Positions 1 to 64,000 of a DNA stretch of 64,000 bases are shown one piece after another. The DNA comes from a virus: positions 14,784 to 78,783 of the IMG/VR virus record IMGVR_UViG_3300035338_000016, one strand, 5' to 3'. A program made the translations under genes and the position numbers. Numbering within the stretch: the stretch's first letter is position 1; every line of letters begins with the position of its first letter. Under the pieces are notes generated by a model that was given only the letters and a program-made list of their open reading frames with translations, was not told where the DNA came from and did not search any database.

Positions 1-17
1 TTACGTCTTTTGGATCG

Positions 18-431
18 TTAATCATATTCACATTCTCCAATCTCACAAATATCTACTCTAACAATATAAGTATCACGTTCAATAAAACGAATATCATCGC
101 ATGTTTCTTTTGCATACTTATATGAATGATATAATTTAGCTTTCCTTATTTGTTTATCCCATTTGTTATATCCAATAAAGTAAAACCCGTCTCTGTCTTT
201 AACAGCAAATGTATTATCTCTTATTGTTTCTGCCTTTGGTTGGTTTAAGTTTCTACCACATATCGGGCAAAACTTCCATTTAGTTTCATAGTCTACACAA
301 ATATTATTACTATCTTCTCCATTACACCAATCTACTAGAATAGGATAATCATCTTCCCATGTGTCAGATATATCCTCTTTCTCGTCTTTATGTACGCAGG
401 TATTGCATCTTACTTTGCAAAAATCACACAA
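18..431 (-). CDS. Hypothetical phage protein with Cys motifs (CDFC, FCPICG)
   Basis: 137-aa ORF, TTG start, AAAGGAG SD, zinc-ribbon-like motifs. Confidence 0.6.
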   Translation of the reverse strand: MCDFCKVRCNTCVHKDEKEDISDTWEDDYPILVDWCNGEDSNNICVDYETKWKFCPICGRNLNQPKAETIRDNTFAVKDRDGFYFIGYNKWDKQIRKAKLYHSYKYAKETCDDIRFIERDTYIVRVDICEIGECEYD

Positions 432-432
432 A

Positions 433-606
433 TTATTTAGTTGCTCCTTTCTTGTTGTACCCTCTTAATATTTTTCTTTGATATTCAAACAACTTGATTC
501 CTAAAAATTCTTCACAAAACCTATCTGGATTATTTCTATAATATTTAATAAATTTCTTATATTTTCTCTGTTTGAGTTTGGTTCTTATCCGAGTAAGTAA
601 ATTCAT
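433..606 (-). CDS. 57-aa protein resembling the N-terminal helices of SPbeta-type large terminase
   Basis: Not in the ORF track. GAAAGGA SD then ATG; translation MNLLTRIRTKLKQRKYKKFIKYYRNNPDRFCEEFLGIKLFEYQRKILRGYNKKGATK. Confidence 0.6.
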   Translation of the reverse strand: MNLLTRIRTKLKQRKYKKFIKYYRNNPDRFCEEFLGIKLFEYQRKILRGYNKKGATK

Positions 607-608
607 TA

Positions 609-3600
609 TTAATTATCCTTTCTTGATATGCATTCATAAATAGCTATAGGAAGCCTGAATAAAATATACAACCACACCAAAGGAAAAAATAGTGAAAAAT
701 AAAATTCTAATATTGGTTCGTCATCTAATCCCATAAATACATGCAGGAACAACTCAGTTGCAAAAGCACCCAAAATATAAATAATTATAAATATCATCGT
801 ACCATCATCTCCTTTCATACCAAATGAATTATTTGTTTCAAGCGTTCTTTCTCTGTTCAATTGCTTTATCTAACTTTCCCTGTACTTGTGCTTGAATTTT
901 ATTACCGAAAAAGACAAATATAAATAGCATGGCAACATTCATAACTGGGATAAAACTATATATGAAAATTTTCAGCCAAGATAAGATAACACCACTTGTA
1001 TCACTTTTAAACGCTATCATTTTTAGTTCTTCTTTATACTTATGTTTCGCTTGATTAATACCACTTAAATTATGTAAAACTAAAATCGCTAATGTTAAAA
1101 TGCTTACTCCTAAATAAATTTTAAAAATCATCTTCTTCGTCATCCTCTTCAGTTTCAACTGGTGTTTCTAGAACCATTCCTAAAATACAACCGACCTCAT
1201 ATGCTAAATTTGATTGACCTGACGCAAAACCATCTTCAAAACAGTCATCATAATTTCCACAAGATCTTTCAGAAGTCCAATTATAGTTGTATGCCTTATA
1301 GTTTTCTCTTACTAAGTTACTTAACTCATTTAAAACTTTTTCAATATTTTTCATTTTAGCTCCTTCTTCAAAAACTTGACTAATAGTTTTAAAAGTGCCA
1401 TCTTCATTTTGAACATCCACATTGAACGTTTCTTTAAAAAACACTTTATATGCTTCCAACTGTTCACCTACGTTGGCGGCAATTTCATAATTAATAATTT
1501 GTGTGGCTTTGTCTAAATTCAAATTTATTCCTCCCTTGAAACTAAAATTTTAACACTAAATAAATTGCTACCGGATAATAAACATAATCTAATATCGTAT
1601 TAAACAGAAAATACATTCTTTTAAACTTAAAATCTTCGGCAATCACAGTATATGGTCAGTGTTTAAAGTATCATACCATGAATAAATTACTGTTAATATT
1701 TGCAACACCGACAATACAATAAAATATGTATAATCATACTTAGTACCTAAATTTACATAAAATAATGCAAAAAGTATTGAAATTAAAAGCATTACAAACT
1801 TTACTACTTCGGGTTTTGGTTTTGGATTTTTAGATAGATATAACTCATTCCTTTCAATAGTTTTCCTGATCTTTTTATCGTATTCTTTCTTGCTAAGTGC
1901 TGATGGAGTTGATTTAATCCTCGTCAATAACAACCCTACTAAAATTACTAATGTAAATATTTTCAATTATTTCCCTCCTGTTTTTGATTGTTAAATTATT
2001 TTTCTTATAAGGTCAAGATTTACATTTTGCTCGATTGTTTCGTCTACTAACTTAAACAGTCCATTGGATAAACTAAGCACAGCACAAGTATTAGTCGTAA
2101 CGTCGTGCCAAGCACAATCATTATTACAAATAGTCTTAATTAAAGGACACCATTTTTTATTTTCACTCATTTACGCATCTCCTTTCAAATCAGAATTTCA
2201 TTTAATCTTTCCATTCAACCATCTCCTGTTTTTCAATCCCCCCCCCTAATAAACCATTCTTTCAACTGTCCTCTTCAAAATAAACTATTTCATTTTCTTT
2301 TAATGGCAACCAACCTTTGATTTTTTCATATACATATTTTGTCATTACTCCGTTAAAATCTTCTCCAAAACAATCTTTATAATCATTTCTTTCAGTCGAA
2401 AGTTTCAAAAACGCAACAATATCAGAAAGAACATTTTCTGAAACAATGTTGTATTCCTCATATATCCATTCAAGGTCATCTCTGTCTAAATAGAATTTTC
2501 TTAGAACAGGATAGCAACTATTCACTTCATCAATCGTTGCTAATTCAAAATCCGTGAAGTACGGATTACTAATATCTCTTATTTTTGTCTTATCTGCTTT
2601 AATTAAATACATATCGTATCCCATAATTCATTCACTCCTTAATCGTTTGAATCCATGATTTCAAATGTTTATTTATTCCTCCCACCAATTAAACCCTTTA
2701 TTTATTTCTCCATAGCTAAATAAAGTTTTAGGAGTAAAACTATCTTCTGCACCAGGACGACAAACATTTTGGTGTACTTTATAACCCAAATCTTTCATTA
2801 CTTGAATATATTCTGGTTTTACTCCAATAAACGCCTTACTCCACTTTCCATGACCACAACAACATCCAGTTGTTTTGATTCCCATTTCCCATAAACTAAC
2901 AACCTCGCCTAATAAACATTTATCAATCGCAACTGTCTTTGCTTCTAATTTACTATTATCTTCCCATGGGGACTTTACTTTATATGGCAACATCATGTTA
3001 TAAGCACAATCGTATGTTCCGAAATCTATTTCGCTGCACCTCATTTTTAATCATTCTCCTTTCTTAACTTCTCCGCACACTTCTGCAAAGCGTACATATT
3101 GATAAAATATCTTTGGTCAATACATCTGCCAGCGTCCCACAAATTACTTTCACATTCTTCATCGAATTCACTAAAATTTGTTCTTCTCAAAAATGCAATC
3201 CATTCATATTCATCTGTATGAGATAGAGCCTCAAATGTAAAATCAATTATATTTATTAAATCGTCAATATTATTTTGTTCACAAAACTCTTCATTTTCAT
3301 AATATTTAAGTAATGGATTAAAACTATTAAATTTACTTTTCAAGAATTCTACAACTTTATCAATCTTCTCTTCTTCAATGTCATAGTAATTTTCTAAGCG
3401 TTCTCTTAGCCACTCATAAATATCATCTTCGCATTTTGTTTCATCATAAAGACGTAAAGCTTCTCGGCTTTCATGACTTAACTTCTCCATCTGATAGCCA
3501 ATATTGTCATAATGCAAATTGTAAACTGTACCCTTCCATGTCATTTGATTAAAGGTCATTGTCCCGTAATCGCCGTAAACGCATAAGAAGTGTCCATCTC

Positions 3601-4213
3601 TATACAAACAAACTTTTTGATATTCACTATTCGGCTTTCTAATCATCCATAGAGCATGATTATCATCAAAAATTTGTTCTGTTTCCTCCCAATCATCAAA
3701 GGCTGTTTTGTAATAGTCTCCGATGATGTGATCAATTAGTGCCATTTTTATTTTTCCTTTCTTCTATGAATTTCTTTATTTCTTCCATTAACATTAAGTC
3801 GTTTTCATTAGGTTTATATGGTGATAAATCAATCGGTAATTCGCCACCATTTGATTTTCTCTGGATTTCTTTTGAAAGCTTTTCTTCAAGTGTTCTAGTA
3901 TATTGAATAATGGTCACTCCTTTGTTTCTGGTAACAATAGAAACATTACAGTCTCATAGGCTTCATACTTTTCTCTACAGTATTCCATCATGAAATGTAT
4001 ATCATCTTTTTGTAAAACATCTTTATTTTTACAAACTGGTAATAACACACCCATAGATAATGGATATGAACTTTTTAAAACTTCTTCATCTTTAATGCCA
4101 TTGTTGCTCATAAGAATTGTTGTAATAAAACTTTCCCATGAGTATTCTCCTTTCACTTCGATAATTCTGCTTTGGAAATCGTTCAAGTTAGATGTTGTTT
4201 GAATTATTTTCAT
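609..4213 (-). other. Cluster of small co-oriented hypothetical CDS, several membrane-associated
   Basis: ORFs 609-860, 838-1158, 1121-1522, 1643-1966, 1991-2170 (59 aa, not in track), 2262-2624, 2673-3044 (TTGCCCGHG motif), 3047-3745, 3732-3917, 3914-4213; abutting, most with SD sites. Confidence 0.75.
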
Positions 4214-4247
4214 ATTATCTCCTTTCCTTGGCGATAAATCGTAGGAT

Positions 4248-4592
4248 TTATTTGTTATTCATAAATGGCTTCAATACTTCTTCAAAAAGTTCGTCGTCAA
4301 TGACAGGATGTTCCCATTCCCAACTCCAAGGATGAATTTTGGCTCTATTCCCTCTCACTGTTTCTTCTGGTTTACTAGGAGTAATAATTTTTATTGAACT
4401 TCCATTTTTAAAAACAATTTCTGCGTTTTCCATAGTCTTAATTTCATCTTGTAAAATTTTATGTTGGTCGTTCAGTGTTCTAAAGTCATCAAAATATTTT
4501 TCCATATCGTTTTCATCACATACTAAACATATTTGACTTTTTGAATATAAAATTGCTCTAAGGATACATTCTATTTCTTTTCTTAATTTCAC
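4248..4592 (-). CDS. Truncated large-terminase ATPase-subdomain-like protein
   Basis: CILRAILYSKSQICLV, IVFKNGSSIKIIT, VRGNRAKI and FEEVLKPF segments match the SPbeta YonF-type terminase ATPase region; Walker A and Walker B are absent. Confidence 0.6.
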   Translation of the reverse strand: MKLRKEIECILRAILYSKSQICLVCDENDMEKYFDDFRTLNDQHKILQDEIKTMENAEIVFKNGSSIKIITPSKPEETVRGNRAKIHPWSWEWEHPVIDDELFEEVLKPFMNNK

Positions 4593-4607
4593 TGATTACT
4601 CCTTCCC

Positions 4608-5160
4608 TTATAATTTAAATCCTACATCAGACACCTCAAATACTTGTGGCATGTCGAACACTTTGCCATCATATGTAGCCGTTTCATTTTCTGCAATTTG
4701 AGCAGAATAGGTTGGCTCTGCGTAGAAACATTGCAACTTATCTAATACTTTAAGTGCTTGATTCTGTGTTGCATATTCTCCCATTGGTTGCTCACACAGA
4801 CCTTTCAGATAAAATATAATTCTATATTTGTCTTCTACTCTGGTCATGTTCATAACTTCTACTGAATCTAAATTAATTAATACTGTTTGGTCTTGGCTTC
4901 TAATTAACATGTTTGTCCTTTCATTTTTGTCTTCTCACATCATGATATCCACCACAATGGTCACATGTATTATTCCACATTGAATTTTCCAACTCGCATC
5001 CTTTACATCCTTTAACTTTAACCGTGATATATTTTTCTTCATCTTCTTTTTGTTTAACTTCAAAACAATAATCATCTAAAATTGAAATTTCTTTTTCTTT
5101 TTTTCTGATCAATGCTTTTAACTGCTGACTAGATAAATTAACATATTCTTTTTTCTTCAA
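4608..5160 (-). other. Two small hypothetical CDS (4608-4910, 4921-5160)
   Basis: ORF track; SD sites present. Confidence 0.65.
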
Positions 5161-5213
5161 GTTATCATCCTTTCATATTTCTTCTCTCCTTTGAAAGATA
5201 AGTTTCATCTTAA

Positions 5214-6152
5214 TTATTCTCTTTCTAGTACCTCTTTGATCCCTTTAAAGAACCACTTTATTACTTCTATAGTCCAACCGTCGCCACACATATTGTAAAT
5301 ATGACCTTTTGCAACATTCATTTTGTACCAATTAGGAACGGTTTGTAATTTCCGATATTCATTTTCAGTTAATTTTCTACATATATTCTTTTTAATGTCG
5401 TACACTTTCTTTTGATGGTTGCCTCCCCGGCAAGATGTTAATGTAGCACATTTAAATTTAGGATTATTTACTCGTTTTAATATGTCATGACCATTAATAT
5501 GTAATGTGGCACAAACCTTTTTATCTAGTCCATGAAAGTCAAAATCTTGATTATAGTAATATGTATCATCAACATTTGTGTCTAAGATATCTTCCAGCAC
5601 TAAACTATTTTCTGTTGGAATAGTTTTGTAATCATATTCGATGTTTGTCCAATATAATCTTGATCTGTCACAAGCAGAAAATAAATTACTATCAATATGT
5701 ACCCATTCATCGCCAAGTCTATTACTAACTATTTCTCTATCTTCGGCATTCATACCATCTACGTTTTCACATAGATACAATACATTTGGATTATTATTTA
5801 CTTTTATCCAATCCAAAATATCTGCACAAGGATAAAATAACCATGATGCATTACCTTTTAAACCTTCGTCATAACCTTTTCTTCCTTTTACAGCTTTAGA
5901 GTTATTCCTACATGGAAATCCAAACAATACTAAATCAATTTTAGGCAAACCTTTTAACCACTCATCATTCTCATATAAATCTAATAAACTGCCACATTGA
6001 ATTGTATCTGGGAAGTTATCTTGTGTTACTTGGATTGCTTTATCATATATTTCACTTGCGTAATATTTTTCAATTGGAATATCTAATTCAGTCAAAGCAA
6101 TCTGACCACAACTCATACCATCACATAAGCTTAATATATTTAATTTTCTCAT
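5214..6152 (-). CDS. C5-cytosine DNA methyltransferase, canonical motif order
   Basis: Motif I LSLCDGMSCG, IV GFPC, VI ENV, VIII DRSRLYW, X GDGW. Confidence 0.95.
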   Translation of the reverse strand: MRKLNILSLCDGMSCGQIALTELDIPIEKYYASEIYDKAIQVTQDNFPDTIQCGSLLDLYENDEWLKGLPKIDLVLFGFPCRNNSKAVKGRKGYDEGLKGNASWLFYPCADILDWIKVNNNPNVLYLCENVDGMNAEDREIVSNRLGDEWVHIDSNLFSACDRSRLYWTNIEYDYKTIPTENSLVLEDILDTNVDDTYYYNQDFDFHGLDKKVCATLHINGHDILKRVNNPKFKCATLTSCRGGNHQKKVYDIKKNICRKLTENEYRKLQTVPNWYKMNVAKGHIYNMCGDGWTIEVIKWFFKGIKEVLERE

Positions 6153-6159
6153 TCATTTT

Positions 6160-6204
6160 TAGGAGTCACTTAAGTTTTATGTCCGGACAACTCGTTTCCT
6201 CCTA
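6160..6204 (-). promoter_or_regulatory. Twin-palindrome leader element upstream of MTase 1
   Basis: TAGGAG/CTCCTA inverted repeat enclosing the palindromes TGTCCGGACA and ACTTAAGT. Confidence 0.6.
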
Positions 6205-6234
6205 TATATTCTTTTATCGTTAAATAACTATAAA

Positions 6235-7188
6235 TTAATACTTCCAGTCTTCATTTCTTAAATCGAAAGCGTCTCCCATTTGCTGAATGTCTGGATAATT
6301 TTTGTTTGCTATTGCCTTTGCCCATTTATCAATTTCATAAGCTCTATATGTAATATTCGTATAACCTAATTGATCTAAAACATATCTGCCAGTACCAATT
6401 CCGTCATACAATGATAAGACTTCAATAGGATAATCTTTGGGAATATTAATATGGGATAAGATATGAATAATTACATTTGCAACCCAACCATTACCAGAGC
6501 ATTCGTATCTCCATTTATTAGGGACTTCAATTTCAGCACCATTATCATCAATACCATATTGGGTATACCCTACAGGCATTGTAAATAATCTTTCTACTTC
6601 TTCTGGCGTTAGCTGTCTTAAATAACCGTTTTGGTTCTCATAAACTTTTCTTGGATCAGTTTTCCACAATTCTTTTTGATATTCAGGTGTACAATTTTCA
6701 AATACGGCTTGTCCCATTGACTTACCAAAATATCTACGTCTTAAATAATCTTGACTTCCTTGGAAACCAGCATATCTTCTAGCTATGCATAATGATTTTT
6801 CTCTATCCACACATCCACTCTCTAAACAATCTTGTAATTTGATTTCTAATTCTTTTGGTTGTTGTACTCCTGGAATATTAAACCAATATACTCTTTTTCT
6901 GCTTTGACCGCTTACTAAAGCAGCATCAATCATCATGTATGGAACTCCTAGATGCTTACTTACTTCATCCTTAACAGATTGAGAAATTGAGTGGTTGTTT
7001 TCTACCATAAAATAATCTGGTTTGAATTTTTCTTTTGCAATAACACCGTTTAAAAATAATTCCCATCCCTCACCGCTATTTGGTTCTACTTCTCTATTCT
7101 CTGTCTTTTGACATACACTAAATTTAGTACAAGGGAAACCAAAAATTAATAGTCTTAAAGGTCTTCCATTTAATTCTTCTACATTCAT
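6235..7188 (-). CDS. Circularly permuted C5-cytosine DNA methyltransferase (motif order IV-VI-VIII-TRD-IX-X-I-II-III)
   Basis: GFPC near the N-terminus, then ENN, QSRKRVYW, RQLTPEEVERL, GNGW; LSLYDGIGTG, EID and GDAFD at the C-terminus. Confidence 0.9.
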   Translation of the reverse strand: MNVEELNGRPLRLLIFGFPCTKFSVCQKTENREVEPNSGEGWELFLNGVIAKEKFKPDYFMVENNHSISQSVKDEVSKHLGVPYMMIDAALVSGQSRKRVYWFNIPGVQQPKELEIKLQDCLESGCVDREKSLCIARRYAGFQGSQDYLRRRYFGKSMGQAVFENCTPEYQKELWKTDPRKVYENQNGYLRQLTPEEVERLFTMPVGYTQYGIDDNGAEIEVPNKWRYECSGNGWVANVIIHILSHINIPKDYPIEVLSLYDGIGTGRYVLDQLGYTNITYRAYEIDKWAKAIANKNYPDIQQMGDAFDLRNEDWKY

Positions 7189-7195
7189 TTTTCAT

Positions 7196-7243
7196 TAGGA
7201 GTAAACGCTGCGTTTATCGGTCGACCAAACCTCATTTCCTCCT
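7196..7243 (-). promoter_or_regulatory. Twin-palindrome leader element upstream of MTase 2
   Basis: AGGAG/CTCCT inverted repeat enclosing GGTCGACC and TAAACGCWGCGTTTA; same architecture as 6160-6204. Confidence 0.6.
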
Positions 7244-7338
7244 TTTAATTTTTTCTATATTTTGTGTTTTATTTTTGCTCAATTACTATATGTAGTAATA
7301 ATATCCAAATGAAATTTATGTTTCAAGTGCCTTGTGAT

Positions 7339-7863
7339 TTAACGAATTCTCAAACTCTCTCCCTGTGGTTCTAAATGAGCAAATTCACAATTCAAAGATC
7401 CATCTTTTCCTTCTAAACCATTCTCTTTAATGAATTCTCTAATTGCATCACCATTTACTGCGTCTGGTTGTTTAACTCTGTATTCTTGTGGTAACTTTTC
7501 AACATCTACATCCACAATCAACTTTCTCTTACCGCCGTTCTTCTGAATATTGAACGAAAATAAATCAGTTTTAAATTTGGTCTTTCCAGTAGCCATCATG
7601 CACATATGTAAATTCTGTTTTAACCATTTGATTCTATTTTCTAATGTTGTTTTTCTATTGTTTAATCTTGTAATTTCCGTTTCCAGACCTTTTACATCTG
7701 ACTCGAAACATTTGATAATTTTTGCATACCCATCTGCTTTCTCTTCAATTTCATATTCAATACATTCCAATGAATTAAGTATCGTTTCTTCATCGTAGCT
7801 ATCATCTTCTAACATTTCCATTAATTGAATAAAATTACCTGTAAGTTCATAAATGTTTGCCAT
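7339..7863 (-). CDS. Siphovirus Gp157 family protein
   Basis: MANIYELT start, IEEKADGYAKII and KTKFKTDLFSFNIQKN segments typical of the family. Confidence 0.9.
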   Translation of the reverse strand: MANIYELTGNFIQLMEMLEDDSYDEETILNSLECIEYEIEEKADGYAKIIKCFESDVKGLETEITRLNNRKTTLENRIKWLKQNLHMCMMATGKTKFKTDLFSFNIQKNGGKRKLIVDVDVEKLPQEYRVKQPDAVNGDAIREFIKENGLEGKDGSLNCEFAHLEPQGESLRIR

Positions 7864-7871
7864 ATATCCTC

Positions 7872-10235
7872 CTATGCTATGTCCTTTAATCTATTTTTGT
7901 TTTCAAGAAGAAATCCTCTCAAAAATGTTTGTTTGGTCTTTACTTCTTTTGTTTGAATTGCTTTTGTGATTGCATAACTATTTCCTACTAACACACAATA
8001 TCTTTTAGCTCTAGTGATAGCTGTATATAATAATTCAGAATTGTTCATGATGTAGCTGCTACTATCAATCCCTACAATAGTAGATGCAAATCCACTACCT
8101 TGCATCTTGTGAACTGTACAAGCATAAGCCAACTCTAATTTTTTAGATTCTTTCTTATTAAATACCACTTCTCCAATGCCAATAAAATCAATTGTGCAAT
8201 AACCATCATCTGAAATATCTTTTACGATTCCAATATTTCCATTGAATACAGGTGTAATTTCACCTTCCGTATTTGTACACTTATAATTATTTTTTGTATT
8301 TAAAACCTTATCTCCAACTCGTATAATGTATTTCTTTGTATCTTCATTTTTCTTTTCTAAAAATATTTCTAATTCATTGCCTTCTGTGAATTTTGGATTA
8401 TACAAAGCTTGAATTTTAGTATTTAGGTTATAACAAGATAATTCTCCACGAAGTCGCATTGGAACGCATACTTGCACTTCAATTATGTCATTGTATTTTT
8501 CAATTTCCCTTTGAAAATGAGTCATTATTGATTCTACTAGAGTCTCTTTATCGGTTTTATTATCTGAAATATCTAATTCCATATCTTCTAATTCACCTAA
8601 AATTTCATGTCCAGTAAAATTATTAGAAAATATTAATTCTTGGTTTGCAATTTTAATTGATGTAGGAATAATTCCACTTCTCAATGCCTGTCTATGTGGT
8701 TTGGTCAATCGTACAACTGGTAATACTTCACTATCCAAAATATCAGCAAAAACTTGACAATTTCCAATAGGTGTTAGCTGTTGAACATCTCCCATAATAA
8801 TTACCTTTGCTCCTGTTGGTATAGCTTCTAATAATGAAAGGAACAATGTACCATTTATCATAGTTGCTTCGTCAATCAGTACAATATCGACAGCTAATTT
8901 ATTATATTTATTAAAGTCAAAACTACCGTTCATATATTGCAAAGCTCTATGAATTGTACAAGCTGGCAACCCCGTAGCTTCTGTAATTCTTACACTGGCT
9001 TTACCCGATAACGCACATGCTAAAATACTATAATCTTCATACAATGAACAAATGCCATTTGCGGTCGTGGTTTTGCCACAACCGGCATCGCCCGTGATAG
9101 CAATAACATAATTATCAAGACTTAATTTAATAGCACCCCTTTGCTCATCTGTGAAAGGAAAACTTTGATTGTCCTCAACCTTTGTAACAATATCTTCCCA
9201 ATTGCAAATATTAAAAGACTTAGGAATATAATCTTGATGTAAATCATTTTCTAATGAATCATCATCTTCTTCATTACTTTCAATTATTTTGATGTTTCCT
9301 ATTTGTAATCGCATTAACTCTTTCATAATATTTTCTTCAAGTTCATAAAATTTTCGTAAAGCAATTTTATTACCATTATCAACTACCACAACATCTTTAT
9401 GATCTACCATTAATTTAGCCGTTGTATTTACTACTTCTTCTGGAACAAATCCAAGAGTGTCATATAGTGATTGCATTAATTCTTGATATGTAAGATAACT
9501 TTTACCTGCTTCACCTTGTTCATTTAAATGATGCAACAAGAATCCTTTAATTCTACGAATATCATATTGACCAATTCCAACCTTACAGGCTACCTCATCA
9601 GCTTTTTTAAAACCAACACCATCCACTCTTACTAAATCATATGGATTGTTTCTTACTACATCTATCACCGTATCAGGAGAATTATAAAACTCAACTAATT
9701 TTTTAATAAAAGTATGAGTCAATCCAAGTTGACCTAGTTCCATATAAATTGAACTATAATCCTTTGCTTCTTCATATTCATCAATCATTTTCAAAGCTAC
9801 TTGATTTCCTATTCCTTTTATCTCCATTAAAGACTTTACATCTCTATCTTCTAAGAGTTTCAAAACATCTTCGTATTTATCAAATAGCTTTTCTACCAGA
9901 TTTTCATTTAATATATTCTTCAGAAACTCTTTTTGTTTATCCTTACTTGAAATATCAATACACTTACTCATATATAAGATTTCATAAGTGTCACCATAAA
10001 TTTCATGAGTATCTACTACACGACCGTACATTTTGTAAGTTGTACCATAATCAAGTTTACAAACATTTCCTTTGTATTTTATTGTTTCAAGTTCTTCACA
10101 ATTTTCTATTGGTTTTACAATTCTTGCACTAAATATTGCAAACTCCCCTGATTCAACACTCTTGGAATATTTAGGAAATACAATTCTTTCTAAAACTACC
10201 TCTGCTTTTACAATCTTTTCTTCTTCCAATATCAC
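7872..10235 (-). CDS. recD2: RecD2-like SF1B DNA helicase
   Basis: NPYDLVRVDGVGFKKAD HhH region, Walker A GDAGCGKTT, DEATM, LAYACTVHKMQGS. Confidence 0.9.
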   Translation of the reverse strand: MILEEEKIVKAEVVLERIVFPKYSKSVESGEFAIFSARIVKPIENCEELETIKYKGNVCKLDYGTTYKMYGRVVDTHEIYGDTYEILYMSKCIDISSKDKQKEFLKNILNENLVEKLFDKYEDVLKLLEDRDVKSLMEIKGIGNQVALKMIDEYEEAKDYSSIYMELGQLGLTHTFIKKLVEFYNSPDTVIDVVRNNPYDLVRVDGVGFKKADEVACKVGIGQYDIRRIKGFLLHHLNEQGEAGKSYLTYQELMQSLYDTLGFVPEEVVNTTAKLMVDHKDVVVVDNGNKIALRKFYELEENIMKELMRLQIGNIKIIESNEEDDDSLENDLHQDYIPKSFNICNWEDIVTKVEDNQSFPFTDEQRGAIKLSLDNYVIAITGDAGCGKTTTANGICSLYEDYSILACALSGKASVRITEATGLPACTIHRALQYMNGSFDFNKYNKLAVDIVLIDEATMINGTLFLSLLEAIPTGAKVIIMGDVQQLTPIGNCQVFADILDSEVLPVVRLTKPHRQALRSGIIPTSIKIANQELIFSNNFTGHEILGELEDMELDISDNKTDKETLVESIMTHFQREIEKYNDIIEVQVCVPMRLRGELSCYNLNTKIQALYNPKFTEGNELEIFLEKKNEDTKKYIIRVGDKVLNTKNNYKCTNTEGEITPVFNGNIGIVKDISDDGYCTIDFIGIGEVVFNKKESKKLELAYACTVHKMQGSGFASTIVGIDSSSYIMNNSELLYTAITRAKRYCVLVGNSYAITKAIQTKEVKTKQTFLRGFLLENKNRLKDIA

Positions 10236-12811
10236 ACCTCACTATCGTGAATTAAAGATTTACCCTTTGTATAGTTTCTACTTATAATTTCATATTGTGT
10301 AATAACGTCATATTCTTTATCAATATCGGCGGCTAAGATATTAATACCCTTATCATCTTTACCAATTATCTTTTGACCAAATATTTTCTCTGACTTAATA
10401 ACGTCAATTATATCTCCATCTTGTAGAGGTAAAATTTTATAAACCTCCTTCTTTACTTTTCTATATTGAATTTCACCTGATTTCATATTGTAAATAATAA
10501 TATTTGGTGCTATAACATCTCTGGTGTTTAACACAAACCAACGATTGTCATTCAACTCACCATCTATAAATCTAACTTCATTAAATTTTGATACTTGCAT
10601 AGCCATTATTTCATATGGATCAATGTGATTATTCTCAATAGTTTCAAATATTTCTAATAATGCTTTGTGGGAATCGAAGTTATTATAGGATTTTCCTGTT
10701 TTAGATAATTCAGAATTGTTTTTAATTATAGATTTGATGGAGTCATCAGATATTTTCTTGTCAAGATTAGTGACAGTGATTTTATCTTTTCCATATAATA
10801 AGTTAAAATAATCTCGAAACGTTAAAAGTTTTTGGGTTTTTCCATATGCTCCACAACAATCAGCAATGATATAACCTTCTAAAACTTTTTTAGTAATTTT
10901 ATTTTCTAAACATTTTTCCAAAAATTCATAGAAATTTTGACTTTCACACATGCACTTGAATAGAATCTCAGGAATTTCGTCTATTTTTTCAATGTCCTTC
11001 TCCGTGAATTGTCTAATTCTTTCTTTAGCTGCATCTATGTAATACTGCCTATCAAGATATTCTGGAACTTCAACATTATTAATGTCATCGTTGTTTATAA
11101 AACATTTATCTGGTGTGTAAGCTACTTTCTCAAAACTTTTTTGTCCTTTTTCAATCTTTACTTTGTAAATACCTTTGTCTTCTGATCTGTTTGAAGCGAA
11201 TACTCTATGTACTTTTTCTTTTAATGGCGTTCCATCTTCCACAAAAATTTTATCTTTGCCATCCACTTTTACTTTCTTACCTTCACCATATACTACCCCT
11301 TTGTACAAGGCTGTAAGCTTAATTACTTTTTGAAATTCAATCAATTTATCAGCTTGATTTATAGTATCTTCCACGGGGATGTCATGAACAAAATAATTAA
11401 CTAATGCTTTGTTTAGTATTGGAAGATCATAGTCAATTTCTGATAATTCTTTTACATATGCTCCCTTACATTTATAATGTCTATCTTCTAAGTCAATCAA
11501 AAGATAATTATTTACATCTTTTTGAACTAATCTGCCGTGTTTGTAAACATCAAACTCCAACTCTAATTTTGTTCTATTTTCCCATTCTTTAGATATAGCT
11601 TTAACTTTATCTACATCTTCCATAGTTTTGACTCTAACATAAATGCCATCTGTATTTATCTGTAAGATTTCACACATATCTTCTAATCGAGCAGCTAATT
11701 CAGTTAAATATAGTTGACCTGCAATACACACATTGTTACTCTGTACTGGATCATAGCATGGAGAGTTTCTATCTTTTAAAATTCCATAGGTACTATTAAT
11801 TACGATTTTTAATGGTTGTTGTCTTTTGTCTTTTATCTTTTTTAATTCTAATCGTCTGTCTCTCATGTTCTCAAAGTCTTTAGGATTTTTAAGTTTTCTA
11901 CTAGAAAAGCCTTCGTTAATCATTAAAGATGGATATAGACTAGCAACATCGGCTGCTACTAAAATTCCTTCAAAAATTTCATTATCTTTACTACCATGTA
12001 ATCCCCCATAACCATATACGCAAGGAACTCCCCCTACTTTAGTAATTAACTGACGTGTACTGTTACTATCAACTTCTGTTTTTAATGGTAATTTATAACT
12101 TTTATTCTCAGGTTTTAAGTACCAATCAACAATATATTGGTATTTTTCTGGCATTCTTAAATTAGAAGGTATGGTAATTTCAAACTCATCGTCAATTGTA
12201 TGTTGTTCAATTGCTCCTAATATAGTAGCTGCTAATTGGGCTTTTGTTTTATTGAACATTTCCATATCTAAGTTAAACATTGAAATCATATCTAATTGAG
12301 CTTCAAATTCTTTAATTGTAGAATCCAAAGTTTTCAATGTTTCTTTTACGTCATGTATGTTATATTCTTTAATTTGACGAATTTCGTCTCCTGTCAATTT
12401 ACGTTCAATATCAAATGGAACATCTGTTTCTTTGATCATATCTCCCATAAAGGCTTCAAGCTGTTTCAAAGACTTATCTTTAAGGATTACATCATAATTA
12501 TTTAAATGATATTTCTTAGCATTTTTTACAACTTGAAATCCTTTTTTCCCACTCATGATTAATTCATCATTTATGTAAGATGGATTCATACCATCTAAAA
12601 TTCCTTTGAATAAAAATTGATCATACTGTCTACTGTTATATCCTACAAAAATAGCATCTTTATGTTGATTGTAAAAATCTATTAATTCTTGTCTATTGTT
12701 GATGATGGTAATTGGATTTTCTCTATCTTCTCTATCAATAAATGTTACGCACCACCAATTTATTTTAGAAAACACTTCAAAATCATATCCATAAATCTTT
12801 CTATCAAAAAT
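10232..12811 (-). CDS. Family-B DNA polymerase with a C-terminal DnaE-like extension; probable ATT start at 12811
   Basis: Motifs DVASLYPS, KIVINSTYG and NTDG. ExoI YDFEV lies in frame upstream of the tracked GTG (12775). AGGAGG lies 8 nt before ATT. Confidence 0.85.
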   Translation of the reverse strand: MFDRKIYGYDFEVFSKINWWCVTFIDREDRENPITIINNRQELIDFYNQHKDAIFVGYNSRQYDQFLFKGILDGMNPSYINDELIMSGKKGFQVVKNAKKYHLNNYDVILKDKSLKQLEAFMGDMIKETDVPFDIERKLTGDEIRQIKEYNIHDVKETLKTLDSTIKEFEAQLDMISMFNLDMEMFNKTKAQLAATILGAIEQHTIDDEFEITIPSNLRMPEKYQYIVDWYLKPENKSYKLPLKTEVDSNSTRQLITKVGGVPCVYGYGGLHGSKDNEIFEGILVAADVASLYPSLMINEGFSSRKLKNPKDFENMRDRRLELKKIKDKRQQPLKIVINSTYGILKDRNSPCYDPVQSNNVCIAGQLYLTELAARLEDMCEILQINTDGIYVRVKTMEDVDKVKAISKEWENRTKLELEFDVYKHGRLVQKDVNNYLLIDLEDRHYKCKGAYVKELSEIDYDLPILNKALVNYFVHDIPVEDTINQADKLIEFQKVIKLTALYKGVVYGEGKKVKVDGKDKIFVEDGTPLKEKVHRVFASNRSEDKGIYKVKIEKGQKSFEKVAYTPDKCFINNDDINNVEVPEYLDRQYYIDAAKERIRQFTEKDIEKIDEIPEILFKCMCESQNFYEFLEKCLENKITKKVLEGYIIADCCGAYGKTQKLLTFRDYFNLLYGKDKITVTNLDKKISDDSIKSIIKNNSELSKTGKSYNNFDSHKALLEIFETIENNHIDPYEIMAMQVSKFNEVRFIDGELNDNRWFVLNTRDVIAPNIIIYNMKSGEIQYRKVKKEVYKILPLQDGDIIDVIKSEKIFGQKIIGKDDKGINILAADIDKEYDVITQYEIISRNYTKGKSLIHDSEV

Positions 12812-12829
12812 AAGAGTGACCTCCTTCTT

Positions 12830-14569
12830 TTAAATTCCAAAACCTTGTACTACACTACTTTTTTTGAAAATCCAATCTTCAACTAATATTTGTGAACACT
12901 TATTATTTTTCATATCAATTGAAAATTTCCCTACAATATCAAACTCAATGTTATCTCCACATTCTAATATCTCTTTGTATAAAGCCATTAATGAACTTCC
13001 TTTTGTTTGTTTTACAAATTTTATATTATGGTAGATAAATTCGATTCTATTTTGCTTAGCTCCAATTAGATGTAAATTATATTTATTGCAAGAAACCCCT
13101 TTAATTAAAAACAATGGTTCACTTACGGTGCTCCCCCACACATGATGATATTTAGCTACATTTTTTATGACTTGGTCATGCAATAAATTAGCATCATAAC
13201 TGTTATAAACGTGATATGTTGGCTCATCTATTTTTTCCATAGTAGATAATAATGAAAATAATTTATTTGTATTTTCAAATGGTATCTCACAACCAAACGC
13301 ACCCTCATGACCTTCTACTTTTGTAAATAATCCTGTGTTTTTACACCAGTCATTGAAGTTTACAATTTCACATTTATCATTACCTCTTCCACTACCTTTG
13401 CAAACATCACCTTTTCTTCTCATTAATAAACACGGTCGTTGATACTGATCTGCTAACCTATTTGCAATTAAACCAGTGAAATTACCATCTACGTTATCTC
13501 TTGCGTTACAAACTAAAATTGGAAGCTTATCTAATTCAAACTTAATTATTTCTTCTGATAATACTTCTGCACTTTCTTGTGTTATTTTTTTCTGTTTTCT
13601 ATTTGAAGATTCACAAGATTTCAAAACGTATTCTTGGATAGTCATATTGACAATGCCTTTTCCTTTTACTTTTCTTTCCTTCATTTCATCTGAATTACAC
13701 AAAGCTTCAAACATAAAACATTTTTCTTCGTATTCTCCCAATCGTATTAATGAATTAATCAATGGGCATACATAAAACCCAATACCATTTATTGTTACTT
13801 GGTTATTCATTGAATACATTTGAGCATCTACCAGAACCTTGATTAATTTATTTCTTCCTGTTTTATTAGACATTTGACGCAAACCTTCAAGAACTAAATA
13901 CCTAGTTTGTAAATTTAATAAATCTGCTCTATCTCCAATCATCCCTAAAGCTACTAAATCTAGGTAATCATCGGCATAATTTACGTTGTAATGTTTATCT
14001 AATACTTTAGCAAATTTATATACGATTCCTACTCCGGTCATTGCTTTATCAGTTACTTTACTCGACAACTGATTATTTACAACTGTCGCAGTATTCCCCT
14101 CATTTGAAATCAAATGATGATCTAAGACGATTATATTTTTTCCTTTTGCTATTAATCTGTTACATTCTTTTACATCACCAGAGCCGGCATCTGGAACAAT
14201 TATTAATTTTGCGTCATCTTCTTCCATAAAATCTACAACATCAACCAATCCATGTTCTTTCCCTTTATGTATATAACATCTAATTTCTACTGTTGGTTTG
14301 ATTCTTTTTATGTATTGATACATTAATGCGGCTGATGTATAACCATCGCAGTCACAATCTACTAAAATATCAATAGTATGGTTGCTATCAATATGTGAAA
14401 TTAAAATGTCTCTTGCTTTCTCAATGTTGTCTAATAGTAATTCGCTTTCTGTATTCTTAACTGTTGGATTAAGGAAGGAGTTAATATCTTTAATCCCTTT
14501 CAATCTCAAAATATCTTCTAATTCTGAGCCAAATCTAACAGTACCAAGTAATTCATATTTGAAACCCAT
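12830..14569 (-). CDS. RecJ-like DHH/DHHA1 ssDNA exonuclease (SPbeta YorK-like)
   Basis: DCDCDGYTS, LDHH, DLVALGMIGD, GSGRG and GHEGAFG motifs. Confidence 0.92.
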   Translation of the reverse strand: MGFKYELLGTVRFGSELEDILRLKGIKDINSFLNPTVKNTESELLLDNIEKARDILISHIDSNHTIDILVDCDCDGYTSAALMYQYIKRIKPTVEIRCYIHKGKEHGLVDVVDFMEEDDAKLIIVPDAGSGDVKECNRLIAKGKNIIVLDHHLISNEGNTATVVNNQLSSKVTDKAMTGVGIVYKFAKVLDKHYNVNYADDYLDLVALGMIGDRADLLNLQTRYLVLEGLRQMSNKTGRNKLIKVLVDAQMYSMNNQVTINGIGFYVCPLINSLIRLGEYEEKCFMFEALCNSDEMKERKVKGKGIVNMTIQEYVLKSCESSNRKQKKITQESAEVLSEEIIKFELDKLPILVCNARDNVDGNFTGLIANRLADQYQRPCLLMRRKGDVCKGSGRGNDKCEIVNFNDWCKNTGLFTKVEGHEGAFGCEIPFENTNKLFSLLSTMEKIDEPTYHVYNSYDANLLHDQVIKNVAKYHHVWGSTVSEPLFLIKGVSCNKYNLHLIGAKQNRIEFIYHNIKFVKQTKGSSLMALYKEILECGDNIEFDIVGKFSIDMKNNKCSQILVEDWIFKKSSVVQGFGI

Positions 14570-14584
14570 TTTTACTCCTTCCTA

Positions 14585-15664
14585 TCATCCATTTGTACCA
14601 ACGTATATTTTTTGTTCCATTAATTTAAGCAAAATATCTTTCCCCATATCGGTAGGAGATGCTTTGTATGGTAATAAATTTCCTGAATCCCATAGCACAG
14701 AAACTCTTACGAATGGACTTAATTTATCAATTATTTTTTCTTTTATGTGAGTTGCCCATTTTTTACATTCATCTGAATCTAAAGATTGATATTGTTTATC
14801 AAGAGCAACTATAACTTCCCTTACACCTAACATTAATATCATTCCTTTTTGAAAATCGGTTAAATTACTTCCACATAAAGCAACTGTAAAATTATCATCT
14901 CCAAACATAGTATCTGTTTGAAATACTGATTTTTCAGCTTCCACTAACATAATTTTCTTTTTTTCTTGAATTGCCGTTAAGTTATGATTTAAGCCAAATA
15001 AATTTTGTCCTAACGAATGATTGTAAAATTGTTTTCCTACTTTAAACGGTGTATATTTGCCAAAAAGTTCAATTTCTTCCTCTATCAAGGATCTTCCTCT
15101 TACTCCAATCAATTGATTATTTATGTCAAAGTGAGGAATTATTATTTTTTGTTGCCATGTGGAATATAAAATTTTGTACTTTTTCATTGTTTCAATTGAA
15201 ATACCTTCGTTAATCCAATCTTCCACATATAACTTTTGAAAAATTCTTAATATAGATTCATTGTATAAAATTAATGGTTTTGTTGTTTTTTCTTTTTTTG
15301 TGTTTCGTTTATACTTTCTAATAAAATCCCAATCTGATATTTGTTCCTGTTTACCAAATCCATATTCACAATTATCAATATTTAATTTTATACAAATCCA
15401 ATTAATAGCTTTTGGGAGTTCTGTAGGTTCATACCCTTTATATCCCATTACTACACCGATAACATCTAATTGTCCACATTCCGAATAGCAATGGAAAGAT
15501 TGAGAGTCTTTATAGTAATATAACTTGGGTTTTAATCCATGATGACATACTGTATCAGTTATCCATTGATCATCATCTTCATAATAGAAGGTTGCCCCCA
15601 TCTCTAATAACAATTTTCTTACGTCATCTTCAGAAAGCTTTTCTTTCAATTCTTGGGCGGTCAT
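14585..15664 (-). CDS. DNA primase (Zn-binding plus TOPRIM; YorJ-like)
   Basis: TVCHH...KLYYY...FHCYSECG zinc domain, IIIPHFD, LVEAEKS, IVALDK. Confidence 0.9.
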   Translation of the reverse strand: MTAQELKEKLSEDDVRKLLLEMGATFYYEDDDQWITDTVCHHGLKPKLYYYKDSQSFHCYSECGQLDVIGVVMGYKGYEPTELPKAINWICIKLNIDNCEYGFGKQEQISDWDFIRKYKRNTKKEKTTKPLILYNESILRIFQKLYVEDWINEGISIETMKKYKILYSTWQQKIIIPHFDINNQLIGVRGRSLIEEEIELFGKYTPFKVGKQFYNHSLGQNLFGLNHNLTAIQEKKKIMLVEAEKSVFQTDTMFGDDNFTVALCGSNLTDFQKGMILMLGVREVIVALDKQYQSLDSDECKKWATHIKEKIIDKLSPFVRVSVLWDSGNLLPYKASPTDMGKDILLKLMEQKIYVGTNG

Positions 15665-15675
15665 TTTACACCTCC

Positions 15676-17295
15676 CTACTTAGACAATTCCATTGCTAAA
15701 TCTGCCCCTGATATTTCTAAACTATCATCTTCAATCATTCCTACGTTTCCTACATCATCAATTTGAAATTCAATAATAGTTTTCTCAATGTTGGTAATCA
15801 ACTCAAAGTTATAATCTGTGACAAAACAATCAACTTCTCTCATCGTACCCAAATTAATTTTTGTCCATACGATAATAGTTTTCCATTTACCACCACGATT
15901 TTTAAATATGTAATAAGCCATGTTAGGAACTAACGAACCAAAGTTTCCACTAGATTCTAATATAGGTTTCAACTTTTTTAAATCTTTCTGTGTCACTGGT
16001 AAAGCTAAAACACCATAATCAGCTTTCTCTATGATTGCAGTAGCTCCTTTTAATGCACTAGCATCCTTATTACCATCATCTTTGTATGTATTATTTAACT
16101 GTGTAGACGAACCCAAATAAATATCATACTTATTAGCTGTTCTTTTTAAAGCACAACTAAACAAAAATAAAATTTGATGTGTTGCTAGTTTAACCTTTGT
16201 CTTTTCGTAGTAATATCTATACAATTCTGGGCTATCGTTGATATAATCAAAGAAAGCATATTTAATATTTTGATTGATTACATATTTCTCAATGGTTTCA
16301 TTGATACTATCAATTGTAAAATCAGGCAAGTATTCACCAAATAACAATGAACTTTTCATTATTAATGCTGCTTCACTTAAAACTCTGTCTTCTTCTTCTG
16401 TAATTTCATTCCATTCTTCGATACGATCTTGTTCAATACCACTTATATGAGCCAACAAACAATCCTGAATTTCTTCTTTAGTCAACTCTGTAGATATAAA
16501 TAACACTGGTTCTTTTTCACCAGTAGATATCCATTTGTGGTTTTTCCAATCATACATTCTATCACTAGCTATATTGGCTGCCTCTGCCATCGAATTTCTC
16601 GATTTTCCGCCCCCCGAAATAGAACTTCGTATGAAGAATTTTTTACTTCTCATACCTCTAAATATGGTAGTCATGTATCCAGATTGAAAAGGATATCCAT
16701 ATACATTTTCTTGTTTTCTATGCTCCTCTAATCTATCTTCAATTCCATCACCTATATGAAAAGCATAATTGTCTCCAAATGAATTTTTCCAAGTTGTTTT
16801 AAAATTAATGAATCTATTATTAAATTCTCCTAAAACCTCTTCACTGGTCAATTCATTGAATATTGCTAGTTTAGTTTCATCTGATTCATCATAAATAAAA
16901 CTAATATCCCATTTTAGAAAATCTGAAGCATTTCTGATGATTGAATATTTTCTAACATCATCATAATACTTGCCAACATTCATTGTTTTATCTGATGCCA
17001 TCTTTACAGATTCTTCTATGTACTCCCAGCCATTGTTATTTTTCCAAAGGGAATTTGCTGTTTCAAATTGAGAAATTTCATTTTCTATATCAAGAGGTGT
17101 TATCTTTTCGACTTTCCCTTTTTTTGCTATATTTACGATTGCTCCCCAAATCATCTTGTGAAAATTTTCAGGATAATCATCTACATTGGTTTTATATTTC
17201 TCATCCATGACGAGTCTTGGGTTAATACAATAACACCCAAATAACAAAAATATTGCTTTCTTATCTACTTGTTCACTAAAATTAATGAGTGTCAC
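15676..17295 (-). CDS. DnaB-like replicative helicase (YorI-like)
   Basis: Walker A SISGGGKS, FISTEL, FFDYI, STQLN, IFKNRGG. Confidence 0.88.
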   Translation of the reverse strand: MTLINFSEQVDKKAIFLLFGCYCINPRLVMDEKYKTNVDDYPENFHKMIWGAIVNIAKKGKVEKITPLDIENEISQFETANSLWKNNNGWEYIEESVKMASDKTMNVGKYYDDVRKYSIIRNASDFLKWDISFIYDESDETKLAIFNELTSEEVLGEFNNRFINFKTTWKNSFGDNYAFHIGDGIEDRLEEHRKQENVYGYPFQSGYMTTIFRGMRSKKFFIRSSISGGGKSRNSMAEAANIASDRMYDWKNHKWISTGEKEPVLFISTELTKEEIQDCLLAHISGIEQDRIEEWNEITEEEDRVLSEAALIMKSSLLFGEYLPDFTIDSINETIEKYVINQNIKYAFFDYINDSPELYRYYYEKTKVKLATHQILFLFSCALKRTANKYDIYLGSSTQLNNTYKDDGNKDASALKGATAIIEKADYGVLALPVTQKDLKKLKPILESSGNFGSLVPNMAYYIFKNRGGKWKTIIVWTKINLGTMREVDCFVTDYNFELITNIEKTIIEFQIDDVGNVGMIEDDSLEISGADLAMELSK

Positions 17296-17788
17296 CGTCC
17301 TCTAATAAATTTTCCAAATTAATCAGAGATGAATTAGTATTGTTTAAATTGCTATTACTTTTACGTTTAACTACTTTAGTTTTTATTTCTACATTTTCTA
17401 ATTGCATCATTTGATTTTTTATTTTTTCTTGGTCAGTGTAAAAACTTTTAGCTTCGTTATAGTAATGTTTAATCAAAGCTACTCCATATCTTTCAATGAA
17501 TTGTTTACTTAATATTTCTTTTGCGTACCACAGTGTATATGTCATAGCAGCATATGAGTAAGAATATTCATTTTTATATTCTTTTATTTGTTTCAACATC
17601 AAACCAGTCGGTCTTTCAATTTCATAATTAGTACAAATAAAATCAATTAAAGTCTTATACTCTTCTCCATCTCTATGTATTGAATCATAACAATCTTTAC
17701 AGTATGCTTTTGAAGAATGTACATACTTTTCATCAGGTTGCAATTTCTTACCACAACCTTTACAAGTTGCTAATCTACTCATAGTCAC
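17282..17788 (-). CDS. YorH-like Zn-finger protein (possible helicase loader)
   Basis: CKGC...YCKDC and PTGLMLKQIKEY segments; position between the ATPase and helicase genes as in SPbeta. Confidence 0.7.
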   Translation of the reverse strand: MTMSRLATCKGCGKKLQPDEKYVHSSKAYCKDCYDSIHRDGEEYKTLIDFICTNYEIERPTGLMLKQIKEYKNEYSYSYAAMTYTLWYAKEILSKQFIERYGVALIKHYYNEAKSFYTDQEKIKNQMMQLENVEIKTKVVKRKSNSNLNNTNSSLINLENLLEDGDTH

Positions 17789-17841
17789 CCACTTTTCAAA
17801 ATGAGTAGGAGGAAAACCCTCCTACTACATCAATTAATAAT

Positions 17842-18828
17842 TTACACTACTTTCAAATTAAATTTAGATACCAATTCTTCTAATTCCATTACAATTACTT
17901 TAGTTAGATCTAATTGTGTATCTCTTAAAGCATCAAACATCTTAACGTTGCCGTTATCATCTAATCCTAAATGCTTCTGAAGAACGGCTGTAGCTTCAGC
18001 TAAATGACCATTTGATGCTAATAACCCACCCAATTTAATTCCTTTAGCTTTTACTTCTTCAAAATTTTCAACTGGTGTAGTTTTATCAATAGTTTTTTCA
18101 TTTGTTGTAAAATCTCCACCTAAATCTTTAACTGCTTTAATCCAAGTATCTTTCAATTCTTTAACATTGATTTTTTCAGGAAGATTAAATGTGTCTTTAA
18201 GGTCAGGATACTTGGAAGACTTTTTGAATGTGATATATCTTTCTCCTTTTTCTTCCCATAAATAACCAACTAAATAAGCTGCTTCTCTACAATAAGAAAA
18301 TGTATTCTTATTTAATTTCAAACCGTCTGATTCTTTTTTAGTTTCAAAGTCTTTACTATGAGCAGACTGAGCAATTTCATGAACAGTATAACCAAGACTT
18401 TGAATAGTACCAATATGTCTCAATGACGCTCTGTATCGCTGAGTACCTTCACCAAATGCTCCTACATCTTTCAGGATTTCAGCATCTCTATTTTGAGTAA
18501 CATATCTCTCACAAAATTCTTCATATTTATCAAGAGTATCTACAATAATACAAGAGAACTTTTCTTTCAATGCGGGATTATTAAGCTGTCCAATCACAGA
18601 CATAAAATCTGACATTGTGTTAATTTTAGTTGCCATGATACCGGGGATGTTTTCAAATCTATTTTCAAATTCTAAAAAGAAAGGTTCTTTATTTGGTGTA
18701 AGTTCTTTCAAAAATTTCATCATAGTTGTTGTTTTACCAACACCTGTATCACCCATCCAAATCATTGAATACTGAGTTAAATCGACTGATACTTTATTTG
18801 GCTGTAAATCTAATAAATTTCCAATCAT
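17842..18828 (-). CDS. AAA-family ATPase (YorG/Sak4-like annealing protein)
   Basis: Walker A GDTGVGKTT, Walker B IIVDT. Confidence 0.8.
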   Translation of the reverse strand: MIGNLLDLQPNKVSVDLTQYSMIWMGDTGVGKTTTMMKFLKELTPNKEPFFLEFENRFENIPGIMATKINTMSDFMSVIGQLNNPALKEKFSCIIVDTLDKYEEFCERYVTQNRDAEILKDVGAFGEGTQRYRASLRHIGTIQSLGYTVHEIAQSAHSKDFETKKESDGLKLNKNTFSYCREAAYLVGYLWEEKGERYITFKKSSKYPDLKDTFNLPEKINVKELKDTWIKAVKDLGGDFTTNEKTIDKTTPVENFEEVKAKGIKLGGLLASNGHLAEATAVLQKHLGLDDNGNVKMFDALRDTQLDLTKVIVMELEELVSKFNLKVV

Positions 18829-18870
18829 TAATTAATCTCCTTTGTTGTTTATAGTTTTAATTTATAGTAA

Positions 18871-18896
18871 CCCTATCTGAAATCAATCAGATAGGG
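18871..18896. terminator. 10-bp-stem hairpin between the SSB-like and ATPase genes
   Basis: CCCTATCTGA-AATCAA-TCAGATAGGG. Confidence 0.5.
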
Positions 18897-18920
18897 GGGT
18901 AAATCACTATTACATTGATC

Positions 18921-19877
18921 TTACTTTTGTGCGAATGGATTATATCCTACTGTTGGTGCAGGTGTAGATTTATCAGGTGTAAATGGAGCATCATCAGATG
19001 CAGCTTTTCCACTCATTACTTCTGCTAACTTAGCTTTTCTTTTAGCATTTAACGCATCTACAATTTCCTGAGTCAATTCGTGTTCAAAAATTGTCGATGG
19101 TGTAGTACCAGACTTAATCTCATTTTTTCTTATGTAAGCTTTAACTTCTTTTTCAATATCTGAACCAAATGCTGCTTTTTCAACTACTTTTGTTTTTTCT
19201 ACTGAATTAATAACAGCCCCTACAAATTTAGTAAAACAACCATCATAGTAGCCTGCACTTCTGAATGGGGTAGCCATTTCTTTGTCTACGATCATTCTGA
19301 TAGGAATTAAAGAATCAGCTTCATATTTTGCATCCTTACCAAAACCATCTGCCGTTTGTCTAATCGCCATCATTTTTACTACTAAATTACCAGTTGGAAT
19401 ATCTTTTACGATTTCATCTTTGATAGATTCAATGATACCTTCTACTTCAAATTTCGCTTCTAATACTGTTGAATCATAATCTTTTGGTTCAATTTTGTTG
19501 ATGAATTTAGCTGAAAGCTTATTGATCGTACTTACCTTACTATCTTTGTTCTTATAATCTTCTACTGTGAAATAACCATCTGTAATAGAAATTACATCAG
19601 GTCTTTCCCCTTCCGCACAATGTTCCATGTCTTTTAAATTTTCCATAGCGTCTTTATATTTCTTGTAGAAATAACCTTCTTCGCTAGTAAAGTTTTTATT
19701 TTCATCTTTCTTGTACTTATTAGCAAAGAAATGAATTTCGTGTTCACTACCATCGGCAGTTCTCAACACCAAACTACCACCAATAGCTTCATTGCCATCT
19801 TTTTTTGTTACAAATTCTTCTAAATTCTTTTTTACTAATTCACCAGTTACACTTACTACATTTTTCAATTCTTTCAT
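18921..19877 (-). CDS. YorF-like putative ssDNA-binding protein
   Basis: Beta-rich OB-like repeats, low-complexity tail ending in NPF motif; first gene of the replisome operon. Confidence 0.6.
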   Translation of the reverse strand: MKELKNVVSVTGELVKKNLEEFVTKKDGNEAIGGSLVLRTADGSEHEIHFFANKYKKDENKNFTSEEGYFYKKYKDAMENLKDMEHCAEGERPDVISITDGYFTVEDYKNKDSKVSTINKLSAKFINKIEPKDYDSTVLEAKFEVEGIIESIKDEIVKDIPTGNLVVKMMAIRQTADGFGKDAKYEADSLIPIRMIVDKEMATPFRSAGYYDGCFTKFVGAVINSVEKTKVVEKAAFGSDIEKEVKAYIRKNEIKSGTTPSTIFEHELTQEIVDALNAKRKAKLAEVMSGKAASDDAPFTPDKSTPAPTVGYNPFAQK

Positions 19878-20044
19878 AAATTCTTCTGTCTCCTTTTAAT
19901 TAAATAGTTTATAGGTTGATAGTTTTTATATATTGACAGCTATTATCAGCCGAAATATAACTTTATTGCATATTCTTACTTCTCTATTTATTACACTTTC
20001 ATACATCACTCAATCACCGAATTATATTATTAAAGCGTAAATTT

Positions 20045-20080
20045 GAAAAAAATATAAAAGAGTATATAATTTAACTCTTT
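20045..20080 (-). terminator. Intrinsic terminator upstream of the replisome operon
   Basis: AAAGAGT...ACTCTTT stem followed by a U-rich tract on the minus strand. Confidence 0.55.
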
Positions 20081-20154
20081 CTAATCCGATGAAAGTTTTA
20101 TTTCTTGGGAAATTATTACACTAGGAAGCCTTATTCTATAAGGGTTTGCAAGTT

Positions 20155-20391
20155 TCATTTTCTATTTGCTCCGATTTCATTATGTAGGTTTTCAACTTCT
20201 TGTCTGATTTCACTTAATTTTTCAATAATATAATCATATTCTTTATTGAATTGCTCAAGATTTTCTTTACAATTATTCTCATCCACATAGTCTGGATTTT
20301 GTACAACACCTGCCAACATATTCAAATTAGCTATTAAACTTTTGATTTTGTAAAACGCTACTTCTGACTTTTCTCTATCTAAAGTTATTAT
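20155..20391 (-). CDS. 78-aa hypothetical protein with probable ATA start
   Basis: AAAGGAGG SD followed by ATA ATA ACT; frame open to TGA at 20155; not in track. Confidence 0.55.
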   Translation of the reverse strand: MITLDREKSEVAFYKIKSLIANLNMLAGVVQNPDYVDENNCKENLEQFNKEYDYIIEKLSEIRQEVENLHNEIGANRK

Positions 20392-20409
20392 TCTCGCCTC
20401 CTTTAAGAC

Positions 20410-23325
20410 TTATAATTTATAAGAAACACCATTAGATTCAAAAGTTGCTAGTTTAGCTCTAATAATTGCTTCCTTCTGAATCTCAATTAATCTTTCCTTT
20501 TCTTCCTCTTTCTTTCTTGCAATTTTTTCTGCCCGTTTAGTAGCTAATTTAATTCTCTTGGCTTTGATTCTTTCTTCTTCTTTTCTATCTTGTTCCTGTC
20601 TCTGTAATTTCGTTTCATATACTTTAATTCCATTATCGACAGCTTTATTGTAGTTGCTTGTACCACCGATAAGATTTTTGGTAATACAGATTGAGATTGC
20701 TAATTCAAGTGAAAATTCATCATTCTCTGAGCATACTGTTTTCTGTTTACTTCCATTGGCAAATGTAACTTCTACTACTTTATTTGGAACAATCACGTTC
20801 ACATCTGCCACAACTGATCTTCTATCTTTGATTACAATAGGCGAATACATTGAAATAGGCATAGTATAAGAAAGCATTTCATTCAACCTATTCATTGACC
20901 TTTCTAGTTGATGTTTACTGGCTGCTTCAATCTGGCTATTAATTTCTGCAATACTGTTGTATCCCATAATTTTATTCTCCTTTTCAATTCCATTTAATCC
21001 ATCTAGTAATGATAGAAACTCATTTGCTCCTCTAATTCCTACTAAGTCTTGTGCTATTGAATATTTCTCTATTTGTTGCTGTTTGTCTTCTTTGCTAGTT
21101 GCCATTTTACCTCCTCATAAAATGAAAAGTTCATATTGCTTTACTCTACTTCATATTTCTTTCCCAATATCTGATATAGCTCATCGACACCATTCCCCAG
21201 ATAAAAGTATACAATGCCACCATTTGATAAAGTGATATATCCAAAATCATTAAAAACTTCATACTGTCTGTTGCTCCATTTATTGAAACATTCATTTAGT
21301 TCCGACTCATTAAATTCTTCAATGATTTCAAATTTTGTTGTTGTAGAATCGTCCTCTGAATTCTGCTTGTAAAAGGTAACACTTCCCGTGTAAGCAATTG
21401 TGACCCCATTATCATTTGTAACTAATTTGTCTAAATCTTTTTTATTTATCTTCATTTTTAAACTCCTCCATGTTGAGTGCTTTCCCCCAAAATCTAATAT
21501 ACGTTTTCATTTTATCTATTGCCTCGTTTTTTGCATCTGATAATTTAGATGATTTTAATTTACTTAACGTTAAAGGCAATTCTGGACAATGAATTATTCT
21601 AAACTCATTATTTTCATCTTCATACAGATATATTAATGAATTAAACTGACAACTTAATTCATACGCATCAAATTTAATACTTTGATTCCATTCTAATTTA
21701 TTCTCTTTACTCACTTAACTACCACCTCCCATGAAATTACTCTTCTAATAACTTCCCTATGTTAATCTTAAATCTGTCACATGCATTAATTAATTCCCTT
21801 GCAGTCATCCATGTGTTGTACCAAATCGAGAAATGATCCTCATTTACAGATAAATGTACAAAAAACTTGTCTGATTTCTGATTTTTAATAGTATGTTGGA
21901 TTCCAATAATTTTGCCTACATACTCTTCTCTGTTTTTTATAACTACAAATGTATTTTCTTCTAATGATGCTCCCTTAAAGAAATTATCTGCCAATCTTAC
22001 ATCGGTATAGCAGTTGTCGCATAATTTAACACCGTTATATTCTTTTGTAACTAATGCAGCATTGCATCTTGGGCATACATTTTTCATAATTCACCTCAAT
22101 CCACAATTTCAGTTTCAAGCTTAATAACTCTAATTGATGCAATCATACTTACAAGCTCATCAATAGATTCAAGTTCTAAATCTATACCATAACCTGTACC
22201 GTCATAAAATTCGGCAGTCATTTGCCCATCTTTTTTCAGGAAACCATTTTCACCATCTTCAAACATCCCTTGTAAATCATCTCTAAGCGACTCTATTTGG
22301 TCGAAGAAACAAGAAGACCAGTGACCTTTAGTAGTATACTCTATAGTTAAATACTTTCTAAAATCATCTTCTGCTACAAATAACACTTCATATGCGACCT
22401 TATATTCTACATTCATACAATGATCGACATATGAATCAGTAACGGTTGCCAACTGTGAACTATGATTTTTAACATAATAGGGAATGTAATAATCCGTGGC
22501 AAATTTTAAATCTTTCCCGTCTGCATATGTCCTGCTCCTCTGACAAAGTTGAACATCTTCTCGTAACTTGTCAAAAATATATGTATTGTTGTTTTCCTTG
22601 TCCTTTTTAAAGTATGAGACAATTTTCCCATCAGATTCAATACTACCTACAAATGATCCATGTCTATCGCCATTCCATGTATGACCATCCTGAACTGTAA
22701 TAAGAACAGTATTTTCTAATCCTGTGTAATCAGGAATATCAAAATACGAGCATGTTTCAATTTCTTTTCCCATTTTCTTTATTCTCCTTTACTATTTTTG
22801 AAAGACACAATTCATCGGTTATTTTTCAACTAATTCAAATTCATAACCTAACTCTTCCTCAACTTGAGTATGTGTCATTTTTACGGGGGATAGAGCTTTC
22901 CAATAATCTATTGCGAAAATATCATTTACATATGTAAAAGCATCCGCATCCCAAAGTTGTTTATCTTCTTCATGAAACCCAAACTTTACAGAATACCTCA
23001 TATCACTAGCTATATACGTCTTACCCGTTTTAGCTGCTTCATTCATCATTTCTAGTGTTGTCATTTAGTATTCTCCTTTCAATCAATTTCATTTCTGGTT
23101 ATCAGCATATCCATTCCTATAATAATCTCTTAATCTGTAAACGCCATCTTTGTATTGAATAACTGGTGTACATAAATCTCTACATGTATCACATACTTCA
23201 AGTTCATGCTCTTTATATTTATAGTTGCGACAATTACTATTTGCTACAGAAATTTTAATTGTGTTTAATTTACCAAATGATGATTCCTTCCCACAAAGAT
23301 CGCAAAAGTATCTTGTTTGTACCAT
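20410..23325 (-). other. Cluster of hypothetical CDS
   Basis: 20410-21105 (coiled coil), 21141-21455, 21442-21714, 21737-22087, 22096-22773, 22819-23064, 23089-23325 (CDLC/CDTC motifs). Confidence 0.75.
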
Positions 23326-23379
23326 AACTCCCCTCCGTTTTAGTTTAAAATGTTCGATTTATTGGTTTTGAATATGTAA

Positions 23380-23694
23380 TTAACTAAAAACCGTTAATGG
23401 GAATGCAATTGATTCATCAACAATTAATGTTTTAATAATCCTAACACCCTTTTGTTCTAACCCATCGTATATTACTGCCCCAAGACCATGACTATCTAAC
23501 ACGACTTCATGGGTTTGGTGATATATAATTTTATTGCCATCTTTAATAATTGGTAACATTACCAGTTTATAAATATGGTCAACAGCAGATTGTGTATTGT
23601 TTTCGCTGAGTTTAAGAAAATAGTTTTCTTTCCAAATTTCACATACAACCTCACCTTTTCTACCAAAGGTTGGGTTAATAATAATTCTTTCCAT
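23380..23694 (-). CDS. Small protein resembling part of the large-terminase nuclease domain
   Basis: HEVVLDSHGLGAVIYDGL resembles the LVLDxxGxGxGVYDxL segment of SPbeta-type terminases. Confidence 0.45.
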   Translation of the reverse strand: MERIIINPTFGRKGEVVCEIWKENYFLKLSENNTQSAVDHIYKLVMLPIIKDGNKIIYHQTHEVVLDSHGLGAVIYDGLEQKGVRIIKTLIVDESIAFPLTVFS

Positions 23695-23726
23695 ATTATC
23701 TCACTCCTTAATAAATTGTATTGAAG

Positions 23727-23897
23727 TTATTCACCATCTGTAAATTGAACATTCCAAGGAGATACTGTTGTACATTCTCCATTCCCAAATTCCACAACTG
23801 CATTTCCTTCCTCTTTTGTAAACAGATGAAACAACGCAGCTCTTTTTTCACTACCATAGTTTACAATACAAGTTCTCAATTTTGGCTTTTCATCCAT
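23727..23897 (-). CDS. 56-aa conserved-type phage protein
   Basis: Not in track; GGAG SD; MDESQKLRTC...ALFHLF...AVVEFGNG...VSPWNVQFTDGE. Confidence 0.6.
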   Translation of the reverse strand: MDEKPKLRTCIVNYGSEKRAALFHLFTKEEGNAVVEFGNGECTTVSPWNVQFTDGE

Positions 23898-23937
23898 GTA
23901 ATACTTCTCCTTTTATCTATGTAAAATCAACTTTTTA

Positions 23938-24327
23938 TTATCTCTTATTTTTACTTGTATCTGAAGTTTTGATTTTTATTGTAAATGTACTCATCACCAC
24001 AAATAATATAATATATGTCCACACTCCTATGATATCGAAACCATCAATAAACCTATCCATCAATAATAGTTCAATTAAATTTAATGCTGGTGCTAAAATT
24101 ACGCACATTATTAATGGAAAACATCCTACAACCATCGGTGTTGTTAGTGCAGAAATCATCAACACCCAACCGTACAACATATCAAAAACAATTGGAATAA
24201 CAGATACAAGTATTAATGTCTCGATTCCAGTAATCTGAATATTACTTGGAAAATAGGTCATACCAACCCATAGCATTGCATATGTTACAATAAATTTTAA
24301 TATTTTCCTCACCCAAATCCTCCCCAT
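23938..24327 (-). CDS. Four-TM membrane protein, YvlD/phage holin family 4-like
   Basis: Four hydrophobic segments; ALNLIELLLMDRFIDGFDIIGVW resembles the family motif. Confidence 0.5.
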   Translation of the reverse strand: MGRIWVRKILKFIVTYAMLWVGMTYFPSNIQITGIETLILVSVIPIVFDMLYGWVLMISALTTPMVVGCFPLIMCVILAPALNLIELLLMDRFIDGFDIIGVWTYIILFVVMSTFTIKIKTSDTSKNKR

Positions 24328-24379
24328 ATCAACTTTTTGCTAACATTTTTAGTCCTAAAATTATTTGATTTATATAACC

Positions 24380-26111
24380 TTAATCTAATAAAGCAGCAAT
24401 GCTATCCAGCTCTAACTCTGTCTTTTTATCATCGGAAAGCATTTTAGTTAATTTTGATTCAAGAGTTTTTAACTCAACTTCTTCCCGTTTAATATTATTC
24501 ACGAACATTTTATTCTTAATATCCAAAATCCATGAGTCAACAGAGTACCCACAAATTGGCGGAACTTCAATTCTAAGATCATTTGCAGACAAGACATGCA
24601 TATTCAATTTAATCATTAAGGTAACAAGCATATCCTCACTTAAAACGTTTAAGTTGTATGTATTTCCATCAAGTTCAAGAATACAATTTGTTTCTGGTAT
24701 GAATTTAGTTTTAATTTCTGTGAGACGTTTCTTTTTATCCTCTACCTGTTTTTTCAATTCAATAATTCTACTATCATTGTTCATCGCCATAATATAAACT
24801 CCTTCCATATAACTTACCGTTTTCCAAATATTCTTCTTTATAACAAGGTTGTAATCTCTCATATATCTCTTCAATTGTGCAAGGAATAAACTGCTTCTCT
24901 ATTCCTTTTCTTCTCCAACCATAAGCATATTCAACTTCAACATCTTCAAAATTAAAACGTCCATAATAATCCTTGTTGATTGTTTCGACTTCACTTGAAT
25001 AAACATTGTAAGGCTTTACTGTAAAAAGACCTATTTCTTTATCAACAGAAATATTGTACCTAAAATACTCATTGCGGCTATTAGGATAGTTAAAATAAGA
25101 TTCATATGGCATATATGGTCTTTCATTTTCAGTACCCTCATAGTAAAACTTTCTGGTTTCAACAAATCTTTTAAATTCATCAAAAGTATAGCGAATCAGT
25201 TTTTCTTTTGTTTTGTCAATTGGTGAAAAATCAGAGCAACATAACATTTTTTCATAAATATTAGCGTATTCTTCATTGCACTTTGAATTTGTACATTGAA
25301 TAAACTTTCCCGAAATACTTTTAACTTTTTCAAACACCCATCTAAATTTTGTTTTAGAATATATACATTCACCATTCACATATGTATAATCAAAGTATTT
25401 ATAAGCAAACCAAAAGTATTTGCCATATAGTAAGCTCACATTTTTATAGTCGGATCTCTTCATATATCCCCTGTTATAGTTCTCTGGCACATCTGACCAC
25501 TTCTTTGAAGTTTTAATTTCACCATTACTTGTCCACTGATACCCTGAAGAATAATAATCAAATTTGCCCATGTAAGTTCTTTCTTCGTTGCTCTTTGTAA
25601 GATATGTAGCCCCAATAATTAAATCACTTGCTTTGATTTTTTCATTAGAATGAATCAAAGAGTTATATGTCTCCATTTCCTTGTAATCTGGTGACTCTGT
25701 TGGAATAAGAATTAAATCTTTACCATCCCATCCATAAACAAAATCTCCTTCTAACCCCTTACCTTTAATTGAATTTGTATTTTCCAGTATGTAAAGTAGG
25801 TTCTCAATTGTAATTTCAAATTCAAAATTGCGTGGATCATAAATTCTGCAATATGCTTGTCTATGATTCCAGCCAGAATCGTAGTCACCAACTTTTTTAT
25901 TCAGTACAAATCCAGACGTGGGAATATTATCAAATTCATTATTAGGAATTTTATCATCTCTCCAACTAGACCATGAAGCTTCTTTACGCAGTTTTCCTTT
26001 TTCATCGTAATAAATAACATAAGCCAGCTTACCAGTATAAGTACCTGATCTTTTCTGATATCCTACATTTACTTTCTTCGGTATAAAAATATTGCTTTTC
26101 AACCACTTCAC
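24380..26111 (-). other. Two overlapping conserved hypothetical CDS (24380-24874, likely start 24790; 24774-26111, likely TTG start just after the SD)
   Basis: ORF track and SD positions. Confidence 0.75.
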
Positions 26112-26130
26112 CTCCTATAAAATGCGAGAT

Positions 26131-26460
26131 TTATTTTGTAATCCCAAATGCTGTAATATCTAAATCATCAATCACTAAAATACCTTCTTCGTTTCTGTGC
26201 GACTTAATTACATTACAGTCAGTTCCACCATAAAACAACATTCCATCTAATCTAACTTTATCCCAACCTTTTATGTAATCAGCGTTAGTTACAACACCTA
26301 CAACCACATCACTGTCACCAGTTTTATCAATAATCGGTTTCCCTTTATATGTATTTATAGAATTTAAAATTGCCTCTTCAGTATAAATAATTCCGTTTCC
26401 ATCTGGTTTATTAATTGGAATTGGAACTGTAAATTTAACACCAATATTTTTACACCTCAT
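26131..26460 (-). CDS. Hypothetical phage protein
   Basis: 109-aa ORF with SD. Confidence 0.65.
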   Translation of the reverse strand: MRCKNIGVKFTVPIPINKPDGNGIIYTEEAILNSINTYKGKPIIDKTGDSDVVVGVVTNADYIKGWDKVRLDGMLFYGGTDCNVIKSHRNEEGILVIDDLDITAFGITK

Positions 26461-26462
26461 TT

Positions 26463-26885
26463 TTATTCCTCCTTTGAATGCGTGGATTCAATTAACTCTG
26501 GATTATCGTGGATGTTACCGATGATTTCTCCCTGTGATATTAACACGTTGAAATTACTGCAATCAGACTCGCTAATATCACCATCTTTAAAACATTGATA
26601 CAATCCATCTTCGCAAGGAATTGATAGCCAACAGCCATTGTTTTCTGAATATTCAATGATTCCTAATCCATTCCATTTATCCTTGATAATATCCCCTTCA
26701 AAAATCTTAAACCCATTCTTATCGGTCAGCCCCGTCCATTGCCCGACGGTTTTTTTAAAAACATATGAATCAATACCATTTGCCAAGTCTACAATTCTAT
26801 AAGGGTCAGTAGTTATTAAATCTCCATAGACCCATTTAGAATCTTCAAAACCAATCGTTTTCCCCCTAAACAAAATATCACGCAT
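26463..26885 (-). CDS. YopX family protein
   Basis: MRDILFRGK, WVYGDL, TVGQWTGLTDKNG.KIFEGDII, IIGNIHDNPEL. Confidence 0.95.
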   Translation of the reverse strand: MRDILFRGKTIGFEDSKWVYGDLITTDPYRIVDLANGIDSYVFKKTVGQWTGLTDKNGFKIFEGDIIKDKWNGLGIIEYSENNGCWLSIPCEDGLYQCFKDGDISESDCSNFNVLISQGEIIGNIHDNPELIESTHSKEE

Positions 26886-26916
26886 GGTTATCCCCTCTTC
26901 CTATTAAATCGTGATT

Positions 26917-28260
26917 TCAAACGATATTTCCTTCTTCAAATCTTTTAAGTTCAATTTCGCTCATAGGTCTCATAACTTCAATCAATTTGCTTTCCACTAA
27001 CCACATGTCACCATTTTTATCTTTAATTACAGTCTTATTATTGGGAGCAAAATGCTCAATAACCCCTAACACTGATTTAGAACAACCAAATCTTTCTTCT
27101 CTCTCACCTGAATTAATATAAAAAGAAACATAATATTTTTTGTTTTCACATCCATACATGTGATTAACCATTGCTCCATTTGTAGCTTGTTCTAGTGTTT
27201 TAATTTCCATTTATTTTATTTACCTCCAACCCTGCAACATAGTTTAGACTTCACAATTATAAAATTCTACTTTGCTTCCGATATCCTCAACGTTAACATA
27301 GCATTCTTCATTTAATTCTATTGAGTGATTAGTAATAGCCCTCACTAAATACCATCCGGAAAAGTAACTATTTACTTTGTCAATTACATACACTGGTCTG
27401 TTTATCTTATTTCTCAAATTATCAACAGATAATTTATTCTGCTCTATTGAATCTTCAATCTTTCCCAACTTCTGGACACACTCCACTTTACTACTTAAAG
27501 CAGTATAGCTAGCACCATCAAAATAAGTTAATCGTTCCATATTATCCTCCTCAAAATATCTATTCTATCTATTATTTTCATCTCTTAAATCTCAATTATT
27601 CTTTCATCATCGTTCAAGAAGTCAATATATTTTTTGATAATTTCAGGAGTGATCTCTTCTTCTGTTTTGAAACAGTTACCAATTTTGTATAACAATAAAT
27701 CAAGATGTTCATTTGACCAGATAAAATAGTTAACTTCGCCATATCCATCTACACAATAATAACTTTCATTTTCTTTTGGTTTCCAAGGGATCTTCTTGAT
27801 TTTTATATTTCCTAACAATAAATCAATCAGTAATTCATCTCTTCGTGTACCTCCATAAGTAGAAAATAATCCTTCTTTGTAGATAACATAACTATTTGTA
27901 CCAGATATATTTTCAAAGACTTCTCCCAATTCAACACCTAACATTTTTGCAACTTGTTCCATATAGTTCAAATAATCACTCTCCTACCTGTATCCATAAT
28001 TTACGTTTACCCCATTTAACCTCAAAGAAAGTTACTTCATTCAATGATATACATAGTTCCGGACGATTCTTTCGGACTTCTCTCTTTGAGCTTATCAAAC
28101 CAATATCAATCATAATTTGAGGAAAATATCTCTCATTAGTAAAATGTGTTTTCTCTAATTCATTTCTCATCCAATCATCCATATCTAACCCAAATAAAAA
28201 TTCTGGTGAATATACTGGTTTACCTATGACTATATTTTCTATGTATCGTATATCAATCAC
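26917..28260 (-). other. Four hypothetical CDS (26917-27210, 27244-27540, 27585-27971, 27976-28260)
   Basis: ORF track and SD sites; the last probably starts at ATA 28251. Confidence 0.7.
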
Positions 28261-28333
28261 CTCAAACAGTGGTCTTACTGAGAGAATACCACTTCCCGTA
28301 TTGCCACCAAATCACGCCACAAGTGAACGAATT

Positions 28334-28696
28334 TCACAAGGGTATTCTGGCAGGGATATGTCTATATTGTTTTTCTATATTTCGTATTTCTGTAAGTTCA
28401 ACTTTTCTTCCTTCGTCAATAATTTTATCTATTAATTTATCTGCTTTTATGGTTGTTTTATTACGGCTTATCAAGATATCATAAGCACCATACATACAAT
28501 AACTGTAATAGACACTCGGAACTACATATCCAAATTTACACTTTCGTATTTCTTCATAGAAGGCGCAGCTCTTCGAATTCAAATATGTTTCTTGTATTAG
28601 GCAAAGAATAAAATTCAACTGAAGATTGTTTATTACACATTCATCATCTATACACTTATTGATGATGTAGTTAGCAAGTGATTTTGCAGAATACAT
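28334..28696 (-). CDS. Orphan Panacea (DUF4065/SocA-like) antitoxin-domain protein
   Basis: YSAKSLANYII, INNLQLNFIL and GYVVPSVY match the IANY/TNLKLQKLLY/GPVVPSVY pattern; no adjacent toxin. Confidence 0.7.
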   Translation of the reverse strand: MYSAKSLANYIINKCIDDECVINNLQLNFILCLIQETYLNSKSCAFYEEIRKCKFGYVVPSVYYSYCMYGAYDILISRNKTTIKADKLIDKIIDEGRKVELTEIRNIEKQYRHIPARIPL

Positions 28697-28724
28697 TTGC
28701 TCCTCCTATCATGAAATCACAGTT

Positions 28725-30268
28725 TCAACCGTCTCCGTTTGTTTTAGGAATACTTAACCATTCCGCAAATTCATTAGTGCATTCTTCGCATAAATCCATC
28801 TTTCCGTAAAACTCAAAGTCTCTATATTCAGGATGTGGTTCACCATCTCTTTCTCTATAAATAATTTCATCAATGTTATTAATAAACTTTTTTATTAAAC
28901 CTTTGAATTTAAATGTTATACCGTGTTTATGTACTGCCTTACCACATCTATCACAAGCTTTACTCATTTAATCACCTTCTCAACAATTCATATTTAGTAA
29001 ACATATATTAGCCGGACATCCGTCACAGTCCACATATTCACCTTGTTCTTCTAATTCATTACATCTATTAATTGCGTCCTCAATGGATTTAGAATTTTTA
29101 ATTACGTAATATTCATTAGAGTTTAATAACTTAACAGCTTTGTCAATTTCGTTTTCTCTGTCTGGGATGTCATATGTAAGTTCAAAAATATCTGGATTAC
29201 AAGGAGAGATTTCTCCATTTCTGCGAAGAATAACATAATCTCCGACCTTAATAAGTTTTCTACCTTTTGCTGTTTTTACAAATAAATCAACAGGCGGTTC
29301 TTCTTCAATCAATCCTTCATATCCATAAAATAACTTTCCGGTCTTATAAGCTTGTACCGCCCAATCTGGTACACACCAATCACCATTAGTCATTAGGTCG
29401 CCATCATACTTGAATGCTTCAATCTCTACCGGTTTCTTTCTGTATTTCGCCATTGTTAGTTTTCCTCCATTTTATAACTCACTTATTTCTACAGCACTCA
29501 CATCAAATGCATTAAATAAAATCTCAGATGTTTTATCTAAATTGTATATTGTCCTAAAGCATCTTGATCCTGATGGTATGTGTGATACAGAAAATAATAT
29601 TTTAAATATACTTTCACTCTTATCAATACCACTTTCATACATACCTTCAATAATGTTCCCATTTTGCAAAAATATTTTAATGTACCACCTATACATACGA
29701 TTGTTTCCTTTCATAAAATTGTGCTTTCGACGGTATGTATGTATTATTTGCTATTAATATTTTCTAAAAGTGCTTTTAGATTACCAAGCAAATATAAACA
29801 ACATTCGATTTCATAGTCAGATAATTTTTGCTTTGGATTTTTAAATCCAATCCTTTGATAAATATACCCATGAGTAGGTGAATACCCATATTCACAATCT
29901 GCTCTCTGATCAAATCCCGCATATTTTTTTTGACCAATATATCTATTGCTTAAATATTCACACCCATTTATTAAATCTTTTTTGGCATCTCTAACTAAGT
30001 CTTCATATATCATAGAATATGTTTTTCTTTGAGTATAATAATCTTGTGAAAATGGAAATTCGATTTTTAAAATTTTTAAACCCAATTCAAACTTATCAGT
30101 GTCAATATTTTTATCCAACAACCTAATATTATCATTTATGGATTTAATCCTTTGCTGGTATCCCTTACAATATTCGGTATAATCTCTAGTTTTGGTTTCG
30201 TACTCTGATTGTTCTTTTAATAATTCTCTATTTAATTCTAACAATGTCATGATCTCTCTCCTTTTCAT
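28725..30268 (-). other. Four hypothetical CDS (28725-28967, 28980-29453, 29472-29714, 29744-30268)
   Basis: 28980-29453 has the common phage N-terminus KYRKKPVEIEAF. Confidence 0.7.
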
Positions 30269-30295
30269 TTACGTTGAAATGTTGTTTTCGTCGGA

Positions 30296-31036
30296 TTATT
30301 CAAGCCATTTGTTCTTAGCATAAACGAATGCAAATACACAAATTCCAATAAATATTGTCCATACTACCCAGAATAAAATTGAACCCCAATTTGAATTATA
30401 AATATCTTCTACATCTTTAATTGTTTTGTCTTTATAAAATGTAGTGTCGTTTATCGTATTATTTTTTAACAATGCAAAAACTGTTCCAGTGTGTTTAATT
30501 GCTGTTCCATAATACTTATATCTAATGTGAGAAGATTCTTTAATTGTATTGATGTATTCGGTTGGCGGTGGATTAATTTTGTTGCTATCAAATTTCACAT
30601 CACAGAAAGAAATATTCTTGCATTTTAAACTATCTGTTCCTACCGTATCCCATGTCCAATATGTTTGTGTGTGATAAGTCTTTCCGGTTTTTACTAATCT
30701 TGTATGCATGGTATATCTTTGTTTTACTTTTTCGACATACATATATTTGCCGCCGATTTCAGGATATGTAACCGTATCAACAGCCTTCAATTCTCCATAG
30801 GTGACTGCATAGCCTATGTTCGTATCAACTCCGTACCGGAATAGCTCTTTGTCATTTATCTTCACTGCCTTATTATATTTTTCCACTTCATCAATATGGT
30901 GTTCGGAAATTTTAGATGAAACCAGAAACCCTACAAGAAATAGAATTGCTACAATGGATACACTTGCTAAAATTTCACGTTTTGTTATCTCAAAGTTTCT
31001 AAATTTAAGTCCTCTCATATATCTTCTCCTTATCAT
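30296..31036 (-). CDS. Two-TM membrane protein coupled to LemA
   Basis: N- and C-terminal TM helices; overlaps the lemA stop codon. Confidence 0.7.
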   Translation of the reverse strand: MIRRRYMRGLKFRNFEITKREILASVSIVAILFLVGFLVSSKISEHHIDEVEKYNKAVKINDKELFRYGVDTNIGYAVTYGELKAVDTVTYPEIGGKYMYVEKVKQRYTMHTRLVKTGKTYHTQTYWTWDTVGTDSLKCKNISFCDVKFDSNKINPPPTEYINTIKESSHIRYKYYGTAIKHTGTVFALLKNNTINDTTFYKDKTIKDVEDIYNSNWGSILFWVVWTIFIGICVFAFVYAKNKWLE

Positions 31037-31578
31037 TCAGCAAATAATTCTTGGGGAGCTGTTTCGGGAGCGTCAAAATCTAAATATGTATAATCTTGAA
31101 TCTCATAACCAAGAAAACTCAAAAACAATCTTGCTGGGAACTTACGAACATATCTGTTGTATTCCTTGATTTGTTTGTTATAGTTACTTCTATATTCGGC
31201 AATCATGTTCTCGGTCATTGACAATTCAGTCATCAATTGTTTGTAATTTTCATTGCTTTTTAATTCAGGATAAGCTTCACTGACTGCCGTAATAGCCATA
31301 CTTACATTTTCAATATCTCCGGTAGAACCTCTACCTTCTACTACGTTTTTTAATGTATCTGCTTCATGCTTGTCATACTGCTTCACACAATCTGCAAGAT
31401 TATATACTAAGTCAACTCTACGCTTTTCTTGTACCTTAATATCTGCACTAGCTGTCTGAACTTGTTCTTCTAATACAAAGGCTTTATTCTGAGATCCTTG
31501 AACACCAAATACTACCGCTAAGAATACTGCGATAATACCTACCAAAATAATTAAACCTAGTTTCACATTTCTTTTCAT
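31033..31578 (-). CDS. lemA: LemA family protein
   Basis: N-terminal TM, QEKRRVDLVYNL, VSEAYPELKSNENY, YNKQIKEYNRYVRKFP. Confidence 0.92.
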   Translation of the reverse strand: MKRNVKLGLIILVGIIAVFLAVVFGVQGSQNKAFVLEEQVQTASADIKVQEKRRVDLVYNLADCVKQYDKHEADTLKNVVEGRGSTGDIENVSMAITAVSEAYPELKSNENYKQLMTELSMTENMIAEYRSNYNKQIKEYNRYVRKFPARLFLSFLGYEIQDYTYLDFDAPETAPQELFAE

Positions 31579-31610
31579 AATTCATCCTCCTAATTTTTTA
31601 CTTCGTTTGT

Positions 31611-32075
31611 TTAAATTTCGCATTCTAAATATATTGTTTTTTCGTTCTTCAAGCCATTAATGTCTGGATAATAAGGAATCAAACATGGTCTGCAAATATT
31701 GTCTTTAATATCTATATCAACTGATGAATCTACAATGATATCATTAAATTTATTTCCTCTTGCAGACTCACTAGCCGGTAAAAACTTAAAGCGACTTCCA
31801 TTTTTAAATTTAATTTCTAAATCTGTTGGTGAAACCCTAAATCTTTCAATGTGATTATTAATTCTAAGTTCATCGGAAATTCTTTCAAGGATACATTCAA
31901 CCGTATATCTTTTTACAGAAAAACTAAATAATCCTACTCGGTAACGTTCTTTTGTAATGCATCTCATTATTTGCCTACTAATTGCTGCTTGTAAAAATTC
32001 TCTATTAATTATTCTAATTTGTGATTCATCCATGATATCTTCCCTCCTACTTTGTCTGAATAAAACTACAATCAT
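31611..32075 (-). CDS. Second truncated terminase-ATPase-subdomain-like protein
   Basis: EIKFKNGSRFKFLPASESARGNKFNDIIVDS. Confidence 0.55.
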   Translation of the reverse strand: MIVVLFRQSRREDIMDESQIRIINREFLQAAISRQIMRCITKERYRVGLFSFSVKRYTVECILERISDELRINNHIERFRVSPTDLEIKFKNGSRFKFLPASESARGNKFNDIIVDSSVDIDIKDNICRPCLIPYYPDINGLKNEKTIYLECEI

Positions 32076-32677
32076 TCAAATTCAATACATATTGCTTTTC
32101 TACTTCTTCGTCGTTTTCTTTTACAATATCAGTGACAAGAATCACATTTTTCTTATCAACTTGCTCAAATTTTGCATCATGTAATATTAAATACTTAAAT
32201 TCAAATTCTTTTCCATCTTTATAAACATATAAAATAGTTGGCTTCAAAAGCCCATAATAAAAGTTATCAATATCACCTTTATTTTTATATGTAATTTCGC
32301 CAACTACGTAGTTTTCAATTATCCTATGTAATTTATCATTGTCTTCAGTTAATTTCTTTAAATCGCCTTCAAGTTCATAACAGCGTTCTACTACTTTATC
32401 CAATCTTATATCTTCTACTTTTCTAAAGTTTAAAAATTCAAACATTTTATATCATCCTTTCTCCAATTAAAATTCATGATTCAACTGCCAATTACCACTT
32501 ATTAAAATGTTTATTAATTGTACTGCTTGCCTTTCTATAAACAAGTAATTGAATCAGTAACAGCAATCCACCAAGCACAAATAAAATAGTTGGCACAGAA
32601 TTAGGGATAATAAACCACCCATTCGCCATAACAATCTTTGCTGCTACTCCTAATAAAATCATAATAATTCCTAACAT
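32047..32677 (-). other. Two hypothetical CDS (32047-32445; 32492-32677 membrane peptide)
   Basis: ORF track and SD sites. Confidence 0.65.
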
Positions 32678-32705
32678 AATTTCTCCTCCTTTTGAAATTT
32701 ATCTT

Positions 32706-32942
32706 TTATCTCATCCAATGTCCATAAGCCCAATGACCTATTATTTTTCCACAATTCTTACACTGACAGTCATATTCTAAACACGTACTTCCCATCATGT
32801 TATCTAAATAATCGTGGTTACAATCTTCTAAATCAGAACACCCACAAGTACATCTCAAGGGCTCGTATTCTTTTGATATATACTTTAATTTAATTAATAG
32901 CCAATCTTTTATTTTGTACTTTAATTCTCTTAAAATGTAAAT
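32706..32942 (-). CDS. 78-aa Cys-rich protein with probable ATT start
   Basis: GAGGAG SD 8 nt before ATT; CTCGC and CKNCG motifs; not in track. Confidence 0.55.
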   Translation of the reverse strand: MYILRELKYKIKDWLLIKLKYISKEYEPLRCTCGCSDLEDCNHDYLDNMMGSTCLEYDCQCKNCGKIIGHWAYGHWMR

Positions 32943-32961
32943 TTGAGTAACTCCTCTCCCA

Positions 32962-33005
32962 TAAAACAGGTATTTGACCGCTAAAATAACACCATATGAT
33001 ACCTG
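32962..33005 (-). terminator. Intrinsic terminator/attenuator hairpin
   Basis: CAGGTAT...ATACCTG followed by TTTTAT on the minus strand. Confidence 0.5.
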
Positions 33006-33076
33006 CGAATTCTAATCACAAAGTTTCATATAGAATCAATAGCTTTAGTTGATTTTTGCTAAATTGGGTAATTGCC

Positions 33077-33105
33077 TTGATTAAGGCTAAAAGAATTGTT
33101 ATAAT
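33077..33105 (+). promoter_or_regulatory. Antisense sigmaA promoter
   Basis: TTGATT-17-TATAAT with extended TG. Confidence 0.7.
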
Positions 33106-33110
33106 AGAAA

Positions 33111-33190
33111 GAGCAATTCGGTTTATCCAATTGTGTTTTACATTGCTACTGATCCGGTCGCCAAACTAGCATCAGTAGCATATCTTTTAT
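33111..33190 (+). ncRNA. Putative cis-antisense RNA with CGCCAA loop
   Basis: Promoter followed by a 10-bp stem (33144-33153/33171-33180), a 17-nt loop and a U-rich tail. Confidence 0.55.
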
Positions 33191-33698
33191 TCAACTTCTT
33201 TACTACTTTTCTTACATTAAATTCTGTAGGGCATTGTTCTAAGTAATCAATCTTAGTGATAATAGCTTCTTTCTTCCCGAATTTTGTGTTGACTAAAATC
33301 ATATCACCGGGAAGCAAATCATTTTCCCATTCCGTCCAAGAATTAGGTACTCTCCATATGTATTGTTTATTCTTGTTATTTGGATGAACTCCCCAAATGT
33401 ATGTAGTCATTTGTGTTTTATACTCTGGTTCTTTATATTCATATGTAGGTTTGCGATTCAAGTAGCCTTTCTTGCGGTTTGAAATGACGATTTCAGCCTC
33501 TTCGATTTCTAAGTATTCAAGTACAAGATATTGAATATAGCCATCAATTAATTCTCCTTGGTGATTAATTACGATATATCTGTCTTGCTGTTTATGTTTA
33601 TCATAGTGCTTTAAACAGTCTGCAAACTTGGTAAGGCTTGGTGTAGTTTTTGTAAAAGACTCCTTAATCTTAATATCAGATAATTTCATTTTTCTCAT
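33138..33698 (-). CDS. ParB-like N-terminal domain protein
   Basis: MKLSDIKI...IVINHQGELIDGYIQYL. Confidence 0.55.
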   Translation of the reverse strand: MRKMKLSDIKIKESFTKTTPSLTKFADCLKHYDKHKQQDRYIVINHQGELIDGYIQYLVLEYLEIEEAEIVISNRKKGYLNRKPTYEYKEPEYKTQMTTYIWGVHPNNKNKQYIWRVPNSWTEWENDLLPGDMILVNTKFGKKEAIITKIDYLEQCPTEFNVRKVVKKLNKRYATDASLATGSVAM

Positions 33699-33716
33699 GT
33701 TTAATCATCCTTTCTT

Positions 33717-35729
33717 TTACCATCTAGTATTAAATTCATTCTCTACCTCTTCTGTTCTCCACCAAATAAGTTTTATATCAAAAAATTTTTCACATCTTTT
33801 ACATAATGAGTTGCCAAAGAAATCCCATGCTTTTGTGTCACCACAACAATCACATCGATTGTCTGGAACACAGAAACTCAATGACATTCTCTTTCCTGAT
33901 CTCTCCTCTGCATTACCAGTTAAAACTATTTGCATATTAAAATCTTCTGGTTCATGTATTCGGTGGAAGTCATTAAATTTAATAAGTCTTCCCACTCCAC
34001 TGAAATCTCTGTTTTCTGTTAAATCAACATTTCTCTTCATCTTTTTAACACCGACCTAACTTTATCAAAAAATGATAAGGGTTTGGTATTATTATTTAGT
34101 CTAAATGAATTTCTACTTTTTTGTTTCTCTTCCTCGAGATGTAACAATTGTTCTTTTAATTCAGAAATCTGTGTAGGAGTAGAAATAGTGATTTTTACAT
34201 CTTTGTCACTCTTCTTCTTAATTTCATATACCATCTTGTCAAGTGTTAGATCGCAATATTCATCAACCCAATCCCCTAAAAAATAGAATCTATCAGAAAT
34301 CATGCGGTTCTTAACCTCTTGGAAAGTTCCAAATAATATTGGGTCTTTTTCTCTGCGGGTTTGTTCTACTTTTCTTTCGACTTTTCCTGTGTAGTCGGTA
34401 AAAACAACATAAAACTTATCAAAGATGTTTTTAGTCTTTCCAATGATGTCAGCTATCTCATCTGGGATTTCCCTCTCATAATTTTCTAGTTCTATAATTT
34501 TAACTACATTTTTAGCCACTTCATCTATGTAATAATCAATATCGTCTTTGTAAACAAAAGAATTGATCCCCAAATCAATAATTTCTTTCTCTTTTTCAAC
34601 TATTTCCATGTGGAAGATAATCTTTTTCATTGCGGCTAACTGTCCAGTTAGATAATATTTATTTAGAAGCACTAAATATTGATTATAAAAACTGTCCATA
34701 TCATCCTTATTGACCGTACGCACCTTTGCTTTCACATAATCAAAATATTCAAGTGGGGTATATTCCTTATTGCTTTCATCTATAAAAACTACGTCATTTG
34801 CAACCTTGCTCACATTTATTCCTCCTTCTTCTCCATATGAAAGATTGGTTTAATCGGTATTATCCAAAAATCTTATGTTTTTCCAACCTTCTAACCCATT
34901 GCCCCAATCACAATATCTTTGTTCTACACAACAAAGTTCTAACCATCTTATTTCACTATTGTCATATAATTTAATTGGAATCCATGCAAATTTAACAATC
35001 TTTCTAGCTTTATGCTGAGTCGGTTTTACATATCTCATACTAACCAACCTCCTTTAAAATTCCAGTTCTATATTATGTAGTAAACAACATTTTGTTTTCT
35101 TTTGGATGATATGTTCTACTGTCCATACTCTTAACAAAACTGTTTATCTTATCTATATTAATGTCAACATTATTAGTGCAGTTGGCTACTTCCTTCAATA
35201 CCTGAAATTCATTCTTAATCAGCCTTCTTCTTTTTCTACATTCCGATAAGTTCTTAGCTGCAATATACCCCTGACAGGCATTAAACGACTTAAACTCAAT
35301 ATAATGCATCCAGTCACTAATCTCTCTATCTACTTTACTTAATTCCGCACATAATTGTGTTTTCTTGTTTTCTAAAGACTCTAAAAAATTATTCATATCG
35401 TTTACTTTTTCTAATAACGATGTAATTTCTTTTGAATCTGATACTTTTACTCCATTGTTTTTAATTTCATTTTCTGTCAAAGGAGCAATTAACACATCTT
35501 TTTTATCTTCTGATTTAATAACATTTTCTGGTTCTTCTGTGCCAACCTTCTCTACTCTATAAATTTTCCGTATTGATTTTGGTATGTAAGTATTTAAGAT
35601 TGTAGTTGCTTGGTCTTTCGTGTATGTATCTGCCATATCTAAACAATGAGCAGGTACATATTTACCTTGATAATTTTCGTACATGAATCGTTCACCATCT
35701 GTTATTACAAAGGCATCCATCATTATCAC
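33717..35729 (-). other. Four hypothetical CDS (33717-34040, 34037-34813, 34850-35047, 35073-35729)
   Basis: ORF track and SD sites. Confidence 0.75.
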
Positions 35730-35761
35730 CCCTTATATGTTTGTACCTATTAAATTTATAT

Positions 35762-37966
35762 TTAAGCTATCTTTTCGTTTGCTTTATCAATATGATGCTT
35801 CAAACTACCAATTAATTTATTTAACATTTCTACTTTACTAACATAGGCTTGTCCAGCATAAGAAGACTTTGATAATTTAACAAACCAATCAATACAATCT
35901 TCTTCATTTAAATCATTATCATAAACATACTTAACTACACTAACCAAAGCAGGAATATTTCCAGCGCTTAAAATTGCAGACTCGCTATCAACATCTAAAG
36001 TCCACTGATCTAATGAGGCTAAGTACAATAAGGTATCATCAATGTTATCACTCGTGAATTTGTTAGAGTCAACAAAATTGGTAATATCAGCATCAGACAG
36101 TTTGTCCACTCCACAAACCATCATTAAGCTCTGCATAGCGATTGTTGTCTTGTCTGAACCTTTTACAGAACAAACTTTAGTTAAATCAGAATTATTGAAA
36201 TCCACAATATACTTCTTTAATTCTTCACTTTCAATATGTAAATCTTCTTGTGTTTCTTCTTCGATATGTAAAAAACTGTTCATTAAACTTTCTAATAAGT
36301 TTAGTTTATCAATGACAATCTTTTTATCCTTCGTAGAATTGCTTTTATTATTTAAGTCATCATAACTGATATTATTTAATTTTGTTATATGTAATGACTG
36401 AGTAAATTCAGCCATAAATTCTACAAATCTTTCGTCGTCAAGTTCTGATTTGACAAATCTAGCAAATAATCCAAACCAGATAAATGAATCTCTTGAGTCA
36501 AACATATTGAATACTTCTTCATTTCCTACTTTTGTAAGTCTCAATACCATATCTTCAAAATTGTCAAACTGTTCAACTGTTGCATTGTCTTTCATAAACT
36601 CACACATGTCTTCTTGTTTCTTCTTCCAATTCTCAACAAAATTAGAAGCCATTACACTCTCAACAACTACACGATTAATAGTTCCATTTGTTGCTTCTGA
36701 CACCTTGTAACCACCCAAATCCTTAAAGAATTCCATATTAGAGATACTTTTTACATGAGATGCAAATTCTTCACCCAATCTTGTAATACCCTTTTGGGAA
36801 GCGTTCATTGGCTTGCCTTCGTTATATCTTGCGATATGATAAGCAATATCTTCATTAGAACAATTTAGATATTGCACTATTTCAAAGTTATAATCCTTAA
36901 TTTTGTCTTGCAATTCCTCCGGCAAATCAGAAAATTTTTTACTCCTAATATCAAAACTTCTCAATTCACTTTGTGGGAAACCATTAGCGTCAAGTATAAA
37001 TTTGCCGACTTCATCTTTAAGCTGCGCCTGATAGTGAATATCCCATCTACGAATGTTACGAGAAATTTTATATCCGTCATTGATAAAGGAATGGATGTTT
37101 GTACAACGCTGTTTTCCATCTAAGTCCCATATAATTGCCAAACCATTCAACACCTGTTCAGCAAATACAAGAGAGGGAATAGGGTTTCCTTGAAGCATAT
37201 CAGAGATTAAATTTCCTTTCATGGCGGGACTCCATTGACCAGACTCTCTCTGTAATGGATGGTCAAAACGAATTGTATAACTGTCAATTTTTTTCATAAT
37301 GGATGCCACACTTAATTTATCTGGTTTACTTTTTTCTAACGTCTGTACACTACCCATATTTTCTTCTTCCTCCTCTTGTAATCCATTGTTATTAGCATAT
37401 AATTCATATGTATTTTCAAATGATTTGATTTGCTCCCAGAGCTTATTGTATTGATTGTCTGTTAGATTCATCTTCTCTTTTATGATTGATGCCTCTAGTC
37501 CATTAATCTTATATTGTAAAAGCTTCTTTTGCTTGTCTGATAGATTATTATAGAACTTTTCAATTTTTTCATCTTTAAACTGAAAACCAAAATCGTTAGA
37601 ATAGATTTCGCAGTCAAGGTCAAAATCAGAAACAATCGTATCACTAACTGTAAACCCGTCATTCCCAATTGGAGTTTCAATGGATATTTCTTCTTTTCCC
37701 TTTTCAGGCTTTCTCTTTTTTCTGTTTCTTCTGGTCATTTCAGTCTTAACTTTATTGGATATACAACTATAAAGAAAACCATCGAAACTTTGTTCTCCAT
37801 CATATCTTTTTAAAACATCTGAAAAGACTTCGTTTGCCAACGAATAAAAATCATCACAATCTTTTTGACAAACACTAGGGAATTTTCTCAATATTGAATT
37901 AACCATCTTATGCAAACGACTCCCCTCATTTGCGTAATAATGTTCTAAAAATACAGAGCTATCCAT
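35762..37966 (-). CDS. Sigma70-family factor (regions 2 and 4) fused to a DUF262/ParB-like domain
   Basis: DDFYSLANEVF...SFDGFLYSCISNKV and LSDKQKKLL...KMNL; then HPLQR...W...NLI...GNPIP...DGKQR. Confidence 0.8.
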   Translation of the reverse strand: MDSSVFLEHYYANEGSRLHKMVNSILRKFPSVCQKDCDDFYSLANEVFSDVLKRYDGEQSFDGFLYSCISNKVKTEMTRRNRKKRKPEKGKEEISIETPIGNDGFTVSDTIVSDFDLDCEIYSNDFGFQFKDEKIEKFYNNLSDKQKKLLQYKINGLEASIIKEKMNLTDNQYNKLWEQIKSFENTYELYANNNGLQEEEEENMGSVQTLEKSKPDKLSVASIMKKIDSYTIRFDHPLQRESGQWSPAMKGNLISDMLQGNPIPSLVFAEQVLNGLAIIWDLDGKQRCTNIHSFINDGYKISRNIRRWDIHYQAQLKDEVGKFILDANGFPQSELRSFDIRSKKFSDLPEELQDKIKDYNFEIVQYLNCSNEDIAYHIARYNEGKPMNASQKGITRLGEEFASHVKSISNMEFFKDLGGYKVSEATNGTINRVVVESVMASNFVENWKKKQEDMCEFMKDNATVEQFDNFEDMVLRLTKVGNEEVFNMFDSRDSFIWFGLFARFVKSELDDERFVEFMAEFTQSLHITKLNNISYDDLNNKSNSTKDKKIVIDKLNLLESLMNSFLHIEEETQEDLHIESEELKKYIVDFNNSDLTKVCSVKGSDKTTIAMQSLMMVCGVDKLSDADITNFVDSNKFTSDNIDDTLLYLASLDQWTLDVDSESAILSAGNIPALVSVVKYVYDNDLNEEDCIDWFVKLSKSSYAGQAYVSKVEMLNKLIGSLKHHIDKANEKIA

Positions 37967-38028
37967 GAAACGCCTCCTTATTATGGAATTTTTTGTATAA
38001 ATTTGTAAAAATATTAGTAGAATTTTGC

Positions 38029-38057
38029 TTGAAATAAGCGAGACATGTAGGTATAAT
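38029..38057 (+). promoter_or_regulatory. Antisense sigmaA promoter
   Basis: TTGAAA-17-TATAAT. Confidence 0.7.
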
Positions 38058-38061
38058 ATGA

Positions 38062-38140
38062 AAATAGGCGCACTTATAGTGTGTTTATGGGAGGTAGTAC
38101 CCGACTAGGCGACCAAACTTCGGCGGGTACTACCTTAACT
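38062..38140 (+). ncRNA. Putative two-hairpin antisense RNA
   Basis: GU-containing hairpin 38065-38087; 12-bp stem 38092-38103/38124-38135 with CGACCAAAC loop. Confidence 0.55.
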
Positions 38141-38225
38141 ATTTATATTACATCTTAATCCTCAATTCTATTTTATCTTCTGTAAACAATTAAAAACTTA
38201 TGTAAAATTTAACAGGAACAATCAA

Positions 38226-38279
38226 AGTATAGTACGAATGAATGTTCCTGTCAATACAAATACACCGAAATTTTGTTCT
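38226..38279 (-). promoter_or_regulatory. sigmaA promoter for the sigma-DUF262 gene with LexA (Cheo)-like boxes
   Basis: TTGACA (38249-54)-17-TATACT (38226-31); CGAATGAATGTTCC in the spacer (38235-48); CGAAATTTTGTTCT at 38266-79. Confidence 0.7.
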
Positions 38280-38296
38280 ACTTTATTCGACAATAC

Positions 38297-38590
38297 CTAC
38301 CTTAAGAGTATGATATTTTGAATTCCTTTAGGCTTTAGGTTCATAATATCAGGCTGTATTTCCGTAAACACTTTGAGCTGTTTGACAAAGTCATCACAAA
38401 ATGATGCTATTGTTTCAGCATCTTTTATCATAGTTTCACAATCTAATTTTAATCTTGGATAGAATTGGCAATCAATATCTTTTGCAGTTTCGAGGTCTGT
38501 AATTGCCACCATAACTTTTTTACCCTTTGAGGATTGCAACAATTTAATTGCCTCTTCAGTTGTTACTTCTATATATTTCATATTTCCCAT
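38297..38590 (-). CDS. Hypothetical protein downstream of mazF
   Basis: 97-aa ORF with SD. Confidence 0.7.
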   Translation of the reverse strand: MGNMKYIEVTTEEAIKLLQSSKGKKVMVAITDLETAKDIDCQFYPRLKLDCETMIKDAETIASFCDDFVKQLKVFTEIQPDIMNLKPKGIQNIILLR

Positions 38591-38604
38591 AGTCTAACCC
38601 CCAA

Positions 38605-38955
38605 TTAATCTCCAAAATTCGCATCATATACTCTTTTAATTTCTTTTAAAGCCTTTGGACTAGTAACTTTACCCATCTTTTTTATTATTCTTTCTTCTGA
38701 AATTACACGCATTTGTTCTCCCAACAACATAGAATCTACTTTAAGTCCGTTGTCATCATCCTTTTCAATCAGTGCATGAGTTGGGATATGTAGACTTTTA
38801 ATGACATGCGTTAATGGCATGACAATAGTTGTTGAACTGTGAACGTTTCCAATATTATTTTGTATGACAATAGCATATCTTATTTTCCCTTGTTCAGATC
38901 CAACCGAACCTGTCAAGTCTACTTTAACTACATCATTTTTAAGAATACCCGTCAT
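38605..38955 (-). CDS. mazF: MazF/PemK-family endoribonuclease
   Basis: VGSEQGKIRYAIVIQNNIGN...TTIVMPLT...PTH; the catalytic Arg and Thr equivalents are retained. Confidence 0.92.
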   Translation of the reverse strand: MTGILKNDVVKVDLTGSVGSEQGKIRYAIVIQNNIGNVHSSTTIVMPLTHVIKSLHIPTHALIEKDDDNGLKVDSMLLGEQMRVISEERIIKKMGKVTSPKALKEIKRVYDANFGD

Positions 38956-38999
38956 ATCACATCCCCCTTTCTAATATTTACCTTTTTTACTTATCTTGA

Positions 39000-39085
39000 A
39001 TTATAGCAAGTTGATATCAACTTGTCAATAGGTATATGGCAATTTATTCAAAAAAGTTGACATCAATCTTGTATCAGCCTATAAT
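39000..39085. promoter_or_regulatory. Back-to-back consensus sigmaA promoters with palindromic operators
   Basis: Leftward TTGACA (39023-28)-17-TATAAT (39000-05); rightward TTGACA (39057-62)-17-TATAAT (39080-85); perfect palindrome CAAGTTGATATCAACTTG at 39007-24 and a degenerate copy at 39054-70. Confidence 0.85.
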
Positions 39086-39120
39086 CAAGTTACCATAAGA
39101 AATTTGAAAGGAGAATTAAT

Positions 39121-39279
39121 ATGGCAGCAGGTCAAATTTCAGATAAAAACACAAGAATCGCAGTTACCATTCCAAAAGATTTAAAGTTTGAAGCAGAGGT
39201 TATTGCTACAAAAGAAAATAGATCATTAAGCAATTTAATAGTTACATTACTCTCTAAGTATGTAGCTGAAAATAAATAA
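39121..39279 (+). CDS. 52-aa ribbon-helix-helix (Arc/CopG-like) regulator
   Basis: Not in track; GAAAGGAG SD; TRIAVTIPKDLKFEAEVIATKENRSLSNLIVTLL. Confidence 0.85.
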   Translation: MAAGQISDKNTRIAVTIPKDLKFEAEVIATKENRSLSNLIVTLLSKYVAENK

Positions 39280-39287
39280 TAATAATA

Positions 39288-39316
39288 AAAGACGATAATA
39301 ATTAATTATCGTCTTT
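39288..39316. terminator. Bidirectional terminator
   Basis: AAAGACGATAAT-AATTA-ATTATCGTCTTT between convergent genes. Confidence 0.75.
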
Positions 39317-39352
39317 ACATTCCTTATTCACATGAAATTCCACATTCAAACG

Positions 39353-39898
39353 TTACTTTTCATTTCTCTCAAACCCTAAAATCAATCCAGTATTCTGTCC
39401 ATCAATCATATCTTTAAGTATCGTACACTGAATAGGGAAAATTTCATCATGTTTTTTATTTAATAAACTATATGTCAGTGCTGTATATTTCTTAAAATAA
39501 CTATCAGGTAAACTACCATACCAAAATGCTATTAGCTCTCCATTTTCTGTAATTAGAATCGGATGCTGATAACTTATATCGAATAGATTGCCAAGTTCTG
39601 GAGGTGACATGAATCCTCTGAGTGTTGTTCCATCCGCTAAAATAAAGTCTGTCTTAACAAGAAACATCCATTGTTCTTCATCTGATGGTACTTTACCACT
39701 CCAAGGTCTAAAGATTTCTTCGTCCGTATCATCATACCAATCTTCATCATAATCTAGGCAGTGACATCCTACCCATACTGGACAAACTTCAAAATCTGAA
39801 TTCCTTAATTCATTATGTTGTTTTAAAATTGGTTTTTCTTTATTGACGCTTTCTTTGAGTTCTATTGAATCATTATTAAATAATGGTTTTTTATTCAT
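39353..39898 (-). CDS. Hypothetical acidic protein
   Basis: 181-aa ORF with SD. Confidence 0.65.
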   Translation of the reverse strand: MNKKPLFNNDSIELKESVNKEKPILKQHNELRNSDFEVCPVWVGCHCLDYDEDWYDDTDEEIFRPWSGKVPSDEEQWMFLVKTDFILADGTTLRGFMSPPELGNLFDISYQHPILITENGELIAFWYGSLPDSYFKKYTALTYSLLNKKHDEIFPIQCTILKDMIDGQNTGLILGFERNEK

Positions 39899-39957
39899 TT
39901 TTCTTGCCTCCTCGATATAATTACAGCAACTTATGTCCCGTTAATTAATTGCTTTGT

Positions 39958-40623
39958 TCACTCGTTTGTATTTATTAGTTCATTAGCTTTATCAGGGTTC
40001 ACATTATCAAAATCATCGTTTATAACATTTCCATTGATTGTATATGTAAAACTATAATGGTCTGGTATTTGAGTGTCTGTGTCAGGATAAGTGATTATCG
40101 CAACAAAATTACTGCAACCACCAGCATCTCTAATTACCTTTTCCATGTAAGCTTGATTTCCATGTCTATTTAATGTACTATTTTGTGGTGTGATATTGTA
40201 AGCATTTGAAACACCGCCAAGAGAATCGGCAATCACATGTCCTTCATCTAAATCCTTTCTCTCCGTTCCCGGTACTTTAGCTTCATCTGAATAATACCTA
40301 CCTTTCGAATTAACTGGCTCGACAGAATCGTCTTGTAATATGATTTTATTTGCTGTGACCATTACAAGTTGTCCGAATTCGTTAGTATAAGCCCAATATT
40401 CTCTGTCACCAAATCCTATGTCAACAATAACATTAGGCTCTCTATGTCCTGATAGATCGCCTCCGTCTATTTCAATTAGTTTATTTTCGCTGTATTGGTT
40501 TTCGATTACGCCATCGTATGCTGAAGTTGATTTGGATATATTTATTGCCTCTGTATTAATTATGGCATATATCGCAATTATTAAGCTTATTACTAAGCTA
40601 AAGGTTGTTTTCTTATTTTTCAT
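39958..40623 (-). CDS. Secreted DNA/RNA non-specific endonuclease (His-Me finger)
   Basis: N-terminal signal/TM, NEFGQLV, DEGHVIADSLGG, NITPQNSTLN. Confidence 0.85.
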   Translation of the reverse strand: MKNKKTTFSLVISLIIAIYAIINTEAINISKSTSAYDGVIENQYSENKLIEIDGGDLSGHREPNVIVDIGFGDREYWAYTNEFGQLVMVTANKIILQDDSVEPVNSKGRYYSDEAKVPGTERKDLDEGHVIADSLGGVSNAYNITPQNSTLNRHGNQAYMEKVIRDAGGCSNFVAIITYPDTDTQIPDHYSFTYTINGNVINDDFDNVNPDKANELINTNE

Positions 40624-40658
40624 ATCTGTTGCCCCTTACTTATAATTCGAATTAGATA

Positions 40659-42390
40659 TTATTGTATAATGCGTATTCCACAACCCTCACATGCAGCGTG
40701 AATATGACCATTTATTTCTGCTCTTGCACCAACTGCTGCTCCTCCACATATAGGACAAGTAAACTCATAGGGCTTACCTCTTTCAACTATAATTTTGTCT
40801 GCTTCTAAAATGAATTTCAAATACCCATCAGCTTTATTTTCATCTTTATTCATGTTTAACCTTACCTTTCAAATAAGTAATTCATTTGCTCAATTAAAAT
40901 TGTTAATTTACTTATTTTTCAATTGAACATTAAATAAATATTCCAATGTATTATAATGTATTATTCTATTTTCAACTAGTGTTATTACATTGCTAATACT
41001 ATCTTTCAATTCCGAAATATAATCAATTAACTCTTCTTTAGTACATTCTTCAATTGCTACTCCATCTTGTTCTATTTCTGTTAGTTTTGTCAATATTTCT
41101 AACATGATATTCTTCTCCTATCATAAAATCAGCATTCATTTGCTACTATTTTTGAATACTTTCTAATCTTAGACTTAGTTAGTTCATAATTAAATGTGGT
41201 TGAGCATATCAACATTAAATCAGCCTGATCAATATGATTATACTTTTCTAAAAATGGAACTATTGTTTTCATATAATCATCTTGTATTTGTTCATACCTT
41301 GTATCATCAATTTGTCCATTGTCTGCCCTATTTAATTTTTCCATACTTATAATTCATTCTCCAATCCTATTGCATTATTTTAACTCCACAACCATCACAG
41401 GCTGCGTGTATATGACCGTTAATACTTGCTTTAGCTCCTACGGCTTTACCACCACACAGAGGACATATAAACTCGTATGGTGTATCAGGATCAATTATAA
41501 CTTTGCTCGCTTCCGAAAGAAAAGTAAAACATTTTTGTAATGCTTCATTGTCATTCATCTATACTCTCCATTCTAACAGTTCCACACTTTGGGCATGAAT
41601 ATAAACTAACATTAAAATATTCTTGATAATTATAGTTACCGTGTTCACAAGGATAAGGATTTTCTATCATAACTGAATTATGTGTATAAATTTGAATAAA
41701 TCTTTCGTCACCAATAATGTTTTTATATCCTTCAGACGTCCATTCACCTTCATGTTCATAGCCACAAGCTGCGCACTTCATATTTATTGCCCTCTTTCTA
41801 AAACAGAATTTTATTTTCAATCATATTAATAACATTATTAATTTGATTTTTTAACTCTGCAATATAATCAATTAACTCTTCATTCGTACACTCTTCAATA
41901 GCAATACCATCTCTTTCTATTACCTTTAATTTTTCTAATACTTCTTCTATATTAGTCACCCCCAATTCTTTTATGTAAAACTTAGTTTTTACTAAGTTCA
42001 TCTTTGAATATTTTGCAGCTCTCAACTTCATAGCCCATATCAATTAAATCTTCTTCAACTAAAAATCTTAAGGTTTCTTCTGTATTTTCAGGATCATCAC
42101 TTAGATCCGTTTCAATATCAATTAATAATCTGGCTTTAATTTTCATAGTCCCTCCGTTAAAAATCTTCTAATTCAATATCTTTATCTCTTGTATTAAACT
42201 CAAATCCACATGTAGTACATTTTACGTCCATAAATCGCAAATCAATTCTATCATGAATACTATTACCACAATAATCCATTGTCGCTTCTTTTGGGTTCAT
42301 CAAATTAATTATATTGCCACATTCAGGACAAATCATTTCTGCCCTTCTTAATGGAGCAATTTCATATTCTACTTTAATTTTTATGCTCAA
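40659..42390 (-). other. Small CDS cluster with two internal paralog pairs
   Basis: 40659-40853 and 41367-41558 share YEF.CP.CGG.AVGA.A.INGHIHAAC.GCG; 40908-41105 and 41798-42043 share IE.DG.AIEECT.EELIDYI.ELK; also 41129-41344, 41551-41820, 42157-42390. Confidence 0.8.
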
Positions 42391-42393
42391 TAA

Positions 42394-42567
42394 TTATACA
42401 CTCCTTCTATTCCATTTATCAATCAGCTCTTGCTTTGAATTCCCTGTGAATTGGCAACCACAAGTGCATTCTAAAATTGCTACGCTACCTAACTTTTTTA
42501 TTTGAATGTTTTCATACTTCTCTCCACAAAAAGGGCAGTCCATTTTGATTCTTTTATCTTGTGCCAT
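42394..42567 (-). CDS. Lar-family restriction alleviation-like protein (57 aa)
   Basis: Not in track; CPFCG...CTCGC...KWNRR signature. Confidence 0.65.
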   Translation of the reverse strand: MAQDKRIKMDCPFCGEKYENIQIKKLGSVAILECTCGCQFTGNSKQELIDKWNRRSV

Positions 42568-42574
42568 AATTTCC

Positions 42575-43725
42575 TCAATCTTCCTTTTCTAATTTAACAT
42601 CAAAAATACTTTCCACAGCATCCATCAAATAGTAATACCAACCACCTGAAAGCCCGTTCCATTTACAATAATATTCAAATGCCTTTTCCTTACTCATGCT
42701 CATTATTTCTTCATCTTTTGACGTATCGTTTTCTTCTACGTCTAAACATTTTCGTAAAGCTTTCATCACATCGTTGCTGTATATCTTCATTGTCTCTCCA
42801 ATTAATGGACACCAGTCTGGTTTAGTTTCATCTTCCATAAATTCCTCAATTGATTCATTTTTGACATTGCAATAAGGTTCATCTTCTTTGTATAATTCAC
42901 TATCAAATGCTATACACACAAAACTACAGTCTTCGCACTTACTGGGCATTTTCATATCAATCTTGACCATACCAATCACCATCCCTCTTCCTGTCTTCTT
43001 TTATCTTCTAATTCTTTAAGCCATTCTTGACTCCATGCTGGACATTTCTCACATGGATAAGGACAACGATAAGTACCACAATCACATTCAGGATCAAATT
43101 CTTTTTCATCCATTGCTTACCAACCCCCTATGAATCTCAAATTCTATCTATTTAACAAACTACTTATCATTGGTATAAAAGGTGCAAATATAGTAATATG
43201 ATTTGCCACTGATTGAATAAAATTATTGTACGCCGTGGGAAAACTATCTCTCCCTACATTTTCCCGCATGTTATCTACTAATTCACATATGTCATCGCCG
43301 TTATTTAAAGTATTAGCTAAAGTTTTAAGCGTATCAAATAGAGCTTCTTCTTCTTTAGACAAAGTAATATTTACGTTTAGCGAATTATCAGTAGAATTTA
43401 TATTTATTTTTCCACTTTCATTACTAATGTTGTATGTAATCTGTTTACTACGTGATATAGCTGTTGTTTTCCTTACAGATACTTGGTAATGGTCTGGAAT
43501 GTTTCTTGTGCCTTTATAAAATCCTCTATCAAGTACTTCATAATTTTCTTTCGCCCCATTCGATAGAGTTCTTTCGAAAATATCACCTTCTTCAATAATT
43601 ACAGAAATATCTTCTATCACAATTAATTTTGGTTGCACCAATGCTTCAATATCGTCAATAATATCTCCATTATATTTAATTAACTTTATTCTTTCTGTTG
43701 GGAAATTGCCTAGAATGCTTCTCAT
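42575..43725 (-). other. Hypothetical CDS (42575-42982, 43144-43725)
   Basis: ORF track and SD sites. Confidence 0.7.
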
Positions 43726-43940
43726 ACTATATCTCCTCCTACAAAACTATTATTTCAACTGTTCTACAACTTCCTTAGGTATCAAATATAAATCCCCACT
43801 TAATTCAGATAAGTGTTTATCTGTCCATATCGGCTCATTATTTAATACAGATGTTTGATACCAGTCTTGTAAATACCCATCATCTACTGAATTATCAAGA
43901 ATAAATTTTTTTGTACTACTCATAAATGTTCTACCTCCTA

Positions 43941-44750
43941 TTATTTCAACTGCTCATACATTTCTTCAACTTTCTTAAGATGTAACTGATCCATAATCTT
44001 CCCACCTCTATTTAGCATCAAGAAGTATTTCAATACAGATTTCTTGTCACAATCTTCAACTTCTCCTATGGATACAGTATGATTTTTAAATACACGTCTA
44101 TCCGTCCAACTTAAATCATTATAAAATTTGCCTTTATATGCAAACCTGTTTTCATAAAATTCTACAATCGCATTGATTCTTTGCTTCCCATCAAGAACTT
44201 CATAAGATTGTTCTCTTTCGACATATGTTAAATAGTCTAAGTGAATTAAAGCAAATTTCCCAATGTCAATATTATTAAATATACTATCAATTAACAATTC
44301 TTTATCGTCCTGCTCCCAAACATAATCTCTTTGGTAATCAGGAGTCATGTCAATGCCATTTGAATAGTATTTGTGTAACAAACTTTCAATGGTAGAGTTA
44401 TTGAAATATATTTTGATATCTTGGTTTTTCGCAAAATTTGTATCTCCATATTCTATTGGTCTAATATCTGTCCATCCAACAACATTATATGTTTCGTAAT
44501 CATATGGATTTCCATAATTGGTATTAGTGGCTATACAATGCAACCCATAAACTTTCCCATCAAACAAAATTTCTTCAACTACACTTTCTTTTAATGCACC
44601 AAATTTAACCTTATCACCAATCTTAAAAAAGTATGTTGGGTCATTAAGGTTTTTAAATTTATCTTTATTAAAAGAAAGACTTCTTTCCCTTTCTTCTATA
44701 AGTTGTTCTTCTACTGTTTGAACTCTCTTTTCTACTTTCTTTCTAGCCAT
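43941..44750 (-). CDS. Stand-alone DUF262 (GmrS/ParB-like) protein
   Basis: PDYQRDYVW, LIDSI, EVLDGKQR, FLMLNRGG. Confidence 0.85.
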   Translation of the reverse strand: MARKKVEKRVQTVEEQLIEERERSLSFNKDKFKNLNDPTYFFKIGDKVKFGALKESVVEEILFDGKVYGLHCIATNTNYGNPYDYETYNVVGWTDIRPIEYGDTNFAKNQDIKIYFNNSTIESLLHKYYSNGIDMTPDYQRDYVWEQDDKELLIDSIFNNIDIGKFALIHLDYLTYVEREQSYEVLDGKQRINAIVEFYENRFAYKGKFYNDLSWTDRRVFKNHTVSIGEVEDCDKKSVLKYFLMLNRGGKIMDQLHLKKVEEMYEQLK

Positions 44751-44782
44751 ATTTATCCTCCAATCTTATAGACATGAAACAA

Positions 44783-45058
44783 TCATTTCAATGCTTCTAA
44801 GTTTTTATTAAAATCATCTCTTGTTCTTTTCCAAAACTTAATCAAATAATTCTGAGCATCAATTTTCGCTTCCTCAATATTAGATGATTTCATTTTAACT
44901 TTTAATCCTGTGGAAGAATCAGTTAATTGAAAATCTTTATATCTCAACAATGCTACATTCCTACCAATCCCATCAATGAACAAAGCTGATGCTTCTCCAT
45001 AATCTTTCCATGTAAACATATTTATCACTCCTTTATCTATTCCTTCTAATAAAATCAC
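44783..45058 (-). CDS. Hypothetical protein (likely start at the MFTWK Met)
   Basis: AAGGAG SD before the internal ATG. Confidence 0.6.
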   Translation of the reverse strand: MILLEGIDKGVINMFTWKDYGEASALFIDGIGRNVALLRYKDFQLTDSSTGLKVKMKSSNIEEAKIDAQNYLIKFWKRTRDDFNKNLEALK

Positions 45059-45118
45059 CTATATATCCGCATAGACCAATAAAAAGTCCAATAGCAATAT
45101 CCATAATTATCCTCCTAA

Positions 45119-46177
45119 TTATACCATCTTACTTTCTGCAATACTAATAATTTCATTCAGTCCTTCAAATTTATCTTCTCCGTTCTTAGCCATTTCCCAA
45201 CATTGAGATAATATCTCTCTGAAGTCTTCCGATTTAAAACTCACCACCGGACTGTTTGAAATATCTGTTTCAATTCCATTCAATTTGTCTATTGTGTGTT
45301 GCGATAAATCATCCGCATAAACGTCAGTCTTTTCAGCAAGCACTTTAATATATCTCTTTGTAATATTCTGGTCTGAATGTCCAAACATCGTCTGTATGAT
45401 GGTTAAATTATCAGCATCACGAGGATGTAGTTTGTAAAGTGTATTACCATAAAACCGTCTAAATGAATGTGTGCTTATTGGATATGTCAATCCATTTTCG
45501 TTGACTGCTTTTTTAAGGGATTTTCTAAATGCTGCATCTCCTGTTGAGAATACTTTTTCACTGTATGTTTGCATTGGATTAACCCCAACTATATTGCAAT
45601 ATTCATCAACTTTTAACTTAACTAAAGCTGTAATTTTAACCCCTACAATCTTGCCTGTTTTTTCTTCTCTTAAGTTACTCATTCTTTCTCTGTAATTACC
45701 ATTAGCTAGAAAAAAATCTGACCATCTTAATGATATAATATCTCCTACTCTACGACCTAAAGAATAGCACAACCATGCACAAAGCCAATGATGATACAAT
45801 TTTTGTTCTTCAAACCATGTCATTACCTTAAAGAAATCATCATAGTCTCTAAATGGGTTTGATTCTGTAGGTTCAGTGTTATTAATATTATTGATGCGTT
45901 TCAAATCAGACACTAACATATTATTTTCATCGTCAATGTTTCCTTCAACCCAAATTTGAGTCTTATGATTAGTATACTTTATAATATCAATTTCTTTCTC
46001 TTTCTTTTTTTCTTCCTTATCATCATTTTTATCATCTTCTGTTTCAATTAAATAAAAATCAAGTTCTCCCATTATATTATCTAACTCAATCGGAGATAAA
46101 ACCTCTCCTATCATTTCTTCTTTCAAACTTTTAATCTTTTTTGTAATACCATCAGTTTTCCTTGCCATACCAACCAT
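45119..46177 (-). CDS. Tyrosine recombinase with intact catalytic residues
   Basis: GRRVGDIISLRW (R), EEKTGK (K), THSFRR (HxxR), FGHS (H), TKRYI (Y). Confidence 0.92.
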   Translation of the reverse strand: MVGMARKTDGITKKIKSLKEEMIGEVLSPIELDNIMGELDFYLIETEDDKNDDKEEKKKEKEIDIIKYTNHKTQIWVEGNIDDENNMLVSDLKRINNINNTEPTESNPFRDYDDFFKVMTWFEEQKLYHHWLCAWLCYSLGRRVGDIISLRWSDFFLANGNYRERMSNLREEKTGKIVGVKITALVKLKVDEYCNIVGVNPMQTYSEKVFSTGDAAFRKSLKKAVNENGLTYPISTHSFRRFYGNTLYKLHPRDADNLTIIQTMFGHSDQNITKRYIKVLAEKTDVYADDLSQHTIDKLNGIETDISNSPVVSFKSEDFREILSQCWEMAKNGEDKFEGLNEIISIAESKMV

Positions 46178-46446
46178 CCTCCTCTATAAATTTTAACTAC
46201 TTCTTTTGGTACATCTGAGAAATATAGAACAGACGATGCGTTTCATGTCAACACACCTAATCCTTATTCAGTTTTATCTATTTATTCAGCTAATAGCCCC
46301 ATTTCTCGTAAACTCTGCTTTCCAGTTTTGTTCTTTGTGATACTTACATACAAAGCATAATAGTTTCTGCTAAATGCTGAATAGTCGTCAATTAGATTTA
46401 ATTGGTTTGCTTTTCTGCCACTCATATTATTATTCTCCCTTCAATT

Positions 46447-46475
46447 AAAAAGCAGCCCATATAATAAGAGCTGCT
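46447..46475 (-). terminator. Intrinsic terminator
   Basis: AGCAGCTC...GGGCTGCT followed by TTTT on the minus strand. Confidence 0.65.
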
Positions 46476-46495
46476 CTCAAGTATCCATATTCATT

Positions 46496-49236
46496 TTAAT
46501 AAGGATGGTTTGCATCTTTATCATAGTATCCTGCTACCATTCTTCTTTGTTTTTCTTTTGGAGAACAGTTATCTGTTTGCATTTTGATAACGTTTACTTT
46601 ATCAAGCGGATAGTTGTTTACGGGATCGTTTCTTTTAGCATTGAAATATAAATAAAAACAAATAAAAACAACAGCAATAATGCCTACAAACACAAGAATT
46701 CCTTCTAACATATTAATAAGTCCGTCCATATTTATCATAATAACATCTCCTTTTAATTTAACATCCAATTAATTACATTATATTCCTGATTAATGACAAA
46801 ATCAATCGTCTTGAAACAACGAATCTATAGGGTTTATTATACCATATTCACCCTTGAAATTGCACATTCATCTTGCACACTTAAACCAAATTACCCGTAC
46901 CATAAACGATACCCAATTTTTCAAGTCCCTCAAATGTAATTGTTTTAATTTCATCCTCTGGAATATCTGCAATGATATTTGCATTGTGTTCTAAATTATA
47001 AATATCAATAGGAAATCCAATATGTGATTCCATAAATACATGAAAATGTGGAAACTCTTCAGGATCATAATTATCAAAATCTTCTGGCATTTTCAATCTT
47101 GAATTCTTAATATGTTCTTTATACATTCCTTTAAATAAAAACATTCCTGTCATATTATTACCTCCATTTAGTCTTGAAATTTTCCTTTCATTTACTACGT
47201 CCTACAGAAGCAATACTTTCGTTAAATTTCGTGCCGCCTTCCGTATCTTCTTTTTTAATAATCGCTTTCTTGCCTTCAATAACAACAGTATATTTTCCAT
47301 CACTACAAAATGAAACTGTTAAAGGAAACTGGAATTCATCATACCCATACCCAAAAGATTTTTCAAAACGATTACACCCATTGCCTACAACCGCATCTTC
47401 TTTTACTATCCTAATATTTTTGTTTTCAATCATTGTAATTCCTCCATTATCTTATTCGCTATATTTAAAAAACTTGCCATACCATCGCCATTCTGATGGT
47501 TTATTAAATGATTTAGATAAGTTTCTTCTTACCTGACCTGAACACTCCCATGCGTCCTTCTCCATCTTTGCTACATGTTCTTCTCTTTCTTCTTCTGTAT
47601 CGTAGAAATATTCTTCAATAATTGTTCTAAGCTTTAGCTGCATAAATCCTCCTTATTTTACTGGCTGCGCATACTCCCCATGATTATTTTCGATGATTTC
47701 AAGAACTTTCTGTAATGTTCTATATACATCTCCGTCCATATTAACTATATTATCGTTTTGCAATCCAATAAGAGTACAAATAATATTATCCCTCATATAT
47801 TTAGCTCCTTGCTGCCATTCACTCATTGCGTCCTATCCTCTCCACATTAAAGTTGATCCACCTTTTCATGCATTAACTTTATAATTTCAGTCTTCTGTTC
47901 CTGTAATTCTGATATGACCTTGAATTCAACTTCTTTACTTAAACCCCAATTTTGTACAAGATTTTGTTTACCTGTAATATCAAATATTTCACGTTGCAAA
48001 TCCTCTAAGGTTTTATCCTTTTTAGCTTTCTCCATTTCTAGTCCAAAAAACAAAGTTCCCATATTATCCTCCTATAAAATTCATATTTCCTCTGTAATGT
48101 TAACTAATTTTGTACGAGCACCACCAGTATTTATAATTGCACCAGCAATAGCTTCATAGATAGCATTTGAATCAACATCCTCTAATGTAAGAAATTCAAG
48201 TTGAATACTGTAATGTTTTCCTTTACTTAAGACTTCACTATCAATTAACTCTTTTGGTCTTATCATGTTATACCCTCCAATCCAAGTAAAATAATTCGTT
48301 TACTAAGACTTTTCATAGTCCTTAACTTTTGATAAAATGTAAATCTTTTAAAACCTAATTATTTTCCCTTGACTATACGGACATTGCCGATTAATACACA
48401 TTTCACATGGAGCATCAAGTCTATCTTCTCTTATGATATAGTCGATAGGTAAAACCGCTTTAGTTATAGTGCATACATCATCCATCCCTGAATATCCTTT
48501 TAAGTTTTCATTTGTGTTATTTTTTTTATTTAGTGCGTCGGGATTTTTGGGTTTTATTGACTTAATTGATTTTCTTGGTTTGCATAATTTCTCTCCAAAT
48601 AATTCTTCGTTACACTTAGATAATTGTTCAAAAAATGATATGTTTGTTTTCAAAATTCTTATCCTCCTAGCTTGAAATAATTCTTTCATCTTGTTATTAA
48701 AATGTATTAAGAGATTCCTTATATTCTTTTTCTCTAGTTTCTTTGCTTTTTGCCATCCACCAATCATTGTAATCTTTTTTGATTGCTGCGTTGAACGGTT
48801 TAAGTTTATCATCGCCAAAGAAAGCCATCCAATCACCAATTTCCTTGCCGTCAATACTCCAAAAGAAGTCTTTCTTTAAATCACATTTAGCCCAAAACCC
48901 TTCCCCTGTAATATGACTCTCTAAACCACAGTGTTCTTTCAATCTATATGGTTTATTAACGAATTTCTTTAACTCATTTACAATAACATCCACTTTGTTT
49001 TTATGACAGAATACAATGAGACTTTCTCCTTTATAATTTTTAATATCACTAATTACGTTATGTGCATAATCATCAAACTGCCCCATAATTCTTCTGTAAG
49101 CTTTTGGAATTGCTCCCCATTCAAATTCTGAAGATCCCATATAATCTAAATACACAAGTCCTTCTCTACCTGTAAGCCCTGTATGTGTTTCTTGTAAATT
49201 ATTAAAACTTCCTCTTTGAATTAACCAAAATTCCAT
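46496..49236 (-). other. Cluster of small hypothetical CDS
   Basis: 46496-46768, 46881-47153, 47188-47433, 47452-47643, 47847-48062, 48081-48266, 48348-48653 (TTG start), 48697-49236 (DYMGSSEFEWG). Confidence 0.7.
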
Positions 49237-49250
49237 AATTTTTCTCTCCT

Positions 49251-49575
49251 TTACTGTATCTCTCTAACCTTTCCCAAATTAAACCTAACTTCAGGATAGC
49301 AACAAAATCCACTGTATCCTATCTCTCCTGTAAGTGCACCGAGATCATTTGACACAATCCAATCAATAATATCTTCTCCGTTGTCGTTGGTGTCAATGAA
49401 GGCGCAATCATTAGCTCTCTTGTCAAGATTAATAGTCAATATGCCCCAAGGTTCTGGATAGCCATTATCCCAAGAATACATTGCAATAGCTAAATTGCCG
49501 TTGTCTTCATATTCTGTTATTTCTAATGAAATCAGAAATACTTTACCGTATTTTTTTTAAGTTTAATTTTGCCAT
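49251..49575 (-). pseudogene. DUF4313-like gene interrupted by a frameshift in an A8 tract
   Basis: SD and ATG at 49575 are out of frame by 1 with the body (YEDNGNLAI...PWGILTINL...AFIDTN...SGFCCYPE); T8 at 49551-49558. Confidence 0.7.
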
Positions 49576-49591
49576 TTGTTTTCTCTCCTTT

Positions 49592-52500
49592 TCAAACTCC
49601 AAATTTACTAAACAATCCAAACGTTTCAGCCGCCTTAACAAATGTATTTGTAAGAGCAGCCATTTCTTTATCTTTCTTAATAATCTTCTCTAAATCCTCT
49701 TTCGACAGCTCCGTATATTTAAGCAGCCTTTCAATCCACTCATTTTGGATTTTAAGTTGTTCATCCTTTTCATTAGAGACTTGTTCAAGAGAAGAGATTC
49801 GTTCATCCTTTGACTTGACCAAATATTCTAACTCTCTAATTTGCTTTCTATATTTCGCACGTTCTTTCTCAAACGCTAAGTCTTTAGCAGACTTTTGACT
49901 CATTTTTATGCTCCTTTCTTGACGAAATTGCCTCTGCAATTATTTCGTTATATTCTTTAGGAGACATTCTCCGCTCAGTAACATTATATAATGCATCTAA
50001 GAGATTATATATTTCCTCCTTGCATTTAGCATTAATATCAGCTTTTGAACACTTTAAATTGTCTGTCATAGCATTATGTCTTTCTCGTAAAACAGCACAA
50101 GCATCTACATATTTGTTATAATATGCGCTCATTTTTATTTTCTCCTTTTCTCCTCCTATGAAATCATGCTTTCAGCTCTTTTAATTCTATCTCTAGTTCA
50201 ATTTTCTTCGTTGCAAGGTTTAATATTTTTTCTTGTTTTCGTGCAGGTGGAAGAATATCAGTCCATGCTTTTGTTTTTAAAAAATGTAATTCTAACTCAA
50301 TGTCTTCTAATTGCTTTTCTACCTTTCGTATAAGATAATCTCTCCATGATGGTGAAAGATGGTTATATGATTCTCCATGCATAATAAATCCTCCCTTAAT
50401 ATATTTCTCTTAATCTACTCCGTTCTTCTTCCAAATCACTGCAATTACGAATAAATTCACAATCCTCGTCATTTTCATCATCATACAATTCACTCACTGC
50501 ATTATCATAATCAGCCAGCACAACCTCTATTTCCGTTTCCTTGTCATCTGTATATACCCCTGTCACCACTCCTGCGTTAACTTCGATAAAAATTTTCATA
50601 AGTCTCAACCTCCCTTATTTACACTTCATAATCAAATTCTTTTATGCCTCCACTTGCTTCAACATAACAAATAATATCTGCCAAATTTAAAGAGCAGCCA
50701 TCTTTATTTCTGTTCTCGATCTCGAAATATCCCTTTTCATCAATTTCAATTTGACATTCATAGTGAAGAAAAATCATAGTAATTAAATTCTCCATATTTG
50801 TTTTAATTTCATATCCTGTATTCCTAAGATGATTTGCCATTACATCATAGTCACACCATTTTTCTTTTGGATATGTCGTATAATCAGTTTCTTCCGTCCA
50901 TCTACCATAGTAGTCAACCATATATACCAACCTCCTAATATTCTTTTCTCCGTTTACTTAATTTGTTGCAAAGAAAAAAGAGTGTTCCTTTTGAAGGATA
51001 CGGCTTGACCGACACTCTTTAAATTTCAATTTGATTGTAATTTATTTTTGATTCTTCCTAATATAATACATACATCCGCTTGTTCTTCAATTGTCGCAAT
51101 ATCATCCATGAGCGCAATATTTGCGATAGCTTCACATACTAATTTATAGTTGTCTTGCTTTAAAGAATCCATGAATACCTCTCATTATAAACCCTTCAAC
51201 TTATGTCATTTATAAAATTTTTTATACTTATTTTCACTTATATGACCAACAACTTTCCCACTCATTAAGCATCTTTCTAAAGATAGATATGAAACTAATG
51301 GTTCATCTATTCTATACGGACTGAAACATTCCCTCTCTTGATCATATAGAATGACATACATAGAATATTCAGGCTTAATATTACAAAAATTACACTGTAT
51401 CACACTTCCCTCAATAACCCCATCTGCAACAATATTTTCATTGTCCTTTTTGCATAGTAACATTCTATATTTGATTTCATTCTTTTTATTTTCCCGAATT
51501 TTTTCAAGTTCTTTTCTTGAATTGTACATTATAATAACTCCTTATAAAATCTTCGTTCTATGGCATTAAAGTAATTTCTTTCCCTTCTGCAACTGTCAAA
51601 CCTATAATGTATTCAACTAGCGAATGGGTGAAATTATATGCTATATTTTTCCCACGTTCATTGTTTATGATATAAACTGTTTTATCCCATGCAGGATCTA
51701 TTTCTATTGATTGCCCTGATCTATAATATCTCACATTGCAATATATTCTTTTACCATCTACCCAAGGGCAAATTCTTACTTTGCAAGATCCAATCCATGT
51801 ATCAATATCCATTGTGTTCACCACCTTTGAAATTTAATTTCTATCGGCTCTTAAATTCCGTTTGCTTGTAAAATTGCATCTACCATTTGATTAGCCTTTT
51901 CACAATCAACAGCAACTCTAATATCTGTTGTTACATCTGAAATCATATCGTGTTCATGGTCAACTCTGATATACACTTTCTCTTTTGTTTTCAGGTTCTC
52001 AGCAACTTTATAGTCACTCATGCAAAATACAGGCAACTCACCAATAACAAGAGAATCTGTTTTGATTATTTCATTACTCACATACTGGTAAGACATACCC
52101 TCTTTAATATCTTTTAAGTTAAACATTATAAATTCCTCCTATTCTTTATGTAGCATCATGCCAACGACCAAAGATACATTTTCCTTTGGTGTAGTAAGGA
52201 AATACTGTCCTATCTCCTACTTTGAATAATTCACCCCAACTTTTAGGACTGTAAATCACAGCAACGTCTTGATCCTTTACTTTCACTCTATACATTGCAA
52301 GTCACTCCTTTTATATCATTCTATATACTTATTCTCTTTTTATTTTTGACCGTATAAGCCTTTGTTTCAATGAGCTATGTGTATTAATAACCCATTCAAA
52401 AAAAAGGCTTATAATGCCCTTTATAGTGAACAAAATGCCGTTGCTAAACGCTTAGTAAGAGAAATGTTCTTACGGTTACGTTCTGTTCTGATTCTCCGGC

Positions 52501-54067
52501 GGTTAGCAACATAAATTTGATCTGCTAATACAATTTTCTTTACTGTGTCTCTTACTTGACTACCGTCAAGAGGGATATAACCCTCTGTTATAATTTCCAC
52601 GCCGTTCACATTGATAATACACATTTTAAATTCCTCCTTATTTAAACATTTTCTAAAATTTTTTCTTGTAACTCTTCCAAGTAGCCCATGAACACTGTTG
52701 AATTTTTGCTACTTGTATAATAATGATAAGTGATTCTTCCATCTGGATAGAAGGATATTTTTGCTAACGCTTTATTTACCCATCCTTGTGTTTTCAAAGG
52801 CAAATTGATACCGTATTTTTTCATTAATCGTAAAATAATACTCTTTCCTTCCACTTCGTTGTTATAGAAGGTTTCTTTTTTAATGATAGCCTGTTCTGTT
52901 TCATCCTCTGCATCTGTTATAAGTTTTTTCATTGCAGTAAGTTCTGCCTGTTCTTCCCGTTCTCTTTTTTCTTGTTTAGCCTTTTCTTTATCTTCTCTTT
53001 TCTTAATATACTCTAATCTGTATTGAATACATTCCTTTGCTAATGTGTCTTTACCTAACAATAAACAAGTTTCAATATTCAAAAGATTGATATAGTATCC
53101 TAAATTCATGCTGTCATAAATTGATTTGATATAACCATCTTTTCCAAAATATTCAAAAGTAGCTAACTTGCTTGTCATTTCTTCAAGTGACCAATGTTCT
53201 ATAATTGATCCATGATTTACAGCTATAACTTCTAAATCATCCCAAACATAAAAATTCGTGTTGTACTCATCTGGAACAACTTCAACATATAAATTTTTAT
53301 GCTGTTCTAATTTGGTAATAGCAGCTAAGCTGTATAATTTTTTATTTCTTTTTGTTACTGAATTGCCATCTTTACCAAAATAAATACATTTCTTTGAAAC
53401 CTGTTCATATTTTGTAAAGTCAATATCTTTAATTAACATGTTCTCAATCCTCCTGTTGAAACGGCTATTCTATCTCATTAATTGTCTTAAATCATAGATA
53501 ATAATTATCTTTTCTTTCTGACTCAATTCGTATAAATTGTTTTCTATCGCACCTATTAATTTTTCACATTGCTTTTTGTTTGGTAATCCGTTGTTTAAAC
53601 TTTCTTCAAAGCGTTTCAAAAAAATTTTTGTTGTATTTGTTAATTCATTCATGCTATACCCCCCCTGTGATAAACTTAAAATCTACCTTTCTTCGGTTAC
53701 TTTAATCATTTTTGCTAATTAAAATCAATTCATCTTTTCCTATAAACCTTGTATTTAAAAAATCTTTAAGCATACAATCAATTGCCGTTTCGTCTCCATC
53801 ATTTCCTTCTAAAAATGTTTCACTGTCACAATAGCAGCTAAATGTAACGCCACCATATCCACCGATTAAAATAATAATACTATCATTCCAATTTAACTTT
53901 TCACAGATATAAGCCGTTCCTGTGTCTCCATTGTCAAGTTCATTAAAATCAAATTTATCTCCAACTTTCATTTGCATTATTCTATTTTTAAGCATTTCAA
54001 CGCTTGCTACTAAGAAAGTTTCGTCAAATTCTGATTTGAAAATGTCATTTGCCTTGTAATTTTTCAT
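49592..54067 (-). other. Cluster of small early hypothetical CDS
   Basis: 49592-49903, 49884-50132, 50164-50382, 50396-50608, 50619-50930, 51206-51529, 51558-51824, 51851-52126, 52421-52624, 52642-53439, 53470-53652, 53702-54067. Confidence 0.75.
50974..51020 (-). terminator. Branched (three-way junction) terminator-like structure
   Basis: AAAGAGTGT/ACACTCTTT closing CGGT-CAA-GCCG and TCCTT-CAA-AAGGA, followed by a U tract. Confidence 0.5.
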
Positions 54068-54117
54068 TTTTAATTCCTCCTATATTGTCCTTATAAAATT
54101 CTGCTTTCAACGGTTAA

Positions 54118-54678
54118 TTAGTAAATTAATTCAACGCAATCATTACCAATGAAAATATATGTCCCCTCAAATCCCATATCACGACCAAAGGATGCAAAGT
54201 CAAAATATCCTCTTAAGTTTTCGGGAACACTGTCAAGAAGCCCTACCTCGTCAGCATACTCCTGTGCTACGTCCTCCATATCTTCACAATCATAATAGAT
54301 TCTATAGTCACCATCTTGTACATGTTCAATGGCTTTTTCAATATCACAACCATTTTCTAAGAAAGCTTGTAAAGCTGTTGTTTCAGATTCTTCAAAGTCC
54401 TCTATTGTTTCTGCCAATTCGTTTAATTCCGAAATACTGCTATACTCTTCTACTTTCAAACCTTCAATATCTGTTTCAAAATCATGAATTGCGTGTTCTT
54501 CATAAATACTGCCGTTCTCTTCGTACCCTTCGATGTATTCCCCATTTTCAAAACGTGCAAGTTTGATTCTAACAAAAAGATTTTGCATTTCTTCCTCTGT
54601 ACAAGGAAGGTTAACCCATTCCCCTACTAAATGACCTTCATTGTATTTCCCTAAGTTTGCCACATAAATTTTTAACAT
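54118..54678 (-). CDS. ardA: Antirestriction protein ArdA (DNA mimic)
   Basis: IYVANLGKYNEGHLVGEWVNLP, AIHDFE, YFDFASFGRD; highly acidic. Confidence 0.95.
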   Translation of the reverse strand: MLKIYVANLGKYNEGHLVGEWVNLPCTEEEMQNLFVRIKLARFENGEYIEGYEENGSIYEEHAIHDFETDIEGLKVEEYSSISELNELAETIEDFEESETTALQAFLENGCDIEKAIEHVQDGDYRIYYDCEDMEDVAQEYADEVGLLDSVPENLRGYFDFASFGRDMGFEGTYIFIGNDCVELIY

Positions 54679-54746
54679 AATAAATTCCTCCTCTATAATA
54701 AGTAATAAGTAGTAATTGACTTTGTAATATTCTGTATTGACACTAT

Positions 54747-54775
54747 AAAAGCCACTAGCAAAATACTAATGGCTT
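54747..54775 (-). terminator. Intrinsic terminator
   Basis: AAGCCATTAG...CTAGTGGCTT followed by TT. Confidence 0.65.
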
Positions 54776-54793
54776 CAAACTATCAACACTATT

Positions 54794-55231
54794 TCATTCC
54801 ATAATATCCTTATAAGCTTCTACAATTGAGCAACTACAATCCTCCATTCTTTCTTTGCACTCTTCCACCATATCTAATACAAACTGATTTTCTTCATCCT
54901 CTGTAATGTCTCTTTTGTGCTCTGCTTCAAAGTCCATGATTAATTGATCTAAATAACTATCCTTAATCATTAGACTTCTTACTATTGTAAAATCTGTCGA
55001 CATTTTAAATCCTCCTTTTTAAATTGCGGCAATGAAAACCGCCTTTTATTTGCTTCTTTTATTTAATTCTCTTTCAATTTCTTCTCTTGTTTCTTTATTA
55101 AGTGTTACAAGAAAACCTTCTTTGTCATATACACCGTCTTTATATGGTGTAATATCTGTTATTCCAGATACTAACAATTCAAGGATTTCTCCTGTTTCTT
55201 CGTTAACTTTATACACGTTATATTTTGCCAT
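54794..55231 (-). other. Two small hypothetical CDS (54794-55003; 55046-55231)
   Basis: SD-anchored ATGs. Confidence 0.65.
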
Positions 55232-55445
55232 GCTAAACCCTCCCTGTTGAAATATTGATTTCCAAGTTTCTATTTTATTTCCTACACATGCAACCAAAGT
55301 GAAATATTATGTCTTTGTGACCGTTCACAATGTATAGTGATTCTTATTGCTTCTCTGTTTAAGTGTCTATACTAATGCAATGACCAGAGATTATAAAAAT
55401 TGTTCAACTGTTGGGCGTTTCGTTTTGGTCGCATGAATTGAAAAT

Positions 55446-55770
55446 AAAAAAGCATACCATTGTTAATTGATATGCTTCAAAGTTGTTACTATTTAATTTT
55501 TTACTAACCATTGATAAGCGGACAAGTCAACGCTTAAAGTGGTTTACAGTATTCTCTTTTTACGATTCTTGAACAGAATCAACAAGCTAGGAGTTTCACC
55601 CTCTTGTATGCCACCGTAACGACATAACCATATTTTTAGTAAGGCTGTATATTGGTAACAGCTATCCTTATAATGAAAAGGTTATTTGATATTCAATTGA
55701 CACCTACCACTCGTTAGAATGGTAACGCTTGCACCCTAAGTCCTATTTATAGTCGGTGCAACGACTTTGT
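55446..55770 (-). ncRNA. Putative structured RNA (six or more hairpins) ending in an intrinsic terminator
   Basis: Stems at 55729-61, 55705-24, 55629-85, 55587-608, 55565-81 and 55505-46; terminator at 55446-77. Confidence 0.5.
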
Positions 55771-55772
55771 GA

Positions 55773-55928
55773 TTATTCACAGTGGTAAGTATTTGTTTGA
55801 CCAAAAATTGTGGTAGATACCGTATGAGGATTGTCGATAGAAACTTGAATGTTGTATGTGATGTAAAAATAAGAGCCAATACATCCTATAATGAAAGAAA
55901 GTAATGCAGTGATGAATAATTTTGTCAT
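55773..55928 (-). CDS. 51-aa single-TM peptide, first gene of the leftward operon
   Basis: AAGGAG SD before ATG 55928; the tracked longer ORF runs through the promoter. Confidence 0.7.
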   Translation of the reverse strand: MTKLFITALLSFIIGCIGSYFYITYNIQVSIDNPHTVSTTIFGQTNTYHCE

Positions 55929-56064
55929 TGTAAACACTCCTTTATATTGTCTGATTTGATATTCTACTTTTAGATGAAAATTTGCTACCACTTTGTAACG
56001 CTTGACAAAATCTTGTGTTGTGTGGTAAACTGTAATACTAAGTTGCTGTCTTAACCACAAACTA

Positions 56065-56199
56065 AGTATACCATAGGTTAACCAATATATCAATAGGTTA
56101 ACCAACATTTTATCACTTTTAGCATTATGCATAATTAATATTGATTAATAGGTTAACCGATTGTTTATTTGTTACAAAAGTATAATATTTGGGTTAACC
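56065..56199. promoter_or_regulatory. Leftward promoter with four GGTTAACC operators
   Basis: TTGATA (56088-93)-17-TG-TATACT (56065-70); GGTTAACC at 56076, 56096, 56151, 56192. Confidence 0.8.
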
Positions 56200-56243
56200 T
56201 ACATATAATAGAATATGGTTTTAATATGAAAGGGGTTGTAATT

Positions 56244-56456
56244 ATGGCGATGACAGAAGCGCAGAAAGAAGCCGACAAGAGATATAGGGAAAAGAATAAA
56301 CCTTTGACCTTTGCTATTGCATATAAAGCGATTGATATTGTAGATGGATTTAGACTAAAGAAATACTTAGAGCAAACTGGACAAAGTGCAAATAGCTATA
56401 TTAAAGAATTGATTAAGCAAGATTTAGATAGAAAAGAGTTTGATATAAATGATTAG
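56244..56456 (+). CDS. Ribbon-helix-helix-like regulator
   Basis: MTEAQKEADKRYREKN...GQSANSYIKELIKQDL. Confidence 0.7.
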   Translation: MAMTEAQKEADKRYREKNKPLTFAIAYKAIDIVDGFRLKKYLEQTGQSANSYIKELIKQDLDRKEFDIND

Positions 56457-56679
56457 ATACAAAGGGGACATTTTAGGAAGATTGAAAGATAAAGGATATT
56501 CCACATATAAAATCAAAGAAGAAAAGATATTCAATCAATCACAAGTGCAACAAATAAGGGATGATAAACTATTGACCCAAGATGCATTAAATAAGTTGTG
56601 TAGATTGTTAGACTGTCAACCGGGAGACTTAATGGAATATATACCAGACATTGAGCAAATGGAGAATGAAGTGGAATAG
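56449..56679 (+). CDS. Cro/C1-type HTH (HTH_26/YozG-like) regulator
   Basis: LKDKGYSTYKI...LNKLCRLLDCQPGDLMEY. Confidence 0.85.
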   Translation: MIRYKGDILGRLKDKGYSTYKIKEEKIFNQSQVQQIRDDKLLTQDALNKLCRLLDCQPGDLMEYIPDIEQMENEVE

Positions 56680-58010
56680 ATTATATATAATAGGTAGAAA
56701 CCTATTGAATAAGTGTCTATTGCAACGGGATAAATGGCAGAATATGAGCGTATGACGTATGTTTGTTTGGTGGATGATAAATTGTATAGGTGGAATAGAA
56801 TTGAATGGAATAGGCTTGAATTATGCTTATTTTGCGTAGTGGAATGAGTGAAGCAAGATAGATAAAGTGGGAAATAGTTAGGTTTGGTAAAGTGTATTAA
56901 TATAATAGTACAGTTGTGAAGCATATTACACTTTATATGGATAATTAGATTTGTAATGGTTTCGATTTGATAGTTAGTATAAATAATATACTTAGTATCT
57001 TTTTGATACTATTGGATTTTACTGTATTATTTGAGTAGTACACTTTTCGAACTTGTCAGCCAGACATAAAAAATAAGTGTAGGTAATATTCTACACTTTA
57101 CCACATTTTCACCCTGTCAGCTATCCAATTATTACCATTAAATAGGAGCATATCTTTGCCATGTCGGTTATAAAAATAATCATTATATAACTCCCCATCC
57201 CTTGTTTTATATGGCGTAGGGGGCATAGTTTACATTTTGAAATTTGAAGTTGACAATGAAATACCGGCTATCTATTCCATTCACGCATCGACTTCAAATT
57301 TTAACTTTATAGAAAATCACCCTCTCAAATCCCAAAATGAGTTCGATAAACACTTCGTACAAACCCTTTATTCACCTACATTCTTCCCCTATTCGCCCTC
57401 TCAAATTTCTCCCAAAATCACTCATTTTTACCCTTTCATCTCCCTCAAACCTATATAAAATAAGCCTTCCTACGAACTCACCTAATATTTTCAAATTTTC
57501 ACTCCTCGCCCTCACCAAATCCACAATCCCTAACCACTCACAAACCCTTATTTTTCCTATATAAATAACATCTGAAATTTCAAATTTTATCCCTTTTCTC
57601 GAACTTACTTTTCGCATATAAAATATATTATTAAACACAAAAAATAAAATCGTGTCAATCAACCATCAATCAAGTATATTTTAAGCACATACCATTTAAT
57701 TGATAGAATTAATCAACACGATTTCGGTTATAATAATATAAAAATCAGAGATAAATTCACACTAAATTTGCAAATTTCATATAAAAACACCCGACTCAAT
57801 TTTACTATCTTTTCGACAAATTTTCTCATAATCTAAAATCCAAAAATCTTGTTTTGCGTTTGATTTTGTTTTGTTTACTGCTCTGAACTGACACTGGACA
57901 CACACGCTGCGCATTTGATTTAAAAAAATAAAAAAGAAGCCGAAAAACACCAATAGGATTTAAAAAACAAAAATAAACACTTAAATATAAACAATATAAT
58001 CATCATAGAC

Positions 58011-58065
58011 TTGCAGACAGTTTGCAAAGTAACGGCAAACAAATGGCAAAGTTATGGCAATACAT
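58011..58065. repeat. Five phased 11-bp degenerate direct repeats
   Basis: TTGCAGACAGT TTGCAAAGTAA CGGCAAACAAA TGGCAAAGTTA TGGCAATACAT. Confidence 0.6.
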
Positions 58066-58600
58066 ATTTCAATTTAGACAACTCAGTATCCACTACAAAA
58101 CTCTTTAGTTTAATTTCCTTAACCTTGATATTTCCTTTGCTTGATACAATAAACAATTTAGGCTCAAAAGGGAACTTTTTGCAGAAATTTGTATCAGAGT
58201 ATTTAGCATAATCAAATCCCTTATTTGAAATTTCAACTTCTAAAATACCCAAATACTCTTTACCATTAATTATATATCCAAATATCGCATCAGGTTTTTT
58301 ACCATTAATATTAGGTTCTTTATTAAAGAAAACTACTGATGACGTATACCTATGTAACTCTCTATAAAAATCAGTAACCAATAAGCTATGTCTCAATTGT
58401 GCAGGTTTCTTAATAAAATAAACATATTGATTTGTAATAGAATCTCTGGATCTCTTGACTAATTTTTTATCAACTAATGATTTGAGTCTATATCTTGCAG
58501 TTCTAGGATTATTATAGAATAGTTCTGTAAGTGTATCTGTACTTGCCACTTTATAAACATTGATAAACTCAATCACATCATAATCAATCTCTTTTATCAT
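58052..58600 (-). CDS. Replication-relaxation family protein
   Basis: N-terminal wHTH (ARYRLKSLVD), LRHSLLVTDFY, KPDAIF...LEVE nuclease-like motif; coupled to FtsK. Confidence 0.75.
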   Translation of the reverse strand: MIKEIDYDVIEFINVYKVASTDTLTELFYNNPRTARYRLKSLVDKKLVKRSRDSITNQYVYFIKKPAQLRHSLLVTDFYRELHRYTSSVVFFNKEPNINGKKPDAIFGYIINGKEYLGILEVEISNKGFDYAKYSDTNFCKKFPFEPKLFIVSSKGNIKVKEIKLKSFVVDTELSKLKYVLP

Positions 58601-59829
58601 AGAAACATACCTCCTACATCTTCTAAAGACATATTTGGTTTAATAGTTTCTTTTGTTTTGTCAATATAGGTATGTTTTATTAACTCTCTACACTCTTCTA
58701 CGCTAAGATAAGGACATTGCATTTCAATCTCTCCACTACGTTTAAACAATCCATGACCTTTTCCCTTAAGATTTTCAAGTCCATTGTGATCAATAATAAT
58801 TCTACTATTAATATCATTCATCGTTTTTAATCCTAACACACTAGAAACATTGGCTTTAATACGCCCATTCAGAACTTTAGCATCTGGACGTTGAGTGGAA
58901 ATAATTAAATGAATACCACAAGCTCTTGCTTTGGCAGCAATAGTTTCAATGATGCTTATGCTCCCCTTTTCATCCTGTAAATCTGCAAACTCATCAATTA
59001 CAATGACCTGAAAATTTAATTTTTTACCTTTAAACTTTTTATTATATTCCTTAATATCGGCTACATCGTTTTCAAAGAACAGGTCATATCGTCTATCTAT
59101 CTCTGTATTAATTTCGTTTAATATACTTTCAGCCTCGTTCTTAGTACGAGAGAAACTTTGAACTTTACTACACTTAGCAAACACATTAAACTCAGCACCA
59201 CGTTTCAAATCAATTAGGTGAAGAGCAGTATCACTATGCAATATTAAATTTGTAATAATACTTCTTAATACAGTTGATTTGCCACTACCAGTTTCGCCTG
59301 CAATTAACAAATGGGGTTCACCATCAGCTAAATCAGCCGATATTAAATTACTTTTACGGTCGTATCCAATTAATAAAGGTACATTACCTTTTATCACAGT
59401 TGGTTGATAATCATGTGCATTTGATGTACGTTGCTCAAACACCTCTATTTGGATTTCTTTATATGTATATTTAATCTCAATTTCTCTGCCCAAATATTGT
59501 TCAATAACCTTTCTTTTCTTATCAAAATCTTGTACTGATAAGCCACATGGTAGTGTAAATGTGTAAATTGTACTAATATCAGTTTTTTGACTTCCCTTTT
59601 TAATAGGATAAGATGAACCTACACATAAACCAGTATTTTTCCATATCTTATCAAATTTACTCCATGTAAATGCCGTATATACTATACCTATTGTTCCAAT
59701 AGATGCTATACCAAAGCCATAAACAGCATAAGCAGGATACAATGCTGTTGAAGCAACACCACCAATGATTGCAATAAGTCCTGTTTCAATAAGACTTGAT
59801 TTTCTGTCAGAATTTGCGTTATATTTCAT
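58597..59829 (-). CDS. FtsK/SpoIIIE-family ATPase with N-terminal TM helices
   Basis: PHLLIAGETGSGKS, LIDLKRGAEF, IVIDEFADL, ARACGIHLIISTQRPD. Confidence 0.92.
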   Translation of the reverse strand: MKYNANSDRKSSLIETGLIAIIGGVASTALYPAYAVYGFGIASIGTIGIVYTAFTWSKFDKIWKNTGLCVGSSYPIKKGSQKTDISTIYTFTLPCGLSVQDFDKKRKVIEQYLGREIEIKYTYKEIQIEVFEQRTSNAHDYQPTVIKGNVPLLIGYDRKSNLISADLADGEPHLLIAGETGSGKSTVLRSIITNLILHSDTALHLIDLKRGAEFNVFAKCSKVQSFSRTKNEAESILNEINTEIDRRYDLFFENDVADIKEYNKKFKGKKLNFQVIVIDEFADLQDEKGSISIIETIAAKARACGIHLIISTQRPDAKVLNGRIKANVSSVLGLKTMNDINSRIIIDHNGLENLKGKGHGLFKRSGEIEMQCPYLSVEECRELIKHTYIDKTKETIKPNMSLEDVGGMFL

Positions 59830-59915
59830 ATAATATCACTCCTTTTCGACAAAGAAATTAGAGTGACCAAGCTATAATATAGGCAATCGGTCACTTGTGG
59901 CTGATGATTTAAGGG

Positions 59916-59953
59916 GGCAGCTTTTACACTTTGCGGGTGGAGCTGCCTTTTTT
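59916..59953 (+). terminator. Plus-strand terminator antisense to the FtsK operon
   Basis: GGCAGCT...AGCTGCC followed by TTTTTT. Confidence 0.55.
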
Positions 59954-60167
59954 ATTGCTTATAATAAGCTTTAAGAATATCTTTTATCCAAGCTGATGGA
60001 GATGAGTGTTCACATAGCTTCTCATAAATCCACATTTCATCATCTTTAAACGATATAGAAATTCTTGTTTGTTTTTTCCTTTCTGGTAGTTTAGTTTCAA
60101 CTGTTTTTATTGGATTAAACATTTGATTTTGCCTCTGAAAATTCATTTGACTATTTCGATTTATCAT
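59952..60167 (-). CDS. Small RHH-like DNA-binding protein
   Basis: TRISISFKDDEMWIYEKL...SPSAWIKDIL; SD-anchored ATG at 60167. Confidence 0.6.
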   Translation of the reverse strand: MINRNSQMNFQRQNQMFNPIKTVETKLPERKKQTRISISFKDDEMWIYEKLCEHSSPSAWIKDILKAYYKQ

Positions 60168-60438
60168 ATAATCACCCTCCAATTGTGTTTTGCAACTTAT
60201 AGTGAAAATATATGTAAGCAAATAAAACATTAGAATATGTCCACAAATTAAATGTGAAATATTATAGAAGACATTTGTGAAAACGAGTGTCTTATTTTTG
60301 TGCAGAAAATTATTTTGAATAGAGAAATAGATATTAGCATCATTTGAAGTTTATTTTGATGTGAAAACTTTTCAAATGTAGAAATGAAATATTGGAAGTG
60401 AAAAAATCAAACTATAAAACTTAAAGGAGAGATTTATT

Positions 60439-61272
60439 ATGACAAACATTATGACAACGACAAGCAAATCAGAAACACTTACCTCTATTGAAGTAGCTCA
60501 AATGGTAGGAAAAGAACATAAGGATTTATTGAGAGATATTCGCAGATATGTTAAACAACTTAACCAGACCAATCTTGCACTCGTTAAATTAGGACAGAGC
60601 AAAATTGCGCCCTCCGATTTCTTCACAGAGAGTACATATGTCACAGAGCAAAATAAAACAATTCCATGTTATCAAGTTACTCGTAAAGGATGTGAATTTA
60701 TTGCAAATAAACTTACTGGACAGAAAGGGACTGAGTTTACAGCTAGATTTGTAAATAGATTTCATGAGTTAGAAGAAATGAATACTACAAATATATTATT
60801 GCAATCTTTAGCAACATTATCTGAATCAATGGTTGCATTGAAAAATGACATGGACAACAGATTATCCAATCTTGAATCCAAAAATGAAATGCAAGAAACA
60901 AAAAAAATACCATCTGAAACATTACATAAGAAGCCATTCAATCCTTGGTTTGCCAGAATGTCACCAAAATATACGTTATTAGAAGAATACTTTGACATAA
61001 CAAGAGGACAACTATATAGAAACATCCTATTGGAACTCGAAAATCTATATGACTTAGACACACAACAAATCCAAGCAGACTATTGTTATGAAAATAACCT
61101 CACTTCCTGCTATCCCCTTGATCCATATCAATTTAATAAAAGATATAGAGATGCAATTGAATTGTTGGTGAATGATACTCTAACTAAATATGGAATAGTA
61201 TCAGAGGATAACCCTATTGCAACGAGAAGACATCAAACTATATTTGATAAGCCTGTCATGAAATGTATTTGA
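60439..61272 (+). CDS. rha: Rha family phage regulatory protein
   Basis: LTSIEVAQMVGKEHKDLLRDIR...CYQVTRKGCEFIANKLTGQKG..FTARFVNRFHE. Confidence 0.92.
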   Translation: MTNIMTTTSKSETLTSIEVAQMVGKEHKDLLRDIRRYVKQLNQTNLALVKLGQSKIAPSDFFTESTYVTEQNKTIPCYQVTRKGCEFIANKLTGQKGTEFTARFVNRFHELEEMNTTNILLQSLATLSESMVALKNDMDNRLSNLESKNEMQETKKIPSETLHKKPFNPWFARMSPKYTLLEEYFDITRGQLYRNILLELENLYDLDTQQIQADYCYENNLTSCYPLDPYQFNKRYRDAIELLVNDTLTKYGIVSEDNPIATRRHQTIFDKPVMKCI

Positions 61273-61323
61273 AAAGAGAATTAAAAAATAGAAACAGAAA
61301 ATTACTTAAAGGAGAATAAATAC

Positions 61324-61551
61324 ATGATGAAAGATTTTGTAGATGTAGTGTTCAAAGCGCAAGTTGCATTTTATCTAAAGAATGGAATTAAACCTATAGA
61401 TGTTTATTTAGGCAGAAATGAAACTATTGTATTTAGATTCGATAAGAAAGAAAGCTCTCAATATTATATCCAATGGATGAAAAATAGAACAAAGAAAGAG
61501 GATAAATGTACAGATGATAATCACCTCCGAAAGGAGTGGTTAAAATTATGA
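61324..61551 (+). CDS. Small hypothetical protein (DUF5659-like)
   Basis: QVAFYLKNGIKPIDV...IVFRF. Confidence 0.55.
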   Translation: MMKDFVDVVFKAQVAFYLKNGIKPIDVYLGRNETIVFRFDKKESSQYYIQWMKNRTKKEDKCTDDNHLRKEWLKL

Positions 61552-61656
61552 TTAATACTTATCTAATGATTAATACTTATTTAAATAGCAAATCCAACAA
61601 AAAAATGTTGGAATCGCTATAAGCTACTTAAGTACAGATAACAAAAAAATGTTGGA
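61548..61656. repeat. Iteron-like direct and inverted repeats
   Basis: ATGATTAATACTTAT twice (61548, 61566); AACAAAAAAATGTTGGA twice; TCCAACA-N6-TGTTGGA at 61593-61612. Confidence 0.65.
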
Positions 61657-61701
61657 TTTACTATAATGGGGAATTTTACTGGGTTTAAGCGAGGTTAAAA
61701 T

Positions 61702-62661
61702 ATGGATATATTTTTAAGAAAAAATGTAGTAGAAAATAAAAATCTTACCAATGATGGTTTAACTGTTTATGTGGCATTGAAAAAGTTAATGAACAAAGAA
61801 GAGAAGGAATATTACATATCACATAACATGATAGCTTTTACTTTGTTTGGAAATACGGATTTTAATAGGTATTTTCTCAACCATATTAAATATGGATTAC
61901 AGAATTTGATTGATATGGAACTAGTAAAAGTTAATGTTGCTATTGGTAAAAATGAATTTGTATTGGATTTGAGCAAATTATTCTTTGAGATTGATAATGT
62001 AGATGAAACAAAAAATTATTTTATAAAGATTTATTCAAATGAAGTCCATAAGATAATGCAGAGCAACAAGGATAAATTTAATTTGCTTAAATGTTTCATT
62101 CACACTATCAGCTCAATTGATTATGGTGCAAAAGTTTACGTTGATATTTCTTATAAAAATGTAGAAGTAGGTTATATGACTCAAGAATATTTAGGTTCAT
62201 TGTGTGGACTTAATCAGGTTGATTATTACAAATACAGTGTAGAACTTGAAAATTTAGGTGTTCTTTACATAAGAAGAAATGAAGATTTTTATCTCGATGG
62301 TGATACACCTAAAAGATTGGCTAATTGTTATGGTAGACCATGCGATAAAAATTTAATTAATCTATATTCCACCAAATATTCTGAAATGAAAGATAGTGTT
62401 GATTTCAAATGCAACAAAGAAATGACAACAAAGAAAGCTAATTATAAGAAATCATTGGCTATGAAATTCAATGAGATGTTAAAAGGCAAAGATTATTCAA
62501 AAGAAGAAATATTAGACATCTACAATTATGTATTGACCGAAAATAAAAAATACACTGCCCTATATAACAAGCATGAAGATGAAAATTATTTAGAGAAGAT
62601 AAGAGATGTAGAAGTATTTAGGAAATATGACTTTATCGAAATTGAGGAGGACAATTCATGA
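61702..62661 (+). CDS. Putative replication initiator (tandem winged-helix-like)
   Basis: Two wHTH-like segments (KYGLQNLIDMELV; YLGSLCGL...ELENLGVL); preceded by repeats. Confidence 0.45.
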   Translation: MDIFLRKNVVENKNLTNDGLTVYVALKKLMNKEEKEYYISHNMIAFTLFGNTDFNRYFLNHIKYGLQNLIDMELVKVNVAIGKNEFVLDLSKLFFEIDNVDETKNYFIKIYSNEVHKIMQSNKDKFNLLKCFIHTISSIDYGAKVYVDISYKNVEVGYMTQEYLGSLCGLNQVDYYKYSVELENLGVLYIRRNEDFYLDGDTPKRLANCYGRPCDKNLINLYSTKYSEMKDSVDFKCNKEMTTKKANYKKSLAMKFNEMLKGKDYSKEEILDIYNYVLTENKKYTALYNKHEDENYLEKIRDVEVFRKYDFIEIEEDNS

Positions 62662-62804
62662 CGCCGAAAAACAAATCTAAAAAGTAGAAATAATTATTGT
62701 AACAACTGATCACTAACAAACGCATTAACCTGTTATGACCAATATAAAAGGAGAGATGCCAATGACAAAACAAACTTATATGAAACCAAAGGAGAATAAC
62801 AATT

Positions 62805-64000
62805 ATGAAAGAAATCAAGAAACTTACAGTACAAAATAACAAATATGAAATCCTCTCTCGTGAAGAATTCCATAGATACGATTGTGGAATATTAACAGAC
62901 GAAGATTTTTGTACTGCCCACCCTACCGGCAAGATGGTAGAAAAGATTGATGACGCAATAATTTGGACAAAGAAACATGTAAGAATTACACCTGATACTA
63001 ACTTAAAAGGAGAAGATGATAATGGCAAATGAGAGTTTAGAAGAAGAGAAAAGACCGGTTACTCTATCGGTGGCAGAACAGGAAACCTACATACATTTTA
63101 TGAGAGATGAACCTTTTGCGACAATTTACACTTCTGATTCAACACAAATTACAAAACTAGATAAACTGTGTGCCGATAGTAAAAGTTCAGAATATTATTC
63201 ATTGATTAGGGAAAGTAGTGTCAGCAAGACCTATAAGTGTACTGACAAATCGCTTGTTTGGGGATGTCGTACTGGTAAAAAAGAAATGTCAGAAGAGCAA
63301 CGTAAAGCCGCCGGTGAGAGAATGAAAAAATATCAGGAGAGTAAAAAGCAGTCTGAGTGATAGTTTTGGTCTGAATTTCTAACGTATACATTAACGTAGA
63401 AAATTTTGACACTTAGGTTGACTAATTGTTCACCTAAAATTACAACTTTAAAAATTAAAGATGCTAATTAGAAAAATGGAGGAAAATATTATGGAGAAAG
63501 TTTTAAGATACGAAAAAATGGGAACAACAGTTATTTCAGTAGATATTACAGAGGATTATACAGTTTTTGTAACGGCAAATTGGAACAAAGTAAGCAAGAA
63601 ATATATGGTCACGCTTGAATTAAAAGAAAAGACCACTCCCCTCAAAGATATGATTGTTGATGAAACTGACAATATCGAGTTAAGAGCTGATATGAAAACG
63701 ATTAACTTCGAAATGGCTAAGTTTATCACTAAGAAATTAGACGATGGTTTCTTCAATTATTATATTGACAGATACAATCATATGCTCAGATGTTTCGATA
63801 AAGGAGCTGAGATGATTGAGTTAGAAACAGAGAATAAGGTGATTGGAGCATAATGTGTAGGTATTGCAATCAGTTGATATGCCCAGTTGGATGCCCTAAT
63901 TATGAGCTACCAAGACCGAAACATCACTGTCGTATTTGTGGAAGTGGAATTTATGAAGGTGAAGAATACATAGAAAACGAAGATGGTGAGTTTATTCATT
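62805..64000 (+). other. Rightward hypothetical CDS (62805-63032, 63016-63360, 63491-63853 and partial Cys-rich 63853 to window end)
   Basis: ORF track and SD sites. Confidence 0.7.

Follow-up and report, generated by a model that had tools for sequence, protein, structure and literature searches.

Phage HDV-like theta ribozymes reportedly adjoin tRNAs and trim non-coding RNAs. Most self-cleaving ribozymes of bacteria and phages are functional orphans; small ribozymes have been suggested to cut polycistronic messages, and their purpose is still undefined (2019 review, PMC6765202). Harris et al. 2015 (PMC4604425) defined pistol ribozymes by three stems, by a pseudoknot that joins the P1 loop to the P2-P3 junction, by a fixed junction length and by ten nucleotides that are highly conserved. 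RNAs of a different kind, processive antiterminators, also bear on the locus described here: in conAn2, 20-bp inverted repeats flank a centre of ~240 bp, and a 16-bp block is ~75% GC (Miguel-Arribas et al., PMC8191782).

The locus lies in a 64,000-nt stretch of viral DNA (the window; positions 14,784 to 78,783 of IMG/VR record IMGVR_UViG_3300035338_000016) and has likenesses to both kinds of element. As with the phage theta ribozymes and their tRNAs, a small self-cleaving ribozyme lies right next to a structured non-coding RNA, and its cut would define one end of that RNA. Unlike the theta ribozymes, this one is a pistol, which cuts near its own 3' end and would trim the 5' end of its partner; the partner is not a tRNA (ARAGORN finds neither tRNA nor tmRNA in it) but an RNA of no known family. 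As with conAn2, put and EAR, a structured RNA of a few hundred nucleotides comes after the first small gene in a long operon that contains terminators and lies on a Gram-positive mobile element; here, however, a self-cleaving ribozyme stands directly upstream of it and a strong terminator begins 16 nt past its end. An earlier note on this DNA had described the region as one 325-nt structured non-coding RNA. The region is indeed structured, lies on the gene strand and ends in a terminator, but it breaks up into three separate parts: it is probably a composite of a pistol ribozyme, a separate conserved RNA domain and a terminator (Table 1), in which the pistol would free an RNA of ~260 nt.

The pistol ribozyme and its transcript

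An Infernal scan of the whole window against Rfam 15, a kind of check that the earlier note had proposed, returns a single family above threshold, the pistol ribozyme (RF02679), with 57.6 bits against a gathering score of 34.5 (E = 7e-08); the match spans model positions 1-68 of 68 and is not truncated. P1, P2 and P3 stand in canonical order, and the AUAAAUA linker, UUAG, the AAGCGU core and the 2-nt junction G64-U65 agree with the pistol consensus. P2 has Watson-Crick pairs at three of its four positions; three of four also pair in most of the viral-contig pistols sampled below. The pseudoknot is not scored by the covariance model and thus lends independent support to the identification. Since the GU junction is the cleavage site of the class, the predicted cut is placed within it. 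By every sequence-level criterion of membership, the first 69 nt read as a canonical pistol with the full architecture of the class (RF02679, PMC4604425), and nothing in the ribozyme differs from it. The six stems listed in the earlier note, and the terminator, are all present on the minus strand, where the first stem is the pistol pseudoknot and the second (TACCATTC-UAAC-GAGTGGTA, 55725-55704) is P3. Self-cleavage had not been among the three hypotheses of that note: a cis-acting processive antiterminator, a type I toxin 3' UTR or an independent phage non-coding RNA.

Table 1. Features of the locus in window coordinates, with the counterparts of the orphan domain and its helices in the two homologous loci, L011 and L019.
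Feature	Window coordinates	Strand	Window sequence or basis	L011	L019
Promoter-like site TTGATA-17-TATACT with TG	56065..56093	-	heads leftward transcript; 10/12 matches, upstream TG		
51-aa ORF, hydrophobic N-terminus	55773..55928	-	AAAGGAG RBS 8 nt before ATG		
Pistol self-cleaving ribozyme	55698..55766	-	Rfam RF02679, full-length 1-68		
P1	55766-63 with 55754-51	-	AGUC/GACU		
Pseudoknot	55761-55755 with 55735-55729	-	UUGCACC/GGUGCAA, 7 Watson-Crick pairs		
P2	55743-40 with 55701-698	-	GGAC/GUCA, 3 Watson-Crick pairs and G.A		
P3	55725-18 with 55711-04	-	UUACCAUU/AGUGGUAG, 8 pairs including 2 G-U		
Predicted pistol cut	between G55703 and U55702	-	GU junction		
Orphan conserved structured RNA domain	55494..55702	-	homologs in L011 and L019	3794-4035	5056-5297
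H2	55662-58 with 55648-44	-	GCUGU/ACAGC	ACGAG/CUCGU	AGUAGU/ACUACU
H3		-	UAUGUC/GGCAUA	AUGC/GCAU	AUGC/GCAU
H4, outer stem		-	CAAG/CUUG	CCUA/UAGG	CCUA/UAGG
H4, enclosed hairpin	55600-55590	-	GG-UGAAACU-CC		
H5	55580-75 with 55569-64	-	GAUUCU/AGAAUC	UAUAUCU/AGAUAUA	GUAUCU/AGAUAU
H6, inner stem	55536-31 with 55520-15	-	UAAGCG/CGCUUA	UAACAAA/UUUGUUA	UAACG/CGUUA
H6, invariant loop	55530-21	-	UUGACUUGUC		
Px	55619-13 with 55550-44	-	UUACGGU/ACUGUAA	UUAUGCU/AGCAUAA	one mismatch
Intrinsic terminator	55449..55478	-	11-pair stem, 8-nt loop, then UUUUUUAUUUU (U-tract)		

The promoter-like site is surrounded by GGTTAACC operator repeats (repeat family D1), and a transcript that starts from it would have a leader of ~130 nt. 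Around this leftward promoter lie three copies of ATAGGTTAACC (window 56069-56168), accompanied by an HTH_26 gene (Pfam E = 4e-11) and by a small divergent ORF at 56244-56456 without a Pfam family; this arrangement had already been noted as a switch. The region does adjoin a small membrane-peptide gene, as had been claimed: the 51-aa ORF, whose stop codon stands 6 nt before the ribozyme. Its product falls into no Pfam or PHROG family and has a single homolog (P0001, 88% identity); homologs of the 51-aa ORF and of a 61-aa ORF were found on short contigs. The region was also said to hold no ORF, and the ORF list contains none above 35 aa on the minus strand between the 51-aa ORF and position 55231. 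The next credible gene lies ~470 nt downstream of the predicted cut, and the downstream block includes an ArdA gene (54678-54118, Pfam E = 2e-38).

The 5' UTR of the peptide gene (55954-56004) holds short exact repeats that are collinear with a stretch running from the 3' half of the pistol into the beginning of the domain (55684-55731): on the minus strand, the 10-nt CAAGCGUUAC and the 11-nt GAAUAUCAAAU both reappear 270-273 nt away, and AGUGGUAG is repeated as well. These repeats could be what is left of a decayed second pistol, the two copies flanking the small ORF as a cassette; Rfam finds no second pistol in this 5' UTR.

The orphan domain and its homologs

If the ribozyme itself is ordinary, what is new about this locus? 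The new part is the orphan domain, to which stems 3-6 of the earlier note belong (55702-55494), and its exact junction with the cut site. Two homologs of the domain define its borders. One contig was found through a relative of the nearby FtsK-like gene (L003; L011 is the same contig), and its non-coding stretch matches window positions 55600-55490 with 77% identity over 115 nt (BLAST). The other homolog, L019, comes from a Haloplasmataceae genome bin, was retrieved with a pattern of shared motifs and matches the window with 90% identity over 67 nt (BLAST). L011 and L019 share 242-249 nt at 77.5% identity and no other homology. Their common block starts with ACAACUU, which aligns to the window's GUCAAUUG directly after the pistol cut, and ends at the invariant tail UAGUAAAAAAUUA; both ends are sharp, and the 5' border of conservation lies no more than 3 nt from the ribozyme cut site. 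In all three loci the domain is co-directional with the flanking genes, and in each it follows a different ORF: the 51-aa hydrophobic peptide in the window, a soluble 85-aa product in L011 and a soluble 65-aa product in L019. Neither a pistol nor any other Rfam family is found in L003, L011 or L019, and the other pistol-bearing viral loci of the filtered set (see below) lack the domain. Thus, the pistol and the orphan domain are independent modules joined here; their pairing could also be a chance juxtaposition and not a functional unit.

The domain is rare: three copies were found across all collections searched. The region has no blastn match among GenBank phages and PLSDB plasmids; exact-pattern scans of IMG/VR with the domain motifs and with the window's exact pistol return only L011 and chance matches in coding sequence; scans of metagenomes for the domain return nothing; and a scan of genome contigs returns L019 and three chance matches. 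BLAST over ~400 genomes of the class to which L019 belongs gives only short chance matches, the best two of them in coding sequence, and an nhmmer profile of the domain finds no additional copy in the loci collected. A search with the ArdA neighbor protein yields no relatives. The FtsK-like protein leads to five loci at 28-58% identity, none of which has a pistol and one of which (L003) has the domain.

Beside the domain, 2-3 kb of L011 (~1500-3460) and of L019 (2457-5359) are almost devoid of ORFs of at least 50 aa; in L019 this stretch holds only the 65-aa ORF and an overlapping 54-aa ORF on the opposite strand. The two stretches have no mutual homology outside the domain and may be non-coding. 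Just 5' of the domain, in the position that the pistol occupies in the window, both loci can be folded into a three-way junction (L011 3735-3793, L019 5005-5055) made of a closing stem (GGGCU/AGUCC in one locus, GCCGU/ACGGC in the other) and two hairpins and followed by CAUU(A/C)AG; it could be a processing signal or a ribozyme of an unrecognised kind. In these non-homologous 5' flanks, a search for a variant ribozyme gave no Rfam match, and neither a pistol nor a hammerhead core could be fitted by eye.

The domain has six helices. Each of its three copies can form all eight helix segments, which together count 116 Watson-Crick pairs, 3 G-U pairs and 4 mismatches. H3 makes a short hairpin, and within H4 lies the hairpin GG-UGARAMU-CC, the T-loop-like element of the earlier note; loop positions 1 (U) and 5 (A) are fixed, which suggests that the loop is indeed T-loop-like. 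H6 consists of an outer ACCA/UGGU stem and an inner stem that caps an invariant 10-nt loop. Px is a long-range helix between the H3 loop and the stretch just before H6; it covaries across ~70 nt and, together with H3, probably forms a pseudoknot of the H type, in which the first loop is 1 nt and the third is long and A-rich. At the level of sequence, the A-rich tail, the T-loop-like hairpin and the 10-nt apical loop are conserved.

How firm are these helices? In a set of three copies, too few for a formal test of covariation, and with helices defined while all three were in view, 36 helix pairs were aligned between the window and L011: 19 are the same in both, 2 differ on one side, 15 differ on both and none is broken. 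Fifteen compensated pairs with none broken strongly support the pairing. In several helices, MAFFT alignments shift the window by one base; folds of single sequences independently recover H2, H4, H5 and H6. The domain is assigned to the minus strand on the basis of its co-directional flanking genes, the strand of the pistol and the terminator, and the wobble pairs, a thin line of evidence with three G-U against one A-C.

The putative released RNA and rival readings

What would the ribozyme do here? Most likely, it separates the peptide mRNA from a structured RNA of ~260 nt. The pistol would fold and cut the early leftward transcript at G55703/U55702, by internal transesterification, soon after it has been transcribed. 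The peptide mRNA would then end in the folded ribozyme with a 2',3'-cyclic phosphate, while the downstream product would carry a 5'-hydroxyl and start no more than 3 nt from the conserved ~210-nt domain. The terminator would end most transcripts, giving a discrete RNA of ~260 nt; in transcripts that read through, the domain would form the 5' leader of the gene block that includes ArdA. From the sequence we infer that cleavage takes place in vivo and that the 260-nt RNA accumulates. RNAs with 5'-OH ends are substrates of RNase J1 in Bacillus, as work on glmS reportedly showed, and the released RNA might be unstable if it is such a substrate. It would presumably act as a folded RNA (protein-binding, catalytic or cis-regulatory) and not by simple antisense pairing. 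Of the earlier hypotheses, an independent phage non-coding RNA is the best fit to the remaining ~210 nt of the region.

Judged by its sequence, the orphan domain lies outside every described family: its best Rfam match, SpF39, scores 30.8 bits against a gathering score of 60 (E = 0.14) and falls mostly over the terminator. Tentatively, the 210-245-nt domain may represent a new family of ornate phage RNA, with ribozyme cleavage making its mature 5' end; it might work as an RNA-based antiterminator of a new kind, or else as a new RNA with a catalytic or a protein-scaffolding role. If this were true, pistols would gain a concrete job, the 5'-end maturation of a functional non-coding RNA that heads an early anti-restriction operon. 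The coincidence of a predicted cut site with the 5' border of an independently conserved structured RNA offers a simple, testable case for a ribozyme role.

Some other roles of the domain were considered and set aside. Action of the invariant loop as an antisense in trans is unsupported: its complement is not more frequent in the window than expected by chance. An ORF begins in the invariant tail (AUG GUU AGU AAA AAA UUA) and, depending on the copy, extends over 35, 8 or at least 32 codons; it has no RBS, and it is invariant even at third codon positions, which points to a constraint on the RNA. Two complementarities link the 5' part of the region to the terminator. The 5' end that cleavage would make, UGUCAAUUGA (55693-55702), is complementary at 9 of 10 positions to 55461-55470, where the loop of the terminator meets its 5' arm; the pistol P1 has on its 5' side (55760-55769) a complementarity, likewise at 9 of 10 positions, to 55478-55487, immediately ahead of the terminator. 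In L011 and L019 the 5'-3' complementarities are short and their registers are shifted. All of this may be a matter of chance in AU-rich sequence.

Could the domain be a regulatory leader that acts in cis, either a processive antiterminator like HK022 put, EAR and conAn2 or an attenuator that senses a ligand or a factor? It would then set read-through of the 55449 terminator into the ArdA block, and the pistol would do no more than detach its 5' end from the translated peptide mRNA. Known RNA antiterminators, too, are structured and reside in operon leaders (PMC8191782). Past the terminator and ahead of the following genes, no candidate for a minus-strand promoter is convincing, the best being a 9/12 match at 55369-55340, so ArdA and its neighbors probably depend on read-through; a further terminator-like site lies on the same strand at 52422-52402. 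The domain is found within co-directional operons in all three loci and the terminator is not conserved among them: L019 has none within 62 nt past the domain, and in L011 only a U-poor hairpin follows it. Still, we regard a cis-acting leader as unlikely. Within the region, every Rfam family other than the pistol is worse than E = 0.1, and the hallmarks of conAn2 are missing: instead of a flanking inverted repeat of 20 bp, the longest such repeats measure 10 nt (90%) and 14 nt (86%), and instead of a 75%-GC block, the most GC-rich 16-mer reaches 62.5% and is the H6 stem. In the position of ConAn1 stands the 51-aa hydrophobic peptide, which matches no Pfam or PHROG family, and the proteins encoded upstream differ in the three loci. 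Nor is any alternative pairing between the domain and the terminator conserved across them.

SPbeta encodes type I toxin-antitoxin pairs, bsrG/SR4 and yonT/SR6, and the 51-aa peptide, small and hydrophobic, is encoded in an SPbeta-like prophage; the region could be a type I toxin 3' UTR, as the earlier note had proposed, targeted by a convergent antisense antitoxin RNA from the only promoter-like site on the plus strand (55511-55540). This is barely credible. The promoter-like site is the complement of H6, and its spacer measures 18, 20 and 16 nt in the three copies, the mark of a variable stem and not of a conserved antisense promoter; the ORFs that precede the domain in L011 and L019 encode soluble, non-membrane products; the peptide has no family match; and a ribozyme, not an antisense duplex, accounts for the first 69 nt. 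It is also very unlikely that the pistol and the terminator are the only functional parts, with the stretch between them either a conserved remnant or a site used at the level of DNA, such as a protein-binding hairpin or a recombination site, and without a role as RNA. The rarity of the domain would fit such a reading, and so would its folding energy. The expectation that the region folds better than shuffled controls is borne out for the whole 336 nt, which are modestly unusual (z = -2.58), but not for the 214 nt after the ribozyme, which fold no better than shuffled sequence (z = -0.68), and the plus strand folds slightly better (z = -1.84). As energy alone is insufficient, the case for structure rests on the Rfam match for the first 69 nt and on the compensatory changes in the homologs for the rest. 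These changes (15 two-sided, 0 broken, in helices of varying length) would be hard to explain without selection for pairing, Px covaries over ~70 nt, and the conserved block is sharp at both ends; they argue against a remnant or a DNA site.

Pistols on other viral contigs

Where do pistols stand in other viral genomes? A scan of IMG/VR with a degenerate core pattern, filtered for the pseudoknot, P3 and P2, gave a sample of 68 pistols (loci numbered within L026-L143), with the window, which fits the pattern, included in addition as a control. The ribozyme starts no more than 30 nt past a same-strand stop codon in 53 of the 68; the median gap between stop codon and ribozyme is 3 nt (6 nt in the window), and the next ORF begins at a median of 48 nt downstream. 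The pistol of the window belongs to a phage of a low-GC Gram-positive bacterium and, like most phage pistols, stands just after a stop codon; unlike the others in the sample, it is followed not by the next ORF but by a long conserved non-coding domain and a terminator. The window pistol thus has the usual position on its upstream side and an unusual one on its downstream side. Such a placement after stop codons is in line with a role of small ribozymes in cutting polycistronic messages, as has been suggested (PMC6765202), and the count itself is a small descriptive result in support of cistron separation. In some IMG/VR contigs, pistol cores occur in tandem, with two to four per contig spaced 370-710 nt apart (L133 at 7107 and 7670; L139 at 3377 and 3834; L140 within 322-1900), as arrays of small units separated by ribozymes.
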